From the IMG/VR virus record IMGVR_UViG_3300035181_001055, positions 62,754-126,753 of that record: DNA of 64,000 nt, one strand, 5' to 3'. Of this stretch, positions 1 through 64,000 are shown piece after piece (position 1 is the stretch's first letter; every line of letters starts with the position of its first letter). The notes below the pieces were generated by a model that saw nothing but the letters and a program-made list of their open reading frames with translations, was not told where the DNA came from and did no database searches. Source of the DNA: a virus. The translations under genes were made by a program, and so were the position numbers.

Positions 1-1323
1 GTTGCTGCTTACTTGCTGTATGAGGCCATTTTCAAGAAAAATATGCGAATGGCGGTTTTAGCTAACAAAGGCGACACTGCTATAGAAATTCTCGATCGAA
101 TAAAGAAGATGTTTGAAGAACTGCCGTGGTTCTTAAAGCCAGGAGTTCAAGAATGGAATAAGAAATCGATTGAATTGAGTAATGGTTCGAAAATCATTTC
201 TGCCGCAACAAGCTCAAGCTCCATTCGCGGTCAATCGATGAACATCATATATCTCGATGAGCTTGCGTTCATTCAAAATGACGTCGAGTTCTTTGCTTCA
301 ACATACCCTGTCATTTCTTCAGGTAAGACGACTAAGGTTCTTATCACATCTACGCCTAACGGCATGAACCTTTTCTACAAGTTATGGGCTGACGCTGAAG
401 CTGGTCGAAATAGTTTTGTTCCTAGGAAGTACTCTTGGCGTTACCATCCGCATAGAGATGAAAAATGGAAAGAAGAAACGCTCAGAAACATTTCTCAGAA
501 ACAATTTGATCAAGAATATGAGCTGGAATTTTTTGGCAGCTCGGATACACTTATAAGTGGCAACAAACTTCAGCAATTAACATTCATCGATCCTATTAAA
601 ACTGATACTATATTCAATGTTTATGAAGAGCCTGTTGAAGGGAAGAGTTATGTAGTGACAATTGATGTTTCTGAAGGGATTGGGAAAGACTATAGCGTAA
701 TCAATGTTTTCGACATTTCAATTCAGCCTTACAAGCAAGTCGCCGTTTACCGAAACAATATCATACCACCTTTGATGCTCGTTGATGTGGCGTATAAAAT
801 TTTGACTATGTATAATGAAGCTTATTGCATAGTTGAGTCGAATAGTATCGGCAAAATTGTTGCTGACGGTCTTTACTTCGACCTAGAGTATGAGAATATG
901 CTCACGTCAAAAGCAAAAGACGGAGAGAATGTGGTAAGCATCAGCGGAGAAGTTGTTGGGTTGAGGCAAACTAAAAAAACGAAGTTGATTGGTTGTAGTG
1001 CATTGAAAACTATGATTGAAAGCGGCACATTAGTAGTTACTGACTTCATGACTGTGCAAGAACTTAGCACATTTGTTAAGCGTCATCATACATATCAAGC
1101 TGAGGACGGCAAAACAGATGACATAGTCATGACTTTGGTTTCGTTTTGCTGGTTCACCACTCAACCGTATTTCGAAGAACTGACTGATGTTAACGTTCGA
1201 GCTCTTATAAAGAGCAATTATATGAAAATGGAAGAAAACAATCATCTTATTTTCGGATTCTATGATGATGGGATTGATTACAATGATGGCGTGATCGAAG
1301 ATCCTACGCTTTGGAAGAGTTGA
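1..1323 (+). CDS. gp17: Terminase large subunit, 5'-truncated by the window edge
   Basis: Frame is open from base 1. Walker B IIYLDELAF, ITSTPNG motif and nuclease motifs TIDVSEG and DDIVM match T4 gp17. Lies upstream of the sheath gene. Confidence 0.95.
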   Translation, partial: VAAYLLYEAIFKKNMRMAVLANKGDTAIEILDRIKKMFEELPWFLKPGVQEWNKKSIELSNGSKIISAATSSSSIRGQSMNIIYLDELAFIQNDVEFFASTYPVISSGKTTKVLITSTPNGMNLFYKLWADAEAGRNSFVPRKYSWRYHPHRDEKWKEETLRNISQKQFDQEYELEFFGSSDTLISGNKLQQLTFIDPIKTDTIFNVYEEPVEGKSYVVTIDVSEGIGKDYSVINVFDISIQPYKQVAVYRNNIIPPLMLVDVAYKILTMYNEAYCIVESNSIGKIVADGLYFDLEYENMLTSKAKDGENVVSISGEVVGLRQTKKTKLIGCSALKTMIESGTLVVTDFMTVQELSTFVKRHHTYQAEDGKTDDIVMTLVSFCWFTTQPYFEELTDVNVRALIKSNYMKMEENNHLIFGFYDDGIDYNDGVIEDPTLWKS

Positions 1324-1339
1324 TTTGAATGCTTTTTTG

Positions 1340-1347
1340 TATAAATA
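1340..1347 (+). promoter_or_regulatory. T4-type late promoter TATAAATA
   Basis: Exact consensus, 46 nt upstream of gp18; gp55 and gp33 are present in the window. Confidence 0.85.
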
Positions 1348-1393
1348 AATTTGACACTTTCTGGTGAAAGAGAAACAACCCTAGGAGATTTAT

Positions 1394-3364
1394 ATGTCAT
1401 CTATAACTCAACTTAGTCCAGGGGTAGCCTCAAGAGAAATTGACCTGACTAACTTCGTGCCTAATGCCGGCATGAGCGGCGGTGCATTTGTGGGTCAATT
1501 CGTATGGGGTCCAGTGCTTAAGTATACGGTTATCAACAATGTCAATGAGCTTGCTAGTGTTTTCGGTAAGCCTACTGAAGATAACTATATTGATTGGTAT
1601 ACGGCGAGCAACTTCCTGGCTTATACAAGCAATCTAAATGTTATTCGCGTGGTTGATGAAGCCTCTGCGAAAAATGCAACCGCCGATGGCCTTGGCCTCT
1701 TGATTAAGAATGACGATCATTTCCATATCATTTTCGGCACAAATACGTCTGCTCAGTTTGCAGCTCGCTGTCCTGGATTGATTGGGAATAGTTTGAAAGT
1801 GAGCATTGCTGATTCTGCTACTTTTAACGCGTGGGATTACAAAGACCAATTTGATTTCGCTCCTGGAACGAGTGAATTCGCAACCGCCGTCGGGGCATCG
1901 AATGATGAAGTTCACGTCGTTGTTGTTGATGAAGATGGGTTGTTTACAGGCGTTCCTGGGGCAATTCTCGAGAAATATGCTTTTTTGAGCAAAGCAAGCG
2001 ACGCTAAGCAGTTGGATGGCGCCCCCGCTTTCTACGGAAATGTTCTTAATAATCAGAGCAATTACGTGTATTATCTAGGAGCTCCTTCCGATTCTGATTT
2101 GGTTGCAAATAATTATGTTTCTGCTGTCAACGTAACAAATGGCGGTTCTGGCTATACTACAGCCACTGTTACTTTCAGCGCAGCTCCTGCTGGAGGCACA
2201 ACTGCAACAGGCACTGCTGTTATAACTGGCGGAGCTATTACAGGAATCACAATCACCAATCCTGGCGCTGGGTATGTTTCAGCTCCATCAGTGACTATTT
2301 CTGGTGATGGGACTGGCGCGACAGCAACTGCAGTTGTCTCCGATATTGCTTTTGATAATTGGGCTCAGACAGCGTTATCTGATAGCGGACAGCCTCGAAA
2401 ATTTGCTAGTTTGAACGGCCAGTTCAGTAAGAGTTTGGCTGGTGGATCGAATGGTGTTGCTCCGACAAGTGGTCAAATTACCACAGGTTGGGATATGTTC
2501 CGCAATTCTGAAGAAGTGGACGTTTCTCTTCTTTTCTTGGGAGCTGCTGGCGGCCCTTCTTCTAGCACGGCTGTTATTCAGCATGTCATCGACAACATTG
2601 CCGAAGTTAGAAAAGATTGCGTTGTATTCTTCAGCCCCGATTTGCAGGATGTATTGAATCACACTCAAACTGATTCAACTACTAATGTTGTTGCCAAGAG
2701 AAATGCTATTGCTAGAAGTACTAGCTATGCTGTTATGGATAGCGGGTGGAAGCTCCAGTATGATGTTTTTGCCGATAAGTATCGTTGGATTCCTTTGAAT
2801 GGGGATATCGCAGGTCTTTGCGCTGGAACTGACAAGAGCTATGACCCCTGGTGGAGTCCTGCTGGTTTCAACCGCGGCAAAATCAAGAATGTTGTTAGCC
2901 TCGCTTTCAATCCGAATAAGGCGTCGCGCGATGAGCTGTATAAGAGCAATGTTAACCCTGTCGTGACATTCACTGGTGACGGCACTGTTCTCTACGGCGA
3001 CAAAACTCTTCAATCTAAAGCTAGTGCTTTTAGCTATATCAATATCCGTCGTCTGTTCATTGTTCTTGAGAAGTCAATTTCTACAGCTGCCAAGTACCAG
3101 CTGTTTGAGTTCAATGACCAGTACACTCGAGCACAATTTAAGAACATGGTTGAGCCTTTCTTGCGTGAAGTTAAAGGACGCCGCGGGATTTATGATTTCA
3201 AGGTTGTATGCGATGAAACGAATAATACTAGCGATGTTATTGATAGAGGCGAATTCGTTGCTAGCATTTTCGTTAAACCAGCGCGTAGTATCAATTTCAT
3301 CACTCTCAACTTTGTTGCTGTTCGCACTGGCGTTGATTTCAATGAAGTTGTCGGTTCAGTTTAA
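1394..3364 (+). CDS. gp18: Tail sheath protein
   Basis: N-terminal LSPGVASREIDLT, PWWSPAG, INIRRLF and KPARSINFITLNF motifs. Confidence 0.97.
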   Translation: MSSITQLSPGVASREIDLTNFVPNAGMSGGAFVGQFVWGPVLKYTVINNVNELASVFGKPTEDNYIDWYTASNFLAYTSNLNVIRVVDEASAKNATADGLGLLIKNDDHFHIIFGTNTSAQFAARCPGLIGNSLKVSIADSATFNAWDYKDQFDFAPGTSEFATAVGASNDEVHVVVVDEDGLFTGVPGAILEKYAFLSKASDAKQLDGAPAFYGNVLNNQSNYVYYLGAPSDSDLVANNYVSAVNVTNGGSGYTTATVTFSAAPAGGTTATGTAVITGGAITGITITNPGAGYVSAPSVTISGDGTGATATAVVSDIAFDNWAQTALSDSGQPRKFASLNGQFSKSLAGGSNGVAPTSGQITTGWDMFRNSEEVDVSLLFLGAAGGPSSSTAVIQHVIDNIAEVRKDCVVFFSPDLQDVLNHTQTDSTTNVVAKRNAIARSTSYAVMDSGWKLQYDVFADKYRWIPLNGDIAGLCAGTDKSYDPWWSPAGFNRGKIKNVVSLAFNPNKASRDELYKSNVNPVVTFTGDGTVLYGDKTLQSKASAFSYINIRRLFIVLEKSISTAAKYQLFEFNDQYTRAQFKNMVEPFLREVKGRRGIYDFKVVCDETNNTSDVIDRGEFVASIFVKPARSINFITLNFVAVRTGVDFNEVVGSV

Positions 3365-3377
3365 TTAGGAGTCGAAT

Positions 3378-3920
3378 ATGCCAGATCCAAGTATAAATTC
3401 GTTCATTGCGAACTTTCAGGGCGGTGGCGCTCGTCCAAATCGCTATGAAGTCATTCTAACATTCCCTGCATTGGTGGCGAATCCGTTTGCTACAACGAAG
3501 GCTAGTTACACATGCAAAGCCTCTTCAATTCCATCTAGCAACATGGGCGCGGTTGATGTTCCATATATGGGCCGAGCAGTGAAAGTTGCAGGCGATAAAA
3601 CTTTTGACGACTGGAACGTTACTATCATCAACGACTCTGATTTCAGCGTCAGAGATACATTTGAACGATGGGTTGATAGAATCCTAGGTCATGACCGCAA
3701 TGTCGCTGAAAGCGGATGGGAAAATCCATCAAATTACTATGCTAACGCAGTAGTTCGTCAACTTGGTCGTGAAAATCAAGTCTTGAAGGAGTATACTGTT
3801 GAGGGGATATTCCCGACGCAAGTTGGGGATATTCAACTAGGTTACGACCAGAATGACCAAGTTGAAGAATTCCAGGTGACTTTTGCAGTTAATTACTGGT
3901 CTGCTGCAACCACCACTTGA
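3378..3920 (+). CDS. gp19: Tail tube protein
   Basis: GGGARPNRYEV, VAGDKTFDDWNVT and VEEFQVTF motifs; synteny. Confidence 0.95.
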   Translation: MPDPSINSFIANFQGGGARPNRYEVILTFPALVANPFATTKASYTCKASSIPSSNMGAVDVPYMGRAVKVAGDKTFDDWNVTIINDSDFSVRDTFERWVDRILGHDRNVAESGWENPSNYYANAVVRQLGRENQVLKEYTVEGIFPTQVGDIQLGYDQNDQVEEFQVTFAVNYWSAATTT

Positions 3921-3925
3921 TTAAA

Positions 3926-3957
3926 TAAAAGAGAGGAGATGCATCTCCTCTCTTTTA
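3926..3957. terminator. Perfect 32-bp palindrome, probable bidirectional intrinsic terminator
   Basis: TAAAAGAGAGGAGATG|CATCTCCTCTCTTTTA between gp19 and gp20. Confidence 0.75.
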
Positions 3958-3993
3958 AGTTCTAAGCGCGAAATTTATTCTGAGGAATAGTTG

Positions 3994-5574
3994 ATGAATA
4001 TTTTTGGTTACACAATCACAAAAAACAAAAAGATTGGTAAGCTTGAAGCATTCCAAATAGAATCTGATCCGTCTTCGGAGGTTCTTGGCGCCAATGCAGC
4101 AGGCGTAATGTTATATAACTATGATCTCGTCACTGTTCCTGAGAATGAGGCTGAATTAATTAGAACATATCGTCGCATTGCGATGAGTCCTGATGTTGAT
4201 TTGGCTCTGACAGAAATTAGAAATGAAATCTTTATTTTTGACGTGACTGGACGTCGCGCTATTGATTTGGGGTTCACTAATGATTCTAAATTGAGCGAAT
4301 CTGTTAAAAGTAAAATTGTAGAAGAGTTTGTTAATTTATATAGTATTATTGATTTCAATAATAGTGGCCTTTCTTTGTTCATGGATTGGTATATTGATGG
4401 TAAGATGTTCTTGCATAAAGTTATTGATACTTCTAAGCCGAAAGAAGGGATTAAGAAAATCATCCCTATTGATCCTTTGAAGATCAAGAAAATAAGAGAA
4501 GTGCCAATTCCTGACGCCAATGGCATTTATAACGCGGCTGATGTTGTTGAATACTACATATACGTTGACACACCTGACGGAATAGGAAAAGCGTCATATG
4601 CAGAAATTAATCGTGGATTGAAGATAAATCCCGACGCAATTTCTTATTCTGATAGTGGGATCTACGATAAGAATTCAAATACCGTTCTGGGTCATCTCTA
4701 CAAAGCTATTGTCCCGTTCAATAATTTGCGTTTGATGGAAGATAGTTTGATTGTTTATCGCGTGAGCAGAGCGCCCGAAAGAAGAGTAATTTATGTTGAC
4801 GTTGGTAGTCTTCCTAAGAATAAAGCTGAGCAGTACATGCGTGATTTGATGAATCGCTTTAAGAATAAGCTCGTTTATGATAGCAGAACAGGCAGCATAG
4901 TTGACAGAAAAAATATTCTAAGCATGATCGAGGACTACTGGCTTCCTCGTCGTGACGGCGGAAGAGGCACCGAAATTACAACTCTTCCTGGCGGAGAAAA
5001 TCTTGGTATAGTTGATGACGTTACATATTTTAGAAATAAGCTGTATCAGAGTTTGAATGTGCCTGTAAGTCGATTCCAAGATGACCCTCCTGTATTTTCT
5101 TTTGGTAAGGGCACTGAAATAAATCGAGACGAATATCGATTCAAGAAATTTATTGATCGTTTGCGTCAAAGATTTATGTTCTTGTTTGAGGATTTGCTTA
5201 AGACGCAGTTGCTTCTAAAGAATGTTATCACTGAGAAGGACTGGGATGCAATTCGTCGTAGTTTGCAATGGGAATATGCTGAAGATAATAACTTTGTTGA
5301 ATACAAAGAGAGCGAGATACTAAATAATAGAATAAACACTTTAACTCAGATTGATCCTTTCGTAGGCAAGTACTTCACGAAAGATTGGGTTCTGAGGAAT
5401 GTGCTTAAATTCAGCGATGAAGAAGCTAAACAGGTTAATAAAGAGTTTCCGTCCGATCAGGAGTCGCCTGATTCTGATAGACCCGAAAATTTTAGAAAGT
5501 CTGATGATTCTGAAGACTTAGGAGATTCTGAAAACGATAACTTTCCTGAGAAACAGAATAAAGAATGGCAATAA
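3994..5574 (+). CDS. gp20: Portal vertex protein
   Basis: YRVSRAPERRVIYVDVG and EDYWLPRRDGGRGTEITTLPGG motifs. Confidence 0.97.
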   Translation: MNIFGYTITKNKKIGKLEAFQIESDPSSEVLGANAAGVMLYNYDLVTVPENEAELIRTYRRIAMSPDVDLALTEIRNEIFIFDVTGRRAIDLGFTNDSKLSESVKSKIVEEFVNLYSIIDFNNSGLSLFMDWYIDGKMFLHKVIDTSKPKEGIKKIIPIDPLKIKKIREVPIPDANGIYNAADVVEYYIYVDTPDGIGKASYAEINRGLKINPDAISYSDSGIYDKNSNTVLGHLYKAIVPFNNLRLMEDSLIVYRVSRAPERRVIYVDVGSLPKNKAEQYMRDLMNRFKNKLVYDSRTGSIVDRKNILSMIEDYWLPRRDGGRGTEITTLPGGENLGIVDDVTYFRNKLYQSLNVPVSRFQDDPPVFSFGKGTEINRDEYRFKKFIDRLRQRFMFLFEDLLKTQLLLKNVITEKDWDAIRRSLQWEYAEDNNFVEYKESEILNNRINTLTQIDPFVGKYFTKDWVLRNVLKFSDEEAKQVNKEFPSDQESPDSDRPENFRKSDDSEDLGDSENDNFPEKQNKEWQ

Positions 5575-5586
5575 GGAGAAAATGAC

Positions 5587-6237
5587 GTGGAAAAGAAAGA
5601 TTTTGTAAAACAAGTTTCTAATAGTCTTATGCAAAATAATCCACTAGGATTTCATAAGATTGTTTCGAAGCGTTTGAAAGAACTGTTCAAGCAAAGAATG
5701 ACACGTCTTGCTGAGGATTTCTCTAGCCAAGAAGTTGAAGCTGTGACAAAAATCGAAAATGCTGCCAAGAGTTTTGGCGGAGATTCTGTTTATGATAACG
5801 GAGTTTTGATTGTCACATTGAGAGGCAAGCAAAGCGCCATGGGGTTTAGTGATTGGCTCGATGAATGCGAGTATGTAGATAGTTACGAAGCAGAAATTAT
5901 AAGCAAATCTCCTTTGGATAAGTATTCTGAACAAGGTGAGGTTGACCTCGACTTCACTACCGATGAACAGACATTTGAATTCACGGTTTATCTTGAACCT
6001 GAATTGGTTCAATTTGAATTTGGCTATGATGAGCAAGAAATTGGGGAAAGTGCAAATGAAGAAAGCGAAAAAATGAAATGTGAGAAAGGATTTGTTTGGA
6101 ATTCAAAATCCAAATCGTGTGAAAAGATTACTGAAGGTAGGCTGTCTATTATTCGAAAGGCAGTTCGAGAGTCTTTGATGAAGAAGAGGAAAGACAAGGG
6201 CTATGTTTTCAGAGCTCGTGTTGTTAAAAAGAAGTAA
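5587..6237 (+). CDS. Probable prohead core protein (gp67/gp68 position)
   Basis: Acidic ORF between portal and prohead protease; assignment by synteny only. Confidence 0.5.
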   Translation: MEKKDFVKQVSNSLMQNNPLGFHKIVSKRLKELFKQRMTRLAEDFSSQEVEAVTKIENAAKSFGGDSVYDNGVLIVTLRGKQSAMGFSDWLDECEYVDSYEAEIISKSPLDKYSEQGEVDLDFTTDEQTFEFTVYLEPELVQFEFGYDEQEIGESANEESEKMKCEKGFVWNSKSKSCEKITEGRLSIIRKAVRESLMKKRKDKGYVFRARVVKKK

Positions 6238-6262
6238 GCCTAGATATTTTTAAGGTTTAGAA

Positions 6263-6916
6263 ATGAAACTACTAGTCGAACTAAATGACAATATCGACGT
6301 TCAAGTTATAACTGAAGGCGTCGGAGAAAATAAGCAGTATTACATTGAAGGCGTTTTTCTTCAAGGTAATATTAAGAATAAGAACGGCAGAATTTACCCT
6401 CGTGATGTTCTGCAGAATGAGACGAGAAGATATATTGATGAGTATGTGAAAACAAATAGAGCTCTGGGCGAATTAGGCCATCCGACGAATCCGAGCATCA
6501 ATTTAGACCGTGTCTCGCACAAAATAATTAGCTTGAAAGAAGATGGTGATAATATTGTTGGTCGAGCAAAAATTATGGACACTCCTTTCGGCAAGATAGT
6601 GAAGAGTTTGATGGATGAAGGCGTCACTCTAGGCGTTAGCAGTCGAGGGCTTGGCAGTCTTCAGGAGAAAAATGGCGCTAAAGTTGTTTGTGATGATTTT
6701 CATCTCGTCACGGCAGCTGATATAGTTGCTGATCCATCTGCGCCAGATGCGCTTGTAACTAATATCATGGAAAATAAAGAATGGGCATGGGAAAATGGTA
6801 AATTGGTTGAGCGTGAAGTTGAAATTAAAAAAGTTATAAATACTAGTGCTAGAAAGAAAAAACTGAATGAAGAAAATCTTATAAAGATTTTCGAATACAT
6901 TCTGTCACAGGTTTAA
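6263..6916 (+). CDS. gp21: Prohead protease
   Basis: NKNGRIYP, ALGELGHP and LGVSSRGLGS motifs. Confidence 0.96.
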   Translation: MKLLVELNDNIDVQVITEGVGENKQYYIEGVFLQGNIKNKNGRIYPRDVLQNETRRYIDEYVKTNRALGELGHPTNPSINLDRVSHKIISLKEDGDNIVGRAKIMDTPFGKIVKSLMDEGVTLGVSSRGLGSLQEKNGAKVVCDDFHLVTAADIVADPSAPDALVTNIMENKEWAWENGKLVEREVEIKKVINTSARKKKLNEENLIKIFEYILSQV

Positions 6917-6925
6917 GGGGATGAT

Positions 6926-7654
6926 ATGAACATCACGAAAGAATTGAAAAGACATCTTGCAGGAGTCAATCTCTCTGAAGATACTTTGATTAAGCTCAAA
7001 CTTATGATTGAGCGAGAAATCAAAGCTAGAACTAAATCATTGCGTGAAGAGATTGCGTCTACTAAGAGAGATCACAATCTTCAAATTAAGAGGATTAAGG
7101 CTAAAGCTGATGAGTATGGTCAATATATTGTGAATGAAATGGCTGATAAAGTTGATGCCTATTCTGTATATGTGGTTGAGCAGTTCATTAAAGATAATAA
7201 AGAATCATTGGTTGAGCATAAAGAATATGTTCGAATGAAAAAGGTTTTTGACCGCGTTAAGCGTTCGTTTGAAGACGGCTTGTTTAAGCTCGATGAATCG
7301 TCTGCTCTAACAAAAATTCAAAATAAACTCGATGAGAGCACGAAAGCGTATAATAAGTTGTTTGAGGAATCCGTTGCTCTTAAGAAGAAGCTCGAAGAGC
7401 AGCAGTATGCTATTGTTTTTGAGAACCTGACAAAAGATCTCGCTGACACGCAACGCGAAAAGGTGTCGAAGCTCATTGAGAATGTTAGCTTCGCATCAGT
7501 GAATGAGTTTAAGCGTGGGGTTGAATTGATGATTGAAGAAATCGTCGCTAGCTCCAAGTCTGAAAAATTGAATGAGGTAGGGTCTAAAGATCCTAAGAAG
7601 GGCAAGCCTGTGCCTCAAAATGATAAGATGACTCAATATCTGAGTCACCTTTGA
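6926..7654 (+). CDS. gp22: Prohead scaffold/core protein
   Basis: Coiled-coil character, ends MTQYLSHL, lies between gp21 and gp23. Confidence 0.85.
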   Translation: MNITKELKRHLAGVNLSEDTLIKLKLMIEREIKARTKSLREEIASTKRDHNLQIKRIKAKADEYGQYIVNEMADKVDAYSVYVVEQFIKDNKESLVEHKEYVRMKKVFDRVKRSFEDGLFKLDESSALTKIQNKLDESTKAYNKLFEESVALKKKLEEQQYAIVFENLTKDLADTQREKVSKLIENVSFASVNEFKRGVELMIEEIVASSKSEKLNEVGSKDPKKGKPVPQNDKMTQYLSHL

Positions 7655-7662
7655 TATAAATA
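7655..7662 (+). promoter_or_regulatory. T4-type late promoter TATAAATA
   Basis: Exact consensus upstream of gp23. Confidence 0.85.
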
Positions 7663-7699
7663 AATTTTGTTAAACCCTACCGAATTAAAGGAGAAGTAT

Positions 7700-8878
7700 A
7701 TGAGTCAAGTCCTGCTTGAAAAATGGGAAGCTCTGCTAGAGAGCGATAAGGTCGAAAAGATCAACGATCCTTACAGAAAGAAAGTTACAGCACAGCTGCT
7801 CGAGAACCAAGAAAAGTTCCTGGCTGAAGTTGCCCAGACTACTACTGGCAATGTCCAGAACTGGGATCCTGTTCTAATCAGTCTCGTCCGCCGTATGGCG
7901 CCTAAGCTGATTGCGTATGATATCTGCGGCGTTCAGCCTATGACTGGCCCGACTGGATTGGTGTTCGCTCTGCGCTCGCATTATACCAACGCTGCTGGGG
8001 CAGAAGCTCTATTCAATGAATCTGATACTGGATTCTCGGGTGCTGGCACGCATACAGGAGAAGATCCTTTTGCTGCTACATATTCTACTGGTTCTGGTGA
8101 AGCCACGGCTGACGGCGAGACCAATGTATGGAATTCGATGGCAATGACCATCGAAAAAGCAAGTGTGACAGCAAAGACTCGTCAACTACGCGCTGATTAC
8201 AGCCTTGAATTGGCTCAAGACCTTCGCGCTATCCATGGCCTGGATGCCGAAAACGAGCTTTCGAATATCCTTTCGAATGAAATTATCAGTGAAATCAATC
8301 GTGAAGTTGTTCGCACGATTTATACCATTGCTAAGCCTGGAGCTCAATTCGCGTCTACTCCTGGCACATTTGATCTTCAAACTGATTCAGATGGTCGTTG
8401 GTCGGTTGAACGCTATAAGGGTCTCATGTTCGCAATTGAGCGCGATGCAAACGCCGTTTCTATCGAGACTCGACGCGGTAAAGGTAATATCCTAATCGTT
8501 TCTGCTGATGTTGCATCCGCTTTCGTCATGGCTGGCGTTCTTGATTATAACCCTGTTCTTCAGGCCAATTCCAATCTCGAGGTTGATGCTACTGGAACGA
8601 CCTATGCTGGTCAATTGGGTCGCTTCAAAGTGTTTATCGACCCATATCTCGGAACCAATGCATACGTTGTTGGTTTCAAAGGCGCTAATGCCTATGACGC
8701 GGGCATGTTCTATTGCCCGTATGTTCCGCTGCAAATGGTTCGCGCTACCAACGTTGATGCCTTCCAGCCAGCTATCGGGTTCAAGACTCGTTACGGTATG
8801 ATTGCTAACCCGTTCACTTCTCTCAGCGCAGGTAGCAACGTTTACTATCGTAAGGTCAAGGTGTTGAACTTGCACTAA
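7700..8878 (+). CDS. gp23: Major capsid protein
   Basis: GVQPMTGPTGLVFALR, YSLELAQDLRAIHG, FYCPYVPL and GFKTRYG motifs; AAGGAG RBS supports the ATG at 7700. Confidence 0.98.
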   Translation: MSQVLLEKWEALLESDKVEKINDPYRKKVTAQLLENQEKFLAEVAQTTTGNVQNWDPVLISLVRRMAPKLIAYDICGVQPMTGPTGLVFALRSHYTNAAGAEALFNESDTGFSGAGTHTGEDPFAATYSTGSGEATADGETNVWNSMAMTIEKASVTAKTRQLRADYSLELAQDLRAIHGLDAENELSNILSNEIISEINREVVRTIYTIAKPGAQFASTPGTFDLQTDSDGRWSVERYKGLMFAIERDANAVSIETRRGKGNILIVSADVASAFVMAGVLDYNPVLQANSNLEVDATGTTYAGQLGRFKVFIDPYLGTNAYVVGFKGANAYDAGMFYCPYVPLQMVRATNVDAFQPAIGFKTRYGMIANPFTSLSAGSNVYYRKVKVLNLH

Positions 8879-8903
8879 ACCATAGCAATCAGATGATTGC
8901 TTC

Positions 8904-8932
8904 AACCCCAGGCTTTGCCCTGGGGTTTTTAT
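8904..8932 (+). terminator. Intrinsic terminator
   Basis: AACCCCAGG/CCTGGGGTT stem followed by a T-run after gp23. Confidence 0.85.
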
Positions 8933-8936
8933 TGAG

Positions 8937-8944
8937 CATAAATA
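8937..8944 (+). promoter_or_regulatory. Late-promoter variant CATAAATA
   Basis: One mismatch to TATAAATA, upstream of the lysozyme gene. Confidence 0.55.
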
Positions 8945-8963
8945 AATTTGAAAGAGGTGTGAT

Positions 8964-9416
8964 ATGGAAGTTTCAGAAAGAGGGATAGATCTCGTTAAAG
9001 GATTTGAGAGTTTCAGTCCGAAATCATATAGAGATGTTGCAGGGGTTTGGACGATTGGGTACGGCACTACACGAATTGACGGTGACCCCGTTCAGCCTAA
9101 TATGACGTGTACTCAAGAGGAAGCTGATGAGTGGCTACGCAATGATATTAATGAGCATTTTCGCGAAGCTTCTGAATTTATTAGTCCTGATGTGACTCTG
9201 AATCAAAATCAAGTCGATGCTCTTGCTAGCTTTGTTTATAACGTCGGTGTTGGAAATTTTAAGGAAAGCACGCTCTTAAAGCTTATAAATTCTGGCGATA
9301 TGGAAGGTGCAGCCGATCAATTTATAAGATGGAATCGAGCTGGCGGCAGAGTGTATCCTGGATTGACGAGACGTCGTGAAGCTGAAGCTGAACTTTTCTC
9401 TGAGCCTGAGGAGTAA
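8964..9416 (+). CDS. Phage lysozyme (GH24-type endolysin)
   Basis: E-x8-D-x5-T catalytic pattern (FESF...RDVAGVWTIGYG), DALASFVYNVG and GLTRRREAE motifs. Confidence 0.93.
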   Translation: MEVSERGIDLVKGFESFSPKSYRDVAGVWTIGYGTTRIDGDPVQPNMTCTQEEADEWLRNDINEHFREASEFISPDVTLNQNQVDALASFVYNVGVGNFKESTLLKLINSGDMEGAADQFIRWNRAGGRVYPGLTRRREAEAELFSEPEE

Positions 9417-9893
9417 TTGATGGGCGCTATGAATTACAATATAGCGACAAATACAAATTTCAGAGCTGAAATTTCTGGCGCGCCTCAGTTTAACTATTTT
9501 GTCCAAAGCGTCAATCTCCCCTCAGTTAATATGGGTGGTGTAGAAACCCCATATATGAATTACGCAGGAGTTATGACGAGCAATAGAATTGATTATGATC
9601 CTCTAACATTCACCTATATTCTTTCTGAAGATTTTGAGAATTACTTGTTTCTATATAATTGGATGCTAGAAATTCGTTCTTATGATGATCTGAAAAAGCA
9701 ATTCAAAGACATCACGCTGCACATTCTGAACAATAATAAGTTGGCGAATTTGACGGTTGTATTTTATAATTGTTTTCCTACTTCTCTCGCCGATATCAAT
9801 TTGGAGTCGGCGGTCACAGACACGGATCCTCTGTCAACAACGGCAACATTTCGTTATCAGTACTTTGACATAAAACGTAGATATGAAAATTGA
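9417..9893 (+). CDS. gp3: Tail completion/tube terminator protein
   Basis: YFVQSVNLPSV, IDYDPLTFTYILSEDFENY and ATFRYQYF motifs. Confidence 0.8.
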   Translation: MMGAMNYNIATNTNFRAEISGAPQFNYFVQSVNLPSVNMGGVETPYMNYAGVMTSNRIDYDPLTFTYILSEDFENYLFLYNWMLEIRSYDDLKKQFKDITLHILNNNKLANLTVVFYNCFPTSLADINLESAVTDTDPLSTTATFRYQYFDIKRRYEN

Positions 9894-10311
9894 AGAAATT
9901 CGTGATTTGATTGAAAAAGACAGTGTTATTGATCAATCTGCTTTAGATGCCGAGAGTATTAGAATCCCTTATCTTCATAGTAAATGGTACGGGATTTTTA
10001 TTGATGAGTTGAAAATCCTGAAAGGGATTGAACAAGAATGGAATCGCCTCGTAAAAGAAAAGACTGAATACTATCTAGGAAAAGCTGATGATTCAGTTTA
10101 TGAGCAGAAGCCTTTATATCACAAAGTTCTTAAGCAGGATCTAGATGTATATTTAAAAGCAGATGACGATTTAATGAAACTAGAAGGCAAGCGGAGCATC
10201 CAACAGATAAAAGTTGATATGATCGAAGAATTCATCAAATCGATTAATCAGCGTAGCTTCAATATTCGCAACGCCATTGAGTTCATGAAATTCAAAAATG
10301 GCATCACATGA
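9883..10311 (+). CDS. uvsY: Recombination mediator UvsY
   Basis: ESIRIPYLHSKW and INQRSFNIRNAIEFMKF motifs. Confidence 0.92.
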   Translation: MKIEEIRDLIEKDSVIDQSALDAESIRIPYLHSKWYGIFIDELKILKGIEQEWNRLVKEKTEYYLGKADDSVYEQKPLYHKVLKQDLDVYLKADDDLMKLEGKRSIQQIKVDMIEEFIKSINQRSFNIRNAIEFMKFKNGIT

Positions 10312-11807
10312 TGGCTGACATAAGAGTTAGAAAGCACGACGAGCTTTATATAAAAATTGAAGCTGAAAGAAGTATACAGTATGAATTGCTCGATCATTTT
10401 AGCTTCTATGTGAAAGATTACAAGTACATGCCTCTCTATAAATCGGGCAAATGGGATGGCAAGATTCGTTTGTTCAATATTTCAACAGGACTGCTTCCTT
10501 CAGGACTTATTGTAGATTTGGCTAAGTTTTGCGAAAAATATGATTACTCGCTTGAAATTGTTGATAAGGAGAGATTGAAGCCGATAAGTTTCAAGGAAGA
10601 TATTGAAGAATTTCTTCATGACTTGCCTTCGATCACAAAGATGCCGCCTAGAGACGAGTATCAGTATCAGATTGATGCTGTTAAGACTTGTGTCAAGCTG
10701 AATAAAGCTCTTGTCTTGTCACCTACAGGGTCTGGTAAAAGTCATATCATATATCTCATCGTTCGTTTTCTTCTCAGATATACTGAAGAATCGATTCTGA
10801 TTTGTGTTCCGACGACATCACTGGTTGAGCAGATGGTTAGTGACTTTGCAAGTTATGTGAATGATGATTTTGACGTTGAAACGATGATTGGCAAGATATA
10901 TAGTGGGAAGGAAAAGATTACGAGCAAGAGGGTTGTTGTTTCAACATGGCAGAGCATATACAAACTACCGCCAGAGTGGTTTTCTAGATTTGGCGGGTTC
11001 ATATGCGATGAAGCTCATCAAGCAGATAGCGGCAGCATCACTAAGATTGTAGGAAAACTCTCACATGCTCCATTCAGATATGGTTTTACGGGAACTCTCG
11101 ATGGAAGTAAAACGCATGACGTGAGTTTGAGAGGGATGTTCGGGCCCATCATCAAAACCACAACAACGAAGAAGTTAATGGATGATGGTGTATTGTCGGG
11201 TTTGAAAATAGATGTTATAATGCTTCAATATAGCAACGACGATTGTAAATTTGTTTCAAAGAATTGCAAGAAATATCAAGATGAGATAGATTGGCTAGTG
11301 AATAATGAGAAACGAAACAAATTTATCATAGCAACTGCTTTCTCTCAACCAAAGAATACACTGGTTCTGTTTAATTTTGTTGGCGGTCATGGAGAAAGAC
11401 TATACAAATATGCTCTTGATAAATCTTCTGAATTTGGTAAAGAAGTCTACTTCGTCCATGGAAATATCAAGGTTGAAGAAAGAGAGCGAATAAGACAACT
11501 TGTGGAAAATAAAGATAACATTATCATTTTTGCCAGTTACGGGACATTTAGTACTGGCGTCAATATGAAGAATTTGCACACCGTTATATTTGCTCACCCT
11601 TTCAAGGCTCGCATACGTAACTTGCAATCGATAGGAAGAGCCCTTCGCAGAAGTAGCGGAAAGGAATCAGCTAAGCTGGTTGACATCGGCGACGATCTGT
11701 CTTATAATGGCAGAAAAAATGTATCGCTCGAACATCTAGTCGAGAGGCTTAAAATTTATGAGTCAGAACAATTCGAATACGTCGTTAGAAAAAGAGATCT
11801 CGGATAA
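10308..11807 (+). CDS. uvsW: UvsW SF2 helicase
   Basis: KWDGKIRLF, SPTGSGKS, DEAH and LQSIGRALR motifs. Confidence 0.95.
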   Translation: MMADIRVRKHDELYIKIEAERSIQYELLDHFSFYVKDYKYMPLYKSGKWDGKIRLFNISTGLLPSGLIVDLAKFCEKYDYSLEIVDKERLKPISFKEDIEEFLHDLPSITKMPPRDEYQYQIDAVKTCVKLNKALVLSPTGSGKSHIIYLIVRFLLRYTEESILICVPTTSLVEQMVSDFASYVNDDFDVETMIGKIYSGKEKITSKRVVVSTWQSIYKLPPEWFSRFGGFICDEAHQADSGSITKIVGKLSHAPFRYGFTGTLDGSKTHDVSLRGMFGPIIKTTTTKKLMDDGVLSGLKIDVIMLQYSNDDCKFVSKNCKKYQDEIDWLVNNEKRNKFIIATAFSQPKNTLVLFNFVGGHGERLYKYALDKSSEFGKEVYFVHGNIKVEERERIRQLVENKDNIIIFASYGTFSTGVNMKNLHTVIFAHPFKARIRNLQSIGRALRRSSGKESAKLVDIGDDLSYNGRKNVSLEHLVERLKIYESEQFEYVVRKRDLG

Positions 11808-12204
11808 ACCTCTCAGAATTATTAGTTTGTCGAATGGCGTTACTATCTTAGGAAAGATAGTAGCTATGAATCAGTACGTGGCGCAGATTTCTTTTCCTGT
11901 TTCATTGGATGTTATTTTTGATTCTGATGAGGATATTGTTGGGATGAGTTTAGTTCCTTACTTAGCCCCTTTTTCTGTAATGAGTCCGTTTGCTTTAGTG
12001 AATTTCAATATCAATCAAATTATTAGTTTCTCTCTTCCGTCGCCTGATATTGCTGAGAAATATGAAGAGGGGTTTCGCAAGATCTCTGAGCGATATAACG
12101 AAAATCTAGATAAAGCGATGGAAGATTATTTTCATTCGAGTGAATCTCACGATGCGAGTGTTTCAGGAGTGTGGGTTGCTCCAGGTTCAAAAACAATTCA
12201 TTGA
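11758..12204 (+). CDS. Conserved hypothetical protein between uvsW and gp55; start uncertain
   Basis: ORF fills the gap; possible Sm-like beta-rich N-terminus. Confidence 0.6.
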   Translation: MSQNNSNTSLEKEISDKPLRIISLSNGVTILGKIVAMNQYVAQISFPVSLDVIFDSDEDIVGMSLVPYLAPFSVMSPFALVNFNINQIISFSLPSPDIAEKYEEGFRKISERYNENLDKAMEDYFHSSESHDASVSGVWVAPGSKTIH

Positions 12205-12218
12205 AGAAAGCGCGGTTT

Positions 12219-12665
12219 ATGACAAATCACTATGTAGATAACGCCAAATTTCTTGAACTCTTAAAAGAGTACATAAAAGACAGGAATAAGAGAAAGGAAG
12301 AAGGTCTTCCTCCGCCTGAAATTCCGAATGAAATTGGCAAGATATTCATACAGATTGCCACAAAATTAAGTCAGCGTTATAACTTCAACGGATACACTTT
12401 TAAGGATGAGATGATTGGCGACGGCATTCTCAATGCGGTTGAAGCTATAAACGGATTTGACCCAGAAAAGGGCAGTAAGCCTTTCGCATACTTCACTCAA
12501 GTTATTTTTTGGGCTTTTGTTAGGCGTATTGAAAGTGAAAAGAAGGAGCATGCTTCTCGAATTAAGATGATGTTTGATGGAGATGTGAGCACATTTGACG
12601 TCCGAGACGGTGATACATATTCTATCAACCGAGATGACATCTTTCTTTGGTACAATCAGCGGTGA
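12219..12665 (+). CDS. gp55: Late-transcription sigma factor
   Basis: HYVDNAKF, YTFKDEMIGDGI and FAYFTQVIFWAFVRRI motifs. Confidence 0.95.
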   Translation: MTNHYVDNAKFLELLKEYIKDRNKRKEEGLPPPEIPNEIGKIFIQIATKLSQRYNFNGYTFKDEMIGDGILNAVEAINGFDPEKGSKPFAYFTQVIFWAFVRRIESEKKEHASRIKMMFDGDVSTFDVRDGDTYSINRDDIFLWYNQR

Positions 12666-12672
12666 AAAATAG

Positions 12673-13740
12673 ATGAAGATTGCAATGATTTCCGATATTC
12701 ATTTCGGTGTCAGAAATGATTCTCAATTTTTTCACGAAAATCTTTTCAAGTTTATTGAAGGCGTTTTTTTGCCGTATATTGAAGAAAATGGAATAAAAAC
12801 ACTTCTGATTTTGGGCGACACTTGGGATCGTAGAAAGTACGTGAATTTCTATACTCTCAATGATGTTCGCGAGCGTTTTCTTGATAAATTGAATCAAATG
12901 GGGGTTGCTGTTAAAATCATCTATGGCAACCATGATGTTTATTTCAAAAACACTAATGATGTCAATAGCATTGATTTATTGTTTGATTCATATCAGAATA
13001 TTGAGATTGTTAGCGATCATAAAGTCTTTGACTTTGATGGTCTTAAAGTTGGCATGATAAGTTGGATTCATAATGAAAATTTGGAAGAGAGTCTCATGTG
13101 GATTTCAACTGTCGTATGTGATGTTCTATGCGGTCATTTCGAAATTAGGAATTTCGAGGTGATGAAAGGGCATTATTGTGAGAATGGATTTGATCCTAGT
13201 ATTTTTGAACGCTTCGAGTATGTTTTCAGCGGCCATTTTCATATAATAAGCAACGATGGCCGCATTTTCTACATAGGCAATCCTAGCCAGACAAATTGGA
13301 GCGATTACGGTCTGAAAAAAGGATTTCATGTTTTTGATACCGCGGACCGCTCTATTGAGTTCATTGAAAATCCTTTCAATGTGTATGAGAAATATCATTA
13401 TGATGAATCGATTGATTTGTTGACTTTTGATTACGATAAGTTCAAAGATAAGATTGTTCGCATATATGTGAATTCTTTTGACATTTCCAATCGACGAAAA
13501 TTTGATTTGTTCATTGATAAGATTTCTCAAGTTTCTTTCAGCGTCGACGTGCAAGAAATTGATCCCGCTTTCAATCAAATTGGCCTTGATGGTGAAATTG
13601 AAGTGCAATATACTGATACTATGAGTTTAGTGGATCAATATATAGAATCTATCAGTTCAGACGGGATCGATAAGAAAAAGCTTCGTTCCTATTTCAGTGA
13701 TATTTACAATGAGGCTATTGAGAAAACGGTGGCTGCATGA
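12673..13740 (+). CDS. gp47: Recombination endonuclease subunit (Mre11-like)
   Basis: SDIHFG, GDTWD, GNHD and SGHFH metallophosphoesterase motifs. Confidence 0.95.
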   Translation: MKIAMISDIHFGVRNDSQFFHENLFKFIEGVFLPYIEENGIKTLLILGDTWDRRKYVNFYTLNDVRERFLDKLNQMGVAVKIIYGNHDVYFKNTNDVNSIDLLFDSYQNIEIVSDHKVFDFDGLKVGMISWIHNENLEESLMWISTVVCDVLCGHFEIRNFEVMKGHYCENGFDPSIFERFEYVFSGHFHIISNDGRIFYIGNPSQTNWSDYGLKKGFHVFDTADRSIEFIENPFNVYEKYHYDESIDLLTFDYDKFKDKIVRIYVNSFDISNRRKFDLFIDKISQVSFSVDVQEIDPAFNQIGLDGEIEVQYTDTMSLVDQYIESISSDGIDKKKLRSYFSDIYNEAIEKTVAA

Positions 13741-15461
13741 TTGTTTTTCATACTATTCGATACAAGAATATATTGAGTTTCGGCAATATGATGACCGAGA
13801 TTCAGCTAGATAGAAGCCCTACAACTCTGATACAAGGGAAGAATGGCGGAGGAAAGAGCACCTTACTAGATGCTATCTGTTACGCTCTTTTCGGTAAACC
13901 GTTTCGTAGAATCAATCGCCCTCAGTTGATGAATCACAAAAACAAGAGAGAGTTGCTAACGGAGATTGAGTTCTCAATCAAGGACTCTCGTTACATGGTT
14001 CGTCGCGGCATGAACCCGCAAGTGTTTGAGATTTACCGTGATGGTGAGCTAATAAATCAAAATGCAGCGACGCGAGACTACCAAGAATATCTAGAGACTA
14101 ACATTCTCAATTTTGATTATTCTGCGTTTACACAAATTGTTATTCTAGGAAAAGCAACGTACGTTAGCTTTATGCGCTTGACGTCTGAACAGCGTAGGAA
14201 GTTCATAGAGAGCATTCTGGGTTTGAATATTTTTAGCGCGATGGTTGAGATTCATCGTGTTAAAATTGCAGAGCTCAAAGAAAAGATAAATGAAATCAAA
14301 GGCGCGATATCTGTTGCTAAAGAAAAGATAGAGGTTCGAGAAAATTATATACGTAAACTTGAAGCTGATGCTATCGCAAAAAGAACAGATTTGATTGCCA
14401 AGATCGATGCTAATATTGAAATGATTAAGAATGAAATCAATAGCATCGACGAAAAAATAAATGAGTTAGAATCTTCCAGGATATCGGTCGACGAAAGAGA
14501 GATCGAAAGCTTAGAATCTCGCATTAACCAACTGAGCAGTTTCATTGCGAAGAGTGAAGTTCGATACAATCAGATGATGAAAGATTTGAGATTTTTTGTT
14601 GATAATGATATATGCCCTACTTGTAGTCAGCCAATTGAGAATGATATAAAACAGACAAAAATATCTGAGCTCGATAGGAAAATGAAAGAGATTTCAGATA
14701 TTATTGATGATTTGAGAGCAAAGAGCGGTGAGGCGATGTCTGCTCTGAGAGAAATCAACAGCGCGGTTGAAATAAACCATCAAATAGGAAAGCAATTGTC
14801 AGCTCTGATTGCCAGTAAAGAAGAGAAGAGCAGACAAATTTCTTTGCTCAATTCGGAGAAAAATAGAGAAAATGATGATGACAAGGAAAAAATTGACGTC
14901 GAGAAGAAAACTCTCAATGCTCTTTGCGACACTTATGATAAGCTAGTTGACAAGAAATCAGAACTTCTGGAGAAATTTGAGTACTTTGATCTGATTTCTA
15001 GTATGCTGAAAGACACTGGTATTAAGCGTATGGTTATTCGCAAGTACATTCCTTTAATTAACAGAATAACAAACGACCATCTCAAGAATTTAGGTTTCTT
15101 CGTCAAATTTACTTTGGATGAAGACTTCAATGAAAAGATTCTAGCTCGTGGGATTGATGAACTGAGTTATTTCAATTTCAGTGAAGGAGAAAAGCTGCGA
15201 ATTGATCTTGCCATACTGATGACATGGCGAGAAATTGCTAAAATGCAGAATAAGATGAGCACTAACCTTCTGATTTTTGACGAGATCTTTGACAGCTCGA
15301 TGGATCAGGCGGGAGTCGACGCGTTCGTTGAGCTGCTCGGCAGAATGAAGAACACCAATGTGTTTGTTATCAGCCACACGCCAGACAAGCTGGCAGACAA
15401 GTTCCGAAGCAGCATCAGCTTCGAGAAAGAGAACGGGTTCAGCAGGATCGTGACTGCTTGA
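13737..15461 (+). CDS. gp46: Recombination ATPase subunit (Rad50-like)
   Basis: GKNGGGKST Walker A, CPTC zinc hook, FSEGEK signature and LLIFDE. Confidence 0.96.
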   Translation: MIVFHTIRYKNILSFGNMMTEIQLDRSPTTLIQGKNGGGKSTLLDAICYALFGKPFRRINRPQLMNHKNKRELLTEIEFSIKDSRYMVRRGMNPQVFEIYRDGELINQNAATRDYQEYLETNILNFDYSAFTQIVILGKATYVSFMRLTSEQRRKFIESILGLNIFSAMVEIHRVKIAELKEKINEIKGAISVAKEKIEVRENYIRKLEADAIAKRTDLIAKIDANIEMIKNEINSIDEKINELESSRISVDEREIESLESRINQLSSFIAKSEVRYNQMMKDLRFFVDNDICPTCSQPIENDIKQTKISELDRKMKEISDIIDDLRAKSGEAMSALREINSAVEINHQIGKQLSALIASKEEKSRQISLLNSEKNRENDDDKEKIDVEKKTLNALCDTYDKLVDKKSELLEKFEYFDLISSMLKDTGIKRMVIRKYIPLINRITNDHLKNLGFFVKFTLDEDFNEKILARGIDELSYFNFSEGEKLRIDLAILMTWREIAKMQNKMSTNLLIFDEIFDSSMDQAGVDAFVELLGRMKNTNVFVISHTPDKLADKFRSSISFEKENGFSRIVTA

Positions 15462-15486
15462 CATCCTGGCCGTTCCATGCTATAAT
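15458..15486 (+). promoter_or_regulatory. Consensus sigma70 promoter for gp45-44-62-regA
   Basis: TTGACA-17 nt-TATAAT. Confidence 0.9.
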
Positions 15487-15524
15487 GTAGCCTCTTCGTT
15501 ATCTTTTCTAGTGGAGATTGAACT

Positions 15525-16178
15525 ATGAAACTTTCGAAACAAACCGTCGAAGTCCTCAAGAATTTCAATGGCATTAACCAAGGAATTCTATTTCGCGAGG
15601 GGAATGTTATCAGGACTATGAGTGTCATGAAGAACATTTTTGCCACTGCTATTGTTGCAGATGAATTCCCTCGTGAGTTCGCGGTTTATGATTTAGGGGA
15701 ATTTCTTTCGACTGTCAGTTTGTTCAGCGACCCTGAGCTACAGTTCAAAGACGAGCACTTTGTAATCTCTGAAGGCAATACAAAGGTCAAGTACTTTTAC
15801 AGCAATCCTAGTGTTGTTGTGAGTCCGCCTAATAAAAGCATAGCTATGCCAGAACCCGACGCTACATTCGCGATCACAAAAACACAATTTGAGCAGCTTT
15901 TGAAAGCTGCTGCAGTCATGCGCCTCAAAGATTTTGCGGTCAATGAAAAAGGTCTGAAAGTGTTCAATCGCAATAGCGTTGGCAATCAGTATACTGTTGA
16001 AACAAGCGTTGAATCGTCTGAGGATGAATTCGAGTATATTTTGAAAGTTGAGAATCTGAAAATGATTCCAGCTGATTATCAAGTTGCTATCACTAAGAAG
16101 GGTATTGCGCAGTTCAAAGCTAGCGCAACCAAAGATACACCTGAGCTTGAATACTTCATTGCACTTGAAACTGACTGA
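15525..16178 (+). CDS. gp45: Sliding clamp
   Basis: MKLSKQTVEVLKNFNGINQGI, FAVYDLGEFL and YFIALE motifs. Confidence 0.95.
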   Translation: MKLSKQTVEVLKNFNGINQGILFREGNVIRTMSVMKNIFATAIVADEFPREFAVYDLGEFLSTVSLFSDPELQFKDEHFVISEGNTKVKYFYSNPSVVVSPPNKSIAMPEPDATFAITKTQFEQLLKAAAVMRLKDFAVNEKGLKVFNRNSVGNQYTVETSVESSEDEFEYILKVENLKMIPADYQVAITKKGIAQFKASATKDTPELEYFIALETD

Positions 16179-16186
16179 TTTTTGAA

Positions 16187-17146
16187 ATGGGGAATATGAT
16201 GTCAGATCGTGAAGAATTTCTGTGGGTTGAGAAGTATCGTCCTAAAGTTATTTCAGACTGCGTTCTTCCTGAACGCATGAAAGAATATTTTACTGAAATG
16301 GTCAAAAAGGGCGAGCTTCAGAACATGCTCCTGGTGGGAGGACCAGGGACAGGCAAGACGACTGTTGCTCGAGCTCTCTGCAATGAGCTGAGTCTCGATT
16401 ACTTGATGATTAATGCGTCCGAGAATGGCAATATCGATGTTCTGCGCACGACGATTCGCGGCTTTGCGTCGACAATGTCATTTACCAGCAGCTACAAAGT
16501 CGTCATTCTTGACGAAGCAGACTATCTGAATGCAAATTCAACTCAACCTGCTCTTCGCAATTTCATCGAGGAGTTCAGCAAAAATTGCCGCTTTATTATG
16601 ACGGCGAATTATGCTAATAGAATCATCGATCCGCTAAAAAGTCGTTGCGCGGTCATTGAGTTCAATTTTTCAAAAGAAGAAAAGCAACAGATGGTGGTTT
16701 CATTCGACCGCCGCGTGAAAGAAATTCTCGAAAAAGAAGGCGTGACATACGACAAGAAAGTGCTAGCCCAGGTTTTGGTTAAGTACTTCCCCGATTTTCG
16801 AAAAATCCTCAACGAGTTGCAGCGTCATTCTTCTGGCGGAGTTATTGAAAGCGCGGTGCTAACTAGTTTGAGTGACGACAGCATCAAGAAATTGTATGGT
16901 TATCTTCGTGACACATCGAAGTGGCTTGAAATGAGAAAGTGGGTTGCAGATAACCTTGATAATGATTTCAATTTGATATCTCGCGCAATTTATGAGAGGG
17001 CCGAAGATTTTGTTAAACCTGGGAGCATACCTCAACTAGTTCTTACGCTCGCTCAGTATGATTATAAGAATAGTTTCGTTATGGACAAAGAAATCAATCT
17101 GGTAGCTATGCTCACAGAAATTATGGCGCAAGTGGAGTTCAAATGA
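16187..17146 (+). CDS. gp44: Clamp loader large subunit
   Basis: LWVEKYRP, GPGTGKT, DEAD and SRC motifs. Confidence 0.96.
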   Translation: MGNMMSDREEFLWVEKYRPKVISDCVLPERMKEYFTEMVKKGELQNMLLVGGPGTGKTTVARALCNELSLDYLMINASENGNIDVLRTTIRGFASTMSFTSSYKVVILDEADYLNANSTQPALRNFIEEFSKNCRFIMTANYANRIIDPLKSRCAVIEFNFSKEEKQQMVVSFDRRVKEILEKEGVTYDKKVLAQVLVKYFPDFRKILNELQRHSSGGVIESAVLTSLSDDSIKKLYGYLRDTSKWLEMRKWVADNLDNDFNLISRAIYERAEDFVKPGSIPQLVLTLAQYDYKNSFVMDKEINLVAMLTEIMAQVEFK

Positions 17147-17529
17147 GCGAAAAATTTACCTTGATTGACTATCTTAACAATATAAATGAGAAAAAAGGCG
17201 GAGTTCTACAATCGCCCGAATTGAAAGATTATCAGCCATACATCATAAATCGTGCATTGAGTCAGCAAAGAGATCTCATTTATCTCGCGAACGAAATGAA
17301 TGCCTTAAATAATGTTGACAAGGACATGCACTATGCGTTCTTGTACTATGGAGTTCCTAAGAAGCGTAGATATGGGAAATGGGCTAAGAATGAAGATGAT
17401 AAAGAGAGTATCAGAATCATTCAGGAATATTATGGATACTCATATCAACGAGCTAAGGAGGTTCTACCTCTATTGATCAACAAAATGGCTGAAATCAAGA
17501 AAAAACTTGAAAAAGGCGGAAAGGTGTAA
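17143..17529 (+). CDS. gp62: Clamp loader small subunit
   Basis: YQPYIINRALS and YYGYSYQRA motifs; follows gp44. Confidence 0.92.
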   Translation: MSEKFTLIDYLNNINEKKGGVLQSPELKDYQPYIINRALSQQRDLIYLANEMNALNNVDKDMHYAFLYYGVPKKRRYGKWAKNEDDKESIRIIQEYYGYSYQRAKEVLPLLINKMAEIKKKLEKGGKV

Positions 17530-17531
17530 AA

Positions 17532-17951
17532 ATGTCAGAAAGAAATGATATTCTTGAAAATTTCATTGAAATTGAATCTGTTAATAGCGATGAGTTTCTG
17601 AAAATCAAGGAAACGTTGACTCGAATTGGGCTGGCGAGTCGAAAGAAAGGCAATGAGCGACCAATTCTTTGGCAAAGCTGCCATATTTTTCATAAAAAGG
17701 GCAGATACTATATTGTTCATTTCAAACAATTGTTTTTGCTTGATGGGCGATTTAATAAAACTGAAATTAGCGAAGAAGATCGCGGCAGAACTGCATTGGT
17801 TGCGAGTATGCTCAATCAGTGGGGTCTTATCAAGCCTGTGAAAAAGGTCCCTGAATATGACCCTAAAACGAAAGTGACAGTGATCCCATTCAAAGAAAAA
17901 GATAAGTGGGAACTGAAGTCCAAGTACAATATTGGAAAGAAGGTGAATTGA
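17532..17951 (+). CDS. regA: Translational repressor RegA
   Basis: FLKIKETLTRIG and LWQSCHIFHKKGRYYIVHFKQLF motifs. Confidence 0.95.
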   Translation: MSERNDILENFIEIESVNSDEFLKIKETLTRIGLASRKKGNERPILWQSCHIFHKKGRYYIVHFKQLFLLDGRFNKTEISEEDRGRTALVASMLNQWGLIKPVKKVPEYDPKTKVTVIPFKEKDKWELKSKYNIGKKVN

Positions 17952-17952
17952 T

Positions 17953-18627
17953 ATGAGCAATCAGAAGAATCGAAATAACAAGCAATCTCCAAAAGATATT
18001 GACCTAGGGATGATTGAATTGAATGCAGTTCTTCCAGAAAATTGTGATGAAGGTGCATCAATCAACTTTGATGAGACGAATGATTCTGTTTCCGCTAAGA
18101 AAGTTGTTCCTATCGGAATCTACAAATTGCATGACACAGTCAAAACTCCTAAGTATGCGACTCCTGGTAGCGCCTGTTTTGATTTGTATGCCGATTTCAC
18201 TGGAATTGAATCAATTAAGGTTTATTCGCCGCATAACACAGAAACTTCGAGATTTGTCCAGAGCTTCATTGAAAGCGGGAACAGCAAAGGTGTCGTCATT
18301 GATTCTGGTGAGCGAGCTCTCATCCCAACAAACATCATTTTCGACATTCCTGAAGGCTGGAAAATGCTTATCTATGCTAGGAGCGGATCTGCATTGAAAC
18401 AAGCTGCTGTTTTGGCAAATGGGGTCGGCGTGGTTGACAGCGATTACGTTGAGCCTTCATATGTTATTATTTTCAATCAAAGCAAACATCGTCTTGTTAT
18501 TAAGCAAGGCGATCGTATTGCACAAGCAGAAATAGTCCCTGTAGTTCAAGCTTCTTTCAATCTTCTTTCTTCTGCGCCTTCGATTAAAACAAATCGTGCT
18601 GGCGGGTTTGGCTCAACTGGTAAATGA
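17953..18627 (+). CDS. dut: dUTPase (trimeric type) with N-terminal extension
   Basis: GSACFDL, RSG, GVVDSDY, RIAQ and RAGGFGSTG motifs. Confidence 0.95.
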   Translation: MSNQKNRNNKQSPKDIDLGMIELNAVLPENCDEGASINFDETNDSVSAKKVVPIGIYKLHDTVKTPKYATPGSACFDLYADFTGIESIKVYSPHNTETSRFVQSFIESGNSKGVVIDSGERALIPTNIIFDIPEGWKMLIYARSGSALKQAAVLANGVGVVDSDYVEPSYVIIFNQSKHRLVIKQGDRIAQAEIVPVVQASFNLLSSAPSIKTNRAGGFGSTGK

Positions 18628-18636
18628 GGTGTAAGT

Positions 18637-18927
18637 ATGGCAATCAAAGCAGTTTTTATGCAAATGGGTCTCATTGTAGGCGACTTCGAGGAAGGTATGG
18701 ACGGGAATTACAAAGTCAGTAAGCCCGTTCTCGTAGTAACGCAGCGAGACAATGCTTCTTTCGTTCCTTTTCTAGGGATGATGGAAGAACAAAGTTTAAC
18801 AATCAAGCCAAGTGAATGCTTCTTCGGGCAACTTTTCACGCCTGTTGTCGAGCTTAGAAATCATTACAATCAAATGTTCGGCTCAGGAATTGTTGAGGCG
18901 CCTGCAAGTGCTATTCAACTCAGTTGA
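18637..18927 (+). CDS. Hypothetical protein
   Basis: 96-aa ORF with GAGGTG RBS. Confidence 0.7.
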   Translation: MAIKAVFMQMGLIVGDFEEGMDGNYKVSKPVLVVTQRDNASFVPFLGMMEEQSLTIKPSECFFGQLFTPVVELRNHYNQMFGSGIVEAPASAIQLS

Positions 18928-18952
18928 CAATCTTCAGAATTTTAATTAGACT
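18924..18952 (+). promoter_or_regulatory. sigma70-type promoter
   Basis: TTGACA-17 nt-TAGACT. Confidence 0.6.
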
Positions 18953-19050
18953 AGCCCCTCGAATTGTAAACAATTCTATCACAAAAAGTTGAGGCGCTTG
19001 CGATTTGAGGGTTGATTTTTCAATTGGTCGATGTTACTCGGCGAAGAAAT

Positions 19051-19476
19051 TTATTTATCAGGGTTATCAATTTTGAGCGAACGCTCTCTTTCTATAGAAA
19101 CTGATTCTTCTTCATCTCGGTAATATCTTTCCTGATAACCTCTATACCTATGGCTAATCCACTTGCTGGCAACCGCATTGCTTGCAACCACACCTAGATA
19201 AATTACCCAAACAGCTTCTAGTACACCTGATGTGGACCCGCTGTTGAATAAGTTGAGACTCAGAAATGCAACCGTTGCTGCGAAATATGCCACATTGCTC
19301 CAAAATTTAGTGTGGCTTAGTCTGTTGTTCACTTCATTTTTGTAAAGCTCAGTCATATCCATCTTTCTTCCTGCTTTTATTAGTATGAAAAAGAGGATTA
19401 GTAAGAATATAGTCAGGAATACTGAGCTTATGATGTTGAACGTGTTAGCCAGAAATTGGCTTAAATTTGATTTCAT
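19051..19476 (-). CDS. Membrane protein, candidate holin
   Basis: 2-3 hydrophobic segments and a charged C-tail. The RLSHTKFWSNVAY...VWVIYLG pattern recalls small phage membrane proteins. Alternative start at 19362 (M-D-M). Confidence 0.55.
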   Translation of the reverse strand: MKSNLSQFLANTFNIISSVFLTIFLLILFFILIKAGRKMDMTELYKNEVNNRLSHTKFWSNVAYFAATVAFLSLNLFNSGSTSGVLEAVWVIYLGVVASNAVASKWISHRYRGYQERYYRDEEESVSIERERSLKIDNPDK

Positions 19477-19485
19477 GGAGGTTTA

Positions 19486-20958
19486 ATGAAAGAGTTTTAT
19501 ACATTTGTTGATCAACAAGGTTCAAGAATGTTTCATCGGTACTGGGGCAGCGATGAAAGAAAGATTGAAGTTATTGAGGGGTTTCCTATCGAGCTATTTA
19601 TTGAAGGTAAACGCAGAGATTCTAAAGGATTGCACGGTGAAAGTTTAAGCAGAATTGAGTTTAATAGTATTGATGATGCTATGGAATTCATTCGTGAATA
19701 TAAAGACATTTCTCCCATTCACGGTCAAACAAGTCTCCCTCACCAATTTATCGCACATCGATACCCTAGTGAAATCGAATTTGATATTAGCAAGTTCGTC
19801 ATTGCTAACATTGACATCGAAACCAAGTTTGATAATGGATTCCCGTCGCCTGATCGCGCTGACCAGGAAATCACTGCCATCACATTGAAGCGTTTCGGAG
19901 AAGACAAGTTTGTGAGCTGGGGGATCAAGCCGTATAAGGTTAAAAATGATAGCGACGAGTACGTGTTGTGTGAAAATGAGAGCGATCTATTGGTCAAATT
20001 TATCAATTACTGGAATCGTCTAAAGCCAGACATCATTACTGGCTGGAACGTTCAGGGGTTTGACGTTCCTTATCTTGTGAATCGAATTACTAATGTTCTA
20101 GGGGAAAATGTTGCTGCTAAACTATCTCCTTTTCATCCTTATACGTCTCGCGTCTTCAATGAAATTGAAATTCAAGGTGAGCAAAAGAGCTATCGCATTC
20201 TTGGCATAACAGTTTACGATTATTTGGAGCTATACAAGAAATTCAGCCCGAGAAAACTTGAGCGATATTCTCTTGATTTTGTCGCCCATGTCGAGCTAGG
20301 TGAACGCAAAATCAATTACTCCGAGTACGGCAATCTGATGGATCTTTATGAAACGAATTATGATTTGTTTATGGATTATAACATCCATGACGTTCGTCTC
20401 GTGGAGAATATTGACAAGAAATTGAATTTCATGTTCTCTGCTTTAACAATGGCTTATATGGGCCATGTTCGTTTGCATGAGATTTTTTCACAAGTTCGTC
20501 TATGGGATACAATGCTCTATAATGAGCTGAGAGCTGAAGGTGTTCAAATCCCGCCTCAAGTTCGCCGAGGCAATGTTGATGGAATCGAAGGCGCATTTGT
20601 TAAAGACCCGATCCCTGGTCTTTATAAATGGGTTGTTTCGTTTGATTTGACGTCTCTGTATCCTTCAATTATCATGCAGTACAATCTATCCGCTGAAACT
20701 GCAGTTGAGCCTGCGGTGGGAAACTTGGTTAGCAAAATGGTTGATATGTCTTATGAAACATCCCGTTTGAAGGATGAAAATCTTACAATGACTGCTAATG
20801 GAGCGACTTTCACGCGAGATTTCAAAGGCGTTATGCCTCGATTGGTTGAAAAGATGTTTAGCGGACGGAAAAAATATAAGAATATGATGCTCGAGACAAG
20901 AAAAGATCTCGAGAGCATTAAAGCTGAGTTGAGCAAGAGAGGTATTAAGTATGATTGA
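19486..20958 (+). CDS. gp43A: DNA polymerase B, N-terminal subunit (exonuclease, palm motif A, first fingers helix)
   Basis: DIET, TGWNVQGFDVPY, DYNIHD and SFDLTSLYPS motifs; ends in the fingers. Confidence 0.93.
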   Translation: MKEFYTFVDQQGSRMFHRYWGSDERKIEVIEGFPIELFIEGKRRDSKGLHGESLSRIEFNSIDDAMEFIREYKDISPIHGQTSLPHQFIAHRYPSEIEFDISKFVIANIDIETKFDNGFPSPDRADQEITAITLKRFGEDKFVSWGIKPYKVKNDSDEYVLCENESDLLVKFINYWNRLKPDIITGWNVQGFDVPYLVNRITNVLGENVAAKLSPFHPYTSRVFNEIEIQGEQKSYRILGITVYDYLELYKKFSPRKLERYSLDFVAHVELGERKINYSEYGNLMDLYETNYDLFMDYNIHDVRLVENIDKKLNFMFSALTMAYMGHVRLHEIFSQVRLWDTMLYNELRAEGVQIPPQVRRGNVDGIEGAFVKDPIPGLYKWVVSFDLTSLYPSIIMQYNLSAETAVEPAVGNLVSKMVDMSYETSRLKDENLTMTANGATFTRDFKGVMPRLVEKMFSGRKKYKNMMLETRKDLESIKAELSKRGIKYD

Positions 20959-22219
20959 AATTAGTAAAATGACTGACGACGAGCTGCTTTCTTTGTATAA
21001 AGAAAAGAAAAATAAAGAAGCATCGTATGAAGCAATGCAATTGGCATTGAAAATTGCACTGAACTCTCTGTATGGCGCGCAAGCGAATCAGCATTTTCGA
21101 TATTACTCAACTGATATTGCTGAAGGTATTACATTAACGGGTCAATTGACGATCCAATATATTTCAAATGCTATCAATGAGTTTATGAACTCTAAGCTAG
21201 GAACTGTTGGAGTTGATTATGTGATCGCGAATGACACCGACTCGGCATACATTCGCCTCGACGAGCTGGTTGAAAGAATCGTTCCTAAAGATACGCCGAC
21301 ACAGAAAGTGGTTGATTTTATTGACAAGTTTGCATCAGTTGCTCTTGAGCCAATGCTTTCGAAGAAATTTTCTGAGTTGGCAGACTACGTCAATGCTCTA
21401 GAAAATAAGATGCACATGAAGCGAGAAGCAATTGCGGATCGCGGAATCTGGCGTGCAAAAAAGAACTATATTCTACAGGTTTATGACAATGAAGGTATTA
21501 GATACAATGAGCCTAAATTAAAGACAGTTGGAATTGAAACAGCGAGGTCTAGTACACCTGAAATAGTTCGTAATGCTTTGGAAAAATCTCTAACAATTCT
21601 TTTGAATGGAACTGAAGAAGAGATTCAGAAATTTGTGAAAGAGTTCAAAGAGGTTTTCATGAATTCGTCTATCGAGGAGATCGCTTTCCCTCGAGGCGTT
21701 AGTGATATTGACAAGTGGGTTGATCTTAGTGGGCGTGAAAAGTGGAAAACAGGCGCTCCTATTCATGTGAAAGCATCGATTGTTTATAATGACAAGCTTC
21801 GCACATCTGGTCTGCATAAGAGATATCCGCTCATCAAAAATGGGGATAAGATAAAATTTGTTTATCTCAAGACGCCGAATCCTGTCAGAAACAATGCCAT
21901 TGCTTTTACTGATTTTTTGCCTCCTGAGTTTCAGCTTGATAGTTATGTTGATCGTGAACTTCAATTCGAAAAGACTTTTCTAGAGCCGCTCAGAAGTTTC
22001 ACTGAAATCATGGGGTGGCATACCGAGAAGATCAATACAATAACTGGGTTTTTCGGAGACGATGCGGCGCCAAGCAAGGTGCGAGTCAGCGCTGTGACGA
22101 TGAGCGAATCATTCAAGCAACCCTCAAAAAATAGGTTGACAGCCGACCAAGAATGCCTTAAAATAAAGGCAAAATCGAGATCGCGACGCTCAGCGGCTAC
22201 GCTTGATGGGTTTTTCTGA
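20951..22219 (+). CDS. gp43B: DNA polymerase B, C-terminal subunit
   Basis: KIALNSLYG (motif B), NDTDS (motif C) and KKNY; ATG overlaps the gp43A end by 8 nt. Confidence 0.93.
   Translation: MIEISKMTDDELLSLYKEKKNKEASYEAMQLALKIALNSLYGAQANQHFRYYSTDIAEGITLTGQLTIQYISNAINEFMNSKLGTVGVDYVIANDTDSAYIRLDELVERIVPKDTPTQKVVDFIDKFASVALEPMLSKKFSELADYVNALENKMHMKREAIADRGIWRAKKNYILQVYDNEGIRYNEPKLKTVGIETARSSTPEIVRNALEKSLTILLNGTEEEIQKFVKEFKEVFMNSSIEEIAFPRGVSDIDKWVDLSGREKWKTGAPIHVKASIVYNDKLRTSGLHKRYPLIKNGDKIKFVYLKTPNPVRNNAIAFTDFLPPEFQLDSYVDRELQFEKTFLEPLRSFTEIMGWHTEKINTITGFFGDDAAPSKVRVSAVTMSESFKQPSKNRLTADQECLKIKAKSRSRRSAATLDGFF
22136..22164 (+). promoter_or_regulatory. sigma70 promoter inside the gp43B 3' end, reading into uvsX
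   Basis: TTGACA-17 nt-TAAAAT. Confidence 0.75.
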
Positions 22220-22227
22220 AGAAAGGA

Positions 22228-23316
22228 TTGAGGATGTCATCAATCAATGAATTTTTGAAACTGACTGGAAACGAATTTGCGAGTGTTGCTGAAGATGGAG
22301 TAACTGCTGGAGACGTATCAGGATGGGTTGATAGCGGCAGTTACGCATTTAATGCTTTGCTCAGTGGAGACATCTACAAAGGATTTCCAGGCAATAAGAT
22401 TGTGATTCTCAGTGGCGAGCCGAGCGTAGGAAAATCGTATTTTGCTCTTGCAGCAGCAAAGAACTTTTTGGAACAGAATAAAGATGGCATTGTCATCATG
22501 TTTGAAACAGAGAGCGCTCTGACGAAAGATATGTTGATTGAGCGCGGAATTGATGTTAAGCGATTCGGCGTTGTTCCGATAGCAACAGTTCAACAGTTCA
22601 AAACGCAAGCGCTTCGAGTTGTTGATAATTATGAGAAACAACCTAAAAATGAGCGTCAACCGCTTCTTTTCATTCTTGATTCTCTCGGAATGCTATCAAC
22701 CGATAAGGAAATGGTTGATAGCGTAGAAGGAAAAGATACTAGAGATATGACGCGAGCTCAGATGATTAAGGCTGCATTTCGCGTTCTTACTTTGAAGTTG
22801 GGACGCGCAGGAATTCCGATGCTCGTGACAAATCATGTTTACGAAGATGTAGGCGGTGGTCCTTATGCGTCCAAGAAGCAGGCTGGCGGGAGCGGAGCTG
22901 TATATGCGTCTAGCACTATTCTAACGTTGTCTAAAGCTAAAGAAAGGGATGCGTCCACGAATGAAGTTACGGGAGTGATTATTACAGCGACAGCTACTAA
23001 GAGTCGTTTCACGAAAGAAAATAGCAAGGTCAAGTGTTTGATTCGTTTCGACGGTGGGCTAGACCGCTATTTCGGTATGCTGGAATTGGCTGAAGAAGCC
23101 GGAGTATTCAAAAAGGTGAGCACGCGATATGAGTTAGAAGACGGCACTAAATTGTTTGGCAAGAATATTATGGAGAGCCCTGAGAAATATTTTACCACTG
23201 ACGTTCTTGAAAGGATTAATGAATATGTCAAGCGAAAATTCTGTTACGGAAATGGATCCGACCAAGCATTTGTTGATGAATCTTTTGAAGGAGAAAAAGA
23301 TACGAGTAACATTTAA
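22228..23316 (+). CDS. uvsX: UvsX/RecA-like recombinase
   Basis: GEPSVGKS, FILDSLG and TNHVY motifs. Confidence 0.95.
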   Translation: MRMSSINEFLKLTGNEFASVAEDGVTAGDVSGWVDSGSYAFNALLSGDIYKGFPGNKIVILSGEPSVGKSYFALAAAKNFLEQNKDGIVIMFETESALTKDMLIERGIDVKRFGVVPIATVQQFKTQALRVVDNYEKQPKNERQPLLFILDSLGMLSTDKEMVDSVEGKDTRDMTRAQMIKAAFRVLTLKLGRAGIPMLVTNHVYEDVGGGPYASKKQAGGSGAVYASSTILTLSKAKERDASTNEVTGVIITATATKSRFTKENSKVKCLIRFDGGLDRYFGMLELAEEAGVFKKVSTRYELEDGTKLFGKNIMESPEKYFTTDVLERINEYVKRKFCYGNGSDQAFVDESFEGEKDTSNI

Positions 23317-23503
23317 CAAATCAGATGGGTCCGAGCGAACTATGGTTTGTGTTCCATATGATGATGTTCCTCAAGACGAGAAAGCAAAGGATTCAAATCA
23401 GGAACGAAAAATCAACCCGACATTGGTCACTGTTTATGAGGAAGGCGTGGGATGGCGAAGCTTTCATTCGACAAAAGTTATTTCATATGAGGTGATTGAA
23501 TGA
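23276..23503 (+). CDS. Small WYL-like (SH3-fold) protein
   Basis: VTFNKSDGSERTM...GWRSF pattern; start chosen to minimise overlap with uvsX. Confidence 0.6.
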   Translation: MNLLKEKKIRVTFNKSDGSERTMVCVPYDDVPQDEKAKDSNQERKINPTLVTVYEEGVGWRSFHSTKVISYEVIE

Positions 23504-23847
23504 CGCAGAAAAAATTCATTATTCTTAAAGCTGAAACCTATGAAGAAGAGGGTGTGGAGAAGTTTCGTTTTGCTGCTTCTGTGAGCGATGACGATGATCT
23601 TTCGAATATAATTTTCTTCTTTGATGATTACACTCTTTATCAAGAAAATGGCGATTTGATAGCCCAGAGTCCTGTCCATTTTGCTGAACAGATTAATGGG
23701 GAGTTAGTTCCGATTAAAGAAGATGATTCTAGGCATGACATTCTGCGAGATGTTAGCGCAAAAATTCTCGATCAGGCAACAAGTATGTGCATGCGAGAGT
23801 TTGAAAAATCTGTTGAGAAAGCTGAATCGTTTATCGGCACAAGATAA
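23500..23847 (+). CDS. Hypothetical acidic protein
   Basis: ORF translationally coupled to the upstream gene. Confidence 0.65.
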   Translation: MTQKKFIILKAETYEEEGVEKFRFAASVSDDDDLSNIIFFFDDYTLYQENGDLIAQSPVHFAEQINGELVPIKEDDSRHDILRDVSAKILDQATSMCMREFEKSVEKAESFIGTR

Positions 23848-23899
23848 TTCATTAAATAGGTGTTGTAGCGTTTAATCCTGAGTAAGGAAAGGAGAAGAA

Positions 23900-24571
23900 A
23901 TGAGTTTTCAGAAAACAAAAATTGACGAGAAACTCGGAAAGCGTGTCAATGATTATCTTACTAGCATGGGCGTTCAAACCCCTATGCGAGAAAATGAATT
24001 GACTAACCAACAAAAGATCGACATCATTGAGAAAAAGATGATTGAAGTGTTGGAAGTGTTGGGGCTTGATTTGAAAGACGACAGTCTCGCAGAAACGCCT
24101 AAGCGAGTTGCAAAAATGTTTGTCAATGAGCTCTATTGGGGTCTTGATCCTGATAAGTTCCCTAAGTGCACCACCGTTGAAAATCGAATGGGATATGATG
24201 AAATGGTGGTTGAGAAAAACATTACTGTTATGTCAGATTGCGAACATCATCTTCGCCCGATTGTTGGTGTCGCCCATGTTGCTTACATTCCTAAAGGCAA
24301 GGTTCTCGGTTTATCGAAGATGAATCGAATTGTTGAGTATTTCGCTCGCCGTCCTCAAATCCAGGAGCGTCTCGCAGAGCAAATCTATCACGCTCTCGTT
24401 TATATTCTCGGCACTGAAGATGTTGCGGTAGTTATTGATGCTGAGCATTTCTGTGTTAAGCAGCGAGGCGTTGAAGACCAGAATAGCAATACTGTCACGA
24501 GTAAACTAGGCGGCGAATTCAAGAAAGATCCTTCTGTCCGTGCAGAATTCATGAGTATCATTCGCTCTTGA
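23900..24571 (+). CDS. folE: GTP cyclohydrolase I
   Basis: [23 protein letters not shown] and HFCVKQRG motifs. Confidence 0.96.
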
Positions 24572-24572
24572 G

Positions 24573-25310
24573 GTGATTATGAAAGATGTGTTTCTGAATG
24601 AGTTTCCGCTCGCGAAAAAAGCGGTTGTGGTGATGAGTGGCGGTATGGATAGCGCCATTGCAGCTCGACTTTCTGTTGAGAAACTAGGATCCGAAAATGT
24701 TCATGCTCTGAGTTTCTACTACGGTCAGAAACAGAGCATTGAGCTGGACATGGCGAAGATCAATGCAGAGAAATTGAAACTCGCCAAGCATACTTTAGTT
24801 GACATCACATTTCTTGGCGATATGGTTCGAGGTGTTAGCGCTAATATTTCGGGCGGCAAAGAAATGCCTACGATCCGCGATATCCTAGGCGATCCTCAGC
24901 CTGTTACCTACGTCCCGAATCGAAATGCAATTTTGCTGATGATTGCATCGAGTTATGCTGAAGCTAATGGCATTGATCTTGTTGTTACAGGACTACAAGC
25001 GCAAGATGAGTATTCTTATTGGGATACTACTCCGTCTTTTGTGAAGGCTGTCAATGATGTTTTGTCTCTGAACCGCCAGAATAAGATTCGGGTTCATGCG
25101 CCGTTCATGGGGAAGAACAAATCTCAAGAAATCGCTGCGCTTCTTGGAATGGATGGCAATATTGAGTTGCTGAAAACAACGATTACATGCTATAATCCTA
25201 CAGAAGACGTTAGCTGCGGGAAATGCCCGAGCTGCGCCGAGCGAATCGCAAACTTCAAGAAAGCGGGATTGGTTGATCCAATCAAGTACGCAATTGACAT
25301 TAAGTGGTAA
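24573..25310 (+). CDS. queC: 7-cyano-7-deazaguanine synthase
   Basis: SGGMDS PP-loop, YGQK, YVPNRN and CY...CGKCPSC motifs. Confidence 0.95.
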   Translation: MIMKDVFLNEFPLAKKAVVVMSGGMDSAIAARLSVEKLGSENVHALSFYYGQKQSIELDMAKINAEKLKLAKHTLVDITFLGDMVRGVSANISGGKEMPTIRDILGDPQPVTYVPNRNAILLMIASSYAEANGIDLVVTGLQAQDEYSYWDTTPSFVKAVNDVLSLNRQNKIRVHAPFMGKNKSQEIAALLGMDGNIELLKTTITCYNPTEDVSCGKCPSCAERIANFKKAGLVDPIKYAIDIKW

Positions 25311-25316
25311 TGTGAT

Positions 25317-25931
25317 ATGTGTGGTATTTTTTGCAGCTTTGATAGCAGGAAAGCGAGAGAGCTTCTTGCGCTAAATAGTTATAGAGGCTCTCATAGCTAT
25401 AGCTTCACTCTTGTCGGTAGTGACCCGATTCGAGGATTGGGTGAATTTGAAGCATCGTTGCTAGACAAAGAAGGCTACAAAATTTGCCATGTCCAAGCGC
25501 CAACGACCGAAGCAAGAGGATATGACACAATTCACCCTGCAGAGTTCAATGGTATGAGACTTTGGCATAATGGTATTGTGAAAGATTTCGATGTCAAGCG
25601 TCTTCAACAGAAGCATGGTGTTAACACTCCTTGGGATACTATGCTCATTCTTCTCGAACTTTCGTCTGCAAATTGGGAAGAGAATTTGAGTGAAATAAAC
25701 GGCAGTTTCGCTTGTATTCTTCAAGAGAATGATATAGTCTATGCTTTTAGGAATGAAATTTCTCCTCTGTTTTATGACGATGATTTGAATATAAGCAGCG
25801 TTATTTTTGAGGATTCACGACCGCTTCCACCCAATCGAATGTTCGTCCTTGATTTGGAAAGACGAAAAATTGAAGACATCGGGTGTAGCTTCAAAACGAA
25901 AGAAAATCCTTACTATTTCGGAGATGAATGA
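25317..25931 (+). CDS. Stand-alone class II (Ntn) glutamine amidotransferase
   Basis: N-terminal nucleophile MCGIF, RG, HP, WHNG, DT, NGSFA and R...SPLFY motifs. Confidence 0.88.
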   Translation: MCGIFCSFDSRKARELLALNSYRGSHSYSFTLVGSDPIRGLGEFEASLLDKEGYKICHVQAPTTEARGYDTIHPAEFNGMRLWHNGIVKDFDVKRLQQKHGVNTPWDTMLILLELSSANWEENLSEINGSFACILQENDIVYAFRNEISPLFYDDDLNISSVIFEDSRPLPPNRMFVLDLERRKIEDIGCSFKTKENPYYFGDE

Positions 25932-26851
25932 TGGAACATAAAGATATGAACGAAATTGCTGCTCGTTCTTTGGGTAGCAGCAACTCTTATGCCATCTACA
26001 CCGATAAATTTGATTCCAGTCTTTTGAATCCTATGCCAAGAGTTTTGGCTCGTCAAGGCTGGGGGATTTCGGGGAAAGAATTTGTTGGTGTAGATGTGTG
26101 GCACTGCCACGAAGCGACATTTCTTTTGAATAATGGGTGTCCTGTTGCGGGGACACTCAAATTCGTATATGATGCTGATACTGAGTTCATGGTTGAAAGT
26201 AAGAGTGCTAAACTCTATTTGAATTCATTTGATATGTGCAAAATGGGCGCTACTATGGCAGAAGCAATTGCTAATTATGAGTCCCAGGTTTCAAGTGATC
26301 TTTCCAAGACAGTTGGTGGTCAAGTTAAAGCGAAATTTTTTAATAGCATTGATTATTGCAATAGCGAAATTGCTGCTCCTTTTGACATATACTATGATGA
26401 TTTGTTCAAATTGATTGGCGTTGAAAACATCGAAAAAATGGTTTTCGATGATTACTATGCGAAAGAAAATCATATTAGTGTAGTTGATGGCGAGCAAACG
26501 CTCAAAGTATTCACTAACGTTTTGCGATCGCGCTGCCGCCATACGAAGCAAAAAGATACTGGAACGGCTTTCATCTTTCGTAGAAGCGATCTAACGTCTA
26601 TTGAGCCTTCTAGTTTGCTTCGTCAGATTGTGAGTTTGCGAGAAGTGAATGAATTCCATGAATTTTGCGCTGAGAAAATCTTTGTCGAAATCATGAAAAA
26701 ATCTCACGAAAATGATGATGTTATGGCGGCGCTGCTATATTCTCGTCGAGGCAGTTTGGATATCAATCCTATTCGCGCGACTAGATTTGATTTGATTCCT
26801 CATGAGCTCTATAGCGTAGATTGCTTGACTGATAAAACACAAGGCCAGTGA
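25928..26851 (+). CDS. queF: QueF (bimodular preQ0 reductase type)
   Basis: QueF motif VESKSAKLYLNSF, LRSRC (catalytic Cys position), EFHEFC and RRGSLDINP. Confidence 0.88.
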   Translation: MMEHKDMNEIAARSLGSSNSYAIYTDKFDSSLLNPMPRVLARQGWGISGKEFVGVDVWHCHEATFLLNNGCPVAGTLKFVYDADTEFMVESKSAKLYLNSFDMCKMGATMAEAIANYESQVSSDLSKTVGGQVKAKFFNSIDYCNSEIAAPFDIYYDDLFKLIGVENIEKMVFDDYYAKENHISVVDGEQTLKVFTNVLRSRCRHTKQKDTGTAFIFRRSDLTSIEPSSLLRQIVSLREVNEFHEFCAEKIFVEIMKKSHENDDVMAALLYSRRGSLDINPIRATRFDLIPHELYSVDCLTDKTQGQ

Positions 26852-26858
26852 GGATTCT

Positions 26859-28169
26859 ATGGAATTTAGGTATGTTTTTAGTGCGCCAGCGATGCTTCGT
26901 TTGATGCCTAGTACATGGGGAGAAGAGAATCCTGATGAATATGCTAAGTATGTTTGCATGGTTAAGGATGGAATTTTTCGTCTTAGAAAAGATGCTGAAT
27001 CTAAAATTCCTGGGATGAAATTTGGAATCGATCTTCTTTTCAATGCTTATACTGAAAAAGAATTTGGCAAATGGCTCAGAAAAAATGATACTTTCGGGTT
27101 CGAGAATCTGTATGCTGATTCTGGCGGATTGCAAATTGTCACTGCTGGCAGAAAAGTTGACGATGCTCTGAAATCTGAAATCTATTCGATTCAGAGTCAA
27201 GCTGATTTTGCGATGTGTTTTGACGAAATTCCTGCTAGCACCGTAGGTGTTGCTGATTCTAAGAGTAATCGGTCTCAAACAGGGAATAAGTTGTATCACC
27301 CTACCCGCAAAAAAGAAACTGCAACTAAAACCGCTAATAATATTCGTGAGCAGATTGAAATTCTTGAAAAAATAGGAACTGAAACAAAGGTTCATTACAT
27401 TATTCAAGGCAATACTCACCAAGATATGTATGAGTGGTTTGATGATGGCACGAAAGTTTTAACTGATTCGCATTTCGAAAGGGTTGGCGGTCTTGCTTTG
27501 GCAGATACGTGCATGGGTAACGGTCCTTTGGAGTCTATTGAGATGCTTGTTGCATATCATAGACTCCATAAAGAATTTGGACATGAAAAAGTCAAGAATC
27601 ACATTCATTTGCTCGGATTGGGGAGTGTCAAACGACTATTGCCTGCTATCTATTTGATGAAAAGCGAATTCTTGCCTAAAAAATTGACAATTAGTTTTGA
27701 CAGCACTACATTTAGTATGAGCTATTTCATGGGTCGTTTTATTGACAGTCAAGGGAATAAAATTCAAGGAGACCCTCAAGAAATTCGTCGCATGTTTCAT
27801 ATGATATATCAATATTTCGGCGACATCTATCGAAAATATGTCCCTGACCTAGATGAAGATCATTTCATCGATCATGTTTCAAAGGAAATTAGGAGTGTCG
27901 CCGACACTCTAAATAATGCTCGTCCCGATATTCAAGCTCTTGTGAGAGCAAATATTACGCTCACTGATTGCTGGCAAATTCTTGGATTTATTGAGCAAGT
28001 CAAGAAAATAATTGAAATTGCAAAGCATGACAATTCGCCTCTTGGGATGCTCAAATATGTGAAAGATTTCGAAGATTATTTGCATTGGCAAAGAGAGTTC
28101 GGTCATTTTGTTCCTAGTAAGAGAATCAGACGCGAAAGCTGCGCTTGTCTTGACAATTTCTTCGTTTGA
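26859..28169 (+). CDS. dpdA: TGT-fold guanine transglycosylase, probable DpdA-like DNA base-exchange enzyme
   Basis: DSGGLQ (TGT DSGGFQ), AMCFDEIP, IIQG, HLLGLG and FDSTT motifs; embedded among que genes. Confidence 0.75.
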   Translation: MEFRYVFSAPAMLRLMPSTWGEENPDEYAKYVCMVKDGIFRLRKDAESKIPGMKFGIDLLFNAYTEKEFGKWLRKNDTFGFENLYADSGGLQIVTAGRKVDDALKSEIYSIQSQADFAMCFDEIPASTVGVADSKSNRSQTGNKLYHPTRKKETATKTANNIREQIEILEKIGTETKVHYIIQGNTHQDMYEWFDDGTKVLTDSHFERVGGLALADTCMGNGPLESIEMLVAYHRLHKEFGHEKVKNHIHLLGLGSVKRLLPAIYLMKSEFLPKKLTISFDSTTFSMSYFMGRFIDSQGNKIQGDPQEIRRMFHMIYQYFGDIYRKYVPDLDEDHFIDHVSKEIRSVADTLNNARPDIQALVRANITLTDCWQILGFIEQVKKIIEIAKHDNSPLGMLKYVKDFEDYLHWQREFGHFVPSKRIRRESCACLDNFFV

Positions 28170-28205
28170 TGCTAGAATTTTGTTTCATCTATAGGAATAA
28201 TCTCC

Positions 28206-29099
28206 ATGAAAATCAGAACAAGTGAGGTTTTTGCTAGTTTCCAAGGCGAAGGACTATATGCTGGTGTTCCTAGTCTTTGGATTCGTTTCTTCGGATGCAA
28301 TCTAGAATGCAACGGATTCGGCCAAAAAGACCCGTGCAATCCAGAAACATATGTTCTCCCATACAAAACTATTGATATCAGCGACATAAAGCGAATGGAA
28401 GACTTGCCTGTTTTCCAGTGCGGCTGTGACTCTAGTTACAGCTGGAGCGCTAAGTACAAGCATTTGGCTAAGGATTGGAATGAAACAGAATTAGTGGACG
28501 AGTTGCATAGGCTAGGCTCGGAGAGATTTGGGATGGTTGATGGTTGGTTCAATCAAAGAACAAAACAACCGATTCAGCTTTGTTTCACGGGCGGTGAGCC
28601 CATGTTGAATCAAAAAGCAGTCGTGGCAATTCTTGATGAAATACAGAAACGATATGGCGATTTTGGCCCTGATTTGGTGACTTTTGAAACAAATGCGACG
28701 CGCTATCTTACAGATGAATTGAGAGAGCGTTTAGAGTGCAGGGATTTCAAAGTCAATTTTGCTTGCTCGCCTAAGCTGTTCACTGTTAGCGGGGAAAAAG
28801 ACGTTGTTAATTTTAACGTCATTGAAGATTACATGCACAATTCAGATTCTGGTATTCTGAAATTCGTGGTGAATGGATCTGAAGAGTGCTGGGATGAGCT
28901 TAGTGGGTATGTAGAAGATCTTGTCGATCTTCTAGCTCAGTATCCGAATTGGAGTTTGTGGGCGATGCCTGTTGGCGCAACGAAAGAACAGCAAGAGTCG
29001 CCTTCCGTTGCCGAGATTGCAAATGAGGCGATGCGTCGAGGGTTCAATATTGCAACTCGCAATCACACTTATGTATATGGCAATGTGGTGGGTAGCTGA
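28206..29099 (+). CDS. queE: 7-carboxy-7-deazaguanine synthase (radical SAM)
   Basis: SEVFASFQGEG, IRFFGCNLEC...CDS, FTGGEP, ETNAT and SPK motifs. Confidence 0.92.
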   Translation: MKIRTSEVFASFQGEGLYAGVPSLWIRFFGCNLECNGFGQKDPCNPETYVLPYKTIDISDIKRMEDLPVFQCGCDSSYSWSAKYKHLAKDWNETELVDELHRLGSERFGMVDGWFNQRTKQPIQLCFTGGEPMLNQKAVVAILDEIQKRYGDFGPDLVTFETNATRYLTDELRERLECRDFKVNFACSPKLFTVSGEKDVVNFNVIEDYMHNSDSGILKFVVNGSEECWDELSGYVEDLVDLLAQYPNWSLWAMPVGATKEQQESPSVAEIANEAMRRGFNIATRNHTYVYGNVVGS

Positions 29100-30475
29100 T
29101 GGATGTTACTGATGAAAAATTGATTCTTAGTTCTTTAGTGGCTGATGATGATTATGTTCGTCAGGTTTTGCCTTTTTTGCAAAGCGAGTATTTTCATGAC
29201 AGGATAGAGCGATCCGTTTTTGAATCAATCAGATCTTACATCAATGAGTACAATGTTCTGCCTAATAAGACAACTCTCCTAGTCGATATTCGAGGCCATG
29301 AGAAGCTGAACGAAAAAGAAATCTCTGAAGCTGAAACTCTAATAAGAGAACTGTTTGACATTGATCGCCCGTCTGACCCGAAATGGCTTATTAAGAAGAC
29401 GGAGGAGTTTTGCCAAGAGAAGGCTGTTTACAATGCTATAATGAAGGCGATTGCTATATATGACGGGTCAGAAAAAACTGTTACTCCTCATGCAATCCCC
29501 GACATGATCAAAGACGCGATAAGCATTAGCTTTGACAGTCATATTGGCATGGATATGTATGATGACGCTGGTGCTCGCCACGATTACTATACTCTTCCTA
29601 GCAGCAAAATTCCATTCGACATTGAAATTCTTAATGAGATTACAAACGGCGGCGCTGGTAGAAAAACGCTGAATGTCATTGTTGCAGGCGTAAATGTCGG
29701 CAAAACCTTGTCCTTGGTACATCTAGCATGCGCGTATGCTCGAGCTGGTCTGAATGTTCTATATTTCACCATGGAAATGCGTGAAGAAGAAATTCTGCGT
29801 CGAATTGACGCAAATATGCTGAAAACACCTATCAATAAAATCGAAGAAATCGGACGAGATTCGTTCATCGATAAGGTGGAGAAGCTTAGGGCTAAGTCTT
29901 ACGGGAAGATTAAGGTTAAGGAGTATCCGCCTGGGGCAGCACATGCTGGACACTTCAAACATATCATCGGTGAGTTGAAGATGAAGCAGAGGTTCGTCCC
30001 TGATGTGATAATGGTTGATTATATTGGGATTGCCGCTAGCTCTCGAATGAAGATGGGGCAGCAGAATAGTTATTTCTATTTGAAGGCAGTTGCGGAAGAA
30101 CTTAGAGCATTGGCTGTTGAAACCGATACGGTTCTTTGGACTGCTATGCAGCTAACTAGAACGGGTATAACAAATACCGATGTTGAAATTACAGATGTCT
30201 CGGAATCTATGGGCATTCCTGCGACCGCTGATTTCATGCTGTCGGTAACTAGAACAGAAGAACTCGACGGATTAGGACAGGTTCTTTTCAAGCAACTTAA
30301 GAATCGTTACGGGAATAAGACGAACAAATTGAGATTCGTTGTTGGCATTGATTTAGATAAACAAACGCTATATGACGTGAATCAGAGTGAGCAAGATGAT
30401 ATTGTTGTGAGCCAACAAGTTTCTGTTGCTAATGTAGGCAGTCTTAAAGACAAGTTCAAGAGATTGAACGGATGA
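29099..30475 (+). CDS. gp41: Replicative helicase
   Basis: AGVNVGKT, TMEM, VDY, SESMGIPATAD and QLKNRY motifs. Confidence 0.96.
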   Translation: MDVTDEKLILSSLVADDDYVRQVLPFLQSEYFHDRIERSVFESIRSYINEYNVLPNKTTLLVDIRGHEKLNEKEISEAETLIRELFDIDRPSDPKWLIKKTEEFCQEKAVYNAIMKAIAIYDGSEKTVTPHAIPDMIKDAISISFDSHIGMDMYDDAGARHDYYTLPSSKIPFDIEILNEITNGGAGRKTLNVIVAGVNVGKTLSLVHLACAYARAGLNVLYFTMEMREEEILRRIDANMLKTPINKIEEIGRDSFIDKVEKLRAKSYGKIKVKEYPPGAAHAGHFKHIIGELKMKQRFVPDVIMVDYIGIAASSRMKMGQQNSYFYLKAVAEELRALAVETDTVLWTAMQLTRTGITNTDVEITDVSESMGIPATADFMLSVTRTEELDGLGQVLFKQLKNRYGNKTNKLRFVVGIDLDKQTLYDVNQSEQDDIVVSQQVSVANVGSLKDKFKRLNG

Positions 30476-30479
30476 AGCT

Positions 30480-30487
30480 CATAAATA
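30480..30487 (+). promoter_or_regulatory. Late-promoter variant CATAAATA
   Basis: One mismatch to consensus, 28 nt upstream of 30516. Confidence 0.65.
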
Positions 30488-30515
30488 ATCATATTCATAA
30501 CAAAAAAGAAAAGAT

Positions 30516-31622
30516 ATGCTGAAATTTAAGCAGTTTCTGCTTTTTGAGGGCGGTAATGTAGTTATTGACGACCAAGGAGCGGATAGAATTGATTTAAGCA
30601 AAATAAACAGAACAGAAATTGTCAAAACTTTGACTGATGGTCTGAAAGCGATAAATCGCGCATTTGAAAAGCAGAATGGGTTGCCTCTTTGGAGCGACGA
30701 AATTTTCAAATCAAATCAATTTCTGAGTGGCAGTGCGTTTCATTTCTTTGATCTGAAGAATATTAAAGACGATGAATTTGTAAAAGTTAAGCCTTCTGTC
30801 GGGGATATTGACACTCAAGTTGATGGAACGCTCGACACTCTTATTGTCAATTTCTTGAATTCAAGCAAAGGTAAGAGATTTGGGCCATTAACTCTTATTG
30901 GGTTCAAAACTAGTCATGGTCAGCGTATAACATTATGGCGTTTGGATAAATTTGATATGAATGTTCAGATTGACTTGGAGTTAGTTGAATATAGCGCTGA
31001 TGGTAAGCCGACTCCTTGGTCACAATTCAGTCATTCGAGCTCTTGGAAAGACCTTAAACAAGGTTTGAAGGGTGTGGCTCACAAGTATCTTATGCAAGCA
31101 ATAAATGCTCGCAGTTTACATGATTTGGTTATAAAAGCCAGGACACAGAGAAGCAAAGATAAGATTACGAAGAGCTCTCAGATGACGTTTTCGGTTACGA
31201 ATGGGCTTCGTCAGCGTCTCGAGCCAGTTCTCGATTCTAAAGGCAATCATGTGACAGTTAATGGGTTGCCTGCTTATCGTGAGCTTAGCACATCTGAAAG
31301 TCAAGGCAACACGGACTTGAATTATATTTTCAAGACTTATTTCGGCGAAGACCCTAATGAAAAAGACATTGAAAAAATGAGCAGTTTCATTGGTCTTATT
31401 GGATTGATTGAGAAATATTTCAGCAAAGAAGAACAAAAAATGGTCGTCGATGGGTTCATGCATAAATTGTGGGGTCCAGGCGCTCAAGGATTGTATAGAG
31501 GAGATAAAGAGCGAGACTATAATGAGAAAATGGCCATGGCAAATTATCTTTTGAATTCTCTTGGTGGGTCTATCGATACTTACCTCAAAATGATTGAAAC
31601 TTACTACAAAACATACGAATGA
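30516..31622 (+). CDS. Putative Pol-beta-superfamily nucleotidyltransferase
   Basis: LSGS...VGDIDTQV and QIDL acidic triad; GLKG motif. Confidence 0.6.
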   Translation: MLKFKQFLLFEGGNVVIDDQGADRIDLSKINRTEIVKTLTDGLKAINRAFEKQNGLPLWSDEIFKSNQFLSGSAFHFFDLKNIKDDEFVKVKPSVGDIDTQVDGTLDTLIVNFLNSSKGKRFGPLTLIGFKTSHGQRITLWRLDKFDMNVQIDLELVEYSADGKPTPWSQFSHSSSWKDLKQGLKGVAHKYLMQAINARSLHDLVIKARTQRSKDKITKSSQMTFSVTNGLRQRLEPVLDSKGNHVTVNGLPAYRELSTSESQGNTDLNYIFKTYFGEDPNEKDIEKMSSFIGLIGLIEKYFSKEEQKMVVDGFMHKLWGPGAQGLYRGDKERDYNEKMAMANYLLNSLGGSIDTYLKMIETYYKTYE

Positions 31623-32511
31623 TAATTAGTTTCAAAGAATTCATTGCAGAGAGTGTTGCTACCACTACTCGTCAAGGTATCACTCATCTTCAGGACATGA
31701 AGCCTGAAGAATTTGTTTCGTGGATCAAAAGTGTAAAAGCTGCAGGCGGAGTTCTATCTAACTATAAAACGGTTATGAAGATAGATGGCCTAGGAGCTCG
31801 CTTTGGGCGTGATTCAAGCGGAAAGATATTCTTTGAGGGTAGCAGAACTGGTCCAATTTTTGACAGCGGAGCTTTTAGCGCACATGCCATAGCTAAAGGT
31901 GCCTCGGATGAAATTGTGCTTAGGGCTAAGCATTATGACGATATGCTCGAACTTTTCAAAACTGCTGATTTCATGAAAGCGGTGCCTAATGATACGAAGG
32001 TTGTTTGCGAAATCTTTTACAATCCAATGGCAAAAGAAGAAGAGGATGGCATTACCTTCGTCACCGTCAAGTATGACAAGACTAAATTGGGTAGTTTAAT
32101 GAGTATCATGCCCTATACTGTTCTTCAGGCTAGTACTGGTTTAGAACACCCTGATAAGAAAAAAATTCTCGATGATTTATACAAGAAAAGCAACGAGAAA
32201 ATTAAAATCATTGATCCTAATCTGAAGATGGGGTCAATTGATATTTCTGGTATAATAAACACCGTTGCTACTATTGAAGATGGCGCTCTTGAAATACTAA
32301 AAAGTAGAAAAGCTATTGATAGAGATGCAAAGCAAAATATTTTAGATATCATTCAAAAAGCAAAAAATGATTTAGCTTCTTATTTGCTTGCACATCCAGG
32401 CATTGAAGATAAATTCAAGTTAGGTCAAAATATTGAAGGCATTGTTATACACGTAAATGATAAGCCGTTCAAAATAACGACCGACGAATTCAAAGCTAGT
32501 AAGAGGAAATC

Positions 32512-32515
<4 letters not shown>
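31619..32515 (+). CDS. Putative ligase-like (covalent nucleotidyltransferase) protein
   Basis: KIDG (motif I), CEIF (III), EGIVI (IV) and FKI (V). Confidence 0.55.
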
Positions 32516-33429
<914 letters not shown>

Positions 33430-33473
33430 TTGGCTTGGTTTTCTTATTGTAAATTGATTGAGGATTAGATTTT

Positions 33474-34244
33474 ATGGCTCTTCCTGCGGTTAAATATCCA
33501 ACATTTGAATTGACTGTTCCTAGTACGAAAAAGGTTATTAAATACCGACCTTTTCTGGTGAAGGAGCATAAGCTCCTTCTACAAGCACTTGAGCTAAAAG
33601 ATACTGCAAATTTTATCAATACTATCTACCAGATTATTGACGCTTGCACCTTCGGGAAATTGGATGTAGAAAATTTGGCAATGTATGATGTTGACTACAT
33701 CTTTTTAATGCTTCGTGCTAGAAGCATTGGAGAAATGGTTCCTGTTGAGTACAAGTGTATGAATGAGGTCAGGAAAGTATCAGAGGATGGAAATGCTTCA
33801 TTTATGGAGCCATGTGGGACGAAGATTCGCCTCAATTTGGATTTGAATAAAGTCAAAGTTAATATTCCAGATGGTTATGATGAAAAACGAGTTGTTATGA
33901 TTGACTCTGATATCGGTATTAAATTGAGATCGCCTACGTTTTCGAAGTTCAGAGAGCTGAGTGAAATCGAAAATGTTGATGGACTTTTTAATGTCACTGA
34001 AGTTCTCATATATAGTTGCACTGAATGCGTTTTCGAAAAAGATAAAATTTTTGTTCCTGGCAAGGATTTTACTCAACAAGATTTGTCGGAATTCATTGAA
34101 GGTGTTCCAGGCGCAGCTATCGAGCAAATTAATGATTTCTTTGAGAGATTGCCTTATGTGTCACTCGATTTGAATATTCGCTGTCCTAAATGTGGTTCAG
34201 AAGATAGAATAGAATTGAAGGGGTTGGAAGATTTTTTCGCGTAA
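33474..34244 (+). CDS. gp26: Baseplate hub subunit
   Basis: LPAVKYPTFEL, YRPFLVKE, YIFLMLRARSIGE and C-terminal CPKC...GLEDFF. Confidence 0.88.
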   Translation: MALPAVKYPTFELTVPSTKKVIKYRPFLVKEHKLLLQALELKDTANFINTIYQIIDACTFGKLDVENLAMYDVDYIFLMLRARSIGEMVPVEYKCMNEVRKVSEDGNASFMEPCGTKIRLNLDLNKVKVNIPDGYDEKRVVMIDSDIGIKLRSPTFSKFRELSEIENVDGLFNVTEVLIYSCTECVFEKDKIFVPGKDFTQQDLSEFIEGVPGAAIEQINDFFERLPYVSLDLNIRCPKCGSEDRIELKGLEDFFA

Positions 34245-34420
34245 TGGTTGGTAATGGCGAGCTGTTGGATCTCATGAAAAGCAATTTTCTTTTGATGAAT
34301 GAGCATCACTTCAGCTTGTCAGAGATTGAGGATATGGTTCCTTATGAACGAGAAATTTACATTATGTTGCTTCTAGATCATCTCGAACGCAAGAAGAAGA
34401 ATTTACAGCAAGGTCAATAA
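34244..34420 (+). CDS. gp51: Baseplate hub assembly catalyst (58 aa, absent from the ORF track)
   Basis: Translated by hand: ...LMNEHHFSLSEIEDMVPYEREIYIMLL...; follows gp26. Confidence 0.85.
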   Translation: MVGNGELLDLMKSNFLLMNEHHFSLSEIEDMVPYEREIYIMLLLDHLERKKKNLQQGQ

Positions 34421-37321
34421 ATGCAACCGCTATTTCTAAGAGCTGCAAAAGCTGTCGGGAGACGCTTGAACGATTCGCCTGCTATTGGCGCCGCCAAAGA
34501 TTTGGCGAAAATGCCAATTTCGAAAGGCGCTGCAGCATTAGAAAGCAAGGCTCCTCGTTTATACGGAGGAGCTAAAACTTTTGGAAACAAAATTTCCAAA
34601 TCTAATAAGCTGAAAGAGCTTTCTTTACAAATGAGAAGAAATGCTCCTGGGGCGTTATGGAAAGCTGCGGGTGGCGGTAATATTCCCATTCTGGATAATA
34701 TGTTCTCCAAATGGGATAGTAAACGAGTTTCACGAATAGATCGCTATTTGGAAATTCGCGCGCAGAGAGCTGAAAGCGACAAACAGAAATTTGAGAAACA
34801 GAAAAGCAATCAAGTCAATAAATCTGTCAACCCTTCTAAAAATTCTGGGTCTGATTCTGGGTCTTCGGCACAGACACAATCTGATGCTGTTTCTGGCAAT
34901 TCAGGCGCGTCGGGCTTAGCTCAATCTCCTTCGTTAGCTTTAGGCCAGTCCGACGCTGAAGTTAGTTTTCTCAGTCGAATAAGTGAAGATATTTCTCAAC
35001 TGAAGAATTATTTCTTCAAGCGAGGATCTTTCTGCTGCGATAATTCTTCTGAAGAAAAAGGCAAAGATGAGTCTCAAGATAAGCCTCGTTATGAGATTGT
35101 AAAGGTTCAAGACGATCAATCTAAGCCTCATATCGAGATCGTGAAGATTCAAGATGAAACTAATAAGACTAAAAATGAGACTTCTGAGTCACGTAATGAA
35201 CATCTGAAGAAACAAGGCGAGCATCATCCTGAGCTAGATGAAAAGGAAGGTGGGAAGCGTGGTAAGCTTCACGGCAAGCTCGGAGCAGGGTTTTCGTTTG
35301 CCTCAGAAATTGTTGAAAAATTGGGGCATTTTGGTTTAATTAATCATGAAATTGCAGAGTCAGTAAAAATTGCTAAAAAGACATATGGGTTGATTAAAAA
35401 TTTCAAAGATGCTGCCCTTAAAGCAGCAGGTAAAGAGCATCACGAGGCGATTGCTAAGAATGCAGCCAATTCTGTAAAGTCTTCAGAAGAGGGGCTAAAA
35501 TCTGGAGCTGATGACATAGCTAATTCTGCAACGCAAAATAGTGGATCGAAGCCAGGGCGCGGCTTGTTTAGTCGCGTGGGCAACAAAATGCTTGGTCGCG
35601 TGGGCAACAAAATGCTTGGTCGCGCAGGTACAGCAGTGGCGGGTGAAGCAGGTGCAGCAGCGGCGGGTGAAACGCTTCCTTTTATTTTAAGTGCTCTTGC
35701 TCTTTATAAAACAGGTTCGACAGCATATGATATTGGATCATTTATTAATAAGAAACTTGACGGAACCAAAATAGGTAATGTTAGAGACAGCTTTTTTGAT
35801 ACTATATTTTCTGGAATTGATAAGATAACTGGCGGCGCGATTACTGGCACATCTGGTCTGAATGACTTAAATGACAAACTTGAAAAAGAGAACAGCAAGA
35901 AATTTGTTAGAGTTAAAAAAGAAGCCAAAAGTAATAGTGATAATCAGATCCCAGACGCTCAACAGAAATTTAGAAGATCAGAAATTCTCTATGAAAATAA
36001 TCAGAATCTAAAAGATAGCTCTGGTGTTGAAAATAAACAAGTTGCACAACTCGAAACTGGAACTGACGGGTCTAAGCGTTTAGAAGATCAGCAGAAAAAT
36101 AGACAAATAGAAAAAACAAATCAGGATCTAAAAAAATCTATTGACGATAATACTGAAGCGACAAATAAAACAATTAAGCCGCTTGAAACTATAAGCAGTC
36201 CTGATTGGTTACATAAATTAGGTGATTGGATTAGCGGAGCGTTTGACTGGATTAAAAATAGCAAAGCTGGTCAATTTTCTTCGAATGCATATAATGCCGT
36301 TAAGAATAGAACTACAGATGCTATAGAAGCTGTTAGTAATAGCAAAGCTGGTCAATTTGCTTCGAATGCATATAATGCCGTTAAGAATAGCAGCGTTGGT
36401 CAAGCTGTTTCAAACGCGTATGAAAGCGTTAAAGGATGGGTTCTCGGATCTACATCCAAGCAATTTGAGACCAGCGGGAAAGGAGCTGGCACTATTTCTT
36501 CAGGGGAAGGCGATCGAGGGGGTAAGTCTTACGGCTCTTACCAAATGACTGGCGATGCTCTGAAACAATTTGTTACTAGTGGCCCTTATGCAGATCAGTT
36601 CAAAGGATTGGCTCTTAAAAGCAATGAATTTGACGCTAAATGGAAAGAATTGGCGGAAAAAGACCCTAATTTTGGCCAAGCGCAGCATGATTTTATTAAG
36701 CAGACACATTTTGATCCTCAGCAACAAAAACTTCTTAAATCTGGAATTGATTTAAGAAACCGAGGCGCTGCAGTACAAGATGCTATCTGGTCAACTTCTG
36801 TGCAATTCGGCGGAAATACAGATCTAATTAAGAATGCTCTTGCTGGCAAAGATGCTAGTAAAATGTCTGATGCTGATATTGTGAGCGCAATCCAAGATTA
36901 TAAAATTAAGAACAATGAAAGCCTTTTCAGATCTTCAGCGCCTAACATTCGGGTTGGCACTCTTAAAAGGGAAAATCAAGAAAAACAAGCTCTTTTGAAG
37001 TTAGCTAATGACCCCGACCTCGCAAATGTTTCATCTACTCAAATTGCTTCGGCAGGAGCGCCATCGAGTTCGGATAAATTGTCATCTGCTGCACAAGCAA
37101 GCGTAGGCGATGTTGTTGCAGCTCAAACTATGGAAACTGAAAAGGCTGAGAAACAAGCTGCTCAGCCTATTGTTGTTGGGACTGCTGCGCAGCCACCAGC
37201 TTCATGCTCTGCTGCTCAAAGCGGAACTACCAATACCGCATCTGCTCCGATGGTTACTAGAAATCAAGATAGCAGCATTCGTCGAATAACAGACGGAATG
37301 ATGAGTTACGGTTTAACTTGA
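34421..37321 (+). CDS. Tape-measure/hub (gp29-like) protein with C-terminal peptidoglycan-hydrolase-like domain
   Basis: Low-complexity, repeat-containing 966-aa ORF after gp26/gp51; ETSG...ISSG...GGKSYGSYQ...WSTSVQFG region resembles lysozyme-fold virion hydrolases. Confidence 0.65.
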   Translation: MQPLFLRAAKAVGRRLNDSPAIGAAKDLAKMPISKGAAALESKAPRLYGGAKTFGNKISKSNKLKELSLQMRRNAPGALWKAAGGGNIPILDNMFSKWDSKRVSRIDRYLEIRAQRAESDKQKFEKQKSNQVNKSVNPSKNSGSDSGSSAQTQSDAVSGNSGASGLAQSPSLALGQSDAEVSFLSRISEDISQLKNYFFKRGSFCCDNSSEEKGKDESQDKPRYEIVKVQDDQSKPHIEIVKIQDETNKTKNETSESRNEHLKKQGEHHPELDEKEGGKRGKLHGKLGAGFSFASEIVEKLGHFGLINHEIAESVKIAKKTYGLIKNFKDAALKAAGKEHHEAIAKNAANSVKSSEEGLKSGADDIANSATQNSGSKPGRGLFSRVGNKMLGRVGNKMLGRAGTAVAGEAGAAAAGETLPFILSALALYKTGSTAYDIGSFINKKLDGTKIGNVRDSFFDTIFSGIDKITGGAITGTSGLNDLNDKLEKENSKKFVRVKKEAKSNSDNQIPDAQQKFRRSEILYENNQNLKDSSGVENKQVAQLETGTDGSKRLEDQQKNRQIEKTNQDLKKSIDDNTEATNKTIKPLETISSPDWLHKLGDWISGAFDWIKNSKAGQFSSNAYNAVKNRTTDAIEAVSNSKAGQFASNAYNAVKNSSVGQAVSNAYESVKGWVLGSTSKQFETSGKGAGTISSGEGDRGGKSYGSYQMTGDALKQFVTSGPYADQFKGLALKSNEFDAKWKELAEKDPNFGQAQHDFIKQTHFDPQQQKLLKSGIDLRNRGAAVQDAIWSTSVQFGGNTDLIKNALAGKDASKMSDADIVSAIQDYKIKNNESLFRSSAPNIRVGTLKRENQEKQALLKLANDPDLANVSSTQIASAGAPSSSDKLSSAAQASVGDVVAAQTMETEKAEKQAAQPIVVGTAAQPPASCSAAQSGTTNTASAPMVTRNQDSSIRRITDGMMSYGLT
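35571..35624 (+). repeat. 24-bp tandem repeat (RVGNKMLG x2)
   Basis: gtcgcgtgggcaacaaaatgcttg occurs twice, plus a partial third copy. Confidence 0.95.
36257..36390 (+). repeat. 53-bp near-identical direct repeat with an 81-bp period
   Basis: aatagcaaagctggtcaattt(t/g)cttcgaatgcatataatgccgttaagaatag at 36257 and 36338. Confidence 0.95.
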
Positions 37322-37869
37322 TTTTGATTGAATTTGTCTAGTGTTTCTTTGACTTCGTTTACCCATGCTTTGCATAGGTTTAGTTCGTTTACTACTGAGT
37401 CTGCTCTGGCAGCTTCAGAGAAAAGAAATCTGCTAGCTTCTTCTGAAAGTTCGGCTCCTGATCCGTTTGAAGAGTCGGCGGCAGAGGCGGGATTTGCGGA
37501 CAAGGTGTTTTGACAGCTTGGACGGGCGCCTGGGTCGCGCAGCCTGATGCCAGAGTCGATAGCAGAATTGTACTTAGCAAGCAAATCTTTAACTTTTTTC
37601 TCGTCTTCAGCATTTTTTACCTCCAATTTATCTCTTGTTGCAATCAACTCGTGTTCAGTTTCTAACGAGCGATCTTTTTCTTTTTGAATAGCTTCATTTG
37701 CAACTTTTTCAATCTCTTGAATTTTTCTCTCATATATGCCGTCTTTGTACTTGGCAGTATAGTGCATAGAAGCTAAGCTACTTAGTGTAGCGGCGCATAT
37801 AATTGCTATGATGCTTGTTTTTAAGTCAAACATTTTTGTGCTCCAGATTGAATCTAATGGCGGTGTCAT
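37306..37869 (-). CDS. i-spanin (Rz-like)
   Basis: N-terminal TM segment, coiled coil, and RLR...C...AARAD...C pattern; carries an embedded lipoprotein ORF. Confidence 0.85.
   Translation of the reverse strand: MTPPLDSIWSTKMFDLKTSIIAIICAATLSSLASMHYTAKYKDGIYERKIQEIEKVANEAIQKEKDRSLETEHELIATRDKLEVKNAEDEKKVKDLLAKYNSAIDSGIRLRDPGARPSCQNTLSANPASAADSSNGSGAELSEEASRFLFSEAARADSVVNELNLCKAWVNEVKETLDKFNQNQVKP
37392..37613 (-). CDS. o-spanin (Rz1-like lipoprotein) embedded in Rz
   Basis: Signal peptide with lipobox LASG-C and Pro-rich mature part; lies entirely inside the i-spanin in another frame. Confidence 0.88.
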   Translation of the reverse strand: MLKTRKKLKICLLSTILLSTLASGCATQAPVQAVKTPCPQIPPLPPTLQTDQEPNFQKKLADFFSLKLPEQTQ

Positions 37870-38221
37870 TTAGAATGTCATCGATGATTCGATTTGATTC
37901 AATTTCTTCATCCCAAAGACAATAACATCCTATAAAAATTAACATGCTTTTTGCTACTGAAAATTCTTCGTCTGTAAGCATTATTCTTAGCATGTGATTC
38001 ACCTTTTCAACGCCAAATGTATTTACCGAAATTACTATGTTATTCAAAACCAACTTTTCATTTATTATACCAGACTTTAAGAATCTTGATATCATTTTTC
38101 TGATTGTGAAAAGATTATAGATATCCTTCTTGAATTCTAATTCATTTAAGAATCCGTTTTTTTCATAGCCTTCTTTTGCTATTTCAACGATTCTTTCTCT
38201 GATATCATATTTTTCTGACAT
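37826..38221 (-). CDS. Conserved hypothetical T4-like protein
   Basis: EFKKD...RFLKSG.INEKLVLNNIVI...FG pattern; in the minus-strand operon. Confidence 0.7.
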   Translation of the reverse strand: MSEKYDIRERIVEIAKEGYEKNGFLNELEFKKDIYNLFTIRKMISRFLKSGIINEKLVLNNIVISVNTFGVEKVNHMLRIMLTDEEFSVAKSMLIFIGCYCLWDEEIESNRIIDDILNDTAIRFNLEHKNV

Positions 38222-38224
38222 CTA

Positions 38225-38620
38225 TTATTCTTCAAGGTCATTGGCCGATTTTGATTTTCTGCTCGCTCTCTTTACAGAGTCTTTGACACCTGTTGGACGT
38301 CCTGGACCTTTCTGTTCTGCATCAGCTCCTAGCAACTTGTCGAGGTCTTCGGGTGTGTTAGGGGTTGGCAGCTCATTATCTTGAGGCGCCTCTTCTTCTT
38401 TATTTTCTGCAATAGGTGGAGTTGGTTCAGCAGGAGTCGGAGTTACTTCATCTCGCTTAACTTCTAATGCAGGTTTGTATGGCCTGTTCGGAATATAGCC
38501 TTCGACTGGATTTGGCAAGCCTCTTTTTGATACCAACAATTCGCCTGTTTTGGGGTTAGCCCATCCGTATATTGTTGCGATTGCGTCGGGGGTTGGTTTT
38601 CTGTGGTGTCTGCTTGACAT
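38225..38620 (-). CDS. Hypothetical protein with Pro/Glu-rich tail
   Basis: GWANPKTGELLVS motif; AGAGGAAAG-like RBS upstream. Confidence 0.7.
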   Translation of the reverse strand: MSSRHHRKPTPDAIATIYGWANPKTGELLVSKRGLPNPVEGYIPNRPYKPALEVKRDEVTPTPAEPTPPIAENKEEEAPQDNELPTPNTPEDLDKLLGADAEQKGPGRPTGVKDSVKRASRKSKSANDLEE

Positions 38621-38659
38621 AATTTCCGCTTTCCTCTATAATTAGTTTGATGAACGAAC

Positions 38660-38667
38660 TACTTATA
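38660..38667 (-). promoter_or_regulatory. Possible late promoter TATAAGTA for the spanin operon
   Basis: One mismatch to TATAAATA, in the divergent intergenic gap. Confidence 0.45.
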
Positions 38668-38674
38668 ACCAATC

Positions 38675-39736
38675 ATGGATCATGTAGATTACAAGTATAT
38701 GATGCTGGCCAGTCCTCGTCTTGAATTGTTCAAGGATGTTGGTAATGGTATTTATAACTTCAGATGTCCATTCTGCGGTGATAGCAAGAAGAATAAGAAT
38801 AAGGCTAGAGGATATTTCTTTCCTCTAGAAAATACAGTTGTTTTCAAATGTCATAATTGTGGCAAGAGCGTCGGGTTGTCTGGATTCTTGCAAGAAATTG
38901 ATCAAGGGCTATTCACACAATACAAATTAGAGAAATTCGGTAAGCCTTCGAAGAAAAGGGAAATTTCTTGCGAATTATCGACGCAGCGGCATAAAGAATT
39001 TGCCGCGAAAACAAAAGATCTTTTGAAAGAATGTTATAAATTGAGCAATGTTCCTGATGATCTTTTGCCTGTTTTAGAATATGCTAAAAGTCGACAAATT
39101 CCGCCTATTCTGTTCGATTATTTGTACGCTGCTAGAAGTTTGAATGACATTTCTAGACATATTGAACGTTACAAAGATAAGAAATTCCCTGATTCCGCTA
39201 CTCTCGTTATACCATTTTTCAAGCGAGATGGCAACTGTGGCTTCATTCAATGCAGAAGCATCGAATCTGATATTCCTAATAGATTGAGATTTGTGACTTT
39301 TGAGATTGATAAAAGCGCGCCTAAATTGTGGGGTGAGTTTCGCGTCAACTGGTCTCGACCCATCTATGTTCTGGAGGGTCCGATTGATGCCATGTTCATC
39401 ATTAATGGTGTTGCAATTGCAGGGGCAGCGCATAGTGGCACTCTAACTTATATCAAGGAACAGCAAATTGAGGCTAGAGGTTCTTTGTTTTTGCGCGATA
39501 TATGCTTGTGTTATGACAATGATTACCTAAGCAACCCAGATGTGATGAATCAATTGACAAGAAGAATTGATGAAGGGTTTAGCGTCGTTCTTTATGACAA
39601 AAAATTCAAATTCAAGGATATCAATGACGCAATCAAAGGAGGCTGGGGCATACAAGACATAAATACATATGTTCGAGAAAGAACATTCAATGGTCTAGCA
39701 GCCAAACTAGAACTAAGCAGATTGCGCAGAGGATGA
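38675..39736 (+). CDS. gp61: DNA primase
   Basis: RCPFCGDS...CHNC zinc finger, EGPIDAMF, DND and KDIND motifs. Confidence 0.95.
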   Translation: MDHVDYKYMMLASPRLELFKDVGNGIYNFRCPFCGDSKKNKNKARGYFFPLENTVVFKCHNCGKSVGLSGFLQEIDQGLFTQYKLEKFGKPSKKREISCELSTQRHKEFAAKTKDLLKECYKLSNVPDDLLPVLEYAKSRQIPPILFDYLYAARSLNDISRHIERYKDKKFPDSATLVIPFFKRDGNCGFIQCRSIESDIPNRLRFVTFEIDKSAPKLWGEFRVNWSRPIYVLEGPIDAMFIINGVAIAGAAHSGTLTYIKEQQIEARGSLFLRDICLCYDNDYLSNPDVMNQLTRRIDEGFSVVLYDKKFKFKDINDAIKGGWGIQDINTYVRERTFNGLAAKLELSRLRRG

Positions 39737-39737
39737 T

Positions 39738-41018
39738 GTGTCGGATACTGTAAAAGACATACAAGATAAAATAAAGAAGCTTGCGAATTACGAAAGCTCA
39801 GTCAGCAAAAAGAGCAATAAAGTAATTATCGTTGAAACATCAAAAGGCGAAGATCGTAAAGAAATTCTTCGTGAAATAATCGCTCCTTTGGTTGGCGGTG
39901 AATATGTGCAAGCCAATCGTCTAAAGAGCACTGCGAAATCCAGTAAGGGTGGTGTTGTTGTTGGCGACATCACAATTATTGCGAAAGAAGTTATTAATGG
40001 CAAGACAGTAAGCCAGATGGATGCGCGAACTTTCATAGTTGGCGCAAAGAAAACGAAAATTGATTATCATGGCGAAATGGTCGAATGCTATGTATTCAGC
40101 AATGCGTCAGATATTGAAAAGAGTATTATTGAAGGTTGCAAGAAAGACAGTCTATTAGGCGATAGTATAGCTGAGACATTTTCAGATTTCTTTGAAAACG
40201 GTACTTTCACATGGGGAGCTATAGAGCCTCCGACATTGCTGAATAAGTTAGGTGTATATGTCGGCGAATTGCTAAGTGGTTGGGTTCTTTTGAAAGGCGC
40301 TCAGAAGCAGCATATATCTGGCAGCGTTCCTTTCAGCACAGGAAAGGCTAAGTACTTTTATCTGCCTGATGATCCTAGTTTCAGTGGCGTCGATTCAATT
40401 GTTGATATGTCAGACGGAAATACGTATGCAATATCGAGTAAATTTGATAAAGGCGCTGCAGCCAGTCTATTTGCTAACGTCGTTCCAGGCGCAGTCAAAC
40501 GAATAAATTCTCTTAAAGACAATACACTGAAAGAGCTTGCAACGATTTGCAAGAAGGGGTCTATAAATCCAGAAAAAAATGCTAAGAAAATTGTTTACGA
40601 GTGGGGTGTTAACTATCTGTTAGGGATGAAAATAAAAGACCCTGAAAAGATCATTGACGTAATAAAGTCGGGAAAAACATCACCTGATCAATTGGCGGTG
40701 TGTGGAAAAGTCATGGATATTATGAAAAAAGAGAGTGACCCTCGTCTTGACAAGATGCCGTATAGTTTAAGCAGTTTCTTCAACAAGAAACTATCAGAAG
40801 CATTGACGGAGGATAGCAAAGATGATATTATTAATATAGTTAGCGCAAAGAGCTATTACCAATTTAACTTAGACAAAAAATCCTTCATGAAAGGCGAGCT
40901 AAAATTTAGCTGCGTTAAAGCTGGTGATACTAATATTATCATAAAAGGCGATAAAGCTGGTCGAGATGATATTTCTTGCAAGCAAGGCTGGATTAATTAT
41001 GAGATTGTTAGAAAATAA
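39738..41018 (+). CDS. Hypothetical protein, possible PD-(D/E)xK nuclease fold
   Basis: GE...VDS...ISSK pattern. Confidence 0.45.
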   Translation: MSDTVKDIQDKIKKLANYESSVSKKSNKVIIVETSKGEDRKEILREIIAPLVGGEYVQANRLKSTAKSSKGGVVVGDITIIAKEVINGKTVSQMDARTFIVGAKKTKIDYHGEMVECYVFSNASDIEKSIIEGCKKDSLLGDSIAETFSDFFENGTFTWGAIEPPTLLNKLGVYVGELLSGWVLLKGAQKQHISGSVPFSTGKAKYFYLPDDPSFSGVDSIVDMSDGNTYAISSKFDKGAAASLFANVVPGAVKRINSLKDNTLKELATICKKGSINPEKNAKKIVYEWGVNYLLGMKIKDPEKIIDVIKSGKTSPDQLAVCGKVMDIMKKESDPRLDKMPYSLSSFFNKKLSEALTEDSKDDIINIVSAKSYYQFNLDKKSFMKGELKFSCVKAGDTNIIIKGDKAGRDDISCKQGWINYEIVRK

Positions 41019-41063
41019 TGACGATTAGAAGGGATTGTTTCTCATTCAAACGGAAGCTATTCA

Positions 41064-41861
41064 ATGACAAGAAAACAAAATAAGACAAGACCCCAAAACC
41101 CCAATCAATCGAATGATAATATCTCAAAAATTAGGCATTTCAAACCTCTAACAGAAAATCAAAGAATAGCATACGATGAATTTAGAAATGGCAAGAATCT
41201 AGTATTATACGGATACCCAGGAACTGGAAAGACTTATATTGCTTGCTCTTTTGCATTAGAATCTCTTGAATCAAAAGAAATAAAACAAATTCGAATCATA
41301 AGAAGTTCAGTTTCTAGTCGAGACATCGGATTTCTTCCTGGCACTGAAGCCGAAAAGATGGCTGTATATGAAAAGCCTTATGAGGCGATTTTCAATTCGA
41401 TTGTAGGTAGAGGTGACGCATATGATATAATGAAGAAAAGGCATACAATTGTTTTTGAAAGCTCGAGTTTCCATCGAGGCATGACTTACGATGACACATT
41501 TTTGCTCGTCGACGAGTTCCAGAACATGAGCTTCGAGGAACTGAACACCATCATAACCCGCGTGGGGGAGAACACGCGTGTTATGTTCTGCGGCGACATC
41601 CGCCAGTGCGACCTTGGGTGGCAGGAGAGCGGGTTCGGCACCATGAAAAAAGTCTTGACAAAATTGCCGAAGTACTTTACAATGGTTAGTATGGAAGTTG
41701 AAGACATCGTGCGGTCTGACCTAGTCAGAGATTACATCATTGCAGTTGAAAGGATGAAAGATGAAAAATTTGTTCCAAAAGACGCTAAAAGCATCGGGGT
41801 TGACCATCGCGCTATTACTCGCCTCTTATCCGCTGAGCCAAGCGAACGCGCAGCAGCTTAG
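41064..41861 (+). CDS. phoH: PhoH-family ATPase
   Basis: GYPGTGKT, IGFLPG, RGMTYD, DEFQN and GDIRQCD motifs. Confidence 0.95.
   Translation: MTRKQNKTRPQNPNQSNDNISKIRHFKPLTENQRIAYDEFRNGKNLVLYGYPGTGKTYIACSFALESLESKEIKQIRIIRSSVSSRDIGFLPGTEAEKMAVYEKPYEAIFNSIVGRGDAYDIMKKRHTIVFESSSFHRGMTYDDTFLLVDEFQNMSFEELNTIITRVGENTRVMFCGDIRQCDLGWQESGFGTMKKVLTKLPKYFTMVSMEVEDIVRSDLVRDYIIAVERMKDEKFVPKDAKSIGVDHRAITRLLSAEPSERAAA
41655..41683 (+). promoter_or_regulatory. sigma70 promoter inside phoH
   Basis: TTGACA-17 nt-TACAAT. Confidence 0.75.
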
Positions 41862-42117
41862 TGTCGGCGTGTGGGGTCGACACGGAGCGATCAGTTTTTC
41901 GAGCTCATATCCTGTGTCTGTCAATGTTGTTACTCCTGTTGTAACAGCACAACCTGTTTACGTTCAACCCCAGCCCGTTTACGTTGAGAGTGTGCAAATT
42001 CAGCCGTCAACGGTATATGTTGAGCAGCCAGTAATGCCCGATGGCTACTACGTTACTGGCCATGCTTGCCATGCCAATATTGTATGCTTCAACGGCGCCT
42101 GCTACAGGTGCAATTAA
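41761..42117 (+). CDS. Putative exported small protein with P-V-Y-V repeats
   Basis: Signal-peptide-like N-terminus; overlaps the phoH 3' end by 101 nt; downstream of the 41655 promoter. Confidence 0.6.
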   Translation: MKNLFQKTLKASGLTIALLLASYPLSQANAQQLSVGVWGRHGAISFSSSYPVSVNVVTPVVTAQPVYVQPQPVYVESVQIQPSTVYVEQPVMPDGYYVTGHACHANIVCFNGACYRCN

Positions 42118-42151
42118 CTTAAAACGTCAACTTAATAAGGAGAACGCAGTA

Positions 42152-42337
42152 ATGTCAAAGCGTCACGATGAGTATGATGAGGATCAAGTCGACACTCGTT
42201 ATATCAGAAATCGTGAAAAACGAAATCGAAATGAATACAAATTCAAAAACATAGATCCTCGCCAATTGTTAGAAGATGAATTCTATGATGACGACGATAT
42301 GTATGCTGGATTTGAACGTTTTCATGGTAAAAAGTAA
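42152..42337 (+). CDS. Small charged hypothetical protein
   Basis: AAGGAG RBS; abuts rnh. Confidence 0.65.
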   Translation: MSKRHDEYDEDQVDTRYIRNREKRNRNEYKFKNIDPRQLLEDEFYDDDDMYAGFERFHGKK

Positions 42338-43198
42338 ATGATTTTATTCGATTTTTCACAAATTGTAATTGGTGCGGCGATCGAGTACCATTCTCAAACT
42401 AAAGATACTATTGATACTCCTTTGCTGCGCCATATAGCCCTCAATAATATACTCAATCTCAAAGACAAATTGGCAAGCTATTCAGATGAAGTTGTCCTTT
42501 GTCTTGACGGTCGAAAGTATTGGAGAAAGAGTGTATTCCCGTTATACAAACAAAATCGGAAGAAAGAACAATCTAAGAGCAAATTTGATTGGGATACATT
42601 TCATATTTCATTCAACGAGATCAAAAAGGAATTTTCCGAGAACTTGCCTTATAAAGTTGTAGAGGTTGAGGGCGCAGAAGCCGACGATGTCATAACGGTT
42701 CTGTGCACAATCTTCGGAAATCAACGAGATGTTGTTATTGTGAGCTCTGATAAGGATTTTTTGCAGATCCCGATTAACATTGCATCTCGGGTTAAGCAAT
42801 ATTCTCCGTACCATAGAAAATTCCTGGATGCGAAACACATCTCATACAGTCTTTTTGAGCATGTTGTGAAAGGCGACCCTGGTGATGGCATACCGAATAT
42901 TTTCAGCGATGATGACGTTTTTCTATGCGAGGAAAAAAGAAGCAAGCCCATTCGTTCGAAAAGCATTGAAGAATGGAGCAAATACGGGCTTGATAACCCT
43001 GAAGGGTTTTGTACTAGTTTAGAAGAGCTCGAGAAATTTAGGCGAAATAGAATTCTCATTGACTTGAGGATGATACCTAAAGAAGTGGTTGATTCTATTT
43101 CTTCTGCATATCATTCAGCGAAAACAAACGGAGATAACACATTCAATTACCTAGTCAAGAACAAAATGAAAAAGATTCTTGAACGCGGGGGATTCTGA
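42338..43198 (+). CDS. rnh: T4-type RNase H (5'-3' flap exonuclease)
   Basis: WRK..FP.YK, EADD, SSDKDF and KGDPGDGIPN motifs. Confidence 0.94.
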   Translation: MILFDFSQIVIGAAIEYHSQTKDTIDTPLLRHIALNNILNLKDKLASYSDEVVLCLDGRKYWRKSVFPLYKQNRKKEQSKSKFDWDTFHISFNEIKKEFSENLPYKVVEVEGAEADDVITVLCTIFGNQRDVVIVSSDKDFLQIPINIASRVKQYSPYHRKFLDAKHISYSLFEHVVKGDPGDGIPNIFSDDDVFLCEEKRSKPIRSKSIEEWSKYGLDNPEGFCTSLEELEKFRRNRILIDLRMIPKEVVDSISSAYHSAKTNGDNTFNYLVKNKMKKILERGGF

Positions 43199-43201
43199 TA
43201 G

Positions 43202-43468
<267 letters not shown>

Positions 43469-43484
43469 TGTGATAAATATATCT

Positions 43485-44180
43485 ATGTACGAGTCTCGGT
43501 TAAAAGAATTCGAGACTCGAGCAAAAATGGTTAGTGACAGAATTGAAACTGGAGTTGGCCGTATATACACAACTCCTAGCGGCAAAGAGTATGTTTCAGT
43601 TACTACCGTATTGTCTGCTGTTTCTGATAAGTCTTGGTTAGAAGAATGGAGAAAAGCAGTAGGCGCAGCCGTAGCCGATAAGATCACTCGTGATGCTGCT
43701 GCTAGAGGAACTAGCATGCACGATATAATTGAGCGTCATTTCCTAGGCAAACTAAGGGAAGAAGATCGCGGTACGAGTGGTTGGAATCTGTATAGGTCAC
43801 TACTGATCTATCTAAAAAAGGTTACACCCCTCTCATTGGAGCTACCTCTATGGTCCGATCGTTTGCGAATAGCAGGGCGAGCGGATTGTATTGGCATCTA
43901 TGAAGGAAGGGTGAGCGTGATCGACTTCAAATCAAGTCGTCGAGAAAAACGAGCAGAGAATATCAATGATTATTTTCTGCAATGCACTCTTTACGCGTTA
44001 ATGTTATATGAATTGCTTGACATTGAATGCAAACAAATTGTCGTGTTGATTGGCTCCGATGAAGGGTTTCCTCAAGTATTCAAAAGGGAGACTCGAAATT
44101 ATGTTGAAGAAGCTATTAGTGTTGTTAAGCGTTATTATGATATTTACAGCAATTCCTGCAATTCCTGCATTTCCAGCTAA
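43485..44180 (+). CDS. PD-(D/E)xK exonuclease
   Basis: YVSVTTVL, RGTSMH, AGRADC, IDFKSS and YFLQ..LY motifs. Confidence 0.88.
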   Translation: MYESRLKEFETRAKMVSDRIETGVGRIYTTPSGKEYVSVTTVLSAVSDKSWLEEWRKAVGAAVADKITRDAAARGTSMHDIIERHFLGKLREEDRGTSGWNLYRSLLIYLKKVTPLSLELPLWSDRLRIAGRADCIGIYEGRVSVIDFKSSRREKRAENINDYFLQCTLYALMLYELLDIECKQIVVLIGSDEGFPQVFKRETRNYVEEAISVVKRYYDIYSNSCNSCISS

Positions 44181-44583
44181 AGTAAACGATAAGGAAAAAG
44201 AAATCGATTGTTTGGCTAGAGCTATCTACTATGAAGCTCGTGGCGAATCAGAAATAGGCAAGAAGGCTGTTGCTATGGTCACTATAAACAGAGCGAACAG
44301 CTCGAAATTCCCCGACTCAATTTGCAGAGTTGTCTATGAGAAAGGACAGTATTCATGGACACGAGGCAAAGCCCCGAGAATCAAAGATTTTTCTTCATAC
44401 TATGAAATTCGCGGCATAGCTGAAAATATGTATAATTCGTACTATATTGGACGAATTGTTCCTAGAAATTTGAAGAAACTCAAGAATGCTCTTTACTTTA
44501 GCGCATATGGGTTTAACAACAAGAATCTCAAATTCGTTACAAAAATAGGTGGTCATAGATTCTATACCTTGAAGGAGGCTTAA
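44101..44583 (+). CDS. SleB-like cell-wall hydrolase with N-terminal signal/anchor
   Basis: CLARAIYYEARGE, V..NR, QYSW and IGGHRFY motifs; GGGAG RBS. Confidence 0.88.
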   Translation: MLKKLLVLLSVIMIFTAIPAIPAFPAKVNDKEKEIDCLARAIYYEARGESEIGKKAVAMVTINRANSSKFPDSICRVVYEKGQYSWTRGKAPRIKDFSSYYEIRGIAENMYNSYYIGRIVPRNLKKLKNALYFSAYGFNNKNLKFVTKIGGHRFYTLKEA

Positions 44584-44810
44584 TGAGTTATAGTGAGAAA
44601 GTGTTTTTGCGAATCAGAGAAATATCTCGCGAACAAGATATTGATATAGTTGAAGCTACTTCAGTATTTTGCGAAGAGCAGGATATGGATGCTCTAGATT
44701 TCGTTAAAATGGTTGACAAAAATTTGTTGGAACAACTAAAATGTGTTGCGATTGAGAACCGAAAAGTGAGACAATTAACAGCGAAAAGAGTTAATAAATT
44801 GCCTATTTGA
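44583..44810 (+). CDS. gp33: Late transcription co-activator
   Basis: Size, ends KLPI, lies upstream of gp59-gp32. Confidence 0.75.
   Translation: MSYSEKVFLRIREISREQDIDIVEATSVFCEEQDMDALDFVKMVDKNLLEQLKCVAIENRKVRQLTAKRVNKLPI
44713..44742 (+). promoter_or_regulatory. Possible sigma70 promoter for gp59-gp32
   Basis: TTGACA-18 nt-TAAAAT. Confidence 0.5.
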
Positions 44811-44816
44811 AATTAT

Positions 44817-45419
44817 ATGGTTGGTAATGGCTTCAAGGTATTCAAAGAATACGTGGGGTTGAAAGTTCATTTCAATAATTGGCGTTTCTATTGGAATTCA
44901 AATTATGATTACAAATTGAGTGAATCGGCATTCTTAAAACGCAACGACAAGTATCATTTCGAGAGGTTGTATAAGATACTTCCGAAGAGGAAAGAAAGAA
45001 TAGAGTTCTTCATTAGCTGTTTCCTGAGAAACAAGCGAATATGGATCGGAGATATGTTCGATGAGAGTTTGATGGACGATCATAGAAGTAGAATGATGAA
45101 AAGAGGTGCGCTGATCTATACATTTCGAAATGATGCTGAAAACATTTTAGACTTCATGACGGATAACAAAATTTCTTTCAAGAAAATTTTGTTGACAGAC
45201 GATCAGAAACCTCTTATAATGAAAGTTCGTCATCAAATGAATGGTGGCGTAAGCGATGAGACTCTTGCTTTATTCGATAAATTTTTCGGTTTCACGAAAC
45301 AAGTGACACCTGACCCGTTATGGGAAGAGGAGCGATTGCGTCTCCATAAATACAATCACTTGCTCGAAATCGAAAGAATAGATCAAGTAAAGCCGATTCT
45401 CAAAAATCTCGTAGCCTAA
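44817..45419 (+). CDS. gp59: Helicase loader
   Basis: Y..LKVHF, FLKRNDKYHF, WIGD and SDETL motifs. Confidence 0.85.
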   Translation: MVGNGFKVFKEYVGLKVHFNNWRFYWNSNYDYKLSESAFLKRNDKYHFERLYKILPKRKERIEFFISCFLRNKRIWIGDMFDESLMDDHRSRMMKRGALIYTFRNDAENILDFMTDNKISFKKILLTDDQKPLIMKVRHQMNGGVSDETLALFDKFFGFTKQVTPDPLWEEERLRLHKYNHLLEIERIDQVKPILKNLVA

Positions 45420-45463
45420 CCTAGCGTAAGTGCGCACGGGCATTAAATTTAGAAAGGAACTAT

Positions 45464-46366
45464 ATGAGCTTTGCATCTTTGAAAAAATCTAGCAAAAACA
45501 GCTTTGCTGCTCTCGCTGAAAAAATGAAAAACGAAAAGAGCGGCGGGAGCAATTCCAATGAGGGCTTTTGGCAACCAGAAGTCGACAAAGCTGGAAACGG
45601 ATATGCCATTATTCGTTTTCTTCCAGCGCCTGACGGTGAAGATATGCCTTACGTTAAGCTATACAATCATGGCTTCAAAGTAGGAACTCGTTGGTATATT
45701 GAAAACTGCCCAACAACAATAGGCGGTAAATGTCCAGTATGTGAGGCTAATACTGAGCTGTGGGAAACTGGAATCCAGTCAAATCAAGATATTGTTCGAA
45801 AACGCAAACGCCTACTAGGTTACATTTCAAACATCCTAGTGATTTCTGATCCTAAGCATCCCGAGAACGAAGGAAAGGTATTTTTGTTCCGTTATGGGCA
45901 AAAGATTTTCTCAAAAATCATGGGAGCCATTCAACCTGAATTTGAAGATGAGCCGACATTTAACCCGTTTGACTTCTGGGAAGGCGCGAACTTCAAATTG
46001 AAGATTCGGAATTCTGAAGGCTATAGGAATTACGATAAGAGCGAATTCGAAGCACAGTCGGTTCTTTTTGATGGTGATGATGCTGCGCTCGAAGCGCTAT
46101 GGAAGACTGAAAAGTCTCTGAAATCGCTTATTGCTGAATCGCAATTCAAGCCTTATGAAGAGCTCAAGAAGAAATTCGAATCTGTTATTGGCGCATCGAC
46201 GTCTGGTCAATTAAATAATTCGTCTCAATCGCGCGCAGTCAGCGATGATGTTGATGAGGATCCCCCATTCGACGCTGATCCGCCGAAGCTTCCGAGTAAA
46301 CCTACACTAAGTGCATCCGATGACGATGATTTGGCGATGTATGCGAAATTGCTAGAAGGAGAATAA
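45464..46366 (+). CDS. gp32: Single-stranded DNA-binding protein
   Basis: GNGYAIIRFLP, WYIENCPTT, PFDFWEGANFKLK, NYDKSEF and acidic tail. Confidence 0.97.
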   Translation: MSFASLKKSSKNSFAALAEKMKNEKSGGSNSNEGFWQPEVDKAGNGYAIIRFLPAPDGEDMPYVKLYNHGFKVGTRWYIENCPTTIGGKCPVCEANTELWETGIQSNQDIVRKRKRLLGYISNILVISDPKHPENEGKVFLFRYGQKIFSKIMGAIQPEFEDEPTFNPFDFWEGANFKLKIRNSEGYRNYDKSEFEAQSVLFDGDDAALEALWKTEKSLKSLIAESQFKPYEELKKKFESVIGASTSGQLNNSSQSRAVSDDVDEDPPFDADPPKLPSKPTLSASDDDDLAMYAKLLEGE

Positions 46367-46375
46367 TCCTCAATG

Positions 46376-46400
46376 AAGGGGTCTCATGACCCCTTTTTTT
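46376..46400 (+). terminator. Intrinsic terminator
   Basis: AAGGGGTC-TCAT-GACCCCTT followed by a T-run. Confidence 0.88.
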
Positions 46401-46404
46401 GGTA

Positions 46405-46412
46405 TATAAATA
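46405..46412 (+). promoter_or_regulatory. T4-type late promoter TATAAATA
   Basis: Exact consensus. Confidence 0.85.
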
Positions 46413-46416
46413 TGTA

Positions 46417-46545
46417 ATGTCTGGTTTGGGAACCAAGTCGGACGTTAAACAAAAACCGAAGGAGGCGCTGGCGTTAGCTGGGTCGATGAGTTCGGAAGAT
46501 GCACGTGATTGTGCGTCAGTTCAAACTAATGGGGCGTATTCATGA
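46417..46545 (+). CDS. Possible 42-aa ORF coupled (ATGA) to the large ART gene
   Basis: Hand-translated MSGLGTKSDVKQ...NGAYS; fills the leader exactly. Confidence 0.4.
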   Translation: MSGLGTKSDVKQKPKEALALAGSMSSEDARDCASVQTNGAYS

Positions 46546-49500
46546 GATTTGAAGACTTTATTAAGCATTTACAAGAAAATAGTCTCTACACCGACGCTAA
46601 TAGTAAGAGCGCTCTTTCATCTGATAAAGAGCGTCTAATGGACAGTCTTATGTTTAACTTTTTTGGATTCCTGGGACTGTATAGACTTAGCGATTCGAGG
46701 AGTTTTTTGAAAACATATGATTCAACTGAAGGCAAGTTGATGGTCAACGAAATTGGCGACAAAAATCACGATGTTAGCCTTTCAGTTAAAATGGCGCATG
46801 ATGCTGGGCTTATTAACACTGCGGTCGTTAATAAAATGACTCGTTTGCTTGCTTTAATAAAACAAAAGCGTCTTAGAGGCAAGGACTTGGATGAAAATCA
46901 AATTCGCGCTCTATTAGATGAAATTCATTATGCTTCGCATAAACCGAGTGTAAGGGTTTTTCTGGCAGTTCAAGCCTTTCATAACGGTGTTCTTGATTTG
47001 CCTAATTTGGCGAAAGAGCTATATAAACTAGCTAAGTTGCGTGAATATAAAGGGATTACTGGCGAGTTTCGAGAGTTGGTGATGAAGGGTCAATACAATG
47101 ATTTCTTCTCGAAATTGAAGCCGCCAGCTCAAACGACTGGTATCCCTATTACATTGCCGCCGAGCAACAACACGTCAAATTCTAGCGTTGATAAAATTCC
47201 AGCGGACAATGCTTTGCCTCAGAAAACTGCCGCCAATTCGGTTAAAACAACTCCAAAGAGCAAGGCGTTGGATGATGTTGCTGCCAAGAAAGCTGTTGTC
47301 AAATTGGGGCAGACTAATGAGTTCATGGAAGCCATTTTCAATGCAACTAATCAAAAACAATTTGATGATGCCTTTGAGACTTATGGGGTTGACGAAAAGA
47401 ATTTTGATTTCTCGAAATTCAAAAATTGGTTAATTTCTTCGAAGAAATCCAAGCGGCCTAATGTCAGTATCATGAGCTGGCCTCTCTTCAATTGGCTTGA
47501 TAGCAGCTTAGCTACTAAAAATATAGAGGCTAGAAAATCTATCAATCTTGTAACTCTTAATTATTTCCGCAGTTTTGCAGAATTAGGCGAAATCAACGAA
47601 TTTATCAAAGATATAGAAAAGATTGATTTTTCTAAGATTAAGAAGTTTTTTGATTCATCTTTATCAAGAGATTATGATGATATAGTTTCAAAATTAATGG
47701 AACTATTCGTGAAGAATGTTATTTCTCGAGTGACCGATTTTTCAGATTCAACGTTTAATAAAATTGAGAGCATTTATGATTCAATAAAGAAATTTGCTGA
47801 AACTGTCGGAGCTTTTCAAGCTACCGTAATTCAAAATGTTAATTTGTACAAAGAGTTTAATGGCACCAGTGCAATTTTACTTGCTCTCGATGCGTTGCCA
47901 GACAGCGCTATTAATATCGCATTTTCAGGCAAACTATCCAAATGGTTTGAGAAAGCATTTGGCAGCGATTGTTTAATTGATAGCAAATCGTCGCTTTTTC
48001 TAATTAAGAAACCCAATTATGACAAAGCATCTTCTGAAATGCAGAAAGCGTTTCAACTTCTTGTTCGCAAAAAGATTAATGGCGCTGGGGTTGTTGACAC
48101 TCAGAATGAGATTGGTAAAATTTGGCTCAATCATTGGTCTATTAAGTTGGTAGCAACGCCAGCATCTAATATTGTTCGCTCGATAAACAATTTCAAAGAA
48201 ATTGATGTGACAAAGTTAACAGAAAAAGATATTGATTATGCTTATAACGAACTTGCTGTTAACAGTAATGTTGATTCCATCGCAAAAGTATTCGAGTTAA
48301 CTGACACTAGTAAATTGAATACTACTGGGAATGCATATTACAGCAATGCAATGAAAGTTATTGAAAAATTAGTTAAGAACGACAAGATTGCTGATTCTTT
48401 GATTCTCATCATATACGCGTCTAAGAGAAAATCTGAATTTGATGCATTTACAAAGCTTTTGGAAAATAGTAGTATTCTATCCACTGTTCAGAAATCTTTC
48501 ACCGAATTCCTTGACAGTACACCAAGGTGTTACCCTAGCCTTGAACTGTTAAAAGAATTGAGTAAATGGTACGTTAGTTTAGTGAAAAGAGGCAAAGTTA
48601 AGTTAAGCAAAAGTCTTGCTTATTTTTTCTATTCAAAATACAAGGATATTGATTACGTTCTTCCGTCTGACCAAGCTTCAATAGAAGAACTGTTTAATGA
48701 GAAAAAGTCTTATTTTTATATGCAAGAATATCTTCGCTGGATAGTGTCAAAAAACGAAATCCTTAGAAATAAGATAATCGAATTTAATGAGAAGACTCTT
48801 GACTTGTCATATTATAATGGAACACTTATTGACGGGTTCAAGATAACATATCCTGTGAAATTTTTGTCTGATGAGTATATTACAGACGGAATAATTAGAA
48901 ATTTCAAGAGATTGTGGCTTGAAATAGGATCCCTTGAAACTATAAAGCGTTATGAATTTAGCAAGAAGCTAACAGACGCGTATAATGAGACTATTGCAAA
49001 AGGATTAGAAGACCCTAATCACGTAGCTTTCTTATTCAAAGCTCTTTCCACTAGCTCGCCTGAAAAATTCAATGAGTATTTCGGAAAGATGGATGTGCAA
49101 AAAATACAAGAAATTTTGGATGACAGTAGAACAAAAGAGAGAGATGTTGCTAAATTTTTAGAAATGATTTCTAATAATAAAGATTTTGCTAAGAAACTTT
49201 CTACAAGTTCTATTTCGAACTTTTTTCAAGCTATAGGACAAGAGTTTTCTAAGAATAAGAATAAATACAGTAAAGCAATTCGAGATAGTATGAATGAAAG
49301 TTTATGTAATTATCTTCTCGAAATGAATGGAGTTGGGCGTGAATCTGACGTAGAAACCATTTATGCTGCATTGATACGCGACAGAAATTACAAGAAAGAT
49401 TTGATCAAGTATTTCAGCAATCATGTTTTCCTGAAAGATGCTTCGAAAGTAATGTTCGACGATAAGAATCCAATTAAACCATATATGGAGTTGGATAGCA

Positions 49501-50525
49501 AGAGAGTAGCTGAAATTCTTCGTTATAATAACGTCGAAATACCTAAAACATCTGTTAATGATGCGCCAACATTCAAGTCTCTTATCAGCAGAACTAATAT
49601 GGCCAATGCAGTTATTCAAGATTTGAGAGTTGAAGAGACGAAGGCTTCACTGACTGCTATGGAGCGAAAGAGTGTTGAATATGATGTTTTTAACAAATAC
49701 CGACACGGTAACATTGCGGTAAAATTCTTGAGAGAATTCTCTGTTGATTTGCCAGTGCAAAGAAGAGGTCAAGAGAAATTCTTGGAAGAACAACCTAAAA
49801 CAGAAGTGATTGACCCAGCATTCCACGGCACTGGGTCAGTTGCCGCTTCCATGATTCTCAGATACGGATTTTCCGTCATAAGTAGCGGCGATTCGTCAGT
49901 TGTCGGTCGAATGTTAGGGAATGGAATCTATTTCTCAACTGTTCTCGATAAGGTTAGCCAATATGTTTCGGACGCTGGGTATACTAGAGGCATTGGAACA
50001 AAAGGCTATATTTTCCAGATGCATGCTTTGTTGGGAAGAAAAATGAAAGATTACAGTGTCGCTGGTGTTGGCGGCGACAATATAATATCGCCTGAATGGT
50101 GTGTATTCAGACCGAATGAGCAGCTGAGGATCTATAAAGCATTCGAAGCCGAAATCATAAGCAAAGAAGAAATGGATAAATTGAAAGAGAAATACAAGAT
50201 AAATGAAAATACCGCGGTTAGAATTTTGTCATTTAAGGAATTTTTGCGTGAAGCTATGACCCCTGGGTTGCAAACAACAACATATACTTTTGTCGATGGA
50301 ACGATCCCTATTTCGGAAATAGATGCCGTTGACTTCGAAGAATTCAAGCCTGAGCAATTTGGACCTCACGTTCGTCTCGAACCTTCTCAAAATGGCCCGA
50401 TGGTTATCATCGACCACGAAGGCGACGAGAGCCAAGCTTACTGTGTCCGCTACACCTTCCAGTTCATGACCGATGATGAAGAGCTTCAGAAGTTCTTGAA
50501 CCTTCTACGCAAAAATAGCGCTTGA
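46542..50525 (+). CDS. 1327-aa protein with C-terminal PARP-type (H-Y-E) ADP-ribosyltransferase domain
   Basis: AFHGT, GNGIYFS...K.SQY and PEWCVF motifs. Confidence 0.78.
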   Translation: MRFEDFIKHLQENSLYTDANSKSALSSDKERLMDSLMFNFFGFLGLYRLSDSRSFLKTYDSTEGKLMVNEIGDKNHDVSLSVKMAHDAGLINTAVVNKMTRLLALIKQKRLRGKDLDENQIRALLDEIHYASHKPSVRVFLAVQAFHNGVLDLPNLAKELYKLAKLREYKGITGEFRELVMKGQYNDFFSKLKPPAQTTGIPITLPPSNNTSNSSVDKIPADNALPQKTAANSVKTTPKSKALDDVAAKKAVVKLGQTNEFMEAIFNATNQKQFDDAFETYGVDEKNFDFSKFKNWLISSKKSKRPNVSIMSWPLFNWLDSSLATKNIEARKSINLVTLNYFRSFAELGEINEFIKDIEKIDFSKIKKFFDSSLSRDYDDIVSKLMELFVKNVISRVTDFSDSTFNKIESIYDSIKKFAETVGAFQATVIQNVNLYKEFNGTSAILLALDALPDSAINIAFSGKLSKWFEKAFGSDCLIDSKSSLFLIKKPNYDKASSEMQKAFQLLVRKKINGAGVVDTQNEIGKIWLNHWSIKLVATPASNIVRSINNFKEIDVTKLTEKDIDYAYNELAVNSNVDSIAKVFELTDTSKLNTTGNAYYSNAMKVIEKLVKNDKIADSLILIIYASKRKSEFDAFTKLLENSSILSTVQKSFTEFLDSTPRCYPSLELLKELSKWYVSLVKRGKVKLSKSLAYFFYSKYKDIDYVLPSDQASIEELFNEKKSYFYMQEYLRWIVSKNEILRNKIIEFNEKTLDLSYYNGTLIDGFKITYPVKFLSDEYITDGIIRNFKRLWLEIGSLETIKRYEFSKKLTDAYNETIAKGLEDPNHVAFLFKALSTSSPEKFNEYFGKMDVQKIQEILDDSRTKERDVAKFLEMISNNKDFAKKLSTSSISNFFQAIGQEFSKNKNKYSKAIRDSMNESLCNYLLEMNGVGRESDVETIYAALIRDRNYKKDLIKYFSNHVFLKDASKVMFDDKNPIKPYMELDSKRVAEILRYNNVEIPKTSVNDAPTFKSLISRTNMANAVIQDLRVEETKASLTAMERKSVEYDVFNKYRHGNIAVKFLREFSVDLPVQRRGQEKFLEEQPKTEVIDPAFHGTGSVAASMILRYGFSVISSGDSSVVGRMLGNGIYFSTVLDKVSQYVSDAGYTRGIGTKGYIFQMHALLGRKMKDYSVAGVGGDNIISPEWCVFRPNEQLRIYKAFEAEIISKEEMDKLKEKYKINENTAVRILSFKEFLREAMTPGLQTTTYTFVDGTIPISEIDAVDFEEFKPEQFGPHVRLEPSQNGPMVIIDHEGDESQAYCVRYTFQFMTDDEELQKFLNLLRKNSA

Positions 50526-50550
50526 CATTTTTGTAGACGTCTGGTATAAT
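50522..50550 (+). promoter_or_regulatory. Consensus sigma70 promoter
   Basis: TTGACA-17 nt-TATAAT. Confidence 0.9.
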
Positions 50551-50607
50551 ATGTGGCGTGGAGGAGATGATCCCCACGCCATTTTTGCGTATTTTGAGGT
50601 CATTACC

Positions 50608-50853
50608 ATGTCTGAAAATTCTTCTGGAACTTCTGTTGGTACTTCTTTGATTGATCGTGTGCGTCGAATTGAGCGAAATGTTGGGCTGATTAAGTACTAC
50701 TCGTCATTCAAGATGCCTGACGGTCGGCAACGAATCAAGTATGATGATCTAGTTGAACAAGTGAAATGTGACGCTAAAATCGTCGAAGATGAATTGACTA
50801 GAATCCGTGATATTTGGGAACAAGTTAAACCGCTAACCGAGGAAATCACATGA
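50608..50853 (+). CDS. Hypothetical early protein
   Basis: GAGG RBS; downstream of the promoter. Confidence 0.65.
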   Translation: MSENSSGTSVGTSLIDRVRRIERNVGLIKYYSSFKMPDGRQRIKYDDLVEQVKCDAKIVEDELTRIRDIWEQVKPLTEEIT

Positions 50854-51206
50854 GACTGAAGATGGCAATGCTGCTTAATCTATGGCATGATGCTCACAAA
50901 ATCTATTACCCGAATGAAGACTTAACTAAGGAGCATTTCAGAATCACTAAATTGTTAGATTTCGGAGAGTATAGAGAAAGATGGTTTGCTGTCAATAAAA
51001 GTTTGATTCATGGGAACTGGGAAGAGGAATTTGACAATTATGATTCTGCTCACGCTGCTATCGAGAAGCGAATAAGAGAACAAACAGAAGAAACCGTATA
51101 TCTTTTCTTCCATGACGTTGAACAGCGATCGAGCAAAAAATTTGAGAGAGACGCCGCGGACACCTCTTCTATGTACAAAATACGTGAACGTTTGGAGTCG
51201 CTATGA
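50850..51206 (+). CDS. Hypothetical protein
   Basis: ATGA-coupled ORF. Confidence 0.65.
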   Translation: MRLKMAMLLNLWHDAHKIYYPNEDLTKEHFRITKLLDFGEYRERWFAVNKSLIHGNWEEEFDNYDSAHAAIEKRIREQTEETVYLFFHDVEQRSSKKFERDAADTSSMYKIRERLESL

Positions 51207-51784
51207 TCACACATCTTAATTTTGACCTCGAGACTCTAGGTAAAAAATCAAATAGCGTCATTCTTAGCATGGCGTGCATCGCTTTCAAATTTGAAGATGA
51301 CACACCTTATTCCCAATACGTTCTAGATGGATTCTATGTCAAATTTAATCCTCTCGAACAAATAAAGATGGGAAGAACTGTCGATCGTGAAACTGTTGAA
51401 TGGTGGAAGCAGCAAAATGAAGAAGCTCGTAAGGTGACGCAACCTAGCGACAATGATGTTAGTGTCTCGGAGGGGCTTGCGCTATTGCGAGATTATATCA
51501 ACGGAACTGATTATGAATGGAAAACAGGGTACTGTTGGAGCAGAGGGAATTATTTCGATTTTCCCATGATAGAAGATATCCATGATCAGTTTGGCGCTAA
51601 ATTGCCATTTAATACATGGAAAATTCGTGATATCAGAACGATGATTGACGTTTTGACAGGAGATGATAGAGGCAGGTATGAGCTTCGAGATGGTATCCCT
51701 AAGGATTATGTTCCTCATCATGCTCTTTATGACACTGCATTGGACATTATGCGAATGAAAGAAATTTTCAAAAGCAATTTGTGA
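51203..51784 (+). CDS. dexA: DEDDh 3'-5' exonuclease (DexA-like)
   Basis: DLETLG, WSRGNYFD, RDIRT and HHALYD motifs. Confidence 0.82.
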   Translation: MITHLNFDLETLGKKSNSVILSMACIAFKFEDDTPYSQYVLDGFYVKFNPLEQIKMGRTVDRETVEWWKQQNEEARKVTQPSDNDVSVSEGLALLRDYINGTDYEWKTGYCWSRGNYFDFPMIEDIHDQFGAKLPFNTWKIRDIRTMIDVLTGDDRGRYELRDGIPKDYVPHHALYDTALDIMRMKEIFKSNL

Positions 51785-52018
51785 ATGGAGGCTTTCATGT
51801 TTGTGACCAAGGTTATTGATTCCGTGTGCAAAGAAAATCGCAATGCAAAGAAAATTGATGATAATAGTTTTCGAATCGGGTCGAATTCTATTCGTATCTA
51901 TGATAACGGAGGAATTTATGACGTGACTCGATTCGGTCTCAAATTTACAGATGTTCCGCAGACTAAGCGAAGTGTTTTTGCTCCTGAGCTGAAGGATGTT
52001 ATTCGCAATTTCATTTGA
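51785..52018 (+). CDS. Hypothetical protein
   Basis: ORF within the operon. Confidence 0.6.
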   Translation: MEAFMFVTKVIDSVCKENRNAKKIDDNSFRIGSNSIRIYDNGGIYDVTRFGLKFTDVPQTKRSVFAPELKDVIRNFI

Positions 52019-52021
52019 AAG

Positions 52022-52306
52022 GTGATTTATATGAGCCAATTTACAAACATCGTGATTCCTTCCAATCCCACTGAGCGCGAAGCTATCAAATCTAGCATGA
52101 AAGAGATAAGCGACGTTATGACTATGATTGAAGCAAAGCGTCAGTTCATCACAGATGAGATTAAAGCTCTTTCTGAAAAATACAAATTGCCTGCTCGATT
52201 TCTTCGAAAAATGGCTCGCGCATATCATTCGCAGACTTTTCAGAAAGAAAAGCAGGAGATGCTCGATTTTGAAGCTCTATACGAATCCATAGTCGGTGAA
52301 AAATGA
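52022..52306 (+). CDS. DsbA-like double-stranded DNA-binding protein
   Basis: Helical pattern KEIS...IEA...I...K.L..KY.LP...LRKMARAYH...LYE. Confidence 0.7.
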   Translation: MIYMSQFTNIVIPSNPTEREAIKSSMKEISDVMTMIEAKRQFITDEIKALSEKYKLPARFLRKMARAYHSQTFQKEKQEMLDFEALYESIVGEK

Positions 52307-52329
52307 GAAACACAAAGTAAGTAACGACT

Positions 52330-52360
52330 ATGAAACCTTGCCGAAGCAAGGTTTCATTTT
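52330..52360 (+). terminator. Intrinsic terminator
   Basis: Perfect 12-bp stem ATGAAACCTTGC-CGAA-GCAAGGTTTCAT followed by TTT. Confidence 0.88.
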
Positions 52361-52368
52361 GACTGCCA

Positions 52369-52376
52369 TATAAATA
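52369..52376 (+). promoter_or_regulatory. T4-type late promoter TATAAATA
   Basis: Exact consensus. Confidence 0.85.
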
Positions 52377-52414
52377 TGAATAGTATTCTAAATTTGTTTT
52401 CGAGAGGCGAATAG

Positions 52415-53899
52415 ATGTTTTCTTTCAAAAAATGGTTAACAGAAGCTTTTTCTAATGCTAATGCTGAGCGAGTTAATGAACTCATTAGAAAATACCTTGA
52501 AAAGAAACTAGGCGGAAAAGTAGTTAAGATGCCTGGGGTTGAAGAATTCAGCAACAGCATTGAAAAAGGATTCGGAATTCGTTATTTCTATGACAAGATT
52601 AAGAGTGTTCGTTTCAACTGGACTTCAGCGATTGGGGTCATGAACCTTCACTCGGTTGACATTTGGTTTGGAACAGGGCCTGACCCCGATTTTCATATTG
52701 AGTTTCCTGGAGATGTTAGCATCGTAAAAGTTTTACCTAGCGTTGTTGATGTTCTCCAAAATCCTTCAGTCGGCACATTTGAAGCCATCCCTGTTGATGA
52801 TTTGAATGAAGAGATTAACGTCCCATATATTGCTGAATCAGTTTTGCATGATATTTGGGACGAGGTTATGACGTATATCAAAGCTGGGCAGCCTGTTCGA
52901 GTGAGCGCAATTGAAAGCACTCTAGGCAGTCGCGGCTATAAAATCATCAATGCCATTCGAGCAGAGTTCCCGAATTATTTTGAGGTTCAAGGACGCAATG
53001 TCATCTTTACTGGTGATGTTCATGAAATTGCTGCATCTAAAGACAAGATTCTTGGCAAAATTGGTGGTGTTAAAATGCGAGTCACGAAAGGTGGCTCGGA
53101 CGAAACAATTGCAATTGACCCTAAACTGAAAGATCTAGAGGAAATTGATAAAGAGGGCGTTGAAAAAGTCGCCTATGAAGATCAACTGAAAGACCTCGCG
53201 GGTCTTATTAAGCTAGTTGTCAAAGGCGCTTCGAATGCTCTATTCATCGCTGGCCGCGGAGGCGTAGGTAAGACACATACCGTCGAAACTGTTCTTGGCG
53301 ATCTTGGCCTGAAGGACGGCGAAGGCTACTTCAAGAATACAGGTAGCGCATCGGCTATTGGTATTTACAAGTTGCTGTATAAGCATCGTGACGAAATCAT
53401 CCTCTTCGATGACAGCGATGGTGCTCTCGCCGATCAAGACAGCCGAAACATTTTCAAAGCTGCTACTGATACCAAGAAAGTTCGCAAACTCGTTTGGAAT
53501 AAGGATAGCAAGAATCTGGTCGATCCTGACGAAATGGATGACGAGGACGACACCAAGATTCCTAAGTACTTCGAGTTCACTGGAAGAATCATTTTCATTT
53601 CAAACCTCAGCATCGACAAACTAGACCCTGATGGCGCATTGAGAACACGCGCTCTTATGATTTCTATCGACCCGACTGATGAAGAAGTCCTGAACTTTAT
53701 GGAAAAAATCGTCAATCAAATCCCACTCGAGGATGGGTTGGAGCTCGATGAAGATGCGAGAAAAGAAGTCGTTGACCAGATGCGCAAGAGCACACGGAAG
53801 GGCGACATTAGCATTCGTAAATTGGTACGTGGCCTGAATATGCGCGCAGCTCTAGGTCCTGGCGATGATTGGGTGCGTTTAGTCAAGCTGTATGCTTAA
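52415..53899 (+). CDS. Late protein with C-terminal P-loop (AAA+-like) ATPase
   Basis: AGRGGVGKT Walker A, ILFDD Walker B and IFISN sensor. Confidence 0.8.
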   Translation: MFSFKKWLTEAFSNANAERVNELIRKYLEKKLGGKVVKMPGVEEFSNSIEKGFGIRYFYDKIKSVRFNWTSAIGVMNLHSVDIWFGTGPDPDFHIEFPGDVSIVKVLPSVVDVLQNPSVGTFEAIPVDDLNEEINVPYIAESVLHDIWDEVMTYIKAGQPVRVSAIESTLGSRGYKIINAIRAEFPNYFEVQGRNVIFTGDVHEIAASKDKILGKIGGVKMRVTKGGSDETIAIDPKLKDLEEIDKEGVEKVAYEDQLKDLAGLIKLVVKGASNALFIAGRGGVGKTHTVETVLGDLGLKDGEGYFKNTGSASAIGIYKLLYKHRDEIILFDDSDGALADQDSRNIFKAATDTKKVRKLVWNKDSKNLVDPDEMDDEDDTKIPKYFEFTGRIIFISNLSIDKLDPDGALRTRALMISIDPTDEEVLNFMEKIVNQIPLEDGLELDEDARKEVVDQMRKSTRKGDISIRKLVRGLNMRAALGPGDDWVRLVKLYA

Positions 53900-53908
53900 G
53901 GAGTAAGC

Positions 53909-54265
53909 ATGAAACCCGCAGCGCTTGACATCACAATCTATCAGGGAAGCACATTCTCTCAACCGTTTCAATGGAAAAGCGGGGATCCGTCTGCACCTGT
54001 CAATCTCACTGGGTATAAAGCGAGAATGCAAATTCGTGAGAAAATTAGCTCGCCTACTTACATCATTAATTTAACTACCGAGAATGGCGGGATTGTATTT
54101 CGAGACGCGATTAATGGCATATTTTCAATTGAAATGTCAGACGCAGTTACTGCAGCGATGGATTTTAAGCATGCGGTTTATGATATTGAATTTGTTTCTC
54201 CTGGCGGAATCGTGACGAGATTATTCGGCGGAGATGTTATTTTGTCGCCAGAGGTTACAAGATGA
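53909..54265 (+). CDS. Putative baseplate/fibre-associated protein
   Basis: [11 protein letters not shown]...ARMQIR...YDIE pattern; first gene of the fibre cluster. Confidence 0.55.
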
Positions 54266-54792
54266 CCGATTCAGTTCAAGTAATACAGGGCCAAGACTCT
54301 ACTGTAGTTATAACACAAGATGTTGCTAACTTAGTTCAAACGAGTAACGAACCTGTAGTAATTGATAGGATTACTGAAGGTCCTCAGGGGCCGCAAGGGA
54401 TGCCAGGACCTCAGGGGCCTGTTGGACCTATTGGACCACAAGGGCCTATTGGCCCTATTGGACCCCAAGGGCCGCAAGGCGAGAAGGGGGATAGAGGCGA
54501 TCCTGGCGCTGCATTGCTAACTGTTCACCAGTCATATGAGTGGTCAAATACTAATCCGATTCTGATGCTAGGAGAAATCGGAGTAGAATTTGACACTCGA
54601 AAAATAAAATTAGGCGATGGTGTTACTCATTGGAATGATTTGGAATATTTTTTGTATGTGCCGCCAAGTATTTCTAATGCGGACTTAAGCAATGTTAGCG
54701 ATGGGTCTGTGCTTGTTTATAGAGATTCTGCTAGTAAATTTGTGGCAACAAAATTACTTAATCAACAGTCCGTTGACGCGGGCGAATTTTAA
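54262..54792 (+). CDS. Collagen-repeat fibre protein
   Basis: (G-X-Y) repeats and [17 protein letters not shown] module. Confidence 0.8.
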
Positions 54793-54806
54793 GAGAGGTC
54801 GAAGAT

Positions 54807-57083
54807 ATGTCATCAACAATCAAAATCAAAAGAAGTGAAGTAAGCGGCAATCCGTCAGTACTAGCCGCCGGCGAGCTTGCATATTCGGGATTACCTGATA
54901 ATGGATCAAATGGCGGTGATAGGCTTTACATTGGTATAGGCACCGAGACAAACGGAAATGCCGCCAATCATGTAGTCATCGGCGGAAAGTATTTCACTGA
55001 CATGCTCAATCATGTCAAAGGCGTCTTGACTGCTAATAGCGCCATTGTTGTTGATGGCAATAGTAAGATAGACCATTTGATCGTCGATAATATTGACATT
55101 AACGGAAATACTATCTCAGCAACCGATACAAACGGCAATCTCGTTCTGAAGTCAAATGGTTCAGGGCGGGTTTCTATTAACGGTAATTACTCTCTGCCTA
55201 ATGCTGATGGAACTGCTGGCCAGATTCTCGTTACAGACGGCGCAGGGTCAGTTACTTTCCAGTCGGCGCCGTCGTCATCATTCAATATTACAGGCAATTC
55301 TGGTAGCGATGTATTCAATACTGGCGAGAATCTAAATGTAGTAGGCACCGATGCTATTTCGACGTCAGTCACAGATAATAGCATCAGCATCTCAGTCTCG
55401 GATGCAACTAATACTGCAAAAGGTGTTGCCAGTTTTTCGAGCAGCTCGTTTGCAGTAACTAGCGGATCAGTCTCAATAAAACCCGCAGGAATTTCGAATT
55501 CGCAGCTTGCGAATTCCTCTGTTACGCTCGGAACAACTTCTGTTGCCTTGGGTGGAACAGCAACATCTCTGTCTGGTCTGACATCTATTACAGCAACCAC
55601 TTTCATTGGAAATCTTCAAGGCAATGCAGATACTGCGACTGCCGCATCCAATGCAGACACCGCTACTAAACTTGCTACACCTAGAACAATTTCTCTTTCA
55701 GGCGATTTGTCTGGTAGTGTTAGTTTCGATGGTAGCGCCGACGTAACCTTAGCTGCAACAATTGCCCCTGATTCTATTGCTCTTGGAACTGACACGACTG
55801 GCAATTACGTCGCTAGTGTAACTGCTTCAGCAGGAACTGGCGTTTCTGTTACTGGTTCTGGTGAAGGCGCAGCTGTAGTCGTTTCAGGTGTTGATGCAAC
55901 TAATACCAGCAAGGGTGTCGCAAGTTTCAGTAGTAGTACATTCAGCGTAAGCAGCGGCGCTGTTGACATCAAAGCTGGTGGGGTTAGCAATTCGCAACTC
56001 GCCAACAGCAAAGTCACCATCGGTTCAACTGATGTTTCTTTGGGGTCGACGCAAACAGACATCGCGGGGTTAACAAGCCTCGTTGTTGACAACATCAAGA
56101 TTGACGGCAATGAAATTTCAAGCACAGACAGCAACGGTATAATTTCACTCAAACCGTCTGGAACTGGTCATATTTCAGCTAACGGGTTCTTGCTGAAAGG
56201 ATTGGCTGATCCAGTTGATCCGCAAGATGCCACAACTAAAGCGTATGTTGATAGCGTTGCTACTGGATTGACATGGAAAGATGCTGTTCGCCTTCTTTCC
56301 AATGTTAATGTCGCTCTAACTGGGTCTTCTGGAACATTGACAATCGACGGGAAAAATTTGTCCTCAACGTACAATGGTTCTCGAATCCTTTTGATAAATC
56401 AGACTACTGCGTCTGAAAATGGTATCTACGTCTATAATGATGACGGAACCTCATATAATCTTGCTCGCTCGTCTGATTTGAATTCAGTCAGTGATCTGGC
56501 TGGCGCTTGCGTGTTTGTCATTGATGGTAATACTTACGATAATACTGGATGGGTTCAGAGCAATCCAAAACCAACTGGTTTCGGTGACCAGACTTGGGTC
56601 CAATTCTCTGGTTCTGGTTCATATACTGCAGGCGCAGGTCTGAGCCTAACTGGAAATCAGTTCAGTGTTAATGTTGCAGCGAATGGCGGAATTGAAATTT
56701 CCGCTAATGCTCTACAGCTCAAGAGCACTGTTTCTGGCGATGGTCTGGCCTATGCTAACGGTGTTCTCAATGTTGGCGGAACTCCTGGCCGCATTAGTGT
56801 TGGCGCAGATAATGTTGACATTGATGCTAACTACGCAGGTCAAGCATCAATCACTACAGTTGGCACACTGACTTCTGGAGCACTTGGCTCAGGATTTACG
56901 ACTGTTGGTGTTGCACAAGGCGGTACAGGAGTCACTAGCTTGGCTGCTCGCGGCATTCTTTTCGGCAATGGAACAGGTGCGGTCGGCGCTACTGCTGCGA
57001 GCGCAGCTGATGGTAGCTTCTTGGCTGAAGACTCGACTGGCAACCCATACTGGACGAATGTCATCGACGGCGGAACTTACTGA
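54807..57083 (+). CDS. Tail fibre-like protein
   Basis: GELAY N-terminal module, Ser/Thr/Gly-rich repeats, DATTKAYVD and IDGGTY C-terminus. Confidence 0.8.
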   Translation: MSSTIKIKRSEVSGNPSVLAAGELAYSGLPDNGSNGGDRLYIGIGTETNGNAANHVVIGGKYFTDMLNHVKGVLTANSAIVVDGNSKIDHLIVDNIDINGNTISATDTNGNLVLKSNGSGRVSINGNYSLPNADGTAGQILVTDGAGSVTFQSAPSSSFNITGNSGSDVFNTGENLNVVGTDAISTSVTDNSISISVSDATNTAKGVASFSSSSFAVTSGSVSIKPAGISNSQLANSSVTLGTTSVALGGTATSLSGLTSITATTFIGNLQGNADTATAASNADTATKLATPRTISLSGDLSGSVSFDGSADVTLAATIAPDSIALGTDTTGNYVASVTASAGTGVSVTGSGEGAAVVVSGVDATNTSKGVASFSSSTFSVSSGAVDIKAGGVSNSQLANSKVTIGSTDVSLGSTQTDIAGLTSLVVDNIKIDGNEISSTDSNGIISLKPSGTGHISANGFLLKGLADPVDPQDATTKAYVDSVATGLTWKDAVRLLSNVNVALTGSSGTLTIDGKNLSSTYNGSRILLINQTTASENGIYVYNDDGTSYNLARSSDLNSVSDLAGACVFVIDGNTYDNTGWVQSNPKPTGFGDQTWVQFSGSGSYTAGAGLSLTGNQFSVNVAANGGIEISANALQLKSTVSGDGLAYANGVLNVGGTPGRISVGADNVDIDANYAGQASITTVGTLTSGALGSGFTTVGVAQGGTGVTSLAARGILFGNGTGAVGATAASAADGSFLAEDSTGNPYWTNVIDGGTY

Positions 57084-57107
57084 TAAATATTATTGAGTTC
57101 TTCACTC

Positions 57108-57137
57108 AAGGGGGCTCTATAGTCCCCTTTTATTTTT
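57108..57137 (+). terminator. Intrinsic terminator
   Basis: AAGGGGGCT-CTAT-AGTCCCCTT followed by a T-run. Confidence 0.8.
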
Positions 57138-57155
57138 CCTCTATAGGAGTATAAG

Positions 57156-58277
57156 ATGGCACGTTTAGTAACAAAGAAGTCATCAGTTCCAGGTAAGGCG
57201 CCTTCATCGTCTGATCTTGTTATGGGCGAATTGGCGGTAAATGTGGCCGACAAGGTGATTTATACCAAAGACGCTAATGGGAATATCATTACGCTGGGCG
57301 GCGGAGCTCCGCCCGACGCAACATACTTGACTCTAACTACTAATGCAACGCTAACCAACGAAAGAGTTCTGACTCCGTCAACAGAATTCACTGTAACTGA
57401 TGGCGGTTCTGGCGGAAACTACAGCTTAAGCGTTAATGCTATTTCTGGCAAAAAGATTCAAGGTAGAACAGTTTACAGCAAAACTACAGTAAATTGCGGA
57501 ATTATTATTCCATTCTACCAATATCCTTCAAATGTATATACAAACGCAAGCGCCAATCTAATTCTTGACTTGAAGAGAAAGTATCAAGACGTTGTCGTTA
57601 CAGTTGTATTAAACCCATCGAGTGGCCCAGGTACTGAAACTGATGGAAATTATACAGCCTTGATAAAGCGTTTGTTGGGTGCTGGTATAACTGTCCTAGC
57701 GTATGTCTACACGAGTTATGGGTCACGACCTATTACAGACATTCAAAATGACATTAACACTTATCTAAATCTTTACTCATTCAGCTCTGTTAATGGTCAG
57801 TACGGCATTTTTCTCGACGAGATGTCAACTAGTAATAGCTCTAGTATGCTAACATACTATAAGAGTATAAAAGAATATGCGCACAATCTTGGTCTATATC
57901 CAGTATTCGGTAACCCTGGAGCAGATTTGCCAGCGGATGTGTTTATAAATGAATCGTGCGATGATTACTTGATATATGAAGATAACAAAATTTGGCCGAC
58001 TGAAGACTACTTGAAAGGTGACTTTTATGACGGGCATTCTGATTTCGATTACTCTCAGAGATATGCTTCCATCTTAAATGTTCCTTTTGATGCTGAGAAA
58101 ATACAAATGATGGCTAAGTACTGCGGCGGCATATATGTGACTGATGCTCCGTTTAATAGCGCGTATTCTGTACTTCCATCATATTTGGAGAATCTTTTCG
58201 TAATGCTGTCAAATAAAACAGCTCATAAAAATCTAGGGCTCTTTCACGCTGCACAAATCAACATGCTTATGCCTTAA
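57156..58277 (+). CDS. Fibre/spike protein with spherulin-4-like (GH135) glycoside hydrolase domain
   Basis: IIIPFYQYP, VLNPSSGPG, LAYVYTSYG.R, GIFLDE, GNPG and YE motifs; GELAVN adaptor at the N-terminus. Confidence 0.72.
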   Translation: MARLVTKKSSVPGKAPSSSDLVMGELAVNVADKVIYTKDANGNIITLGGGAPPDATYLTLTTNATLTNERVLTPSTEFTVTDGGSGGNYSLSVNAISGKKIQGRTVYSKTTVNCGIIIPFYQYPSNVYTNASANLILDLKRKYQDVVVTVVLNPSSGPGTETDGNYTALIKRLLGAGITVLAYVYTSYGSRPITDIQNDINTYLNLYSFSSVNGQYGIFLDEMSTSNSSSMLTYYKSIKEYAHNLGLYPVFGNPGADLPADVFINESCDDYLIYEDNKIWPTEDYLKGDFYDGHSDFDYSQRYASILNVPFDAEKIQMMAKYCGGIYVTDAPFNSAYSVLPSYLENLFVMLSNKTAHKNLGLFHAAQINMLMP

Positions 58278-58289
58278 GGAGTAAAACAT

Positions 58290-59030
58290 ATGTCTGGCAA
58301 CATTTCACCGATCTTTTCTCGCGCTGGCGACATTCAAGGCGGCGTGGTCCTAACTGCTGCTGCTAACGATTACAATGGTCAGAACGTTAACAATGCTGTA
58401 GTTTTTTCTGCTGATGCTATGAATGGCGGATATATTCAGCGCTTGCGCTTCAAAGCGTTAGGAACCAACGTTGCTACGGTGTGCAGAATCTTCTTAAATA
58501 ACGGACTAAGTCGTTTTGCTGCAGCTATATCTGCAGTTTCTTCTGCTCCTACTGGATCCGCATCTACGTCAGGCGGCACTCTACAATCTGGTTCTTACTA
58601 TGCCAAGATTGTTGCAGTAGATCAGTATGGCGCGATGACTGCTCCGTCCTCAGAATCTTCAGCAGTTTCGGTTACTGGTCCTACAGGGTCTATAACTTGG
58701 AACTGGACAGCTGTAACGGGTGCAGTGAGTTATATGATTTTTGTGGGAAGCGTTTCTGGTGGTCAAATATCATACTTCACATCAACTACGAATTCATTCG
58801 TTCAGACAGCACCCGTTGGTACAGTTGATTCCATAAACGGGTCAACTGCTAATAACTGGCTATATGGTGAACTTTCTCTGCCAGCAACCACAGCATCTTC
58901 GAGTGCAGCTACTATTGAGATTGACTATCCAATGAACTTTGCTCTACCACCATCATATTCTATCTTGGTTGGTCTCGGGACAGCTGTTGCTGCTGGTTGG
59001 TCGGTTTCTGCTATTGGAGGTAAGTACTAA
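58290..59030 (+). CDS. Probable virion/fibre protein
   Basis: Small-residue-rich ORF in the fibre cluster. Confidence 0.6.
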   Translation: MSGNISPIFSRAGDIQGGVVLTAAANDYNGQNVNNAVVFSADAMNGGYIQRLRFKALGTNVATVCRIFLNNGLSRFAAAISAVSSAPTGSASTSGGTLQSGSYYAKIVAVDQYGAMTAPSSESSAVSVTGPTGSITWNWTAVTGAVSYMIFVGSVSGGQISYFTSTTNSFVQTAPVGTVDSINGSTANNWLYGELSLPATTASSSAATIEIDYPMNFALPPSYSILVGLGTAVAAGWSVSAIGGKY

Positions 59031-59965
59031 TGTTGGACGTGTTGCACTTAGCTGAACAGCAAGCCGCCGATGTTCAGATTTTCAGAGGCGCTGGCGCTAG
59101 TTCACCTGCATGGACCACATGGCAAAAGCGTCGCGGGGTGTCGATGTGTTACATAATTTGCATTGGCGGCGGCGGTGGCGGCGGCGCTGGTGTGGTTGGA
59201 GCCGCTTCAACCGCAGCAGGTGGTGGCGGCGGTGGGTCTGGTGGTCAATCCACATTGATGATCCCTGCATGTTTCTTGCCTGACACTTTATTCGTGAGCG
59301 TTGGTCAGGGTGGTCTTGGCGCGGCAGGGTCGCCGTCATATGTTTCAACTCAGCCACACACTTCTAACGCACAAAATTATGTTTTATATGCTAACGGCGG
59401 AGGCGTAGGCGGCGCAGGCTCGGGCTCAACAGCTGGTGCAGCAGGATCAGCTGCGTCTGCTGCTACAATAGCTAGTTGTCCTATAGCTGGAATGGGTGTT
59501 TATGCTTTCTTCGCTGGCCAAGCTGGAACTGCTGGAGGTTCTACAGGCGCTGGAACTTCTCTCTCATACCCCACAACAGGTCTAGTTGTTACTGGCGGAA
59601 CAGGCGGTGGTGGTCTTCCTGCTGCTTCAACTGCAGGAAGCGCAGGTGGCGCAATCACTCCCCTTTCGCAACCGACGTTTTTTGTTGGCAATCCAGGTGG
59701 AGTTGGCGGCGCCGCAAATAACTCTCCTGGCGGAAATGGATCAAACGGCGTCACCTTCTTAGATGGTTTGCTTTATGGGTGGGGAGGAACAGGCGGAGGG
59801 AGCGGAGGGCTTGGTTCGTCAGGAGCTTCTACAGCATCTGGCGGCAATGGCGGCAATGGCGGCACGGGCTCAGGCGGCGGCGGCGGAGGTGGTGGGTTTA
59901 CAGGTGCCGCGACAGCTACAGGCGGCCGCGGCGGTGACGGCCTCGTCATTATCATCTCGTGGTGA
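59030..59965 (+). CDS. Glycine-rich fibre protein
   Basis: IGGGGGGG and terminal GGRGGDGLVIIISW pattern. Confidence 0.75.
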   Translation: MLDVLHLAEQQAADVQIFRGAGASSPAWTTWQKRRGVSMCYIICIGGGGGGGAGVVGAASTAAGGGGGGSGGQSTLMIPACFLPDTLFVSVGQGGLGAAGSPSYVSTQPHTSNAQNYVLYANGGGVGGAGSGSTAGAAGSAASAATIASCPIAGMGVYAFFAGQAGTAGGSTGAGTSLSYPTTGLVVTGGTGGGGLPAASTAGSAGGAITPLSQPTFFVGNPGGVGGAANNSPGGNGSNGVTFLDGLLYGWGGTGGGSGGLGSSGASTASGGNGGNGGTGSGGGGGGGGFTGAATATGGRGGDGLVIIISW

Positions 59966-59983
59966 AATTTTCTCCAAAGAAGG

Positions 59984-60012
59984 TTGACATGCGGCAAGTT
60001 CGGTTCTATAAT
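59984..60012 (+). promoter_or_regulatory. Consensus sigma70 promoter
   Basis: TTGACA-17 nt-TATAAT. Confidence 0.9.
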
Positions 60013-60043
60013 TTGCCCATGTCTAACCTGATTGGAGATTATC

Positions 60044-60478
60044 ATGAAGAAGTTCACGCTCCCTGCTGGCAAGTACTATGTGGGTGACCCCTGCTACGTG
60101 ATCTCAGACCACGACAAGTGGATCGATTTCATCGAGAGCAGCGGGTACTTTGAAGAATCGTGCGAAGCATCTGTCGGCGATGATAAATTTTGGGCACATT
60201 CCACCGTCTACGGCGACGGGTCGTATCAGTGCAACGCAGGCAAAGAATTGCCTGTTGACTCGGGATTGATTGGCATTGTGTCACTCAGCGTCGTTGCAAA
60301 ATACTGCAGCAAGAGCTCTGATTCCATCTCAAATTTGGGCGTTATTGTTGAATTTCATGAAGATTTCGACGTGACTTTCAATTTTGATGCTGAAAATGGA
60401 GCAACACACATCTTCGGTGACGTTGTGGTCTATACTGGAAACAACCCCAACGATGAAAGCGATGAAGATGACGAGTGA
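60044..60478 (+). CDS. Hypothetical early protein
   Basis: GKYYVGDPCY and VDSGLIG motifs; GGAG RBS. Confidence 0.75.
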   Translation: MKKFTLPAGKYYVGDPCYVISDHDKWIDFIESSGYFEESCEASVGDDKFWAHSTVYGDGSYQCNAGKELPVDSGLIGIVSLSVVAKYCSKSSDSISNLGVIVEFHEDFDVTFNFDAENGATHIFGDVVVYTGNNPNDESDEDDE

Positions 60479-60504
60479 ACCCCTTCTCGATGTAGGGTTA
60501 TTGG

Positions 60505-60533
60505 TTGACATGAAGAATTTTTCCTGGTATAAT
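60505..60533 (+). promoter_or_regulatory. Consensus sigma70 promoter
   Basis: TTGACA-17 nt-TATAAT. Confidence 0.9.
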
Positions 60534-60562
60534 TTTTGAACACAACAGCAACGGAGATTATC

Positions 60563-61546
60563 ATGGCACATGAAATTACTATTCGCGCAGATGGCAAAGC
60601 TGAGATGGCCTTTACTGGCTCGCGCGATGCTATCTGGCACGGTCTAGGACAACAACTAGATGAAAATGCTTCGATTGAAACGTGGAAGGTGCAGGCTGGT
60701 TTGGATTGGGAAGTTCACGAATCGTCAGTCCTGTTCCAGTCTTTCAAAGACGGGAAAATTGTTTCCGATGTTTTCCCGAATAAGAAAGCTCTGATTCGTT
60801 CTGATACCAAGGCTCCGCTTTCCATCGTTGGAAGCGATTTCAAAATTGTTCAGCCTGGAGAAGTTCTTGAGTTCTTCCGTGATTTGGTTTCGCTTCATGG
60901 GATGAAACTCTCGACTGCGGGATCTCTTTTCGGTGGAACTCGTTTTTGGGCTTTGGCTGAAACTGGTAAGTCCGAAAATGTAGTGACAGGAGACAATGTC
61001 AAGGGTCATCTTCTGCTAACTACTGCGGTAGATGGGACTCTCGCAACGACTGCTAAATTTGTTTCAACTCGAGTGGTTTGCAACAATACTCTTACCATCG
61101 CAATGGCCGAAGGTTCAAAGAACATGGTTCGCAAAACTCATAAGAAGACTTGGGATCCAGCCTCAGTTAAGATCGATCTCGGTCTAATCGATGCGTCCTG
61201 GAATAAATTCATGGAAAATCTTCGCAAGCTGTCTAACGTCGAAATGACAGACAAGAAGGTTCGCGAGTTGTACCAAGACGAGTTCTTCAATCCTAAATTG
61301 GCTCCTGACGAGCAGGGTTGGGGTGCAGTCAAACGAGTCAACGATTTGATGAATCTGTATAGGAATGGCACTGGCTCTGAAATGACGTATGGCACTGCAT
61401 GGGGCGCTCTGAATGCGGTCACCGAGATGTTCACACACGGTTCAGGCAAACGAGATCCTTCACATCAGTTCTGGGATTCGTATTACGGAAATTCCGATAA
61501 TGTCAAATCTAACATCATGGATAAATTGCTTGACATGGTGGAATAA
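60563..61546 (+). CDS. DUF932-family phage/plasmid protein
   Basis: WHGLG, AGLDWEV, TAGSL.GG.RFW, RVVCNNTL and WGALNAVTE motifs. Confidence 0.85.
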   Translation: MAHEITIRADGKAEMAFTGSRDAIWHGLGQQLDENASIETWKVQAGLDWEVHESSVLFQSFKDGKIVSDVFPNKKALIRSDTKAPLSIVGSDFKIVQPGEVLEFFRDLVSLHGMKLSTAGSLFGGTRFWALAETGKSENVVTGDNVKGHLLLTTAVDGTLATTAKFVSTRVVCNNTLTIAMAEGSKNMVRKTHKKTWDPASVKIDLGLIDASWNKFMENLRKLSNVEMTDKKVRELYQDEFFNPKLAPDEQGWGAVKRVNDLMNLYRNGTGSEMTYGTAWGALNAVTEMFTHGSGKRDPSHQFWDSYYGNSDNVKSNIMDKLLDMVE

Positions 61547-61573
61547 GAACGTCCATTTTCTGAGAGGAGAGAA

Positions 61574-61795
61574 ATGGGATATACCCTACTAGATGCCGCA
61601 AAAGATGCCGTGACGGGTAACTTGAGCATGGCGGACGCAGACAAGCAAGAGCGACGTCTATCAATTTGTCGCGAATGCGAATATCTGGAGAAGTCTCATC
61701 TCGATAGGGCTGCGGGCACTTGTAAACAATGCGGTTGTTTCATGACAATGAAAGTGAAATTCAACAATTCAACTTGCCCGCTAGGCAAGTGGTAA
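61574..61795 (+). CDS. Small Cys-rich protein
   Basis: C-x2-C...C-x2-CGC...CPLGKW. Confidence 0.75.
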   Translation: MGYTLLDAAKDAVTGNLSMADADKQERRLSICRECEYLEKSHLDRAAGTCKQCGCFMTMKVKFNNSTCPLGKW

Positions 61796-61799
61796 AAAT

Positions 61800-61874
61800 G
61801 GGGCTATGGTGTAACTGGGAACATTGCGCTCTTGCACGGCGTAGTCGTCGGTTCGAATCCGACTAGCTCCACCA
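61800..61874 (+). tRNA. tRNA-Ala(UGC)
   Basis: Cloverleaf folded by hand; G3-U70 pair; encoded CCA. Confidence 0.92.
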
Positions 61875-61878
61875 AATT

Positions 61879-61953
61879 GCATCCTTAGCTCAGTGGTAGA
61901 GCATCTCCCTTACAAGGAGAGGGTCCGCGGCTCGATACCGTGAGGATGCACCA
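61879..61953 (+). tRNA. tRNA-Val(UAC)
   Basis: Cloverleaf; T-loop reads CUCGAUA; encoded CCA. Confidence 0.9.
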
Positions 61954-61962
61954 AAAAATCGG

Positions 61963-61991
61963 TTGACATCTTGCTCGAAGTGATATATAAT
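61963..61991 (+). promoter_or_regulatory. Consensus sigma70 promoter for the tRNA/tmRNA cluster
   Basis: TTGACA-17 nt-TATAAT. Confidence 0.9.
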
Positions 61992-62004
61992 ACAAAGACA
62001 ATGA

Positions 62005-62079
62005 GGCTCCAAAGTGTTCATGGACGCACGCATGCCTGTCACGCATGAAGAAGGGGATCGTTACCCCTTGGAGCCGCCA
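62005..62079 (+). tRNA. tRNA-Asp(GUC)
   Basis: Cloverleaf; A8 and T-loop AUCGUUA; encoded CCA. Confidence 0.88.
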
Positions 62080-62083
62080 GCAT

Positions 62084-62167
62084 GCCCTGGTGATGGAATG
62101 GTAGACATTGCGGCCTTAGAAGCCGCTGCTGAAAAGCGTGGGGGTTCGAGTCCCTCCCAGGGCACCA
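62084..62167 (+). tRNA. tRNA-Leu(UAG)
   Basis: Cloverleaf with variable arm; encoded CCA. Confidence 0.92.
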
Positions 62168-62188
62168 TTTTACAATGTAAAATTTGAA

Positions 62189-62277
62189 GGAGAGCGGGCA
62201 GGGCGGTAATGCAGCGGATTGCTAATCCGTGATCCATGAAAATGGGTCGCTGGGTTCGATTCCCAGGCTCTCCGCCA
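62189..62277 (+). tRNA. tRNA-Ser(GCU)
   Basis: Cloverleaf with long variable arm; G73; encoded CCA. Confidence 0.92.
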
Positions 62278-62293
62278 ATTTGACGAGGAGTGT

Positions 62294-62464
62294 ATGACAG
62301 CGAAAAATGATATCACTGGCGATTTGATAAAGAGCCGTTATAGCAATGAAGCGTATGCTGTTGGATATGAAAGGATTTTCGGCAATAAAAACAAAGCCGA
62401 GAACCCTGAAAGTGAAGCTGAAGAAACTAGTGAGGTGAAAGATGAAGAAAAACGCAGGTCTTGA
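62294..62464 (+). CDS. Small hypothetical protein (56 aa, absent from the ORF track)
   Basis: GAGGAG RBS; MTAKNDITGDLIKSRYSNEAYAVGYERIFG... Confidence 0.7.
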   Translation: MTAKNDITGDLIKSRYSNEAYAVGYERIFGNKNKAENPESEAEETSEVKDEEKRRS

Positions 62465-62768
62465 TAACTTCGAAGCGCGGCTCGCTAAAGCAGACGAATT
62501 TTTTAAGGAAAAGGGACTGAGAATCAAGCATGTGCGTGATATCTACGGCAGCGGCGGCATCACTGTAGTATATCGTCGTCAGAAAAAGAATTCTTTCATT
62601 GAGCTTTCGACTGCTATTTGCAGCAAGAAAGATCAGTACGATAAGAAAATCGGACGCATTCTAGCTACCGAGAGTTTCGAGAGAGGTGAAGTGATTCGAG
62701 TTCCGCTTCTTCGCGGATTCAATTCGGCGAATATGATTTCGATGATGTTCGGTAATTTGGTTTGCTAA
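62442..62768 (+). CDS. Hypothetical protein
   Basis: GAGGTG RBS; TAICSKKDQYDKKIGR motif. Confidence 0.7.
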   Translation: MKKNAGLDNFEARLAKADEFFKEKGLRIKHVRDIYGSGGITVVYRRQKKNSFIELSTAICSKKDQYDKKIGRILATESFERGEVIRVPLLRGFNSANMISMMFGNLVC

Positions 62769-62778
62769 ATATGTGAAA

Positions 62779-63041
62779 TGGCTGTAAACTCGGCTGAAGA
62801 AAGTGCGATGGACGGCGGTTCGACTCCGCCCAGCTCCACCAAAAGAATAAATGCTTAGGTAGTGTTCTTTTGAAGGGGCTGCAAAGGGTTCGACGTCGCA
62901 TCGAGTATGAAGCTTGGGCAGCTCGACAGAAAAGTCGTTAAAACTAAACCAAAGTAAACGCAAACGATGGAGTTTACGCATTGGCGGCCTAAATAACCGC
63001 CTAGGGTTTCGGTGGGTTTCCTCGTAACAGAATAACCCACC
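62779..63041 (+). ncRNA. ssrA: Two-piece (circularly permuted) tmRNA
   Basis: T-arm, acceptor 3' strand and CCA (62814-62841) precede the 5' strand GGGGCUG (62875); tag ORF at 62960-62992 encodes ANDGVYALAA*; outer ends are approximate. Confidence 0.88.
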
Positions 63042-63052
63042 ACTGATTACCA

Positions 63053-63142
63053 GGAGGTGTGGCCGAGTGGTTTAAGGCAACGGGCTTGAACCCCGTCAGA
63101 GGCGAAAGCCTCTCGTGAGTTCGAATCTCACCGCCTCCGCCA
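63053..63142 (+). tRNA. tRNA-Ser(UGA)
   Basis: Cloverleaf with long variable arm; encoded CCA. Confidence 0.93.
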
Positions 63143-63158
63143 AAATTTGTTATAATAT

Positions 63159-63232
63159 GCGGATGTAGTTCAATGGTAGAACCTTAGCCTTCCACGCTAA
63201 TGACGCGGGTTCGATTCCCGCTATCCGCTCCA
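63159..63232 (+). tRNA. tRNA-Gly(UCC)
   Basis: Cloverleaf; U73; encoded CCA. Confidence 0.93.
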
Positions 63233-63241
63233 AAAATTCAA

Positions 63242-63315
63242 GGGGGACTGATGTAATGGCAGCATAGCGATCTCCAAAATCGTTTGACGAGGTTCGAGTC
63301 CTTGGTCCCCTGCCA
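63242..63315 (+). tRNA. tRNA-Trp(CCA)
   Basis: Cloverleaf; encoded CCA. Confidence 0.9.
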
Positions 63316-63340
63316 TAATAGAGACAGAATAGGATGAATT

Positions 63341-63943
63341 ATGACAGAAAATGAGATTATTGAAATTCAGACATCTGAAAATTTTTTCATCAATATCCCA
63401 CTGAATCGTCAGCATACATTTTACCTGAGCGGCGAAATCAAATCGCCAGAAAACTATACTAAGTGGTTTCATGCCATTCGAAATGCAAGTGAAAATGATA
63501 TTGTGATGATTCACATCAATAGTTCAGGCGGCGATGCCTCGACTGCAATTCAATTCATGCGCGTTATGACCGAGACGCCTGCGACTGTTGTTGCTAGTGT
63601 AGAAGGGAATTGCATGAGCGCCGCAACTATGGTGTTTCTTGCTGCCGATTCTTATCAAATCAGCGAACATTCTTGCTTTATGTTCCACAACTATAGTGGA
63701 ATGAGCATGGGCAAGGGTGGAGAGATGTATGACAATATCGTTTTCGAGAGAAAGTGGAGCGAGAAAATGTTGAAGAGCATCTACAAAGATTTCTTGACAG
63801 AGAAAGAAATTAACGATATACTCAACAATCGCGATATTTGGTTGGATAGCGACGAAGTTATTAAGCGCCTTGAGCGTCGAGCTAAGAAAATGGCGAAGAA
63901 AGGTGCTGCGAATAAGGAGAAAATTGATGAGCGTGGAAATTGA
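63341..63943 (+). CDS. clpP: ClpP-like serine protease
   Basis: HINSSGG, CMSAA (catalytic Ser), FMFH (His) and RDIWL (Asp) motifs. Confidence 0.88.
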   Translation: MTENEIIEIQTSENFFINIPLNRQHTFYLSGEIKSPENYTKWFHAIRNASENDIVMIHINSSGGDASTAIQFMRVMTETPATVVASVEGNCMSAATMVFLAADSYQISEHSCFMFHNYSGMSMGKGGEMYDNIVFERKWSEKMLKSIYKDFLTEKEINDILNNRDIWLDSDEVIKRLERRAKKMAKKGAANKEKIDERGN

Positions 63944-64000
63944 ATCTGTTTATAATTTTACTGCGAAAGTGATAAATGTTGTTGATGGCGATACGATCGA
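63927..64000 (+). CDS. Thermonuclease (SNase)-like protein, 3'-truncated
   Basis: AAGGAG RBS; ...AKVINVVDGDTI. Confidence 0.65.
   Translation, partial: MSVEIESVYNFTAKVINVVDGDTI

Follow-up and report, generated by a model that had tools for sequence, protein, structure and literature searches.

Modification of DNA with 7-deazaguanines is a major phage route around restriction, and the pathways that produce these bases have been catalogued gene by gene. PP-loop enzymes such as GMP synthase and asparagine synthetase are paired with glutaminases, either fused to them or as separate subunits. Ammonia is the nitrogen donor of QueC, and the ATP pyrophosphatase of archaeal GMP synthase is a relative of the QueC family whose GATase subunit is encoded separately in an adjoining gene (PMC13329287). 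In phage 9g the glutaminase and QueC modules are fused, and expression of this Gat-QueC protein with DpdA in E. coli yields dG+ and not dPreQ0 (PMC6884629 Table 1). The DNA of phi-Grn1 and of phi-ST2 contains dPreQ1 and mdPreQ1 only, with dG+ at zero (PMC10516641 Table 1), in that of 6E35.1a dPreQ1 amounts to about 15% of dG (PMC12028318), and that of nt-1 contains traces of dPreQ0, dADG, and dG+, the last at 44 per 10^6 nt (PMC6884629). Expression of the nt-1 ArcS homolog together with DpdA2 gives dG+, DpdA2 of phage VH7D puts preQ1 into DNA, and VH7D QueF, a member of a family with the NADPH motif E(S/L)K(S/A)hK(L/Y)(Y/F/W), complements E. coli delta-queF (PMC10516641). The DNA of Pseudomonas phage pf16 withstands every tested restriction enzyme with G or C in its site (PMC5587285).

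Gene content of the locus

The window analyzed here is a stretch of 64,000 nucleotides from an IMG/VR record; the record, about 75% complete, belongs to a T4-like virus. The region of interest most likely forms the central part of a phage operon for DNA modification with a 7-deazaguanine, and its predicted products are encoded in a tightly coupled array on the + strand in the order FolE-QueC-Gat-QueF-DpdA2-QueE:

23900..24571, + strand: FolE, GTP cyclohydrolase I, which opens the route to preQ0 (PF01227, 216 bits; NF006824, 305 bits against a cut-off of 202)
24573..25310, + strand: QueC, preQ0 synthase, a PP-loop ATPase with a zinc site (PF06508, TIGR00364, motifs)
25317..25931, + strand: Gat, free-standing Ntn (class II) glutaminase of 204 aa (motifs, family profile, AlphaFold2 model)
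25928..26851, + strand: bimodular QueF, NADPH-dependent preQ0 reductase, preQ0 to preQ1 (PF14819, PF14489, motifs)
26859..28169, + strand: DpdA2-type DNA guanine transglycosylase (tblastn to pf16 gp80 and VH7D DpdA2; phrog_10773)
28206..29099, + strand: QueE, radical-SAM CDG synthase (phrog_2076, QueE-like, E 2.9e-47)

The stop codon of QueC (TAA) is separated from the start of Gat by a 6-nt spacer, and the Gat stop and QueF start overlap in the sequence ATGA. A tandem-PTPS QueD is encoded elsewhere in the same record; it was missed by PF01242 at the default threshold and was found via its homology to VH7D gp010. No DpdM, DpdN-like, ArcS-like, or DpdA3-like gene was found in the 126.7 kb of the record, and a further tailoring gene could lie outside the roughly 75% that the record covers. 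A megablast search of the cluster against the phage collection returned no match.

The original prediction placed QueC, a free-standing class II GATase, and a full bimodular QueF at 24573-26851, and all three are present there as ORFs on the + strand. QueC is canonical: it matches Pfam PF06508 with 175.6 bits and the TIGR00364 equivalog with 168.3 bits (cut-off 150.3), carries an SGGMDS P-loop and a C(x)8CxxCxxC zinc site (C206-x8-C215-x2-C218-x2-C221), and is 70% identical to QueC of pf16; an alternative ATG start lies at 24579, preceded by GAGGTG. Both Pfam domains of QueF (PF14819 and PF14489) are past their cut-offs, with 83.6 bits for QueF_N and 37.6 bits for QueF. With the NCBIfam equivalog TIGR03138 the protein stays under the cut-off (173.6 bits, cut-off 293.45), and it is 36% identical to VH7D QueF. 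Alignment to Vibrio cholerae QueF 3BP1 (E 1e-30) places its ESKSAKLY motif, catalytic Cys203, Asp209, and His244-Glu245, and with all catalytic motifs kept its predicted activity is that of a preQ0 reductase. The DpdA2 product has tblastn matches to pf16 gp80 (E 4e-56) and VH7D DpdA2 (E 9e-40), along with a phrog_10773 match and a weak tgt_general match. QueE is matched in its N-terminal part by NCBIfam QueE and Pfam Fer4_12, and it is 35.5% identical to its pf16 counterpart.

The Gat protein

Gat begins with MCGIF, which places the catalytic cysteine right behind the initiator methionine. This Cys2 is found in 33 of 34 aligned homologs, the sole exception having a truncated start, and the alignment shows Arg23-Gly24, His84-Asn85-Gly86, and Asp107-Thr108 to be invariant as well. 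The latter two motifs align with the HNG and DTE motifs of GlmS, where N98-G99 forms the oxyanion hole and D123 binds the alpha-amino group of glutamine. Arg73 of GlmS and PurF binds the alpha-carboxylate of glutamine; the aligned position in Gat is an invariant Gln60 within the motif HVQAPTT, and because of this replacement glutamine may not be the Gat substrate. Lys89 is a further invariant specific to the family.

Gat alone scores 20.9 bits against Pfam GATase_7, under the cut-off of 25, but 22 of the 34 family members match this domain at E<0.01 (best 9e-8), and the 34-sequence family profile matches the PDB glutaminase domains of GlmS and PurF (E 2.7e-5). The AlphaFold2 model of Gat (pLDDT 93.2, pTM 0.90) has a predicted four-layer alpha-beta-beta-alpha Ntn fold. 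Foldseek aligned this model at probability 1.00 with the glutaminase domain of GlmS as top match, and with PurF, asparagine synthetase, and EgtC; matches to 1xff, 1ao0, and 1ecf had E values of about 1e-9 and TM scores of 0.66-0.70. The protein also matches phrog_12378, a family of unknown function. In two family members of greater length (327 and 349 aa) the additional C-terminal sequence is uninformative; in one of them it is DUF3310. Weak tblastn hits in Pseudoalteromonas, Rhizobium, and Zobellviridae phages proved to belong to unrelated amidoligase or gamma-glutamyl-cyclotransferase clusters and were dropped.

QueC-Gat linkage and the role of Gat

The QueC-Gat pair is also present in pf16, in 49 Vibrio phages, and in >300 metagenomic protein clusters. 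QueC lies directly upstream of Gat on the same strand in all 66 judgeable distinct viral loci from IMG/VR (for 47 loci the distance is no more than about 70 nt), and the two genes overlap at the stop and start codons in pf16, VH7D, and nt-1. This order is beyond chance. The tailoring genes nearby are variable: among 43 loci with enough flanking sequence, 26 have QueF with a formyltransferase, four have QueF only, two have QueF with DpdM, one has an ArcS-like gene, and ten have none. The nt-1 genome carries QueC-Gat without QueF, a complete 149.5-kb genome has the pair and QueF nowhere, and two further loci (FolE-QueC-Gat-DpdA2-QueE, without QueF) encode Gat proteins 68-70% identical to that of the window. 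The conserved unit is thus the QueC-Gat pair, with QueF as an optional insertion, and the earlier stress on QueC, GATase, and QueF as a trio was misleading. Because the linkage holds whatever tailoring genes are present, or none, Gat goes with QueC and is most likely its supplier of glutamine-derived ammonia in the making of preQ0. Comparative evidence of this kind, with Gat following QueC whether or not QueF is there, favors the proposal already made in the original prediction that the GATase may only feed ammonia to QueC.

In the scheme we propose, FolE, QueD, and QueE would convert GTP to 7-carboxy-7-deazaguanine (CDG), which QueC would turn into the amide ADG and then the nitrile preQ0. 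QueF would reduce preQ0 to preQ1, and DpdA2 would swap guanine in the phage DNA for preQ1, giving dPreQ1-modified, restriction-resistant DNA. From gene order we propose that Gat associates with QueC as a dedicated partner, its N-terminal Cys hydrolyzing glutamine and the released ammonia being used by QueC in the CDG-to-ADG amidation. QueC and Gat would together constitute a two-subunit, glutamine-dependent preQ0 synthase, split but otherwise like asparagine synthetase B in joining an Ntn glutaminase to a PP-loop ATPase; both the physical contact and the use of glutamine are inferred here. Gat is not required for preQ0 as such, since in many phages and bacteria QueC suffices for its synthesis. 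The scheme is consistent with the retention in Gat of the nucleophilic Cys, the Asn-Gly oxyanion hole, and the Asp, and with the finding of known bases only, and no dG+, in carriers of QueC-Gat-QueF. As a whole, a dPreQ1 operon with Gat as the ammonia-supplying partner of QueC is the reading we consider reasonably probable, and the base in the DNA of this phage is most likely dPreQ1 on the evidence of the genes it carries.

A split version of the 9g-type archaeosine synthase would also place Gat beside QueC. Ammonia from Gat would then be added to the preQ0 nitrile to form the amidine G+, and relatives without QueF would be expected to carry dG+ alone, this phage dG+ mixed with dPreQ1. The 9g fusion does yield dG+, so a Gat beside QueC can signify amidine formation; trace dG+ occurs in nt-1, a carrier of QueC-Gat, and the 9g Gat domain has a short PTT...HNG stretch in common with the Gat family. 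However, the dG+ of nt-1 is accounted for by its ArcS homolog, and phi-Grn1 and phi-ST2, which like 6E35.1a carry the QueC-Gat-QueF-DpdA2 set, have no dG+. Gat occurs both with ArcS-like genes and with QueF, beside which a Gat that itself made G+ would be superfluous or a competitor. The family also resembles the Gat domain of Gat-QueC no more closely than it does other GATases (hhalign probability 2%; no link to the Gat-QueC family phrog_10428 in a PHROG scan of Gat with E up to 10), and fused forms were found neither among longer proteins nor among the best 150 matches from 1.84 billion representatives. We regard this explanation as unlikely. The mixed dG+/dPreQ1 genome suggested in the original prediction likewise found no support in phi-Grn1 and phi-ST2, whose Gat proteins are about 35% identical to that of the window (PMC10516641).

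Alternatively, Gat could be an Ntn amidohydrolase of the EgtC kind whose substrate is not free glutamine, and it could then yield a base or intermediate that is not yet described. The altered glutamine pocket, with Arg replaced by the invariant Gln60, leaves room for a different substrate, and Lys89 is an invariant particular to the family; EgtC, a free-standing Ntn hydrolase, is among the structural matches, and pf16 DNA resists all tested enzymes with G/C sites (PMC5587285). Candidate acts for such an enzyme include removal of a gamma-glutamyl or acyl group from a pathway intermediate, or action on a 7-deazaguanine amide or nitrile. The remaining residues of the glutamine site (Cys, Arg-Gly, Asn-Gly, and Asp-Thr) are nevertheless kept, the best sequence and fold matches are to true amidotransferase glutaminase domains, and no group-adding ligase is conserved beside Gat. 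Targeted LC-MS of three carriers detected known bases only, which also leaves the further amidated base of the original prediction unsupported, in phages whose Gat is about 35% identical to the window's (PMC10516641, PMC12028318). An EgtC-like role therefore seems quite improbable. It is decidedly doubtful that QueC-Gat, QueF, and DpdA2 make a second amidated 7-deazaguanine, either dG+ beside dPreQ1 or an undescribed derivative, in the lineage related to pf16, the closest cultured relative of this phage. Least credible is that Gat serves marine T4-like phages as a general glutaminase or as an auxiliary gene of nitrogen metabolism, without a specific connection to the 7-deazaguanine pathway. 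Phages do carry many auxiliary metabolic genes, and Gat lacks a synthase domain of its own, but QueC stands immediately upstream on the same strand in 66 of 66 loci from very divergent phages whose clusters are otherwise rearranged, and the stop and start codons often overlap or nearly abut. No Gat homolog was found outside a QueC cluster in any context examined.

Gat is thus most likely a partner of QueC that is widespread and has been overlooked, and not the sign of a new base. The gene trio has largely been characterized already and with known bases only, in carriers whose Gat is only about 35% identical to that of the window. What is new is modest and testable, namely the role of Gat. The gene is annotated as hypothetical in VH7D, phi-Grn1, phi-ST2, 6E35.1a, KVP40, nt-1, and pf16, and it is not mentioned in the main-text gene tables published for 7-deazaguanine pathways, although supplementary or review mention is possible. 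Even so, it adjoins QueC in hundreds of T4-like phage lineages, including the well-studied KVP40, nt-1, and VH7D. If Gat is a subunit of QueC, preQ0 synthesis in these phages would depend on glutamine rather than free ammonia, which, in marine hosts poor in nitrogen, would suit the very high flux required when as much as about 15% of guanines are modified.

Comparison with known systems

EgtC, a free-standing protein of about 230 aa from ergothioneine synthesis, resembles Gat in its class II GATase fold and N-terminal Cys, with a Foldseek probability of 1.00. The two are only 10-11% identical, however, and EgtC cleaves a gamma-glutamyl conjugate and feeds ammonia to no partner; a conjugating enzyme of comparable kind is not conserved in the Gat phage clusters. 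Asparagine synthetase B and the archaeal two-subunit GMP synthase offer a functional parallel to the proposed scheme. In each, ammonia passes from a glutaminase, of the N-terminal-nucleophile or another type, to an ATP pyrophosphatase of the PP-loop family, which activates a carboxylate or a carbonyl group. AsnB consists of one chain, and the partner in GMP synthase is a class I (triad) GATase, PF00117, rather than an Ntn enzyme; the acceptor in the window would be CDG.

The locus shares a common gene set with the Schizotequatrovirus/Mylasvirus vibriophages (VH7D, phi-Grn1, phi-ST2, 6E35.1a, KVP40, and nt-1, the last without QueF as noted above) and pf16, consisting of FolE, DpdA2, bimodular QueF, QueC, Gat, QueE, and a long PTPS-like QueD. 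Gene order differs, being FolE-DpdA2-QueF-QueC-Gat in the vibriophages and pf16 and FolE-QueC-Gat-QueF-DpdA2-QueE in the window. Gat of the window shares 35% identity with its Vibrio phage counterparts and 52% with that of pf16. As a further difference, no DpdM was found in the 126.7 kb of the record.

The Gat-QueC fusion of phage 9g and Crenarchaeota, which belongs to the archaeosine/dG+ route, likewise brings together an Ntn (class II) glutaminase module and a PP-loop module of the QueC type within a pathway to 7-deazaguanines. Its QueC half in 9g and QueC of the window share 29% identity (E 2e-20). In 9g, Gat is the N-terminal part of a single polypeptide, while in the window there are two genes, QueC and then Gat. 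Gat of the window is not detectably closer to the 9g Gat than to GlmS or PurF, and BLASTP and hhalign comparisons with 9g Gat-QueC gave nothing significant beyond a 36-column stretch. The 9g protein keeps the Arg that is Gln in the Gat family, and 9g makes dG+ while the analyzed carriers of the split pair with QueF do not. If the proposed role is correct, QueC and Gat would be a split counterpart of Gat-QueC, helpful for understanding how the fused enzyme makes archaeosine.

The 7-deazaguanine operon and its source virus

The window covers the latter half of an IMG/VR virus record of 126,753 bp, whose completeness is estimated at ~75%. Its genes are densely packed on the + strand and encode a family B DNA polymerase, a RecA/UvsX-like protein, a DnaB-like helicase and a T4 baseplate protein, a combination that identifies the source as a T4-like myovirus. 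The 7-deazaguanine operon is placed between the recombinase and helicase genes and includes Gat, a free-standing class II (Ntn) glutaminase.

Features of the operon (window coordinates)
23900-24571, + strand: FolE
24573-25310, + strand: QueC
25317-25931, + strand: Gat, 204-aa ORF, start MCGIF
about 25488-25508 and 25581-25583, + strand: Gat pocket residues 58-64 and 89, from the alignment of its protein (P0001)
25928-26851, + strand: QueF
26859-28169, + strand: DpdA2-type transglycosylase, 436 aa
28206-29099, + strand: QueE

QueC ends in TAA six nucleotides ahead of the ATG of Gat, whose own TGA stop overlaps the start codon (ATG) of QueF. The start of QueC is ambiguous (24569-24581): the ORF tool selected GTG at 24573, one base past the FolE stop, and translation could plausibly begin instead at the ATG at 24579, which follows GAGGTG. 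Promoter-like and terminator-like sites between 22000 and 31000 did not exceed their frequency in shuffled sequence. QueD is found outside the window, ~75 kb upstream of the operon, as a 307-aa tandem PTPS-like protein (G000:C1:11007-11930 of the whole record; L008:2008-2931) homologous to VH7D gp010 and the nt-1 PTPS-like ORF387; it scores 22.1 bits against Pfam PTPS, just under the 22.4 cut-off.

Elsewhere in the window, the DNA polymerase is split into ORFs of 490 and 422 aa (19486-20958 and 20951-22219, +), with an 8-nt overlap and a change of frame of +1. It is a single ORF in Pseudomonas phage pf16, and the same split is present in three relatives (L009, L010 and L011), so it seems to be a genuine two-cistron polymerase or the result of programmed frameshifting rather than a sequencing error. 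Three ORFs lie between the helicase and baseplate genes (30516-33429, +): two lacking a Pfam match, of 368 aa (phrog_19290, annotated without function) and 298 aa, and a 305-aa cytidylyltransferase-like protein with a low-complexity tail.

The original prediction placed QueC, a separate class II GATase and a full bimodular QueF at 24573-26851, and this was correct in every particular, the genes being real and intact by motifs, profile and fold model. QueC scores above its equivalog-model cut-off and possesses the P-loop and zinc motifs. QueF aligns over its full length with the V. cholerae QueF crystal-structure sequence (E 1e-30), and retains the NADPH motif ESKSAKLY, the thioimide-forming Cys203, Asp209 and His244-Glu245. 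Gat is divergent and belongs to PHROG 12378, which is annotated without function. Despite scoring below the Pfam threshold when searched alone, it can be assigned as a class II glutaminase on three grounds: a 34-homolog profile hits the glutaminase domains of GlmS and PurF; structural matches to its AlphaFold2 model (pLDDT 93) include the glutaminase domain of GlmS, PurF, asparagine synthetase and EgtC; and the nucleophile Cys, Arg-Gly, His-Asn-Gly oxyanion hole and Asp-Thr are invariant in the family alignment. Where GlmS and PurF have Arg73, which binds the glutamine alpha-carboxylate, Gat has an invariant Gln60; Lys89, past the HNG motif, is a family-specific invariant.

Linkage of Gat to QueC and variation in tailoring genes

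A word-indexed search returned 302 clusters of Gat homologs at 90% identity and an exhaustive search 320 representatives at 50% identity (E <= 1e-30), all about 200-230 aa long and beginning at an N-terminal Cys. Cultured carriers are pf16 (52% identity) and 49 Vibrio phage records, including KVP40, VH7D, phi-Grn1, phi-ST2, 6E35.1a and nt-1. Gat directly follows QueC in the four contexts opened (pf16, VH7D, nt-1 and the window), and in the remaining cultured-phage records the match adjoins a QueC/ExsB annotation. We searched 80 Gat-bearing IMG/VR loci, which represent 69 distinct Gat sequences, for other pathway genes. Excluding three in which the contig end was too near, QueC lies upstream on the same strand in 66/66, with a gap of at most about 70 nt in 47 and of 270-1220 nt in the others; the wider gaps looked at are accounted for by an inserted homing endonuclease or a handful of small genes. 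On one contig, genes for a PP-binding (carrier protein-like) product and a class II aldolase come between the two (L006:6815-7782).

Forty-three IMG/VR loci had enough flank for tailoring genes to be tallied. QueF with a formyltransferase (DpdN-like) was found in 26, no tailoring gene in 10, QueF only in four, QueF with a CxxCxxCC protein (DpdM-like) in two, and an ArcS-like gene in one. QueF is also absent from nt-1 and from a complete 149.5-kb genome with terminal repeats, both of which carry QueC-Gat. Since tailoring genes vary and QueF-less carriers exist, the conserved unit is the QueC-Gat pair, with QueF an optional module.

Two close relatives of the window phage, L010 and L011 (Gat 68-70% identical), have the order FolE-QueC-Gat-DpdA2-QueE; QueF (25928-26851 in the window) is missing between Gat and DpdA2 (L010:9001-9606, L011:9001-9612), which by gene order is a clean insertion or deletion. 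Among these sister phages the modification is probably dPreQ0 in some and dPreQ1 in others, and their DpdA2 proteins would form a natural pair for mapping preQ0/preQ1 specificity. The commonest context in IMG/VR T4-like contigs (26/43; L004:4455-5024, L005:5024-5569), in which QueF accompanies a Formyl_trans_N protein (DpdN-like), also contains an AAA_28/dNK-like kinase and a conserved protein of 262 aa, possibly the DpdA, for which Pfam gave no match. These associations suggest that modification of the fdPreQ1 type is common among marine myoviruses not yet cultured.

Known bases in carrier phages and rival readings

Both phi-Grn1 and phi-ST2 carry the QueC-Gat pair, and their DNA contains dPreQ1 (816 and 668 per 10^6 nt) and mdPreQ1 (35 and 44 per 10^6 nt), with dG+, dPreQ0 and dADG all absent (PMC10516641). 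In 6E35.1a, a nucleoside of 295 Da, fitting dPreQ1, takes the place of ~15% of dG (PMC12028318). In nt-1 DNA, dPreQ0, dADG and dG+ occur at low levels (PMC6884629), and DpdA2 with the nt-1 ArcS homolog reproduces the dG+ (PMC10516641). The trio is therefore not new, being already present in GenBank phages, some chemically analyzed and yielding known bases, and the new base envisaged by the original prediction is very doubtful for the lineage of the window phage.

We consider it reasonably probable that Gat is the glutaminase partner of QueC and that the base here is dPreQ1, the latter part being the more secure. Phage QueF proteins are true preQ0 reductases, that of VH7D complementing an E. 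coli delta-queF strain, and VH7D DpdA2 puts preQ1 into DNA (PMC10516641). The prediction of dPreQ1 follows from the intact QueF, a DpdA2 related to the VH7D enzyme, and the finding of no DpdM, DpdN-like or ArcS-like gene in the 126,753-bp, ~75% complete record.

That QueC and Gat instead form a split archaeosine synthase has a precedent in phage 9g, whose fused Gat-QueC leads to dG+ (PMC6884629), but it appears unlikely, as dG+ is absent in the analyzed QueF-bearing carriers, Gat occurs alongside ArcS-like genes as well as QueF, and it shows no particular resemblance to the Gat portion of Gat-QueC. The Arg-to-Gln change in the pocket would fit an EgtC-like amidohydrolase acting on another substrate, possibly producing an undescribed derivative, as would the heavily restriction-resistant, chemically uncharacterized DNA of pf16, for which six "queuosine" ORFs and resistance to PvuII, EcoRV, BamHI and HindII were reported (PMC5587285); with the glutamine site otherwise intact and known bases in three analyzed carriers, we find this quite improbable. 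Linkage to QueC in every judgeable locus makes a general nitrogen-metabolism auxiliary role for Gat most improbable.

A proposed two-subunit preQ0 synthase

The nitrogen donor of QueC is ammonia (PMC13329287). QueC adenylates CDG, adds ammonia to form the amide ADG, and dehydrates this to the nitrile preQ0. Gat would provide the glutaminase half of a preQ0 synthase that has two subunits and depends on glutamine. We favor this role because Gat has no synthase domain of its own, is always translationally or near-translationally coupled to QueC, and is indifferent to the later fate of preQ0. The two would remain unfused because QueC precedes Gat and the Ntn nucleophile must be a free N-terminus. 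The benefit may be one of flux: to modify a large fraction of guanines when each burst makes hundreds of genomes of 150-250 kb would need millimolar-equivalent preQ0, and in nitrogen-limited marine hosts glutamine is presumably far more available than free ammonia. Our literature search found no discussion of a free-standing Gat beside QueC, and nt-1 Gat (YP_008125324) is missing from the gene table of Hutinet et al. 2019, though its neighbors are listed there. Interest narrows to a QueC-linked Ntn glutaminase of which we found no mention in the 7-deazaguanine literature searched.

In asparagine synthetase B and GMP synthase, ammonia comes from a glutaminase, either fused or present as a separate subunit. 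Like their synthetase domains, QueC is a PP-loop ATP pyrophosphatase, and Gat and QueC would represent a split amidotransferase. Gat itself is very widespread and strictly QueC-linked, with an unusual glutamine-pocket substitution and a predicted role that is easily testable.

What the first reader, a model, noticed from the sequence alone, without database searches (positions are those of the whole stretch)
62779..63041. Phage-encoded circularly permuted (two-piece) tmRNA
Seen in sequence: the 3' half of a tRNA-like domain (GAC, T-arm GGCGG-TTCGACT-CCGCC, CAGCTCC-A-CCA ending at 62841) lies upstream of the 5' half (GGGGCTG at 62875). The two halves pair into a 7-bp acceptor stem with the G3-U70 alanine determinant. 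The 33-nt spacer self-pairs (AAAGAATA/TGTTCTTT), as expected of an excised intervening segment. Cross-piece helices form (CGTCGCAT/GTGCGATG and CGAGT/ACTCG). A resume codon at 62960 encodes ANDGVYALAA-stop. Established: two-piece tmRNAs occur in Alphaproteobacteria, some Betaproteobacteria and picocyanobacteria, and phage tmRNAs are uncommon. Inference: the phage brings its own ribosome-rescue RNA in permuted form, either captured from such a host or permuted independently. tRNA scanners would miss or miscall it.
Basis: partly seen in the sequence, partly recalled or inferred. Interest (0 to 1): 0.85.

Follow-up and report, generated by a model that had tools for sequence, protein, structure and literature searches.

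The report
Phage two-piece tmRNA gene
An uncultured T4-like phage carries a real "back-to-front" (two-piece) gene for tmRNA, the RNA that frees stalled ribosomes, but such genes are already published for many phages, including cultured relatives of this one, so it is an ordinary new member.

Summary
ARAGORN calls a permuted tmRNA with tag ANDGVYALAA. Rfam gives 128 bits for both beta_tmRNA (cut-off 84) and tmRNA_permuted (cut-off 47). Across 11 homologues, four helices are 98% paired, and 14 of 24 pairs show compensatory changes. The G3-U70 alanine determinant never varies, and the tag codons differ from relatives mostly by synonymous changes.

The novelty claim fails. Buchholz et al. 2022 (PMC9004378) counted 53 two-piece tmRNAs in phage genomes, including Stenotrophomonas phages Moby, Mendera and YB07. 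These are distant kin of this phage, and I confirmed the gene in Moby. This scan has also noted phage two-piece tmRNAs on much other DNA.

The gene is of the betaproteobacterial type. Its nearest relatives are other phage copies (72-73% identity), while the ten bacterial copies compared are at most 60% identical. It looks inherited within a phage lineage, not freshly captured and not independently permuted.

It sits in a tRNA array and abuts tRNA-Ser, with no SmpB, integrase or ClpX-type (AAA_2) ATPase gene in the record. It therefore probably depends on host RNase P, AlaRS and SmpB. The adjacent ClpP-like gene is not generally linked to tmRNA: 3 of 60 related loci have one nearby.

The parts
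61963..61991 (+). Perfect sigma-70-type promoter (TTGACA, 17 nt, TATAAT) inside the tRNA array. It is a candidate promoter for a long transcript running through the tmRNA.
   Evidence: 12 of 12 hexamer matches, and no + strand terminator-like site anywhere in 61400-64000. Use of this promoter is inferred, not shown.
62764..62771 (+). GCTAAATA, a weak match (6 of 8) to the T4 late promoter TATAAATA, ending 8 nt before the acceptor piece.
   Evidence: Sequence. Four distinct related viral copies (L032, L028, L038/L050, L007) have an exact TATAAATA about 3-7 nt upstream of the equivalent point. This is weak evidence for the window itself.
62780..62841 (+). Acceptor piece (3' half of the tRNA-like domain). 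It holds the outer-helix strand 62780-62784, the P2a strand 62804-62810, the T-arm 62814-62830, the acceptor 3' strand 62831-62837, discriminator A 62838 and an encoded CCA 62839-62841.
   Evidence: The 5' end is taken from the start of the Rfam tmRNA_permuted match and is not mapped.
62842..62874 (+). 33-nt intervening segment, presumably discarded during maturation.
   Evidence: It folds alone as an 8-bp hairpin. The equivalent spacer measures 0, 25-81, 127 and 335 nt in other viral copies, so it is not conserved.
62875..63041 (+). Coding piece. It holds the acceptor 5' strand 62875-62881, the P2a strand 62894-62900, the outer-helix strand 62919-62923, hairpin CGAC/GTCG 62924-62937, the tag frame, the stop-codon hairpin 62983-63001 and the 3' hairpin 63011-63041.
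   Evidence: The true 3' end lies somewhere in 63041-63052 and is not mapped.
62960..62992 (+). Tag reading frame: resume codon GCA, peptide ANDGVYALAA, stop TAA in the loop of hairpin GGCGG/CCGCC.
   Evidence: Against L011 there are four synonymous codon changes and one replacement. Against L053 there are three synonymous changes and two replacements (alignment).
63053..63142 (+). tRNA-Ser(tga), starting 11 nt after the last tmRNA hairpin. Its RNase P site probably sets the outer limit of the coding piece's 3' end.
   Evidence: The window lacks the terminal terminator hairpin of the beta_tmRNA model (alignment). Processing is inferred.
61800..62277 (+). Upstream tRNA array: Ala, Val, Asp, Leu, Ser.
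63159..63315 (+). Downstream tRNAs: Gly and Trp.

Best explanation
This is a functional betaproteobacterial-type two-piece tmRNA (ssrA) gene belonging to a large uncultured T4-like phage.

Proposed mechanism (steps beyond the sequence features are inferred):
1. The gene is transcribed with the surrounding tRNA genes.
2. Host RNase P cuts before G62875 and before tRNA-Ser at 63053. Host nucleases trim the 33-nt spacer back to the encoded CCA at 62841.
3. The 62-nt acceptor piece and the roughly 170-nt coding piece stay joined by the acceptor stem and two further helices.
4. Host AlaRS charges the complex through G3-U70.
5. With host SmpB and EF-Tu it enters ribosomes stalled on broken messages, and translation resumes at GCA 62960.
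6. The peptide ANDGVYALAA is added and marks the product for host proteases.

The likely benefit is to keep ribosomes available while messages are being degraded during infection. The gene was inherited within a phage lineage rather than taken recently from the present host.
For: Identity:
- ARAGORN calls tmRNA* with the tag ANDGVYALAA.
- Rfam gives beta_tmRNA 128.4 bits against a cut-off of 84, and tmRNA_permuted 128.2 bits against 47. The alpha model gives 65.5 bits and the cyano model 50.8 bits.

Fold:
- Across 11 homologues, 24 pairs in 4 helices are 98.4% paired, and 14 pairs change on both sides.
- 0 of 500 shuffles reach this, and slid controls give 38-59% pairing. G3-U70 is invariant.

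Tag under selection:
- Codon changes against relatives are mostly synonymous.
- Related tags keep the pattern ANDxxYALAA.

Phage context:
- The window is the last 64 kb of a 126.7-kb IMG/VR virus record. It encodes tail-fibre proteins and has no integrase.
- The record holds 14 tRNA genes.

Dependence on the host:
- No SmpB was found in the record.

Inheritance:
- The tmRNA tree puts the window with L053 at 99/93 support.
- L053's contig is also the phage's closest kin by the neighbouring ClpP-like gene, at 72-73% amino-acid identity.
- The bacterial copies form their own group (87/91) and are at most 60% identical to the window's copy.
Against: - No transcript, processing, charging or tagging data exist for this gene or, in the papers I searched, for any phage two-piece tmRNA.
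- The record is only about 75% complete, so a phage SmpB cannot be excluded.
- Energy-only folding of the two pieces does not reproduce the tRNA-like domain, so the fold rests on comparative evidence.
- The middle cross-piece helix and a PK1 pseudoknot were not established.
- The host is unknown, so compatibility with host SmpB and AlaRS is assumed.
- The tree is poorly resolved among the viral copies.
Confidence: 0.85

Rival explanations
1. The gene is a recent capture of the present host's own two-piece ssrA, so it marks the host as a two-piece betaproteobacterium.
For: The best-scoring Rfam model is the betaproteobacterial one. Two-piece tmRNAs do occur in a minority of the Burkholderiales-order genomes sampled here: 3 of 151 across the order and 10 of 26 in one family.
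Against: The ten bacterial beta-type copies compared are 53-60% identical, against 72-73% for other phage copies. They form a separate group in the tree. No bacterial two-piece tmRNA turned up among the matches to the window's 25-nt T-arm/acceptor string in 185,579 species genomes, and the five matches I tested are one-piece tmRNAs. Kin such as Moby carry a beta-type copy although they infect Stenotrophomonas, which is not among the lineages reported to have two-piece tmRNA (my own knowledge, not tested here).
Confidence: 0.08
2. The RNA is a decoy that blocks host trans-translation, for example by soaking up SmpB, rather than a working tagger. This has been argued for the tRNA-like-domain-only RNA of mycobacteriophage DS6A.
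For: A DS6A-like molecule has been shown to inhibit tmRNA strongly, perhaps by titrating SmpB (PMC4131195). The phage record encodes no SmpB of its own.
Against: The tag frame is complete and conserved as a peptide, with mostly synonymous differences between relatives. The resume-codon context and the stop-codon hairpin are retained. A decoy would not need these.
Confidence: 0.05
3. The tmRNA and the ClpP-like protease gene 300 nt downstream (63341-63943) form a phage-run tag-and-degrade module.
For: The ClpP-like gene (Pfam CLP_protease, E 6.1e-9; phrog_1827, E 5.9e-64) follows the tmRNA in the window. It also does so in L053/L054 (about 73% identity) and in L011 (60% identity). An earlier unchecked note of this scan reports a tmRNA beside ClpP in a T5-like phage.
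Against: Of 60 viral loci encoding 54-72% identical ClpP-like proteins with up to 4 kb on each side, only 3 hold a tmRNA. Two of those are the near-identical L053/L054 contigs, and about 50 hold no tRNA or tmRNA at all. L055 keeps the ClpP-like gene without a tmRNA. Moby's tmRNA has no ClpP-like gene nearby. No ClpX-type ATPase (AAA_2) was found in the record. The adjacency looks like shared gene order in one small clade.
Confidence: 0.06
4. The gene is a decaying relic or an integration-site remnant with no function.
For: Temperate phages often carry ssrA fragments from integration at the host gene (PMC9004378). Close kin L055 lacks the gene, so it is dispensable.
Against: Both pieces are complete. 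All helices pair, and there is covariation across copies down to about 51% identity. No integrase was found. The gene lies inside a tRNA array of a T4-like, apparently virulent phage.
Confidence: 0.02

Closest known systems
Betaproteobacterial two-piece tmRNA (Rfam RF01850 beta_tmRNA; third two-piece lineage of Sharkady and Williams 2004, as cited in PMC9004378)
   Same: Same gene order, with the acceptor piece before the coding piece. Same tRNA-like domain with G3-U70. Same cross-piece helices next to GGAC and TTCGAC. Same kind of 10-residue tag: ANDGVYALAA here, ANDE[HRN]FA[IL]AA in the bacteria. Stop codon in a hairpin loop. Full-length model match of 128 bits.
   Different: It scores far below bacterial members, which reach 169-331 bits. 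The acceptor stem is GGGGCTG/CAGCTCC, where the main bacterial family has GGGGGTG/CACCTCC. The full CCA is encoded here and in all 20 viral copies parsed, but 7 of 9 bacterial copies parsed lack the final A. The window has no terminal terminator hairpin and a tRNA gene follows instead. It lies in a phage tRNA array.
Published phage two-piece tmRNAs: OM43 phage Melnitz, pelagiphages HTVC008M and Mosig, T4-like cyanophages, Caulobacter phiCbK-like phages, and Stenotrophomonas phages Moby, Mendera and YB07 (Buchholz et al. 2022, PMC9004378, Table S1)
   Same: A permuted ssrA in a large tailed phage, often T4-like and often among tRNA genes. Moby's copy lies between tRNA-Leu and tRNA-Thr and also matches beta_tmRNA, at 94.6 bits.
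   Different: Melnitz's copy groups with alphaproteobacterial ssrA and is linked to a glutamine riboswitch. This copy is beta-type, and Rfam found no riboswitch in the window. It is only about 55% identical to Moby's copy.
Caulobacter two-piece tmRNA (Keiler, Shapiro and Williams 2000, as cited in PMC9004378)
   Same: One precursor is cut into an acceptor RNA and a coding RNA that stay base-paired and act in tagging. This is the only mechanism model available for the present gene.
   Different: It belongs to the alpha-type lineage, and the alpha model gives only 65.5 bits here. It is a chromosomal gene with a cognate SmpB. Function has been shown for Caulobacter but not for this gene.
One-piece tmRNAs of mycobacteriophages (Bxz1, Cali, Catera and others) and Bacillus phage G (Hudson et al. 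2014, PMC4131195)
   Same: A phage-borne ribosome-rescue RNA without a phage SmpB reported.
   Different: Those have the standard, unpermuted gene form.

Membership tests
Two-piece (circularly permuted) tmRNA | Score at or above the curated cut-off of the family covariance models | tested here: met
   RF04321 gives 128.2 bits against a cut-off of 47. RF01850 gives 128.4 bits against 84.
Two-piece (circularly permuted) tmRNA | Permuted gene order: the 3' half of the tRNA-like domain, ending in CCA, lies upstream of the 5' acceptor strand | tested here: met
   CCA ends at 62841 and GGGGCTG starts at 62875. ARAGORN flags the gene as tmRNA*.
Two-piece (circularly permuted) tmRNA | Alanine-type acceptor: 7-bp stem, G3-U70, discriminator A, T-arm with a GGTTCGA-type loop | tested here: met
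   All are present. G3-U70 is invariant in 10 of 10 aligned copies, and the acceptor and T stems are 100% paired with compensatory changes.
Two-piece (circularly permuted) tmRNA | Helices that hold the two pieces together, supported by covariation | tested here: met
   P2a helix: 7 pairs, 6 with changes on both sides. Outer helix: 5 pairs, 4 with changes on both sides. The middle helix is unresolved.
Two-piece (circularly permuted) tmRNA | Tag reading frame that starts at an alanine resume codon and ends in a hydrophobic ALAA-type tail | tested here: met
   GCA at 62960, peptide ANDGVYALAA, stop at 62990. Differences from relatives are mostly synonymous.
Two-piece (circularly permuted) tmRNA | Pseudoknot PK1 upstream of the resume codon | tested here: inconclusive
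   The hairpin CGAC/GTCG at 62924-62937 matches the model hairpin. I did not establish the second stem of a pseudoknot.
Two-piece (circularly permuted) tmRNA | Maturation into two RNAs, alanylation, SmpB-dependent tagging | not testable with these tools
   This needs RNA and protein experiments. No SmpB gene was found in the 75%-complete record.
Betaproteobacterial subtype (RF01850) as opposed to the alpha or cyano subtype | Best and full-length match to the beta model, including the lineage-specific regions outside the tRNA-like domain | tested here: met
   Beta gives 128.4 bits over model positions 1-331. Alpha gives 65.5 bits. Cyano gives 50.8 bits, below its cut-off, and only over the tRNA-like domain. 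The 3' terminator hairpin of the model is missing.

The most novel reading that the evidence does not exclude
Beta-type two-piece tmRNAs may be primarily a phage-borne gene family, with the sporadic bacterial carriers having acquired theirs from phages. In my sample these carriers were one family in which 10 of 26 genomes had it, plus a lone 2-Mb genome in a family where the other 25 sampled lacked it. The viral copies are much more diverse than the bacterial ones, and in the tree the bacterial copies form one group set within an unresolved spread of viral copies.
Probability: 0.08. Interest if true: 0.6.

Novelty: new member of a known kind. Interest (0 to 1): 0.15.

Why it matters
It matters little beyond annotation. 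Phage two-piece tmRNAs are published, and this scan has noted them many times.

The useful points are practical:
- Such genes are easily left unannotated or covered by spurious small ORFs. Moby's deposited record is an example, and three minus-strand ORFs of 60-106 codons overlap this gene.
- The copy adds a well-supported member to a diverse set of beta-type viral tmRNAs.
- That set could serve to study how a two-piece tmRNA is cut out of a tRNA transcript, and why phages whose hosts are not known to use the two-piece form carry it.

No one has yet shown what a phage tmRNA does during infection. That open question is not made more testable by this uncultured example than by cultured phages such as Moby.

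Tried and rejected
1. DNA search of 50,697 phage records with the tmRNA region and with 24 kb of the window. Only tRNA-Ser matched, so no near relative is in that collection.
2. Host inference from the 25-nt T-arm/acceptor string. It matched 12 bacterial genomes, and all five that I tested carry one-piece tmRNAs, so it says nothing about the host.
3. Energy-only folding of the two pieces and of the precursor. It recovers the acceptor stem and spacer hairpin in the precursor but not the T-arm, and the dimer fold is wrong, so I did not use it as evidence.
4. A dedicated sigma-70 promoter directly upstream of the gene. None was found in the window, although L053 and the bacterial consensus have one. 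Only a weak late-promoter-like GCTAAATA is present.
5. The tag-and-degrade link with the ClpP-like gene. I tested it on 60 related loci and rejected it as a general association.
6. Prophage or attachment-site remnant. No integrase was found and the gene is complete.
7. The supplementary files held for the 2025 tmRNA database paper contained no phage listing. Sharkady and Williams 2004 is not held.
8. The tree could not resolve the order of the viral copies or the direction of any transfer between phage and bacterium.

Full report
**1. The observation**

- T-arm: GGCGG, loop TTCGACT, CCGCC, spanning 62814-62830.
- Acceptor 3' strand CAGCTCC at 62831-62837, discriminator A at 62838, CCA ending at 62841.
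- A 33-nt spacer at 62842-62874.
- GGGGCTG at 62875-62881, which pairs with the 3' strand into a 7-bp stem with G3-U70.
- The helix TGCGATG (62804-62810) with CGTCGCA (62894-62900).
- A frame from GCA at 62960 to TAA at 62990 that reads ANDGVYALAA.

ARAGORN reports a permuted tmRNA (tmRNA*) at 62749-63083 with exactly this tag. Rfam reports beta_tmRNA at 128.4 bits (cut-off 84, E 8.4e-39) over 62725-63049. It also reports tmRNA_permuted at 128.2 bits (cut-off 47, E 9.6e-25) over 62780-62992. The claim that scanners would miss the gene is not.

**2. Subtype**

The alpha model scores 65.5 bits. The cyano model scores 50.8 bits, below its cut-off, and only over the tRNA-like domain. The gene is therefore of the betaproteobacterial type. 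It lacks the terminal terminator hairpin of that model. Instead, tRNA-Ser starts 11 nt after the last tmRNA hairpin.

**3. Context**

The window is the last 64 kb of a 126,753-base IMG/VR virus record, classed as linear and about 75% complete.
- It encodes tail-fibre-like proteins and other phage families.
- Its 1327-residue ADP-ribosyltransferase-like protein is 36-45% identical to proteins of T4-like Stenotrophomonas phages (Moby, Mendera, YB07), Xanthomonas phages BUDD and X1, and Ralstonia phage RSP15.
- Earlier notes of this scan on the same genome also call it T4-like.
- The record has 14 tRNA genes, no integrase, no SmpB and no ClpX-type AAA_2 ATPase.

The tmRNA lies inside a tRNA array. 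Ala, Val, Asp, Leu and Ser lie upstream, and Ser, Gly and Trp downstream. A perfect TTGACA-17-TATAAT promoter sits at 61963-61991, and no + strand terminator-like site is found in 61400-64000.

**4. Is it a working gene?**

I aligned 11 homologues: the window, nine other viral copies including Moby, and one bacterial copy. I then counted pairs for four helices.
- 98.4% of cells are paired.
- 14 of 24 pairs change on both sides.
- 0 of 500 shuffles reach any of the five measures.
- Sliding the partner by 1-3 columns drops pairing to 38-59%.
- G3-U70 is invariant.

The helices that hold the two pieces together carry most of the compensatory changes: 6 of 7 pairs in P2a and 4 of 5 in the outer helix.

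The tag behaves as coding sequence. Against L011 (ANDSVYALAA) there are four synonymous codon changes and one replacement. Against L053 (ANDAVYELAA) there are three synonymous changes and two replacements. Tags across viral beta-type copies keep the pattern ANDxxYALAA or ANDxxFALAA.

Energy-only folding does not reproduce the tRNA-like domain. The fold therefore rests on comparison. I did not resolve the middle cross-piece helix or a PK1 pseudoknot.

**5. How it probably works** (inferred from the Caulobacter model cited in PMC9004378 and from the anatomy)

- The gene is transcribed with the tRNAs.
- Host RNase P cuts before G62875 and before tRNA-Ser at 63053.
- The spacer is trimmed back to the encoded CCA.
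- The two pieces stay paired. Host AlaRS charges the complex, and host SmpB and EF-Tu deliver it to stalled ribosomes.
- The tag directs the product to host proteases.

The spacer is clearly dispensable. It measures 0 nt in L053/L054, 25-81 nt in most copies, 127 nt in BUDD and 335 nt in L007. In four distinct related copies an exact T4-late-type TATAAATA lies about 3-7 nt upstream of the acceptor piece. L053 has a sigma-70-type promoter there. This suggests that the acceptor piece's 5' end is at or near a transcription start in those phages. The window has only GCTAAATA at that place, which is weak.

**6. Comparison with what is known**

Buchholz et al. 2022 (PMC9004378) described the two-piece tmRNA of OM43 phage Melnitz and surveyed 18,146 phage genomes. 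They found 402 genomes with tmRNA genes and 133 unique genes, 53 of them two-piece by ARAGORN and mostly from aquatic phages. Their Table S1 marks these phages as permuted:
- Moby, Mendera and YB07
- Caulobacter phiCbK-like phages
- Bordetella phage PHB04
- Citrobacter phages Mordin and Moogle
- Sphingobium phage Lacusarx
- T4-like cyanophages
- pelagiphages

I confirmed the gene in Moby at 68083-68349: tmRNA_permuted 118.6 bits and beta_tmRNA 94.6 bits, between tRNA-Leu and tRNA-Thr. I also confirmed it in BUDD at 77.5 bits. The Moby record does not annotate it and places a hypothetical CDS on it. The Moby and Mendera announcements mention tmRNA only in the ARAGORN reference.

In IMG/VR a simple pattern for 'CCA, 15-45 nt, GGGGCTG' found 29 more viral contigs, 14 of them with a beta_tmRNA match over the cut-off. 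This scan's own index holds many earlier notes on phage two-piece tmRNAs on other DNA.

**7. Origin**

Bacterial beta-type copies are a minority in the genomes I sampled.
- 3 of 151 genomes sampled across the Burkholderiales-level order have one. This tally includes the unpublished genome G030, which had only a sub-threshold match and supports no other claim here.
- 10 of 26 genomes in one family have one.
- 1 of 26 in another family has one. That single genome has no one-piece tmRNA.

The bacterial copies score 169-331 bits, against 87-160 for the viral ones.

Over about 210 aligned positions the window's copy is 72-73% identical to L053, L032 and L011. It is 53-60% identical to the ten bacterial copies.

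In the tree the window pairs with L053 (99/93) and Moby pairs with BUDD (100/94). The bacterial copies form one group (87/91), and the rest is unresolved. L053's contig is also the closest kin by the neighbouring ClpP-like gene. The tmRNA has therefore travelled with the phage lineage. Neither a recent capture nor an independent permutation is supported. The direction of older transfers cannot be told from these data.

**8. The ClpP-like neighbour**

ORF 63341-63943 is a ClpP-family protein. It follows the tmRNA in the window, in L053/L054 and in L011.

I tested whether this is a general link. Of 60 viral loci encoding 54-72% identical proteins, only three hold a tmRNA within the flanks, and two of those are the L053/L054 contigs. 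Most hold no tRNA genes at all. L055 has the protease gene but no tmRNA. Moby's tmRNA has no such neighbour. The adjacency is best read as shared gene order in a small clade.

**9. Verdict**

This is a real, probably functional, beta-type two-piece tmRNA gene in a T4-like phage. It is a new member of a published kind, and interest is low.

Noticed in passing
L053:5697-5819 (same in L054, L104, L105): In the closest related phage contigs the permuted tmRNA has no intervening segment. The CCA is followed directly by GGGGCTG, so one RNase P cut would create both mature ends. A bacterial copy (L102) has a 4-nt spacer.
   Followed up: partly
L066, L067, L096-L101 (bacterial beta-type tmRNAs) versus all viral copies: All 20 viral permuted copies parsed encode the full CCA. 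In 7 of 9 bacterial beta-type copies parsed the acceptor end reads CCC or CCT, so the final A must be added after transcription.
   Followed up: partly
L064:2584-2850 (Stenotrophomonas phage Moby, MN095772.1 68083-68349): Moby's permuted tmRNA is not annotated in the deposited record. A 37-codon 'hypothetical protein' CDS (CPT_Moby_106) lies on its coding piece.
   Followed up: yes
window 63341-63943: A 200-residue ClpP-family protein gene (phrog_1827) lies 25 nt after tRNA-Trp. At least 399 viral contigs encode relatives, and most have no tmRNA or tRNA nearby. Its role beside a T4-type head protease is unknown.
   Followed up: partly
L030:5905-6154, L044:11650-11899, L048:9505-9587: 83-nt matches to the standard tmRNA model cover only its two ends, so they look like a tRNA-like domain with no coding part. 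In two of the three contigs they lie about 100 nt from a Pistol ribozyme.
   Followed up: no
L008:9839-10067: A HEARO RNA (HNH endonuclease-associated RNA, 90.6 bits) lies directly downstream of a viral permuted tmRNA with tag ANDSNYNMAAAA.
   Followed up: no
L046:3274-3728: A viral beta-type tmRNA is called by ARAGORN with an unusually long 28-residue tag. It is followed at once by a tRNA with a CTA anticodon, a possible amber suppressor.
   Followed up: no
L007:1945-2468 and L061:1501-1830: The spacers between the two tmRNA pieces are 335 nt (L007) and 127 nt (Xanthomonas phage BUDD), long enough to hold inserted genes. Their content was not examined.
   Followed up: no
L068 (genome G069): A 2.0-Mb bacterial genome has a beta-type two-piece tmRNA as its only tmRNA, while none of 25 other sampled genomes of its family has one. 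It branches at the base of the bacterial group.
   Followed up: partly
window 62442-62768: A 108-codon ORF ends 11 nt before the acceptor piece. It has no Pfam or PHROG match and no relative in the other tmRNA-bearing loci.
   Followed up: partly
whole record (G000:C1 420-743 and 124553-126065): tRNA genes lie at both ends of the linear contig, as if one tRNA region had been split by the assembly break.
   Followed up: no
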